Shown here one piece after another: positions 1 through 20,802 of a stretch of DNA of 20,802 nucleotides. The translations under genes were made by a program, and so were the position numbers. Each line of letters starts with the position of its first letter. The first letter of the stretch is position 1. The notes under the pieces were generated by a model that saw only the letters and a program-made list of their open reading frames with translations, had not been told where the DNA came from and made no database searches. Origin of the DNA: Trichoplax sp. H2 (taxonomy: Eukaryota); assembly GCA_003344405.1 (NCBI GenBank), contig NOWV01000181.1, positions 138,001 through 158,802 of the forward strand. The letters are read 5' to 3'.

Positions 1-84
1 AGAGAGATGTAAATAGATATGTATATATATTATATATGAGTATATATACATATATATAGAGAGAGAGAGAGAGAGAAAGAGAGG
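1..84. repeat. Compound microsatellite, (TA/AT)n interrupted, followed by (GA)n (gagagagagagagagaaagagagg)
   Basis: Direct reading: tatatatattatatatgagtatatatacatatatatagagagagagagagagaaagagagg. Simple-sequence repeats of this kind are typical of eukaryotic intergenic DNA. Confidence 0.9.
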
Positions 85-499
85 ATAAATTTCTATTATA
101 GAACCGAACCGTTAGCAAGTCTAGTTGTTGGCACTTTGCTGATTTTGAAAATTGGATGGCACCAGAGGCTGCAGTCATCTCCAGTGTAATCGTTGAGCCA
201 TGCAGAGATAGAATAGGAGATAGAATATGAGTAGCAAGCTGTCCAAAAAGACGAGCGTTGCTCAGGTCAAATCCAATCATAGCTTATTCACTGATAGGAT
301 TTGACTAGAAAATAGAGGCATGTATACTACAGTAGATAGTCATTTGGAGGAGGATCGAGCCTCGCGTAGGCCAAATCCAGTACTTTCAAGATCTGATAGT
401 AAACACTATAGCACGTTCCATACTATACTTGAATGTCTATAGACAATCCAGTCGACACCAGTCAGTCCATTCAAATCCACACCAGCCGCTGTCGTCTAG

Positions 500-504
500 C
501 CAAT
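500..504 (+). promoter_or_regulatory. Candidate CCAAT box (agCCAATcag, NF-Y-type consensus) about 110 bp upstream of a TATA-like element, in the CDK8 5' flank
   Basis: Sequence gtctagCCAATCAGagatc; CCAATCAG is the canonical NF-Y core. Position is about 425 bp upstream of the CDK8 ATG. No functional evidence. Confidence 0.25.
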
Positions 505-610
505 CAGAGATCAGCTGCCAATCTGCCGTCTGACGATCGACTAGTATGTATCAAACATCGACGTGGTTGCATACACATTCCAGTTAAATTAGGCCACAAA
601 AATAAGCTCG

Positions 611-617
611 TATAAAA
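611..617 (+). promoter_or_regulatory. Candidate TATA box (cgTATAAAAatc) of the CDK8 gene
   Basis: TATAAAA lies about 110 bp downstream of the CCAAT motif and about 310 bp upstream of the ATG at 926. No transcript-start evidence is available; a 5' UTR intron cannot be excluded. Confidence 0.25.
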
Positions 618-872
618 ATCTCCAAATGATCCATTGATCGCACTAGACTGCTAACGAAAATCTTCTCCATTAGCGGCCTTGGCAGGCGTTCTTCTTGCTC
701 ATTTTCACTTCATTTGTGGCATTTTTGCCTTGTTTTACTTATTGTAGGAGAGCGATACAATCCGATTGGTATTAAGAAAGCATTGAGTCATCTTTTTCAA
801 CCCATTTGGACTCTATGTACCCTGTAGGATTGAGTTGATTGAGAAGTGAAGAGGAAATTAACCCTTGAAAGG

Positions 873-893
873 CAACAACAACAACAACAACAA
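873..893 (+). repeat. (CAA)7 trinucleotide microsatellite in the presumed 5' UTR, about 33 nt upstream of the CDK8 start codon
   Basis: Direct reading: ggCAACAACAACAACAACAACAAcc. On the minus strand this is (TTG)n, which explains the CCCCCCC run in the spurious 797..1027 minus ORF. Confidence 0.9.
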
Positions 894-925
894 CCTTCGA
901 CATCGGCAAGCGTTGTAGGTTGAAA

Positions 926-3900
926 ATGGATCCTGAATTTAAGAATCGTCTTGAAAAGAAACGCCGTAAAGTCCAAGATACCTTTGAATTTGAAGGATGT
1001 AAAGTTGGACGGGGTACTTATGGCCATGTTTATAAGGCCAAGATGAAAAGCAGGTAAACATGAAGACGATGCAATCGTCCTATCCTATAGCCAACCAATT
1101 TTCCTTCCATGGCTACTTTCTCCGTTCATAGTCGATACATTCCGTCAATAATAAATAATAATAATAATAATAATTAAAAAAGAGCGCTTAAAAAAAGGAC
1201 GGTCGATAGCATGATTTTAAAGTGTATCCATCTACCGTGCTTATTCCATCGGTATGATGCCAACAAAAGAGTCTTTTTCTTGCTGACAAGGAAGGAGTTT
1301 TTTCCAACGAGTTGCACAGTGTTGAAGATCCAATCGCTTGACATTGATAGCATGTTGTGACCAATAAATGTAATTTCTTTTTTATCGGATGGATAGTGGC
1401 AAGGAATATGCCTTGAAATTAATCGAAGGAAGTGGTATTTCCATGTCGGCCTGCCGTGAAATTGCTGTAAGTCATGACAACGTTGAATCATACTTTGAAA
1501 ACCGACCGTAGTCAATTTAATTTGTATTAGTAATGCATGACTTCAAGCATGATGCTGTTAACCAAGTTGTCATCTCGACTATTTCTTCCTTTTCTATTAC
1601 ATCCTTAGTTATTGCGAGAAGTCCATCATCCCAACGTCATCTCATTACAAGGAGTATTTCTAACTCATACCAATCGAAAAGTTTGGTTACTATTCGATTT
1701 TGCCGAGCATGATTTATGGGTAAGACAGGATGAACTAATCGAGTAGAGCCCAGGATAGCATAGCTCTTTCTACGATCATGTAATCGTTCTAGTTTGTCAA
1801 GAGCCATCTACGAAGGCCCAACGACAGTGCCTGCATGCAAATTTCGACTCGTTCTAGTCTAAAATACCCCAGATAAATACTTAACCATAATCTAGAATTC
1901 ACTAGTCGAATCCACAAGCAATTTTATGCATGACCTACATTCATCGCAAACAAATATTATGCCTGACCAAGACAGTCATGATCTTTTGCTAATTTTTCAT
2001 CCTATCTTTGACGTCCTGTTGCAATCCATCTTGCCACTGTCATTTATCATCTTCCTCATGAATATTCCGTTAATGCTTGTAATAGTATTTGTTATCATTG
2101 ACAGCGACCAAAGTATCCCTTTTTCGTTACATTCCTCGCTTCTAGTCATACCAAAAGTTTTCCATCGCTTTATTTGCTTCTAGGAATGCCCAGCTTTCCT
2201 TGACTAAATTGTAACAAATGAAGTAAAGAATACCAAACGTTGCTTCCCTTATTTTATAGGATTCTAAAAACTCGATCAATTGTGACTACATTCCAAACAG
2301 GAACTCATTTTATTACCATCATTAAATCAGCTGCAATAGCAATAACTGCTCACCTTGTCCTTGAATTAGTTCGGGCGCCATTTAATAACCAAGATTGTGA
2401 CCACGTTACGTTCCACATAGTCAGTGATTGCATCCATCAAAGACCTACAGAGGCAATTAACGTCCTTAGTCGTATCATCCATTTCATTTGGAAATGAAAT
2501 GGATGAATCTTCAAGTTCACAAACTAATCCTTGTGTCATGACATTCCATGAGTAAGCATACTTGTTAACTAGTAACTTGCACAGTTGTTGCAAAAGTATC
2601 TTAGCATAATAGATGCTGTAATCGTTGTTGATGAACGCTCTAGTAAAAATGCCTTAATTCGGTTAGACGCTAATCTCCAAAGAAATGTGTAGAAATGGAT
2701 TATCTTCTCCACTGAATATTGTATTAATATTACTTGTCTTTATTTGTCATGATGTATAGCACATCATCAAATATCATCGATCGAAAGCAGGTGATAAAGC
2801 AATCTCTCTCGATTCCAAAATGGTCAAATCTTTACTAAAGCAGATTTTAGAAGGGATACACTATTTACATGCCAATTGGATTTTACATCGTGATTTGGTA
2901 AGTTTGCTATAGTACGGCATAGGAAATCAATTCGTTCACAACGATGCTCTTTCTGTAACATAATATTCGATTGCATTGAAATAAGAAACCGGCCAATATT
3001 CTCGTCATGGGCGAAGGACCAGAAAGAGGAAGAGTCAAAATTGGTAATAAAGTGGAACTTATCAAGTACTTTGTACCAGTAAATTGTCTTTCTCAGCCTT
3101 GTTTTAATAACTACTGTCCGTATTGATCATAACAGCCGACATGGGATTTGCAAGACATTACTGGTCGCCTTTGAAACCCCTTGCCGAGCTAGATCCAGTC
3201 GTAGTGACATCTTGGTATCGAGCTCCTGAATTACTCCTGGGTGCAAGGCATTATACTAAAGCAATCGGTAAATTGATATAGCAGGTTTTGAGCTCTCTAA
3301 TTATAATCAGTAACTAGCTATTCATTAAAAGTTGATAATTGCATCGTAATACTGCTCACGCTACTCATCATAAATTGATTTCATAATCTGTTGTTCATTT
3401 TCTTCAACGACTGCAACCACTGTTAATGCGCTTACCTTTGAAATAGTTCTTATCGATTGCTTCCAATATCATTCACTTCCATTATCATATTCTTTTGTAG
3501 ACATTTGGGCTATAGGCTGTATTTTTGCTGAATTGCTTACTTCAGAGCCGATTTTTCATTGTCGACAAGAGGATTTTAAAACGAGCAACCCTTATCATCG
3601 CGATCAATTGGAAAGAATCTTTATGGTCATGGGATATCCGCATGGTATAACTTTTAAAATTGTTCTGAATTAAAATCAAAACAAATTTGCCATGTAGCTA
3701 TGTTTTTGAGTTGTGCTTATCCATGCATTAAATAACTATAGAAAAGGATTGGGAAGATATAAAAAAGACACCAAACTATGCTAAATTAGCGTCTGACTTT
3801 AGAAAAATTTCGTATGTCTAAAATCGATAGAATTCGAAATGAATAATTGTTGATATTGATTCTATGGTCCTTCTAATGCCTATTGCTATTTTCAAATTAA

Positions 3901-4876
3901 GGACGTACACAAATTGTAGTTTGGCAAAATACATGGATAAATTTAAGATTAAGCAAGACAGTAAAGAATTTATACTGGTTAGTTCATCCTATTCTATATT
4001 TTGTTTAGCCATATCTGGCTGATTATGAGATGTTTTGTCAACAATTTTCTCTCCCATAGCTTCAAAAATGCCTAACAATTGATCCAAATAAGAGAATATC
4101 GTCTGAACAAGCCATTGATGATGCATACTTTCGCGAAGAACCACTACCAACGGAAGAGTAAGTATAGTGACTAATTGGTAAATTTCTACTGCGTTCAAAA
4201 CAGTTGATGTTGTCGAATTGGCTATAGCGTATTTGATCACAAAACAATTCCATATCCGAAAAGAGAATTCCTAAATGAGGATGACAATGAAGACAAGGGT
4301 GATAAGCATAAGGTATATTGCGATGGCGTAGATTATATATATTAAACACTTTATGACATATCAGCGGTTGGTTGTGAAATAGAAATGATTTGTTATACAA
4401 GCATAAGGATGTCTTTATTACTGTGACTTAAAGTTAATTTTATGGAAATGTAATATCCTATTCCCAGATAATCTTCATTATACGTTCCTGTTTATTCATA
4501 GAATAAAAAGATGGAAGCTACCACTACTCATAATGTTAACATGGATAACATGATCCATAACAGGTCGCATCAACAACAACGAATGAATAACGCCTATTCT
4601 GCAAAGCGTGCGCTGCCAACAAATCCAGTGGCAAATTACCAGCGGCAGCAAGCAACTCATATGGCTGTTACCGCTAATAAAGGGAATTATAGTTCAGGTA
4701 GCAGTTTACTTCAACTGTTATTAGCATCAAATTACTATAAGTTCTTAAGTGTCAATCACTTATTACTCACCTTGACCCGTGATATTATCGGACTTATTTT
4801 CATGTCTAGTTTAATTTACTTTTTCATTTTTCCTATATGGATACTTATACTAAAGATAAATATAACGTCATTGTAA
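926..4876 (+). CDS. CDK8: Cyclin-dependent kinase 8 (CDK8/CDK19 family, Mediator kinase module) ortholog, 12 coding exons. Exons (phase-checked, GT-AG): 926..1053, 1397..1466, 1609..1719, 2760..2897, 2986..3043, 3136..3267, 3501..3644, 3742..3811, 3902..3977, 4060..4157, 4228..4312, 4502..(4697 or 4876). The 3' end is uncertain.
   Basis: Spliced translation: [382 protein letters not shown]... This matches human CDK8 nearly residue for residue. Conserved motifs include the [15 protein letters not shown] glycine loop, the [13 protein letters not shown] cyclin-binding helix (CDK8-specific), HRDLKPANILV, KIADMGFAR and [10 protein letters not shown]. All splice junctions conserve reading frame and have GT donors and AG acceptors. 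The last exon reads through into hydrophobic low-complexity sequence after ...[25 protein letters not shown] donor at 4698 (tcag|gtagca) suggests the true CDS may splice to a short terminal exon instead of running to the TAA at 4877. Confidence 0.9.
1147..1174. repeat. (TAA/ATA)n microsatellite inside CDK8 intron 1
   Basis: Direct reading: caataataaataataataataataataatt. Confidence 0.85.
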
Positions 4877-6249
4877 TTGACTTGGTAGTGAATAATATCA
4901 TTTCTTATTCGAGCGTGGTATTGTGCAGTAATTAGAAATTGTAAACAATTTTTTAATTATAGCTAACAAAAATAACAAGATGTTTAATGACTGCAAAAAG
5001 ATGAAGGGGTATGCGAAATAACATCCATGTCGAACTAATTTCAATCGAACGCGTAAAAGACACTTTATTCTATGACATAACTTTATTGGAGCTCTGCTTC
5101 AAGTTGTGTATACTACTATTTCGAGTAGTTGTAATTTTGATGTAAATGCAAGGCATAGTTGCTCCGGATTGCCTTTACAGTAACAAGATTAATCAGAAAT
5201 TCTGCCTCGTATAGAATAAGCTATCCAATTTTTCAGGTCCTCAATAACATTGTATAAATTTACTGAATCTGCAATCCAATATGTTATAAATGAACTATAA
5301 GCTTTGTGTACAAATAGTCGTTTACCTTTTAGTATTAGCAAAACGATATTATGAATGACAAGGTAAGCGTAGTTGCGCCAAGGATAAACCTGTGAATACG
5401 GTGTAAATGGATTATGAGACCTCTTTGATAGCAAAATTAGGATCCCTCGTTTATTGTATTATAAGTAATCTGTCTGGTATATATGTAATAATACTGTCTA
5501 ATTGGCGCTCCTAAATATGTCATGTGTTTAAAGTATTCCAATAAGCGATACGAAATGAGTCAGTATCGTATTTCGTATTGTAAGCGAACAACTGCAATAC
5601 TTTGTGCTCAATATCGACTGGTCATTGGCGGATATCCTGCAATACCTTAATCAAAATTATAATGGTAGACATGACTGACATTAGCCAACTGCACTGATCA
5701 TGTTAGATTGCCTTCTCTATAATTTTAATGAAGTCAGTGTCGTTAGTTTGTAAATATTTGCTGTTAAATGATGCTTTATTGCGTTGGTACGTATCAAGCA
5801 AACGGTACATGCACAGTTTTAGGAATTCTCTACTAGAATCCTGATGGTGTTAATATTCTTCATCCTTAGCCTCATTGAAAAATATCCTATACACCTTTGA
5901 CTGAAATAAAATTATAATTGCGAATTGAATTGCTATTTGCTGTAATGCAAGATGTGTGTTTAGGTCGCACATATCGGCTAAATTATCATCGTTTATTCTT
6001 TATTGGATAATTAGCTGTGCAATCTAATTTCTAAAGATAGCAAAATCTTTTTAGCAATGATAGTTGGCAGAGTAGAAAAACTTGACCTAATCAATAACTC
6101 GTTACTTATGGTTACGGTAGATATAGATCGAAAGAGTACTTTAATTTGAAGATTGATCGTTTACTTCAGTATTAATAAAAAACATCTCGATTCAAACGAA
6201 AATAACGTTACGATATATAGTTTCATTGCGAGTAACGTAATCGCAAATA

Positions 6250-7035
6250 TGAAATAGTCTAAATTGTTAGCCAATACCATCTGCTTAGAGGCTTAAGTAA
6301 ATCTATACAATGTACTTTTAAAGCAATAAGAAGAATCTTAAAATCCAACCGCAAGTTGTATATGTAATTTAATAAATGAGGTATATGAGATACTTGTACT
6401 CTAATTGTAACAAATGCTATCTAATGGATAGAGATAACGTATGCTTTGTATTTAAAGCTAAACATTATTAAACATATTCCGGGTAAAATTGCGCATTATT
6501 AATTAACTATAAATTCTAAATGGTCTACGGCTGTATCACGTTAAATTAGCAAGATGTGCGATGGCCTTACAGCGTAATATTGTTATGACGGAGTTTTAGC
6601 AGTATTCGAATTAATGGCATAGTCTTATAAATACTGTTAGCCAATACTATATGCTTAGGGGACTAAGCTCATTGGTGCAGTGCACTTTCAATGGCATTGA
6701 AAGAATCCCCAAAGTCAATGCCAAATTGTATATCTTACTAGCTATCAAATAATTATCGAATGTTTGTGAGTAAAATCTAAATGCTAATTATATGAGACAC
6801 TTGTACTCCAACTATAGCAATACGATGGAAAGCAAAGTAGCGATAGCGCATGATTTTACTTAAAGCTAACGTTATGAATTTTACTCGAGGTCAAATTGTA
6901 TATTAGTCATTCTAAATTCTAAAAAGCCTACAGCTGCAGTACATGAAAACCAGCACGAGATACTGTGCGGTATAATAACATTACAACTAAATATTGCCAT
7001 GACGTAATTTTAAACAGAGTCCTAATTAATGACCT
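6250..7035. repeat. Diverged tandem duplication, unit about 370-400 bp, two copies (about 6265..6634 and 6635..7033), in the spacer between CDK8 and CUB gene A
   Basis: Unit 1 begins tgttagccaataccatctgcttagaggcttaagtaaatc...gaggtatatgagatacttgtactctaattgtaacaaatgctatc...ctaaatggtctacggctgtatcacg...cgtaatattgttatgacggagttttagcagtattcgaattaatggc. Unit 2 begins tgttagccaatactatatgcttaggggactaagctcattgg...aattatatgagacacttgtactccaactatagcaatacgatgg...ctaaaaagcctacagctgcagtacatg...taacattacaactaaatattgccatgacgtaattttaaacagagtcctaattaatgac. The two units share collinear blocks with indels, roughly 70-75% identity by eye. Confidence 0.75.
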
Positions 7036-7155
7036 AAATAATTCCATATGTTTTCCTGGACAGTTTTGATATTGGACGCCTTCTATTATATATGGTAAGT
7101 CAACTCAATCCGTAGTCGGCAGTAATACAGGTTTTAAAAGTCGTTCTACAGATAG

Positions 7156-7168
7156 TATATATATATAG
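7156..7168 (+). promoter_or_regulatory. TATA-like element (gTATATATATATAg) about 95-105 bp upstream of the CUB gene A start codon
   Basis: Sequence agatagtatatatatatagtctttcc. Position is consistent with a core promoter if the 5' UTR is about 70 nt. It could equally be just a (TA)n microsatellite. Confidence 0.2.
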
Positions 7169-7261
7169 TCTTTCCACTTAGCAAGAGAGAGTCATTTTAT
7201 TCCGTCATTAAGCTCCATTTTAACGAAATAATACAAGTCCACTCGTTATTATTATATTAAA

Positions 7262-9821
7262 ATGAATTCAAAGGCAGTCAGTATGAGTATAACATTAACA
7301 ATCTTTCTAACAGGAACTTTTTGTTTCCCTACAGCAATAGGTGAGAATGAGAATTCAGTAATCCTGTAGAAATACGCTATCCAAATTGGAATGCTGTTAA
7401 GAATGCCATATAAGGTTGATAATGACGACGCATTAATAATCTGCTTGGAATTTCTTTTTAGCTCAATGCGATATCGCATTAAATTTCACCAAAGGAGAAT
7501 TTCACTCCATTGATTATCCTCAACATTATCCTGCTAAAAAATGTTCTTATACTATTCAAGCTCCTTCCGGTTATCATATTATATTGAATTGGCAAAGTTT
7601 TCACGTAGGATTGCCGAAGCAAAATGATCGCTGTCCCAGCGATGAAGTTGCAGTTTATAATGGCCGAATTAGTTTACACCAAGGCCGAGTAACAATGTGC
7701 GGCTATGATGGAGAAAGTGTTACATCAAGTGGAAATATTTTAACAGTGGTTTTATCTGGCTACAGCAATCGAAGGTATACAGGATTTCTGGCTAAATATT
7801 TCATAGGTAAGTTATTTTAATCCTCATAACGATATACACACTTGTAAGTATTTGGCCTTTCATTTCGTTTTGGAAGCATTGATGATTGCTTTGAAACAAA
7901 GACTGAGTATATTTAAGTTCATTTACATTTAATATTTCTAATATACGTATCAATGCAGAAGGGTGTGGGGTTTTTCGTATGGATTTTCTGTATTGTGAGC
8001 TGTACCCCTCTCGTTTTACAAGATACTGGAAATTTAACAAATCAGATATATTTTATAAAACGGCTATTCTATAAGCTACACATACTGGTATATACGACTA
8101 CAGAATTTTTAGAGTTACATCACATAAATTGATGAACAATTTTGCGAAATGTAGCCATAATTAGCTAGAAACTGTGAGAATTACATTAATTCAAATTGTT
8201 CGACTTTCTAATGGTTGTTGTTATAGTCAATGAACCAAATATAAGGCCATTGAATATGTGATAGCTATCAGTACTTGATCTGAACCTTAATAGCAATGGC
8301 AATCCTTTCAGTATAACAGTCTCTATTTATCCATTTATGAATGATTTTTAAGTTACTATTTAATTATCTTCTCTGACAAATTAACAAGAGCTTCATGAAC
8401 AAATTCCAGAAATGATTTCGGCCATGCTCTATAGTAAATCCGGCCTTCAGTAAAATGATATTACTAATCTTCTTAGTATGCAATTTCTAAGAAGATTCAG
8501 CTTAACTTTTCCCTTAAACATAACCACAATTGAAATAGTATTGCATAGATAGATAATAATTATTAGACTGCATTACATAGTTTAAATCGGTAACAATAAA
8601 GCGGATAATGCCGATCTGGTCTATTATGACTATCCCTTGCTTCACTGCTTTGGGTTATTTACACAGAGTAGTTTATAAATAATAATTGAGATTTACAGAG
8701 CCTCGTACATAATTGAAATATTTGTAATGAAGCGTCGGTTCGTTATATATTACAGGTACCGTAATCTCCTAATTAACAGTATTTACTATAGCAATATACG
8801 GTAGCAATTTAGGCGTAATAATTTCAGTATTTGCTAAACTGCATATCAACTTAATTCGGGTTTCAGTTAGCCTAAGCAAGATTTAGTACAAATTCGAGGA
8901 TAATACAAATACTGTACTAAATTTCGAATTGTTTTTTTTAACTTTATTTCAGAACGCATTAAATGTGCTAGTATGACCATAACAACAGATATTGGAATGC
9001 TTTCTGGCCCGCTAGCTTATCCTTGGGATTGCCTATATACGATACAGCTGGCTTCAAATCGAAATGTTAACTTTGAGTTATTGCATCATAACGTTTCATT
9101 GCGATCTAGCCAGTCCGCCTGCCTATCTTACGTTGCACTATACATTAACAATTTCACACCCAAGAACGAAATCTATCAGTTTTGCTTTGATCATATGTTT
9201 CCTCCTATGTATTCTTCGAGTTCCAATATCGCATTTGTACGATTTCGTAGTAAGGAGCAGCAAAATCCATTCTACGGGCTAACGGTCTTATATCGCTCAC
9301 GTAAGTTGAAAGTTCAATTGCAGCAAAAGGTGCCATATTTATTCTCTAGTATTGTACGTATATAATATGCATAATTTTGAAGTTATAACTACAGGAATTT
9401 TTCAATAATTCAATTTCATTGGCTATTAAATGAGATATAGAATAAAGTATAAAAGTAAAATTCTGATACATTTGTACAAGCAAAACCTCACAGCTATAGA
9501 AATTTAGTACAGTGTATTTTATTGAATTATTTATTTAAAGCTCAAAATGACATTTTCTTGTGCGTTGCTATTATTACTAGCTCTACACTTTGATAGCATA
9601 ATCCACTAATTATTGCTATTGCTTTTGTAGATTTTGTTACTCATTCTTCTCCTACAAAAAAAACATCGGTGCCAGAACATAACATAGCTGTTAGAATTGT
9701 CTTAATCATAGCTATAGCATCAGTAGCATTGACCGCTATTTGCTGCTCTGGATATCATGGGCGAAAATACTACAACAGACGTATTGAAAATCCTGAAGAA
9801 GTAGAGCCACTACAGCAATGA
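7262..9821 (+). CDS. Type-I membrane protein with signal peptide, two CUB domains, one TM helix and a short basic cytoplasmic tail (about 320 aa). Exons: 7262..7340 (signal peptide), 7462..7806 (CUB1, 345 nt), 8953..9300 (CUB2, 348 nt), 9631..9821 (TM plus tail, stop TGA 9819..9821). All introns are phase 1.
   Basis: Exon 1 MNSKAVSMSITLTIFLTGTFCFPTAI(A) is a hydrophobic signal peptide with donor gtgaga. Exon 2 AQCDIALNFTKGEFHSIDYPQHYPAKKCSYTIQAPSGYHIILNWQSFHVGLPKQNDRCPSDEVAVYNGRISLHQGRVTMCGYDGESVTSSGNILTVVLSGYSNRRYTGFLAKYFI has the CUB signature: four Cys in C-x25-C...C-x19-C spacing, YP motif, VYNG, CG, GF..Y. Exon 3 ERIKCASMTITTDIGMLSGPLAYPWDCLYTIQLASNRNVNFELLHHNVSLRSSQSACLSYVALYINNFTPKNEIYQFCFDHMFPPMYSSSSNIAFVRFRSKEQQNPFYGLTVLYRS is a second CUB. 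Exon 4 HFVTHSSPTKKTSVPEHNIAVRIVLIIAIASVALTAICCSGYHGRKYYNRRIENPEEVEPLQQ* has a 21-residue hydrophobic TM followed by a basic stop-transfer. Acceptors are tttttag, atttcag and ttttgtag; donors are gtaagt. Frames were verified against the ORF track (7584 and 8973 ORFs are in frame). Confidence 0.8.
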
Positions 9822-9862
9822 GTGACAATAGCTATAGCTCTAGAGATGCGAGAAATTTTAAC

Positions 9863-9868
9863 AATAAA
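9863..9868 (+). promoter_or_regulatory. Candidate polyadenylation signal AATAAA 42 nt downstream of the gene A stop codon
   Basis: Sequence ttttaacAATAAAgaaagg. Canonical hexamer at a plausible distance, but AT-rich DNA generates such hexamers by chance. Confidence 0.3.
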
Positions 9869-12073
9869 GAAAGGCATATCAAAAATTTCTATCGACGAAC
9901 TTATGGCAATATATCATGATTCGGAAATTGACTAATGAGTAAAAATTTTTCATATAATAATGGCATATCACTTATGATGGTTTGCCGATCGAACTGATGG
10001 AGATTATACTCTATAAAACAATACGGGTTTGCCTTCATTATCTTTATAATATCATTTTTGGTTTGGTAGTAATCATGTAAATGCTACCGTTAATTACTGA
10101 CAGATTGAGTCGCTTGCTGCACTTCACGATAGGCCCATTTGGAAATATTTAAATTCTAGATTTAATAAAACTAGACTACTATATGCATACTAAATAGTAA
10201 GCTTATTAGTAATACAAGTACTAATCTTGGTACTATTTGAGCTGTATATGTAGTTTATAACAAGAATTATAGGCATGAGATTTTTCCCCAAACATAATAA
10301 TTTATAAAATTATGGCTGAATTATATTATCCGAACACAATTAAGTTAAGATATCTAGTACTTATTAAAAGATATGAAAACCCTTTAGACTGTCATCAATT
10401 ACTATGCCGGGTCTGAAAGTACAATAATATTGCGAATTTTTTTGTCTATCAACGGTAATTAAACTCGGCAAGTAGATGATACTAAATTTTGCTAGCATAT
10501 TGTAATACTACTTACGGATAATTCTATAAATTTAAACTTATAGTACTCTTTAAAATTTTCGACGGTAATTTTTAAACATGCAGATAAAGTAATATCATAT
10601 TATAGAAAATAATTAATATCTAATATTTACCAGAATGCTTATATATGCACCTTATTTATTTATCTTATAAAACTAATCGTTGATGAAACATATAATAAAT
10701 TAATCTAAAGTAAAAGCACCTGAGTTATTCCAGAAGAACTAATAGACAAATTATATACTAAATTTTAAAGAAATCTTTATTATAGGATTAGAATAGTATG
10801 CCTTTAAGCATTGTGTTAGATATTAATTACAGTTTTTATTAGACAATGTATAGATTAGTATAACTACGCTTTAATTTATAGCATTTATAATACTGTAGTT
10901 TCTTAATTGTGTTATTTATAAACTCACTACTATATATTCTTATAGAGGGCAGATTGATAACTTGGAACACCAAAATTTATACTAGCTCTATACAAAATAC
11001 ATATAAAAATTTTTAAGAGCACTCATTCTCGTTTTACTACTGTTATACCTTAACATTGATAGTGATACATAAAATTTATTCGTAATTTTTATATGTAAAA
11101 ATATTGACCAAATAGAATCGAATAATTGCAATAGTAACTCATAGTGAGATAGCTCAATATTTTGCATAACCTGTTACTTCAGTGATGTCATAGAGTGAAC
11201 TATTTATAACTTTACATTCGTATTGTTTGTTTGCATACCTTTATTAAATCCAATAAAAGCTTTGAAAAAATTAAAATATATCGGCATGACAACGTTGAAC
11301 GTAATCTGCGTTACTTGTATCCTATTAATTCAGGTCGAAAGAATGTGTTATATATCTGCTACTTATATTCAAGGAGGCCTTTTTCCTTCCTTTACCTTAA
11401 GGTGAGTTAATTCTGTTTGGGATTACGTTACTTCTGGACGTGCATGCGCATTCATTTCCGGTTCCTAGCTATATCATAATAATGCCGTATCATACCTATA
11501 GCAGCCTATAACTAACTAAAGTTTGTAACGAAAAAACTAAAACTGCGAGCTTACTAGTAATGATATTCAACTACTTTCAATCCACTATCATTAGAGGGCT
11601 GCAGTACCTGCACATCTCCCTTTTACTATTAGCTAATCAACGAAAGTAGATTAAATACCAAGCAGTCTATTGCCACATGAATATCAATTAAGATTGCGTA
11701 CGTAACGTTACAAACAGATACACTTATGTCATAAAAATATCTATTTAATACTCTAAAAATATAATAATTAACATTAAATTTCTAGTTGTCAAGTGATAAT
11801 TATGTTACTGCTAGTTAGCGCAAGTTACACCTTAGGACAGAAATAAATATTATCTCACTTTGTCGACATAACTTTATGTCGCTTTTTAAAGGTTGCTTAA
11901 ATTGCTTTAATTACATGTACTGCATTTAGAAAACTCTGTATCAGATTTTTTACCCTATTAGCTTAATCTTTACCTATCACCTATTCATTCACTACGGTAC
12001 CCTTTTCTGCTTTTGAATTTAATTTTGAAGACATGAGAATGATTTAAAATACTAAGATCAGATGAAAGTAGCT

Positions 12074-12080
12074 TATAAAT
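12074..12080 (+). promoter_or_regulatory. Candidate TATA box (gctTATAAATttt) about 80 bp upstream of the CUB gene B ATG
   Basis: TATAAAT consensus; distance to the ATG at 12160 is compatible with a short 5' UTR. No transcript data. Confidence 0.25.
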
Positions 12081-12159
12081 TTTCTGATGCTGCAAAATAA
12101 TTACATTTCCTAACACTAATTAGGCGATTTTATTTATGTTTTAGAAGCAGATATCGAAA

Positions 12160-14462
12160 ATGAAGGTTGTCTTATTAACATTATTGTTCTTTATTACCAT
12201 TGCCACGACCGTTCAGGGTGAGTTTTATAATTAAATAATCTCAATTAACCATTTTCTTTATTTTATTCTCAGTTACTCTAAGTTACAACTAATTAAAGAC
12301 CGACAACCTTTGTATAGCGTTAGGACTAGCGTCATTTATTTATGGACTTTTCTCTCAGTCCGTTGTAGCTATGTTCTGTTTAATTTAATCATCGGTGTTT
12401 GAGTAACCTTTTATTTCAATTCTTAATAGCAAGTTGCAATATCACACTAACATCAAGGAGTGGCAGTTTTAAAAGCCCATATTATCCTCAAATGTATAAT
12501 CGCACATATTGTTACTACTCCATTTTCGTTCCCAGTGGCTACATAATTCGATTACATTGGCAGACATTTGATGTTGGCACACCTCAGACTTTCAGCAAAT
12601 GTCATGGCGATAAAGTAACAGTTTATAATGGATACAAAAGACCAGGTACTAAGAAAGTGGAGCTGTGTGGTCAAAAGAAAAAGTCTTTTTCTTCAACATC
12701 CAATCGTCTTACGGTTGTGTTCGATGGACGCACTAGTCGCAAATATCGAGGCTTCTATGCAGTTTATGATACAAGTAAGTCTTCCTCTCTTCATCATCAA
12801 CAAAATTAATAGAAATTATACTTAACAATTTTAATTAAAACAAGGTAACACAAATTATACTATTTGTTCTGTCCTTGTAGTAACCCCTATCGTAATGAGC
12901 AGCTACTAATTAAACTTATTCCAACAATTTAACTATATAGCTGTTATTTAGAATTTGACTTTCTTTGCAAGTAAAACTTTTTGGTATGATATTCGGCTTG
13001 GATTTTAATTGTAATAGAATTAATGCGTACTTTAGATACCCCGATGGCACGGTATGATTTTAAAATGATAGATTATTTTTTAAATTAGCAGCCAACCAAT
13101 TTACTATATATTGGCCAACTGCAGCAGGACAAATTCATTATTAACTACCGTACCTACGCAAAGATTTCATTGAAGCACAAATCTAACAGCACGTATTAAT
13201 TTCGATGGATCTTAATCTCAAAGAGCAAATACAATTGATCGTTCTTGGACCATCTTTAGAGAACGACATTGCATCTAATACCTGATAGTAACAATTAAAT
13301 TGATGCCTTACTTTCCTATTTGATAGATTAGTATCAAACTATAAAATCTTCCTGCTAACGACTGAGGGTCGACATTAAAGCCGAGTATTAAATAACAGTA
13401 ACTTGCAATTATGGCTAAATTTTAAGATCGATGTCTAGCTTGTACTTATGTAGTAGGATAGATAGAATAACAAGGTAGCTTCCATTAATAATAATATAGA
13501 AATGCTAAGTTGTAATAGCATTTGCTTATATTACACAAACTAGATTTATATGGCTGCAATGCATGCTGAACTTGTTGATTGAATAGACAGAAATAGCTAA
13601 ACTCTTAATTATTATCCGGCTAAAGAATTTTATCGTTTATATTAAGCTTTACCATCAATCACCGGCACTCCGAAGAGACCTGTTACTCCTTCTCGTGTGA
13701 GTACCTCCTCTTATATCTCCAAGACAGTAATTTTCAAAAATTCAACTTGTACCCGCTATCAATGGTACCATAATACACCACAAGGAAAAGTCCCCTACAA
13801 AATAACGATTACTTGTACGAAAGGTAAATTTTATTCTTTGCTTCTTAACTTAGTCAATCACAAGGACGCATTCAATTGCTATTCAAAGATACAATTCTGC
13901 AGTGACTACAGGATTAAAATTGGCTAAAATTTCCTGGTACTGTTACGGTTAATTGGATTAAATTATAAATTCTAGTTTTTCAAAATCAATTTTCTCAGTA
14001 TACTTATAATCAAGCTTACTCAGTTAGTAAAAACTTTTAAATGTTACGTATAGCTACAGGATAAGCAATTAGTACCTTTGATAAACTTGAATAACATTCA
14101 GACCGATGATATTTCAATCAGAATATGGACGATTTAAAGTAATAACAGTCATCGTACGATATAGTTGCACCCTTTACAACGTTTTGTTCGTCGTTTTAAG
14201 TACAAATTTGTTACCTGCGCGAGTTGCATCTTCAGCAAATTTCCATACAAAGCAAAACTATACTCAGATTCTACTGGTTGCGATATTAGTGTTAACGCTT
14301 TCTTACTATTTGTAATTATTTTTGTGTTACATGATTTCTATTATAGGTGTGAGCGTGGTTACCATTATTGCTGTATCGGTTAGTATTTTCATTTGTGCAA
14401 TAATTGCAGGAATTTTTTACACTATTAAAAGACGACGAGGACCTCATTTTGTTAGGCTATAA
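12160..14462 (+). CDS. Paralogous type-I membrane protein: signal peptide, one CUB domain, a Ser/Thr/Pro-rich linker with a 2-Cys motif, TM helix and a short basic tail (about 232 aa). Exons: 12160..12217, 12430..12774 (CUB, 345 nt), 13647..13823, 14347..14462 (stop TAA 14460..14462). All introns are phase 1.
   Basis: Exon 1 MKVVLLTLLFFITIATTVQ(A) with donor ggtgagt. Exon 2 ASCNITLTSRSGSFKSPYYPQMYNRTYCYYSIFVPSGYIIRLHWQTFDVGTPQTFSKCHGDKVTVYNGYKRPGTKKVELCGQKKKSFSSTSNRLTVVFDGRTSRKYRGFYAVYDT is a CUB with all four Cys, and is clearly homologous to gene A CUB1 and gene C CUB1 (shared WQTF.VG, C.GD.V.VY.G, CG, GF.A.Y). Exon 3 TLPSITGTPKRPVTPSRVSTSSYISKTVIFKNSTCTRYQWYHNTPQGKVPYKITITCTK is bounded upstream by an in-frame TAA immediately before the AG acceptor; its phase-1 entry matches the exon 2 donor acaa|gtaagt and it ends aaag|gtaaat. 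Exon 4 GVSVVTIIAVSVSIFICAIIAGIFYTIKRRRGPHFVRL* is a TM helix plus KRRR stop-transfer. Exon 2 is well supported. The choice of exons 3 and 4 rests on frame compatibility and on the architecture shared with gene A. Confidence 0.65.
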
Positions 14463-14779
14463 AGCGAGTGGACCACATCAGCACATAAAATTTGCTGGAA
14501 TACACAACATCCTTATATACAGTTGTTTCCAATTAGCGGTAACAATTACGAATATGATTATGTTATTAGTGCAAAAGATGCGCCGGTTTTAGTGTCGTAG
14601 GAAACTACAGCGATCGCAGCATTTCGTTCTTATTCGGAGTCTTGTTAATTAATAATAGATGTTATTCGTAATTCTCGTTTACAATCTTCGGCTTCTACAG
14701 TATACATACTAAGAATATAAGTATTGAAAGCAATGTAATAGCGATTGTCTATTAACTTGAAGTACTAGTCTGCATTTGG

Positions 14780-15720
14780 GTAGGTTCTAGATAATGAAAA
14801 TTCAGAAATTACTGTATCCCGTAGAATTTCGTTCTAATGAGTTTACTAAGTTTAGTAAGTGGATCGATGTTATTCATAACTATTAATTGCGATCTTTGGA
14901 TTTGTAAACAAAGTTAGAATACAAGTAGTTAAAACAAGACAATTCGCAACAGCAGAGATTTATGTTAACGAAAACCATGCAATAAACTATTTTATTCCAA
15001 ATCGTCTGTGATTAGAATTTGTTGGAGAATTCCAAAAAAGCAGATCTATTACAACATATTTGGTAAATATCGATGGCAATATGTTTTATATCTCCAAAAT
15101 TAGCGTAGAACTATGCAAACCGAAGCGTACACGTAGTTAAAGTAATGCAAGAGAGGTTTTTGTGAGCGAAAAACCAATAATAAACTGCTTGTATTCAGTA
15201 TCGTTAGTGATTAAAATTTGTTGAAGAATGCAAAAGAAGCAGGTTTATGGCTCCTTATTTAGGCAATATCAATAGCAATAGTAATCATAACCTCAAAATC
15301 AGTCTAGAACATTGTGAACTTAAGGGATACAAATAGTTAAAGCAACGCAACAGATATTATCTTCTTTGTAGTGGAGATTATAACCTGCTGTTAGAGATGT
15401 TTGTTCACGATAGACTGGAAAATACAGTAACCACAGAATTTCCGTCTTATACTTAGTCTAGTACGTGAATCGATGTTGATCATAACTTTTATATGTGATT
15501 TGCAGCTTTTAAACAAGGTAAGTAGATGACCAGTTATAGCAACGCTGCAGAAATTGTCCCCTTGCATTTGATAGTCTGCAACTGGAGAAGTTTATATTAA
15601 CGAGAATCCCGTAATAAACCATTTATTTCGAATTATTTGTGATTTCAATTTGTTGGAGATTCCAAAAGAAGCACATTCATAACACCTCATTTAGGCAATA
15701 TAAACAGCTGTATGCTTAAC
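14780..15720. repeat. Satellite-like diverged tandem repeat family, unit about 200-205 bp (units begin near 14928, 15134 and 15335). The third unit is interrupted by an insertion that itself resembles the segment just upstream (about 14790..14930).
   Basis: Recurring collinear blocks: agtagttaaaacaagacaattcgcaacagcagagatttatgttaacgaaaaccatgcaataaactattttattccaaatcgtctgtgattagaatttgttggagaattccaaaaaagcagatctattacaacatatttggtaaatatcgatggcaatatg // cgtagttaaagtaatgcaagagaggtttttgtgagcgaaaaaccaataataaactgcttgtattcagtatcgttagtgattaaaatttgttgaagaatgcaaaagaagcaggtttatggctccttatttaggcaatatcaatagcaatag // ...cccgtaataaaccatttatttcgaattatttgtgatttcaatttgttggagattccaaaagaagcacattcataacacctcatttaggcaatataaacagctg. 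Also gaatttcgttctaatgagtttactaagtttagtaagtggatcgatgttattcataact matches cagaatttccgtcttatacttagtctagtacgtgaatcgatgttgatcataact. Confidence 0.75.
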
Positions 15721-16589
15721 ATCATAATAATCATTCTTGAACATTGCAAGTATTAAGAATTGCTCCGCGACGAGTAATATGCATTAACACATAGACTTCT
15801 CAACTCTCATGTGAAGACAAGAAGTGATCGTACTGATGTTGTACCCGACTTTGTATACCATATCTACGCATACCATAATCGTATGATACTCCCACATTGT
15901 ACAGTAATCTATTCCATAAAGATACATGCATCATAAACATCATGAAGTCATATTACAATTTCAACGAGTGCTGGTAACTGTCACAACCCTCACTTGTGGC
16001 AAAGGAAAGTAAAGAACTCTAGTGTAGTTACTTAAAACTTGGGCTATTTCTCCCAGTACTTTCAGTTTCTATGAGAGAAGTATTTGAGAACTCGATTTCT
16101 CGGCTGATCTCCATAGACAACTGACTAATTATTACACCATTCTTCACGATATGAGTCTTGCCGTTTCTTGAGCAATTACTAACTTTATTCTACAAACACA
16201 CGCGCTTAAATAGGTTTCTACAGTGAATTCCAATATTAACGAGTGAGAATTCATGCTTTACAAGTTACATTAATTAGTATAATACCATTACTAAATATAC
16301 ATGTCGATATTCTCAGACTTAGATAGCTACAAGCTATCAGGTGTTAAGACGCTTAACCTTCGTCCATATACGGCTCAATTTTTAGAGATTAACACACCTT
16401 ATAAACCTACAGTAAATTAACTGCTAACAACTTCTATTTTTATCTCATTTCTATCATCCTATTATCAGCTACAAGCGCATTAAACATAGCACATAACCTT
16501 ATCTTAACTATTCATAAGCATTCACTAATCTACAGTTACTTAATTAGTAACGGCGTACCGTGACAGTAACATAACTTTATTGCTTGTTA

Positions 16590-16850
16590 CTCTACACATT
16601 TTACAACTACTGACGTAACAGCAAGTAAAAGCAAACAAGTAATTAAAGCGACAAAATAGAGATTATCTTCTCTGTGCTTGGAATGATAATCTGTAACTGG
16701 AAAGATTCTTGTCAACAAGAAGGCTGTAACAAAGTGTTTTATTCTGAATTGTTTGCGATTAGAATTTGTTGGAAAATTCAGAAGAAGCAGATTTACATTG
16801 CCCAATTTGGTTAATATCAATAGTAACGTGTTTCATAACTTTTTCTCTCC
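16590..16850. repeat. Additional dispersed copy of the same repeat unit of about 200 bp, roughly 900 bp downstream of the main array
   Basis: gtaattaaagcgacaaaatagagattatcttctctgtgcttggaatgataatctgtaactgg...aacaaagtgttttattctgaattgtttgcgattagaatttgttggaaaattcagaagaagcagatttacattgcccaatttggttaatatcaatagtaacgtgtttcataac aligns with the units at 15335 (aatagttaaagcaacgcaacagatattatcttctttgtagtggagattataacctgctg) and at 14980..15080. The minus-strand ORF 16587..16820 lies entirely within this repeat and is not regarded as coding. Confidence 0.65.
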
Positions 16851-17680
16851 CAAATTTTGAATATTCTCATACTAGTGTATCACTTATAGTAACATAACCT
16901 AACAATAAAAGTAGCCTATTAATTTGCTTATCTACATTAATGCCCATGCCATTCGATAAAAAGAATCATACAAGCTCCAAAGTATGATTACAATTAACGC
17001 ACGCGGCTATCACAGATATACAACTTTCATCTTGCAGTAGTCAGCAATCCATCAAGAATAATATATGCACAAATGCATGCATGAATGGAATGATCGCTGC
17101 TATTTCACAGGTATGCAACTATTAAAGTATTAGTTAAACAATCCATAACCATCATCAAATAGAACTACCTTGGAATGATAACAATTCTATCCCCGATAAT
17201 TATGACAAGCATGATGAATTGATGATGTCAGTGAGAGAATGCGCAGAATAATCTTTTCATCAAATAGAAAAAATAAATCTGTGGTTGGCATTCTAGTGGA
17301 TATATGATCTTTGTTAAAGAGCTCAACAGGACTTAATTTTAGCGATTCATATGTTAATTAATGCTTGCCACATTGATCAGTAACGTCGTTATTATTACCC
17401 TATTGACAGTTATTAACGAAGGCTATACAGTAGATTCATTAAAGGAAAAGAAAAATTGCCGTCATTCTATTCAAGAAGCTCTCTATTAAGGCTAGGAAGG
17501 ATAGTTAACGGAACTTTTTATCTAAGTTATCAGGAAATTTCGTGATAGACATACGATTTGGTAAGTTGAAATTCTCTTACTCGGTTTACGGATTCCTTCT
17601 CGGTTATCATGATGCAACAATGAATAGTGAAAGATATTGTCCACGGCAACGATTGTGCCTCATGCTGGTCAAATCGAGCA

Positions 17681-18050
17681 GTATCTTTAATCATTGAGCA
17701 TAACTTTTAGCACTCTTTGGGAAAGTAAAAATTATTTTTAAGTCACAATTGAAACAATATCTTTCAAAATCTTCCTTAGCTACTTAAAGTAAGATCATGA
17801 TATAGTTTACTAACTAGTAAAGCTATCTTAGTAAAAGATAGAGTCCTTAGGATCGAACATGATGGATGCTTGTCAACCCTAGTATCTTTAATTAAGCATT
17901 GAATATAAAACTTTAGCACTCCTTTAGGAAAGTGAAGTTTATTTTCAACTCAAGCTAAAAATATCATCTTTCAGTGTCGTTCTTAGCTACTAAAAATAAG
18001 ACCATAAAGCAGTTCACTATCTCATGAAGCTATCAGATTTTAGTCTGGCA
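17681..18050. repeat. Diverged tandem duplication, unit about 200 bp, two copies (17681..17880 and 17881..about 18050), upstream of CUB gene C
   Basis: gtatctttaatcattgagcataacttttagcactctttgggaaagtaaaaattatttttaagtcacaattgaaacaatatctttcaaaatcttccttagctacttaaagtaagatcatgatatagtttactaactagtaaagctatcttag versus agtatctttaattaagcattgaatataaaactttagcactcctttaggaaagtgaagtttattttcaactcaagctaaaaatatcatctttcagtgtcgttcttagctactaaaaataagaccataaagcagttcactatctcatgaagctatcag. About 75% identity by eye, collinear. Confidence 0.75.
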
Positions 18051-18962
18051 AATGATTTCTAAAATTTTAATGTATAGGTTACGATTAATATACGTAAGTT
18101 TTTTAGGTGTAGAATATCATGGACAGAAGTCAACAGGTCGCTCGCTTTACATCATCCTTCGTCTAATTACTTGCCATATACGTCTAATAGACTGTAATTT
18201 CCACCATAAAATTAGTTTATTGCAATGGGTTAAGTCTTAATCATGACAACAAATTAACTTTCGTATCAAACTTAGTGATCACTGCCAATTTCTATAGGTT
18301 TATTTGAAAGAATCGTAGATTTAAACCAATCAAGGAGACAGCTTCGCTTATATTTCACAGCTAGTAAAATCTTATCAGGTTCCTTTACCATCAGTCATTC
18401 TACGTCAAACGATGCCTTAAATGATATATTACTTTGAAGAAGGTTTACAAAGGTTCATAAGTACACCTTTTAGGCTGTAATTTAAGACAAAGATAGATAG
18501 TGTCCTCAAATATAACCTTTACAGTTTCTATTGCAAAGGATTCTGATGGATGGCAAGTCAAATTTTGAGAAAAAGATGTTCGAAATGGCATCTTATAATG
18601 CCTTTTCTCATGCTTACTAAAAGCATATATGCATATGCCTAAGCATCTTATACTTAGAGGCTCAGCAAGATTCAACTCAAGATAGTAAAAGTAGATATCG
18701 AAAACAGTTACGCAAATTGTATCAGAAATAGTGGCTAGTATGCCGATTTTGACAAATTATGATAGGCTTAATAAATATCCATAAACTTCTCTCTATACCA
18801 GTAATAACGTAATAAGCAAAGAAAGAACTAAAAAAAGACGCTATATTTTTATTTACTCTTATTCCTTCCATACCATTTTATCGATATCGAACTTAAAATC
18901 AAATTGTTTCTCTAAGAGTTGAATTCTAACTTTTCCCCAGAATACAAAAAACCCTTTCCGCC

Positions 18963-20702
18963 ATGAAATTAATTTCAATTGCTTTCATAACTGCCATCAT
19001 GATGGCCTGTGTCGACGGTAAGAAGTTAATTACAAGCAATAATGCTCTTATTACATTGCAATACTTAATCTTATTTTTAGTCTATAGGATGATAAACTGA
19101 AATTATGGCTTACAATCGTTATAATACACTACCTATTTTTTATTTGATTAATGATGGTAGCTAGTTGCAATTTCAAGTTGACATCGAACTCCGGATCCTT
19201 CCATAGCCCAAATTATCCAAATAATTATGCTAGTGGAAAGTGTGAATATAAAATTACAGTTCCTAAAGGTAAAGCGGTCCAGTTAACCTGGAAAACTTTC
19301 AATGTTGGTCCTTCCAAGGTGAATAAGAAGTGTCCTGGAGATACAGTTTCGGTCTATGATGGCACTAAGGACAAAAATAATGGCATTGACATTCTGTGTG
19401 GGCAAGAAATTCAATCAATTACATCGAGTGGCGGTAACCTGACTATCATTTTAGATAGTAAAAGCGACAAAAAATATAAAGGTTTTTCAGCTTCCTATAC
19501 TACAAGTACGTGAATTCTTCTAATATTTATATATAGATTAAAACCTACTAACAGATATAATTTAATTCTCAAGCCTTGTAAAACTTCTACATAACATGTA
19601 TAATGCATACATATACCGCACATATTTATTGTAAATACAGTATATGGTACATTGCCTATAAAGTAACGTATGACATATACAGTTTATAAGTAAATTTTTG
19701 TAATGTTATATTGATAGAAACCTACTAACACGTATAATTTCACTAAAAACCTTACATGCAGCGTAAATCGGCGACTGAATTTCTTTTATTCTCTTTAAAA
19801 TCACAGTTGACGTAGCCTGTAATGGTATGACTTTATCGACCGATTCAGGATATATTGCCTCTCCCAATTATCCTAACCCATATCCAATTAATTCAAATTG
19901 TTTGTATAAAATACAACTGCCACCTAGGAAAGTTATAGCTATTGGCTGGTTAGGCTTTGATATTCCTTTTGGCCAACCATCAAATTGTCAAGACTACGTG
20001 GAAGTTTATGATAAAGAACCCACAGAAAGCAGTAAAGTTTATCGCTATTGTGACCCTGGATATTATCCACCCCAATTTACCTCTAGCAGCAATGTAGCCT
20101 ATATAAAATTTGTTAGTTCCAGTACCAAAAACAAGAATCACAAAGGTTTTATTGCTTATTATCGATCAGGTGTGTTAAGCAAACACAGTGCCTATATTCA
20201 TAATAGTTAGTCTTTCGAAGTATATCAGGCGTGATTGCTCATTAAAAGCTAATGGAAAAGAAATTTAGCTGATGTATAGATAATTGCAAATATACTCGTT
20301 TTATTTATTAACCTTGTAATCTACCGTCTATTAAAATTAGGTACCAGACAAACCTGCAATATCAATTATGGCACTGCGACAGGAGTCGTTACAGTTCCTA
20401 ATGTACCATCACTAGTTGGTCAAAATTTGGACTGTAAAATTAACATCAACGCGAAATTGTCTGATATAATTAATTTTAAATGGATGGAATTTGGCTCTGA
20501 TTTATTCTCTAAGCCCGACTCTTGTCAAAATTTTATCGAAATTTACGGTGGTGACATGACTGCATCTAATTTAGTCTCGAAGAAATGTAATTCTAAAACA
20601 GGTTCTAGCGTCAGCATGAATGGTACAACGGCTATTGTGCATTATAAAATCAAAAATTATAACACCAAAAAAAACTTTCGCTTAGTTTATCAAGGAGGTT
20701 AG
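18963..20702 (+). CDS. Third paralog: signal peptide plus three CUB domains, possibly 3'-incomplete in this window. Exons: 18963..19017 (signal peptide), 19161..19505 (CUB1, 345 nt), 19807..20169 (CUB2, 363 nt), 20341..20697 or 20702 (CUB3; either stop TAG at 20700..20702 or GT donor at 20698 continuing beyond the window).
   Basis: Exon 1 MKLISIAFITAIMMACVD(G) with donor gtaaga. Exon 2 ASCNFKLTSNSGSFHSPNYPNNYASGKCEYKITVPKGKAVQLTWKTFNVGPSKVNKKCPGDTVSVYDGTKDKNNGIDILCGQEIQSITSSGGNLTIILDSKSDKKYKGFSASYTT has the same 345-nt length and the same phase-1 borders as the CUB1 exons of genes A and B, with donor acaa|gtacgt. Exon 3 IDVACNGMTLSTDSGYIASPNYPNPYPINSNCLYKIQLPPRKVIAIGWLGFDIPFGQPSNCQDYVEVYDKEPTESSKVYRYCDPGYYPPQFTSSSNVAYIKFVSSSTKNKNHKGFIAYYRS is homologous to gene A CUB2 (SMTITTDIGMLSGPLAYPWDCLYTIQL), with donor tcag|gtgtgt at the same YRS position. 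Exon 4 GTRQTCNINYGTATGVVTVPNVPSLVGQNLDCKININAKLSDIINFKWMEFGSDLFSKPDSCQNFIEIYGGDMTASNLVSKKCNSKTGSSVSMNGTTAIVHYKIKNYNTKKNFRLVYQGG has four Cys in CUB spacing. Frames agree with the ORF-track ORFs at 19151, 19827 and 20427. Confidence 0.75.
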
Positions 20703-20802
20703 CCATATTATTTATACGTAAATAATAAATATTAATTAAATATAATTGGCCTCCAGTGTATATTTTTAAAATAATGGAGGGCACTTGATTAATATTTATT
20801 AA

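What the first reader, a model, noticed from the sequence alone, without database searches (positions are those of the whole stretch)
7262..20702. Tandem same-strand cluster of three paralogous CUB-only type-I membrane protein genes next to CDK8
Three genes at 7262..9821, 12160..14462 and 18963..>=20702 lie on the + strand within 13.5 kb. Each begins with a short signal-peptide exon ending in phase 1, followed by a 345-nt exon encoding a complete four-Cys CUB domain. The three first CUB domains align with one another (ASCN(I/F)(T/K)LTS.SGSF.SP.YP..Y, W(Q/K)TF.VG, C.GD.V.VY.G, CG, GF.A.Y) at roughly 40-45% identity. Gene A CUB2 and gene C CUB2 also pair (C..MT(I/L)(T/S)TD.G.(L/I)(S/A)(G/S)P.YP..C.LY.IQL). 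Genes A and B end in a TM helix plus a short basic tail. The architecture (SP, 1-3 CUB, TM, short tail, with no LDLa, EGF, protease or Sushi modules) does not match the well-known CUB receptor families: Neto and LEV-10 carry LDLa, SOL-1 has four CUB, and tolloid and cubilin are far larger. This looks like a lineage-specific, recently expanded family of small CUB membrane proteins. Such proteins commonly act as auxiliary subunits or co-receptors (established for Neto, SOL-1 and LEV-10), so an analogous role is a hypothesis only.
Basis: partly seen in the sequence, partly recalled or inferred. Interest (0 to 1): 0.65.

Follow-up and report, generated by a model that had tools for sequence, protein, structure and literature searches.

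The report
Tandem placozoan CUB-only membrane protein genes
The window comes from the placozoan Trichoplax sp. H2 and does carry three neighbouring genes, part of a cluster of four, for small cell-surface proteins built only from CUB domains; they are already predicted in public annotations but unstudied, were found only in placozoan or placozoan-like sequences, and are old duplicates rather than a recent expansion.

Summary
All proposed exon joins give open frames with GT/AG borders. Pfam CUB matches are strong (A two domains, B one, C three). Gene A's model is identical to Trichoplax sp. H2 protein RDD38347.1. Gene C's in-window part is identical to RDD38345.1.

Corrections:
- Gene C does not stop at 20702. 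It splices at 20697/20698 and continues outside the window with a stalk exon and a TM exon.
- A fourth paralogue, D (TRIADDRAFT_61598), lies about 5.8 kb downstream of C.
- The domains are positionally orthologous (CUB1, CUB2 and CUB3 groups). The family therefore arose by whole-gene duplication plus loss of phase-1 exons.
- Synonymous sites between paralogues are saturated, so the expansion is not recent.

New findings:
- B, C and D share a two-cysteine, N-glycosylated juxtamembrane stalk. A profile of it found nothing else among 1.84 billion proteins.
- C and D end in a C-terminal YxxΦ motif, which is conserved in two divergent D orthologues.

Best reading: ligand-binding type I membrane glycoproteins sorted by a LAMP-like tyrosine signal (inferred). 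Interest is modest: these are uncharacterised, lineage-specific members of a known kind of protein.

The parts
7262..7340 (+). Gene A exon 1: start codon and signal peptide (MNSKAVSMSITLTIFLTGTFCFPTAIA), ends in phase 1
   Evidence: GT donor, 79 nt. The whole model is identical to RDD38347.1.
7462..7806 (+). Gene A exon 2: CUB1, 345 nt, four Cys, phase 1-1
   Evidence: (Pfam CUB residues 29-139).
8953..9300 (+). Gene A exon 3: CUB2, 348 nt, phase 1-1
   Evidence: second CUB stretch; 34% to C2, 28% to D2.
9631..9821 (+). Gene A exon 4: Ser/Thr/Pro linker, TM helix, 23-residue tail (GYHGRKYYNRRIENPEEVEPLQQ) and stop. It has no stalk module and no C-terminal YxxPhi.
9863..9868 (+). AATAAA polyadenylation-type signal 42 nt after gene A's stop
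12160..12217 (+). Gene B exon 1: signal peptide (MKVVLLTLLFFITIATTVQA), phase 1
   Evidence: This junction is not confirmed by any deposited model.
12430..12774 (+). Gene B exon 2: CUB1, 345 nt
   Evidence: (Pfam CUB 22-132, E=2.8e-18).
13647..13823 (+). Gene B exon 3: Pro/Ser/Thr linker plus the two-Cys stalk module (VIFKNSTCTRYQWYHNTPQGKVPYKITITCTKG)
   Evidence: H1 model P0017 supports both flanking junctions.
14347..14462 (+). Gene B exon 4: TM helix, tail KRRRGPHFVRL and stop
18963..19017 (+). Gene C exon 1: signal peptide (MKLISIAFITAIMMACVDA), phase 1
   Evidence: Identical to the N-terminus of RDD38345.1.
19161..19505 (+). Gene C exon 2: CUB1, 345 nt
19807..20169 (+). Gene C exon 3: CUB2, 363 nt
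20341..20697 (+). Gene C exon 4: CUB3, 357 nt. The donor is at 20697/20698, not a stop at 20702. The gene continues beyond the window with a stalk exon and a TM exon.
   Evidence: AG|GTTAGC...LVYQG|VTTGVLHKEIIFKNATC....

Best explanation
What it is (shown):
- The window is Trichoplax sp. H2 DNA.
- Downstream of CDK8 lies a same-strand tandem array of four paralogous genes, A, B and C in the window and D about 5.8 kb beyond C.
- Each encodes a small single-pass type I membrane glycoprotein.
- The ancestral plan is kept in C and D: signal peptide, CUB1, CUB2, CUB3, a roughly 35-residue juxtamembrane stalk with two cysteines and a conserved N-x-S/T-C sequon, a TM helix, and a 13-14-residue basic tail.
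- Every module is its own phase 1-1 exon. The array arose by whole-gene duplication. In-frame exon loss then produced A (no CUB3, no stalk) and B (no CUB2, no CUB3).
- The duplications are old.

How it most likely works (inferred):
- The CUB ectodomains bind an extracellular or luminal protein ligand.
- They probably do not use the canonical Ca2+-dependent mode, because the Glu of the Ca2+ triad is replaced by Gly in CUB1 and Pro in CUB2.
- The stalk holds the ectodomain at the membrane.
- The short tail of C and D ends in Y-x-x-hydrophobic at the C-terminus (F-x-x-L in B). This has the format of LAMP1/CD63-type tyrosine sorting signals read by clathrin adaptor mu subunits.
- The proteins would therefore be internalised or delivered to endosomes and lysosomes. 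That makes them trafficking or uptake receptors, not signalling receptors.

I put the gene and architecture part above 0.9 and the sorting-receptor mechanism at about 0.35.
For: Gene structure and identity. H2 gene models come from an evidence-based Maker run with RNA-seq (PMC6057997).

Fourth gene and full architecture: (D: six exons, all phase 1, 464 aa). The independent H2 partial model P0018 has the same CUB3-stalk-TM joins.

Positional orthology of domains: CUB1 group 31-46%, CUB2 group 28-39%, CUB3 pair 41%, between groups 15-35%. C-D is collinear at 39.5% over 438 aa, E=6e-107.

Stalk is a family-specific module: a 43-position profile searched against 1.84e9 representatives returned only B, C, D and one D-like fragment, plus two repeat artefacts. 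It has no Pfam match.

Constraint: between D and its orthologue on L002, synonymous sites are saturated (pS 0.71-0.76). pN is 0.17 for the stalk, 0.24 for TM plus tail, 0.27 for CUB3 and 0.32 for the end of CUB2.

Tails: D reads ...LIIVSGCLLAR[YC]L[QA]R[SR]R[QH]RYQ[NHQ]L-stop in three genomes. C ends in PYRQI-stop (H1 type) or GYRKM-stop (H2 record). B ends in HFVRL-stop.

Fold: the AlphaFold2 model shows three CUB sandwiches at pLDDT 75-90 and a TM helix at 421-445. The closest solved structures are cubilin CUB5-8, PCPE-1, neuropilins and MASPs.

The missing Ca2+-site Glu is seen in the alignments and the invariant 'VG'.

That C-terminal YxxPhi in short tails targets LAMP1 (GYQTI) and CD63 (GYEVM) to lysosomes through AP complexes is established knowledge. 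It was not tested here.
Against: - There are no expression, localisation or ligand data. No paper mentions these genes, and the cell-atlas supplements that are held do not list them.
- Gene A has no YxxPhi, and B has Phe instead of Tyr, so the sorting signal is not a family-wide feature.
- The Tyr lies about 10-11 residues from the membrane. That is a little further than in classical lysosomal proteins.
- Strong conservation of the inner half of D's TM helix would fit an intramembrane partner, as in auxiliary subunits, at least as well.
- The stalk is modelled with pLDDT below 50, so its fold and disulfide are unproven.
- B's first junction and its full model have no independent confirmation.
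- L002, L003 and L004 are unidentified environmental or SRA contigs. That they are placozoan is an inference from AT content and from matching CUB, stalk and TM exons.
Confidence: 0.55

Rival explanations
1. Auxiliary subunits or co-receptors of ligand-gated ion channels or other receptors, as for Neto1/2, SOL-1 and LEV-10. The CUB domains would dock on the channel ectodomain and the TM helix would pack against the channel's membrane domain.
For: - The general plan is the same: signal peptide, CUB domains, one TM helix.
- Neto2 in GluK2 complexes is a significant sequence match (7f56_E, E=3.3e-11) and a significant fold match (7f59_E, E=1.7e-12).
- In D orthologues the TM helix and juxtamembrane tail are at least as conserved as the CUB domains (pN 0.24 against 0.27-0.32). 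That fits an intramembrane partner.
Against: - There is no LDLa module.
- Neto2 ranks well below cubilin, PCPE-1, neuropilins, MASPs and C1s in sequence and fold searches.
- The domain counts of 1-3 match neither SOL-1 (4) nor LEV-10 (5).
- No co-expression or interaction data exist.
- A C-terminal YxxPhi is not a known feature of those families (from memory, not tested).
Confidence: 0.2
2. Cell-surface recognition or adhesion molecules that bind food particles, microbes, extracellular matrix or neighbouring cells, with no trafficking role for the tail.
For: CUB domains are general extracellular protein- and glycan-binding modules. The CUB ectodomains diverge faster than the stalk, TM helix and tail, as is often seen for recognition surfaces.
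Against: The tails are too short for signalling or cytoskeletal linkage. This reading gives no explanation for the conserved C-terminal YxxPhi. pN/pS is well below 1, so there is no sign of diversifying selection.
Confidence: 0.15
3. The three units are exons of one large multi-CUB gene, or are decaying pseudogenes or annotation artefacts.
For: They lie on the same strand with short spacing (2.3 and 4.5 kb). All exons are phase 1, so read-through splicing would stay in frame.
Against: - Each unit has its own Met plus signal-peptide exon. A and B end in-window in a TM exon followed by a stop, with AATAAA signals 42 nt and about 520 nt downstream; C's TM exon and stop lie outside the window.
- Evidence-based H2 models keep A and C separate.
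- All exons are intact in both H1 and H2. Exon divergence is 0.21% against 0.67% in introns.
- D is under purifying selection across genera.
Confidence: 0.03

Closest known systems
Cubilin (CUB5-8 fragment, PDB 3KQ4); also the automatic name given to gene C in the H2 annotation
   Same: It is the best sequence match (E=1.1e-49) and the best fold match (E=6.9e-25) among solved structures. Both have strings of consecutive CUB domains. Cubilin is an endocytic ligand-binding receptor, which parallels the mechanism proposed here.
   Different: From established knowledge, cubilin has 8 EGF repeats and 27 CUB domains and no TM segment, relies on amnionless for anchoring and endocytosis, and binds ligands through Ca2+-site acidic residues. 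Here there are 1-3 CUBs, the protein has its own TM helix and tail, no EGF is present, and the Ca2+-site Glu is missing. Identity is only about 24-30%.
Neto1/Neto2 (kainate-receptor auxiliary subunits)
   Same: Type I membrane proteins whose ectodomain starts with two CUB domains. Neto2 is a significant but weak match (7f56_E, 3.3e-11; 7f59_E, E=1.7e-12).
   Different: Neto has an LDLa module between CUB2 and the TM helix, and a long cytoplasmic domain. Here there is no LDLa, the tail is 11-23 residues, and B, C and D carry a different juxtamembrane module.
SOL-1 and LEV-10 (C. elegans CUB-domain auxiliary proteins of GLR-1 and of levamisole-sensitive AChR clusters)
   Same: Single-pass proteins whose ectodomain is essentially all CUB domains. 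SOL-1 is CUB-only, like this family.
   Different: From established knowledge, SOL-1 has four CUBs and LEV-10 has five CUBs plus LDLa. Neither appeared among the homology hits. No orthology was shown.
CUZD1 (CUB and zona pellucida-like domain-containing protein 1), the automatic name given to gene A
   Same: Two N-terminal CUB domains and a C-terminal TM segment.
   Different: The ZP domain that defines CUZD1 is absent from gene A. The name comes from a Swiss-Prot best hit in the Maker pipeline.
LAMP1/LAMP2/CD63-type short cytoplasmic tails (functional analogy only)
   Same: A basic stop-transfer cluster, then an 11-14-residue tail that ends exactly in [YF]-x-x-hydrophobic at the C-terminus. 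Examples here are KAVKRRRSTPYRQI, RYLQRSRQRYQNL and KRRRGPHFVRL. From memory, LAMP1 is RKRSHAGYQTI.
   Different: There is no LAMP luminal domain (Pfam finds CUB only). Gene A lacks the motif. Sorting has not been tested.

Membership tests
CUB domain superfamily (PF00431) | Match to the Pfam CUB HMM above the gathering score | tested here: met
   A 80.3 bits (2 domains), B 66.7 (1), C 168.8-170.3 (3), D 116.1 (3); cut-off 21.4.
CUB domain superfamily (PF00431) | Beta-sandwich fold of about 110 residues with four conserved cysteines | tested here: met
   All four CUB1 domains have four Cys. The AF2 model of C gives three all-beta domains at pLDDT 75-90. These superpose on single solved CUB domains (TSG-6 2wno, rmsd 2.1 A, TMt 0.85; NRP2 a1 6gh8, rmsd 2.0 A).
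Ca2+-binding CUB subtype (C1r/C1s, MASP, cubilin, tolloid) | Glu-Asp-Asp Ca2+ triad (C1s Glu45, Asp53, Asp98; signature recalled from the literature) | tested here: not met
   The Glu position aligns with Gly of the invariant 'F-x-V-G' in all four CUB1 domains, and with Pro in C's CUB2 (alignments to cubilin and PCPE-1). The middle Asp is kept. The third Asp is present only in B1 and C1 by my own manual register. This is a sequence-level test only.
Neto1/2 | LDLa module between CUB2 and the TM helix | tested here: not met
   No PF00057 hit in A, B, C or D at E<=0.1-1.
LEV-10 | Five CUB domains plus LDLa | tested here: not met
   There are 1-3 CUB domains and no LDLa.
SOL-1 | Four CUB domains followed by a TM helix | tested here: not met
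   There are 2, 1, 3 and 3 CUB domains.
SOL-1 | Sequence orthology to C. elegans SOL-1 | not tested
None appeared among the hits.
Cubilin | N-terminal EGF repeats, 27 CUB domains, no TM segment | tested here: not met
   No EGF was found. There are three CUBs and a TM helix at residues 421-445.
CUZD1 | Zona pellucida domain after the two CUB domains | tested here: not met
   No PF00100 hit in gene A.
CDCP1 | Long cytoplasmic domain with Src-family phosphorylation sites (recalled) | tested here: not met
   The tails are 11-23 residues.
Neuropilin / DCBLD | Coagulation factor V/VIII (discoidin) domains after the CUBs | tested here: not met
   Only CUB was found by Pfam. Neuropilin matches cover the CUB domains only.
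Proteins with a LAMP/CD63-type tyrosine sorting signal (functional class, not a homology family) | Short cytosolic tail ending in Y-x-x-hydrophobic at the C-terminus | tested here: met
   Met for C (two allelic forms) and for D (three genomes). B has F-x-x-L. A lacks the motif.
Proteins with a LAMP/CD63-type tyrosine sorting signal (functional class, not a homology family) | Adaptor binding and endosomal or lysosomal localisation | not testable with these tools
   This needs cell-biological experiments.

The most novel reading that the evidence does not exclude
The four genes would be a placozoan-only family of CUB receptors built on a private membrane-anchoring cassette (two-Cys glycosylated stalk, conserved TM helix, C-terminal YxxPhi). 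Two readings of interest remain open. In one, they act as endo-lysosomal uptake or sorting receptors of the digestive epithelium, a minimal self-anchored counterpart of the cubilin-amnionless system. In the other, they are Neto/SOL-1-like auxiliary subunits of ligand-gated channels in an animal without neurons. Either would tie a lineage-specific gene family to placozoan feeding or to pre-neural signalling.
Probability: 0.12. Interest if true: 0.6.

Novelty: new member of a known kind. Interest (0 to 1): 0.3.

Why it matters
CUB-domain single-pass proteins recur as ligand-capture receptors (cubilin, neuropilins) and as channel auxiliary subunits (Neto, SOL-1, LEV-10). Placozoans digest food externally and coordinate behaviour without neurons. 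A small CUB receptor family that was detected only in placozoan-type sequences, is conserved and carries a probable sorting signal is therefore a reasonable candidate for either nutrient uptake or modulation of surface receptors.

Practical value:
- The deposited models need correction. H1 gene A is unannotated. The H1 models of B and D lack the signal-peptide exon. The H1 model of C lacks the TM exon.
- The H2 names 'Cubilin' and 'CUZD1' are misleading.
- The family now has a defined diagnostic stalk motif: [IV]-x-F-[KS]-N-[SAT]-[ST]-C-x(4)-W-Y-x(2)-[TA]-P-x-G.

Without expression or functional data this remains an ordinary lineage-specific family, not a surprise.

Tried and rejected
- Literature: searches for the gene and protein identifiers, and for CUB plus Trichoplax, found nothing on these genes. 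The held supplements of the placozoan cell atlas (PMC10580291) do not list them. Sebe-Pedros 2018 is not held.
- H2 contig beyond the window: exact-protein look-ups of RDD38347.1, RDD38345.1 and RDD35854.1 found no contig. The downstream part was read from the H1 scaffold instead (L001).
- One-gene hypothesis: rejected (see rival explanations).
- Relic CUB exons in the A-B and B-C spacers, or in the H1 C-D spacer: only chance-level tblastn hits.
- A stalk exon hidden in gene A's intron 3: none.
- H1-versus-H2 dN/dS: too few differences to be informative.
- JGI metagenome scans: the stalk patterns gave nothing. The CUB1 patterns gave only generic CUB exons at 39-46% identity over 65 residues or fewer.
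- About 200-nt periodicity of the B-C spacer: not supported by autocorrelation or TRF.
- AFDB fold library, to list Trichoplax paralogues: not available.
- Apparent duplicated CUB1-CUB2 on L003: an artefact, because the file holds both L003 and L004.
- tRNA and Rfam scans of the window: empty.

Full report
**Source and observation**

The window is AT-rich eukaryotic DNA (GC 26-40%). First exons are 79, 58 and 55 nt, all ending in phase 1. Each is followed by a CUB exon of exactly 345 nt.

Pfam finds only CUB: two domains in A (80.3 bits), one in B (66.7 bits) and three in C (170.3 bits), against a cut-off of 21.4.

Gene C's protein is 100% identical to TRIADDRAFT_61597 of Trichoplax adhaerens. 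Gene A's 320-aa model is identical over its whole length to RDD38347.1 of Trichoplax sp. H2.

The window is 99.4% (8406-15978) and 97.8% (16566-20802) identical to H1 scaffold DS985264.1, so it is H2 DNA. The H2 models come from an evidence-based Maker run with RNA-seq, and their names come from Swiss-Prot best hits (PMC6057997).

The upstream neighbour is CDK8 (E=5.6e-143 to human CDK8).

**Corrections and extension**

RDD38345.1 continues ...LVYQG|VTTGVLHKEIIFKNATC... So C's CUB3 exon ends at 20697 (donor AG|GTTAGC, phase 1). The TAG at 20700-20702 is intronic.

On the H1 scaffold the gene goes on with a 120-nt exon and then a TM exon ending ...KAVKRRRSTPYRQI-stop. An independent H2 model (RDD35969.1) uses exactly these joins.

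About 5.8 kb downstream of C's last (TM) exon, by L001 coordinates, lies a fourth paralogue, D (TRIADDRAFT_61598). I rebuilt it as six phase-1 exons giving 464 aa: signal peptide, CUB x3, stalk, TM helix, and the tail RYLQRSRQRYQNL. H2 partial model RDD35854.1 has the same CUB3-stalk-TM joins.

Deposited H1 models are defective:
- B and D lack the signal-peptide exon.
- C lacks the TM exon.
- A is not annotated at all.

B's full 231-aa model is not in the protein collection. The H1 model does support its junctions 12774/13647 and 13823/14347.

**Family history**

Domain-by-domain identities fall into positional groups:
- CUB1: A1, B1, C1, D1 at 31-46%.
- CUB2: A2, C2, D2 at 28-39%.
- CUB3: C3, D3 at 41%.
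- Between groups: 15-35%.

C and D are collinear over 438 residues (39.5%, E=6e-107). All modules are phase 1-1 exons. The simplest history is therefore tandem duplication of a whole SP-CUB1-CUB2-CUB3-stalk-TM gene. In-frame exon loss then removed CUB3 and the stalk from A, and CUB2 and CUB3 from B.

No relic CUB exons remain in the spacers. A has no hidden stalk exon.

The duplications are old. Paralogue CUB1 exons have pS 0.66-0.81 (saturated) and pN 0.39-0.45. D and its orthologue on contig L003 have pN 0.18. 'Recently expanded' is not supported.

**The stalk module**

B, C and D share a juxtamembrane segment: [IV]-x-F-[KS]-N-[SAT]-[ST]-C-x4-W-Y-x2-[TA]-P-x-G-x-[VI]-x(6-7)-C. It has two cysteines and a conserved N-glycosylation sequon directly before the first one.

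A 43-position profile was searched exhaustively against 1.84 billion representative proteins. It returned only B, C, D and one 75-aa D-like fragment, plus two repeat artefacts. The segment has no Pfam match. AlphaFold2 predicts three short strands there, but at pLDDT below 50.

**Orthologues and constraint**

Three unidentified AT-rich contigs carry exons collinear with D's: its 3' part on L002, all modules on L003, and its 5' part on L004. They are L002 (ENA metagenome), and L003 and L004 (Logan assemblies).
- Identity of L003 to H1 D: CUB1 68%, CUB2 51%, CUB3 56%, stalk 65%, TM plus tail 63%.
- Identity of L002 to H1 D: CUB3 52%, stalk 69%, TM plus tail 62%.
- L002 against D: pS is saturated, and pN is 0.17 (stalk), 0.24 (TM plus tail), 0.27 (CUB3) and 0.32 (CUB2 end).

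The gene is under purifying selection, and its membrane-proximal cassette is the most constrained part. The inner half of the TM helix and the tail read ...AVLIIVSGCLLAR[YC]L[QA]R[SR]R[QH]RYQ[NHQ]L-stop in all three genomes.

**Mechanism**

Shown:
- One cleavable-type N-terminal signal sequence (AIA|Q, VQA|S, VDA|S, VNA|G) and one TM segment (Kyte-Doolittle hydropathy 2.6-2.8).
- Three to six N-glycosylation sequons per protein.
- Tails of 11-23 residues that begin with a basic cluster.
- Three CUB beta-sandwiches at pLDDT 75-90.
- Closest solved relatives are cubilin CUB5-8 (1.1e-49), PCPE-1, neuropilins, MASPs and C1r/C1s. Neto2 is weaker, at 3.3e-11.

Inferred:
- In the alignments to cubilin and PCPE-1, the Glu of the canonical Ca2+ triad aligns with Gly (the invariant 'VG' of CUB1) or Pro (CUB2). 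Ligand binding is therefore probably not of the classical Ca2+-bridged type.
- C ends in PYRQI or GYRKM. D ends in RYQNL, RYQHL or RYQQL. B ends in HFVRL.
- A short basic tail that ends exactly in Y-x-x-hydrophobic is the format of LAMP1 and CD63 sorting signals, which are read by clathrin adaptor mu subunits (established knowledge, not tested here).
- The chance of this four-residue pattern at the very C-terminus is roughly 1% per protein by my own estimate. It is kept in two paralogues that share only about 40% identity, and in all D orthologues.

I therefore favour ligand-binding glycoproteins that are endocytosed or routed to endosomes and lysosomes, at about 0.35.

It is compatible with the conserved TM helix. 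It has no specific support: no LDLa module is present, the CUB counts do not fit SOL-1 or LEV-10, and Neto is not the closest relative.

Recognition or adhesion is about 0.15. The one-gene or pseudogene readings are about 0.03.

**Comparison with known families and novelty**

The proteins are bona fide CUB-superfamily members. They fail the defining features of cubilin (EGF, 27 CUBs, no TM), CUZD1 (ZP domain), Neto and LEV-10 (LDLa), SOL-1 (four CUBs), CDCP1 (long tail) and neuropilin or DCBLD (discoidin domains). The H2 product names are best-hit artefacts.

No paper mentions these genes. They are already deposited as predicted proteins.

The family is small, with four members found, all in one array. 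Close relatives were seen only in placozoan-type sequences. I rate it a new, uncharacterised member of a known kind, the CUB-only single-pass membrane proteins. Its private stalk module and a probable tyrosine sorting signal are the only distinctive features. Interest is 0.3.

**Limits**
- No expression, localisation or interaction data could be obtained.
- The identity of L002-L004 as placozoan is inferred.
- The stalk fold is not reliably modelled.
- The H2 sequence downstream of 20802 was not available. The discrepancy between the two versions of C's TM exon is therefore unexplained. A divergent allele is the likely cause, given the admixture described in PMC6057997.

Noticed in passing
window about 926-4876 (+): Multi-exon CDK8 orthologue. 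Exons encode [16 protein letters not shown]..., the activation loop DMGFAR...[18 protein letters not shown], and a Gln/Asn-rich C-terminus. Match to human CDK8 is E=5.6e-143. The exact exon borders and the 3' end were not worked out.
   Followed up: partly
window 14463-18962 (B-C spacer); copies at 14993-15115, 15192-15314, 15624-15746, 16740-16862: Four copies of a dispersed repeat of about 123 nt (60-72% identity), plus several shorter repeat pairs. There is no conserved ORF on either strand, no TRF array and no global periodicity. The nature of the element is unknown.
   Followed up: partly
window 15978-16566: About 590 nt are present in this H2 window but absent from the H1 scaffold DS985264.1. 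The surrounding spacer is 2.5% divergent, against 0.2-0.7% in the genes.
   Followed up: no
window 16566-20802 and beyond; L001 12928-13078: H1/H2 identity drops along the window from 99.4% to 97.8%. Just outside it, the TM exon of gene C in RDD38345.1 (ATVTLPTWAIVM...GYRKM) is only about 35% identical to the H1 exon. A separate 4.6-kb H2 contig (RDD35969.1) carries the H1-type exon. This is probably a divergent allele or haplotig, but an alternative exon is not excluded.
   Followed up: partly
L001 548-1416 (= window 8953-9821): Gene A's DNA is present in T. adhaerens H1 at 99.4% identity. No H1 protein for it exists in the 5.8-billion-protein collection, and no gene is called there. It is an unannotated gene in the reference H1 annotation.
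   Followed up: partly
L001 2881-6195, 10001-12463, 17520-22150: The H1 JGI models are defective. TRIADDRAFT_64360 (B) and 61598 (D) start in spurious upstream exons instead of the signal-peptide exon (the D signal-peptide exon is at L001 17694-17748). TRIADDRAFT_61597 (C) starts at an internal Met and lacks the TM exon.
   Followed up: yes
window 6382-6413/6789-6820 and 6510-6545/6913-6948: Two repeat pairs about 405 nt apart upstream of gene A suggest a decayed direct duplication of about 400 nt in the CDK8-A spacer.
   Followed up: no
window 10000-11500: The A-B spacer is the most AT-rich stretch of the window (GC 26%). No ORF, RNA family or repeat was found there.
   Followed up: no
TM-cytosol boundary of A (window about 9740-9750), C and D (outside the window): Cysteines sit at the cytosolic end of the TM helices (A ..AICCSGY.., C ..GVGCCIY.. 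or ..IFCCFC.., D ..VSGCLLAR..). They are possible S-palmitoylation sites. This is speculative.
   Followed up: no

What the first reader, a model, noticed from the sequence alone, without database searches (positions are those of the whole stretch)
7462..20697. One CUB domain per exon, all phase 1-1, with an exactly conserved 345-nt first CUB exon; paralogs differ by whole-exon gain or loss
Every internal intron in the three CUB genes is phase 1. The junctions are 7340/7462, 7806/8953, 9300/9631, 12217/12430, 12774/13647, 13823/14347, 19017/19161, 19505/19807, 20169/20341 and the putative 20697 donor. The first CUB exon is 345 nt in all three genes: 7462..7806, 12430..12774 and 19161..19505. 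Symmetric 1-1 exons can be duplicated or deleted without breaking the frame. That fits the CUB counts of 2, 1 and 3 in adjacent paralogs and the replacement of CUB2 by a Ser/Thr/Pro-rich exon in gene B. This is a clean, directly observable example of exon-shuffling modularity within one tandem array.
Basis: seen in the sequence. Interest (0 to 1): 0.5.

Follow-up and report, generated by a model that had tools for sequence, protein, structure and literature searches.

The report
Trichoplax CUB genes: one-domain, phase-1 exons
Three neighbouring membrane-protein genes of the simple animal Trichoplax each encode every CUB domain on its own in-frame exon and differ by loss of whole exons, which is real but is a textbook case of exon-shuffling gene architecture.

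Summary
The window is Trichoplax sp. H2 DNA. It holds three tandem, same-strand genes, deposited as RDD38347.1, RDD38346.1 and RDD38345.1. The deposited proteins thread onto exactly these junctions. Each CUB exon alone matches the Pfam CUB model nearly end to end. The first CUB exon is 345 nt in all three genes.

- The CUB domains group by position (CUB1, CUB2, CUB3), so the paralogs most likely come from a three-CUB ancestor. Each shorter gene is explained by one deletion of adjacent exons.
- Gene B's Ser/Thr/Pro-rich exon is not a replacement for CUB2. It is a conserved two-cysteine stalk exon shared with gene C and with a fourth gene, D, just past the window.
- Gene D's first CUB exon is 348 nt, so 345 is not universal.
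- Gene B's deposited model adds two upstream introns that would be phase 2 and 0 if translated.

The same intron positions and phases occur in a divergent placozoan ortholog. A fish CDCP2 gene has the same layout, and amphioxus and snail CUB genes also flank CUB domains with phase-1 introns. This is the well-known class 1-1 module architecture, so interest is low.

The parts
7262..7340 (+). Gene A exon 1: start codon and signal-peptide-like segment, 79 nt, ending in phase 1. The intron splits the Ala codon just before the first CUB cysteine.
   Evidence: Identical to RDD38347.1 (P0014).
7462..7806 (+). Gene A CUB1 exon, 345 nt, phase 1-1.
   Evidence: Pfam CUB positions 1-110/110, E = 3e-16 for the exon alone. 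The junctions are the only usable ones inside open frame 7440-7817.
8953..9300 (+). Gene A CUB2 exon, 348 nt, phase 1-1. This is a divergent CUB.
   Evidence: Pfam CUB 26.8 bits, above the 21.4 cut-off. It groups with C2 and D2.
9631..9821 (+). Gene A last exon: short Ser/Thr/Pro linker, transmembrane segment, cytoplasmic tail and stop codon (9819-9821). Gene A has no stalk exon.
   Evidence: for the exon. for the hydropathy peak of 2.64 at residues 273-301.
11286..11401 (+). Upstream exon 1 of the deposited gene B model (RDD38346.1). Its intron would be phase 2 if translated. It is probably 5' UTR.
   Evidence: The 5' UTR reading is an inference from the canonical signal peptide that starts at Met54, as in A, C and D.
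11786..11813 (+). Upstream exon 2 of the deposited gene B model, 28 nt. Its intron would be phase 0 if translated.
12160..12217 (+). Gene B signal-peptide coding segment, 58 nt from the ATG, ending in phase 1. In the deposited model the exon starts at 12145.
12430..12774 (+). Gene B CUB1 exon, 345 nt, phase 1-1.
   Evidence: Pfam CUB positions 1-110/110, E = 4.5e-19.
13647..13823 (+). Gene B stalk exon, 177 nt, phase 1-1. It encodes a Ser/Thr/Pro-rich linker followed by a conserved 34-residue two-cysteine module (IFKNxTC..WY..P.GxV..C).
   Evidence: Homologous to the stalk exons of C and D. No Pfam family matches it.
14347..14462 (+). Gene B last exon: transmembrane segment, KRRR tail and stop codon.
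18963..19017 (+). Gene C signal-peptide exon, 55 nt, ending in phase 1.
   Evidence: Matches RDD38345.1 (P0017).
19161..19505 (+). Gene C CUB1 exon, 345 nt, phase 1-1.
   Evidence: Pfam CUB positions 1-110/110, E = 4e-23.
19807..20169 (+). Gene C CUB2 exon, 363 nt, phase 1-1.
   Evidence: Pfam CUB positions 1-110/110, E = 2.5e-21.
20341..20697 (+). Gene C CUB3 exon, 357 nt, phase 1-1. The donor follows 20697. The stalk and TM exons lie beyond the window.
   Evidence: Pfam CUB positions 1-110/110, 31.6 bits. P0001 and P0017 continue across this donor into the stalk exon. In T. adhaerens the stalk is at L001 12122-12244 and the TM exon at L001 12928-13079. That splice is also found in RDD35969.1.

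Best explanation
The region is part of a tandem, same-strand array of at least four placozoan genes: A, B and C in the window, and D just downstream. They encode small single-pass membrane proteins with CUB ectodomains.

Each gene is built from modules, each on its own exon and all separated by phase-1 introns:
- a signal-peptide exon,
- one exon per CUB domain,
- a stalk exon (absent from A),
- a transmembrane and tail exon.

The array arose by duplication of a whole gene that already had signal peptide, CUB1, CUB2, CUB3, stalk and TM. Because every internal exon is symmetric (1-1), a recombination or deletion with both breakpoints in introns removes whole exons without changing the reading frame. 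One such deletion of adjacent exons explains gene A (CUB3 and stalk lost). Another explains gene B (CUB2 and CUB3 lost).

Shown here: the junctions, the phases, the match of domains to exons, the positional homology of the domains, and conservation of the intron positions in another placozoan and in bilaterian CUB genes.

Inferred: the ancestral architecture, the direction of change (loss), and the recombination mechanism.
For: - Junctions and phases.
- Agreement with deposited protein models made by MAKER with assembled transcripts. The annotation method is described in PMC6057997.
- Exon equals domain.
- Purifying selection on the exons. Gene A is intact in T. adhaerens, with three differences, all synonymous.
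- Gene D has exons of 55/348/363/366/120/143 nt, all phase 1.
- Positional clades: CUB1 81%, CUB2 62%, CUB3 100%.
- The stalk exon is shared by B, C and D.
- A divergent placozoan ortholog of D (L006, about 50-70% amino-acid identity) keeps the CUB2|CUB3, CUB3|stalk and stalk|TM introns at the same codon positions, in phase 1.
- Fish CDCP2 has a 67-nt signal-peptide exon ending in phase 1, followed by 348-nt and 354-nt CUB exons, both 1-1. In amphioxus and snail genes the CUB domains are flanked by phase-1 introns.
- General principle of class 1-1 modules, the phase-1 bias at signal-peptide cleavage sites, and exon shuffling reported in T. adhaerens: PMC8001218.
Against: - I read no cDNA or RNA-seq reads directly. 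Support for the junctions comes from deposited models and from conservation.
- Bootstrap support for branching within the CUB1 clade is weak (38-65%), so the order of the gene duplications is not resolved. The direction of change (loss or gain) rests on parsimony.
- No relic pseudo-exons remain in the introns of A or B to prove deletion.
- The deposited gene B model includes two upstream introns that are not phase 1 if they are coding.
Confidence: 0.85

Rival explanations
1. The paralogs differ by exon gain. The ancestor had one or two CUB exons, and genes C and D acquired extra CUB exons and the stalk by internal exon duplication or insertion.
For: Symmetric 1-1 exons permit insertion as readily as deletion (PMC8001218). 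The branching order within the CUB1 clade is poorly supported, so a C+D sister relationship cannot be excluded.
Against: - A2 groups with C2 and D2, not with A1.
- CUB3 of C and D is only 15-23% identical to every CUB1 and CUB2, so it is not a recent internal duplicate.
- The stalk is present in B as well as in C and D.
- A gain history needs at least three events. The loss history needs two deletions, each removing adjacent exons.
Confidence: 0.1
2. The gene models are partly wrong. The true transcripts could use other splice sites or join neighbouring genes, so the uniform phase would be an artefact of choosing junctions that keep the frame open.
For: I examined no transcript reads. The 2008 JGI models for B and C differ from the H2 models at their ends. 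The deposited gene B model has an odd N-terminal extension.
Against: - Three independently deposited H2 models use exactly these junctions.
- Open frames bracket the exons within a few codons.
- Exons are about 7-fold less diverged than non-exon sequence.
- The same junctions are conserved in a divergent placozoan contig.
- Each gene has its own signal-peptide and transmembrane exon and its own stop codon.
Confidence: 0.03
3. Genes A and B are decaying, truncated copies (pseudogenes in the making), not functional shortened paralogs.
For: They are the shorter members. A2 is a weak CUB (26.8 bits). Gene A is not called in the 2008 T. adhaerens annotation.
Against: - Both have intact reading frames, canonical splice sites, signal peptides and transmembrane exons.
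- The gene A protein is identical in T. adhaerens, and its three nucleotide differences are all synonymous.
- All four conserved CUB cysteines are kept.
- Both are modelled as genes in H2.
Confidence: 0.05

Closest known systems
Class 1-1 mobile modules of metazoan extracellular proteins (Patthy's exon-shuffling rules)
   Same: The domains are bounded on both sides by phase-1 introns. The signal-peptide exon ends in phase 1 at the predicted cleavage site. The proteins are extracellular beta-rich domains on a membrane protein. Module number varies in frame between paralogs (PMC8001218).
   Different: Nothing in principle. Here no intron lies inside any CUB domain, and the variation seen is loss within a tandem array. 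It is not shuffling between unrelated genes.
Vertebrate CDCP2 (CUB domain-containing protein 2), read here from the Cyprinodon variegatus gene
   Same: It has a signal-peptide exon of 67 nt ending in phase 1, then one CUB per exon (348 and 354 nt, both 1-1), and it has a C-terminal hydrophobic stretch that looks like a membrane anchor, seen by eye only. It is about 32% identical to gene C.
   Different: After the CUBs, CDCP2 has a different region, and its later introns are phase 0. There is no positional orthology between its CUBs and the placozoan CUB1, CUB2 and CUB3 classes. It lacks the placozoan stalk module.
Amphimedon (sponge) aggregation-factor gene cluster
   Same: It is a tandem cluster of paralogous genes for extracellular modular proteins in an early-branching animal. 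Almost all of its introns are phase 1 (154 of 155), and domain content differs between paralogs (PMC5400394).
   Different: The domains are different (Calx-beta, Wreath, VWA/VWD), and many span three exons. The genes are far larger, and an allorecognition role has been proposed for them.
Cubilin, neuropilin, PCPE-1 and MASP CUB domains
   Same: These are the closest solved relatives by sequence. Cubilin CUB5-8 gives E = 2e-49. The placozoan domains keep the four conserved cysteines.
   Different: Those proteins combine CUB with EGF, F5/8C, NTR or protease domains. The placozoan proteins have only CUBs, a short stalk and a membrane anchor. In the amphioxus and snail genes read here, each CUB is split by an extra internal intron.

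Membership tests
CUB domain (Pfam PF00431) | Sequence match to the family profile above the curated cut-off | tested here: met
   Whole proteins score 80.3, 66.7 and 170.4 bits against a cut-off of 21.4. Each of the six CUB exons in the window passes alone, at 26.8-82.2 bits. D3 alone is below the cut-off (15.4 bits) but is 41% identical to C3.
CUB domain (Pfam PF00431) | Four conserved cysteines in the usual spacing (two disulfides) | tested here: met
   All nine domains align with four invariant Cys columns. The disulfide bonding itself was not tested.
Class 1-1 exon-shuffling module | Both flanking introns in phase 1 | tested here: met
   All six CUB exons and the stalk exon in the window are phase 1-1. 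So are three CUB exons and the stalk exon in gene D and the CUB3 and stalk exons of the divergent ortholog L006.
Class 1-1 exon-shuffling module | Exon boundaries coincide with domain boundaries | tested here: met
   The Pfam CUB match starts 2-5 residues after the start of the exon translation and ends 2-3 residues before its end in five of the six window exons. The exception is A2, where the match is partial.
Class 1-1 exon-shuffling module | The same domain type is flanked by phase-1 introns in unrelated genes and other phyla | tested here: met
   Fish CDCP2, amphioxus DMBT1-like and snail tolloid-like 2 genes, mapped exon by exon.
Tandem paralog array produced by gene duplication | Adjacent, same-strand genes whose corresponding parts are each other's closest relatives | tested here: met
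   A, B, C and D all lie on the + strand within about 23 kb. Positional clades: CUB1 81%, CUB2 62%, CUB3 100%. The stalk exon is shared by B, C and D.
Type I single-pass membrane protein | N-terminal signal peptide and one C-terminal transmembrane helix | tested here: inconclusive
   Kyte-Doolittle 19-residue windows give one strong C-terminal peak in each protein (2.6-2.8). B and C also have an N-terminal peak (2.05), while A's N-terminus is weaker. I ran no dedicated signal-peptide or topology predictor, and there is no experiment.
NETO / SOL-1 / LEV-10-type CUB auxiliary subunits of ion channels (a lead recalled from memory) | Physical association with, and modulation of, a ligand-gated channel | not testable with these tools
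   The only resemblance is the architecture of CUBs followed by a membrane anchor. None of these proteins appeared among the sequence hits.

The most novel reading that the evidence does not exclude
The 34-residue, two-cysteine stalk exon (IFKNx[ST]C..WY..PxGxV..C, with a conserved N-glycosylation sequon) may be a placozoan-restricted class 1-1 module with no described family. In a profile search of 1.84 billion representative proteins it matched only genes B, C and D and one divergent placozoan contig. It has no Pfam match.

On this reading the array is a lineage-specific receptor family that is being diversified by exon deletion. In H2, gene C also appears with two very different transmembrane exons, which could be alleles or alternative exons. 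One is in RDD38345.1, on the 160-kb contig. The other is in RDD35969.1, on a 4.6-kb contig. They are about 35% identical.
Probability: 0.3. Interest if true: 0.25.

Novelty: already known. Interest (0 to 1): 0.12.

Why it matters
It adds little that is new. Phase 1-1 CUB modules and phase-1 introns at signal-peptide boundaries are classical evidence for exon shuffling in animals, and exon shuffling has already been reported genome-wide for Trichoplax (PMC8001218). The three genes and their exon models are already deposited.

The locus is a tidy teaching example. It shows positional homology of domains across four tandem paralogs, and each shorter paralog is explained by one in-frame deletion of adjacent exons.

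Finding the same layout (signal-peptide exon, then one CUB per 1-1 exon) in a placozoan and in a fish CDCP2 gene shows how old or recurrent this design is. The small stalk module is a minor lead for anyone cataloguing placozoan-specific extracellular modules.

Tried and rejected
1. I first assumed the window was identical to T. adhaerens scaffold DS985264.1 and merged them by exact match. That failed. The window is Trichoplax sp. H2, 97.8-99.7% identical to T. adhaerens, with a 590-bp indel at 15978-16566.

2. I looked up the H2 proteins to read H2 DNA beyond the window's end. They are not on record. The 3' end of gene C and all of gene D were therefore read from T. adhaerens.

3. I searched the introns and intergenic DNA for relic CUB or stalk pseudo-exons with family-specific HMMs on six-frame translations. 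Nothing scored below E = 0.1, so deletion cannot be shown directly.

4. I tested whether the placozoan CUB1, CUB2 and CUB3 classes are orthologous to particular CUBs of fish CDCP2 or the amphioxus and snail genes. They are not: the fish and amphioxus CUBs group by species, and none of the bilaterian CUBs joins a placozoan class.

5. I tried to date the duplications from nucleotide alignments of the 345-nt exons. Identity is 51-53% overall and 37-45% at third codon positions, against 27% expected at random. The sites are close to saturation and give no usable date.

6. I looked in T. adhaerens for the transmembrane exon of the H2 gene C model. It is absent. Only a 35%-identical counterpart is present.

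7. Full-text searches did not return a paper that explicitly lists CUB as a class 1-1 module. I therefore tested the point directly on three bilaterian genes instead of citing it.

8. Two of the six hits in the stalk profile search (P0019, P0022) are repeat-rich proteins, and I set them aside as spurious.
Full report
**What the window is.** The sequence is AT-rich (about 33% G+C) and has spliced genes. A protein search with the gene C model returned a 100% identical Trichoplax adhaerens protein. Searches with A and B returned 100% identical Trichoplax sp. H2 proteins from a 160-kb contig. The window aligns to T. adhaerens scaffold DS985264.1 at 97.8-99.7% identity, with one 590-bp indel. The window is therefore Trichoplax sp. 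H2. The three genes are deposited as RDD38347.1 (A, 320 aa), RDD38346.1 (B, 284 aa) and RDD38345.1 (C, 460 aa).

**Checking the observation.**
- The exon lengths are 79/345/348 for A, 58/345/177 for B and 55/345/363/357 for C. Each first exon leaves one base over and every later exon is a multiple of three, so all ten introns are phase 1.
- The spliced reading frames are open. They end at stop codons at 9819-9821 (A) and 14460-14462 (B). Gene C runs off the window.
- Threading the deposited H2 proteins onto the window by exact translation reproduces exactly these junctions. That annotation was made with MAKER using assembled transcripts (PMC6057997). I could not see per-gene transcript evidence.
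- Stop codons bracket every exon closely. For example, the open frame around A's first CUB exon is 7440-7817, against an exon of 7462-7806. Few alternative GT or AG sites exist, and the in-frame ones would also give phase 1.
- Between H2 and T. adhaerens the predicted exons differ at 0.21% of sites and all other aligned sequence at 1.41% (Fisher p = 4e-8). In gene C the figures are 2/1120 for exons and 15/615 for introns.

**One CUB per exon.** Pfam finds 2, 1 and 3 CUB domains in A, B and C. Translated alone, five of the six CUB exons in the window match Pfam CUB positions 1-110 of 110. The sixth, A2, is a weaker partial match (26.8 bits, cut-off 21.4). The domain match begins 2-5 residues inside each exon and ends 2-3 residues before its end. 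All nine domains, including those of gene D, keep the four conserved cysteines. The first intron of each gene splits the alanine codon just before the first CUB cysteine, at the end of the signal-peptide-like segment. Hydropathy gives one strong C-terminal membrane segment per protein.

**Beyond the window.** In T. adhaerens, gene C continues with a 123-nt stalk exon and a 152-nt transmembrane exon, both entered in phase 1. That splice is present in the deposited H2 protein RDD35969.1.

A fourth gene, D, follows on the same strand. Its exons are 55/348/363/366/120/143 nt, again all phase 1. Its CUB2-CUB3-stalk-TM junctions match RDD35854.1. The array therefore has at least four members and 16 introns, all phase 1. 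The 345-nt length is shared by A, B and C but not by D.

**How the paralogs are related.** The CUB domains group by position, not by gene:
- A1, B1, C1 and D1 are 31-46% identical to each other.
- A2, C2 and D2 are 28-39% identical.
- C3 and D3 are 41% identical.
- Domains of different positions are 15-35% identical.

With bilaterian CUBs added as outgroups, bootstrap support is 81% for the CUB1 class, 62% for CUB2 and 100% for CUB3.

Gene B's Ser/Thr/Pro-rich exon ends in a 34-residue two-cysteine segment that is 44-46% identical to the stalk exon of C and also matches that of D. It is therefore the family's stalk exon, not a substitute for CUB2.

The most economical history is an ancestor with signal peptide, CUB1, CUB2, CUB3, stalk and TM, duplicated as a whole gene. 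One deletion of adjacent exons then produced A (CUB3 and stalk lost), and another produced B (CUB2 and CUB3 lost). This is an inference by parsimony. Branching within the CUB1 class is weakly supported, and no relic exons remain in the introns. The duplications are old: the three 345-nt exons are only 51-53% identical in nucleotides and 37-45% at third codon positions.

**Conservation elsewhere.** A profile of the stalk module, searched against 1.84 billion representative proteins, found only B, C, D and one 75-residue open reading frame on a 3.8-kb metagenome contig. That contig (30% G+C) encodes an ortholog of gene D at about 50-70% amino-acid identity. Its CUB2|CUB3, CUB3|stalk and stalk|TM introns lie at the same codon positions, all in phase 1. 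Its exons are 360, 120 and 143 nt.

I also mapped three bilaterian homologs exon by exon:
- Fish CDCP2 has a 67-nt signal-peptide exon ending in phase 1, then 348-nt and 354-nt exons, each holding one CUB, both 1-1.
- In an amphioxus DMBT1-like gene every intron I mapped is phase 1, and each CUB occupies two exons.
- A snail tolloid-like gene has its first CUB flanked by phase-1 introns, with an internal phase-2 intron.

**What it is and how it works.** This is the classical class 1-1 module architecture of animal extracellular proteins. Patthy's review notes that shuffled extracellular modules are overwhelmingly class 1-1, that phase-1 introns are enriched at signal-peptide cleavage sites, and that exon shuffling has been detected in T. 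adhaerens (PMC8001218). A comparable all-phase-1 tandem cluster is known in a sponge (PMC5400394). Because each internal exon is symmetric, intron-to-intron recombination removes or adds whole domains in frame. The array shows the outcome of that process. The mechanism itself is inferred, not observed.

The chance probability of five independent ancestral introns all being phase 1 is about 0.002-0.006. The known bias toward phase 1 in such genes already explains the pattern.

**Function of the proteins.** Function is not addressed by any test here. The closest solved relatives are cubilin CUB5-8, PCPE-1, neuropilins and MASP-2. The names on the H2 records (cubilin, DMBT1, CUZD1) are best-hit labels, not orthology.

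**Caveat on gene B.** The deposited model starts 53 residues upstream of the signal peptide, in two extra exons (11286-11401 and 11786-11813). Their introns would be phase 2 and phase 0. A, C and D all start directly with a signal-peptide exon, and an internal second hydrophobic segment would misplace the CUB domain. I therefore think these exons are 5' UTR or an annotation artefact. That is an inference.

**Verdict.** The phenomenon, the genes and their exon models are already known, so novelty and interest are low.

Noticed in passing
window 3374-3670 (+), best match about 3494-3631: An exon of a cyclin-dependent kinase 8 ortholog lies upstream of gene A. Its translation matches human CDK8 residues 217-264 at E = 3e-27 and the Pfam protein-kinase model. 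The T. adhaerens annotation has a 380-residue kinase gene at this place.
   Followed up: partly
window 14993-16862, between genes B and C: There are four diverged copies (60-72% identical) of a repeat of at least 123 nt, at 14993, 15192, 15624 and 16740. The window also carries about 590 bp at 15978-16566 that is absent from T. adhaerens. The nature of the repeat is unknown.
   Followed up: no
window 7262-9821 (gene A); L005 5977-8537: Gene A is intact in T. adhaerens and encodes an identical protein, with three synonymous differences. No gene is called there in the 2008 T. adhaerens annotation.
   Followed up: yes
Beyond the window's end; L001 12122-13079 and proteins P0017, P0018: The two deposited H2 models for the 3' end of gene C carry very different transmembrane exons after an almost identical stalk (one residue differs). 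RDD38345.1, on the 160-kb contig, has ATVTLPTWAIVMIG.... RDD35969.1, on a 4.6-kb contig, has GHGIKGTLPLWAFV..., and this is the version present in T. adhaerens. They are about 35% identical. They could be divergent alleles or tandem alternative exons.
   Followed up: partly
window 13721-13822; L001 12140-12241 and 20985-21083; L006 2285-2383: The stalk exons share a 34-residue module with two cysteines and a conserved N-x-S/T sequon. It has no Pfam match. Among 1.84 billion representative proteins it has no relatives outside placozoan sequences.
   Followed up: partly
L001 12455-12463: The 2008 JGI model of gene C (TRIADDRAFT_61597) ends in a tiny final exon that adds two residues and a stop. 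It misses the transmembrane exon at L001 12928-13079, which the H2 model RDD35969.1 uses. The JGI model of gene B (TRIADDRAFT_64360) also skips the signal peptide and the first part of CUB1.
   Followed up: yes
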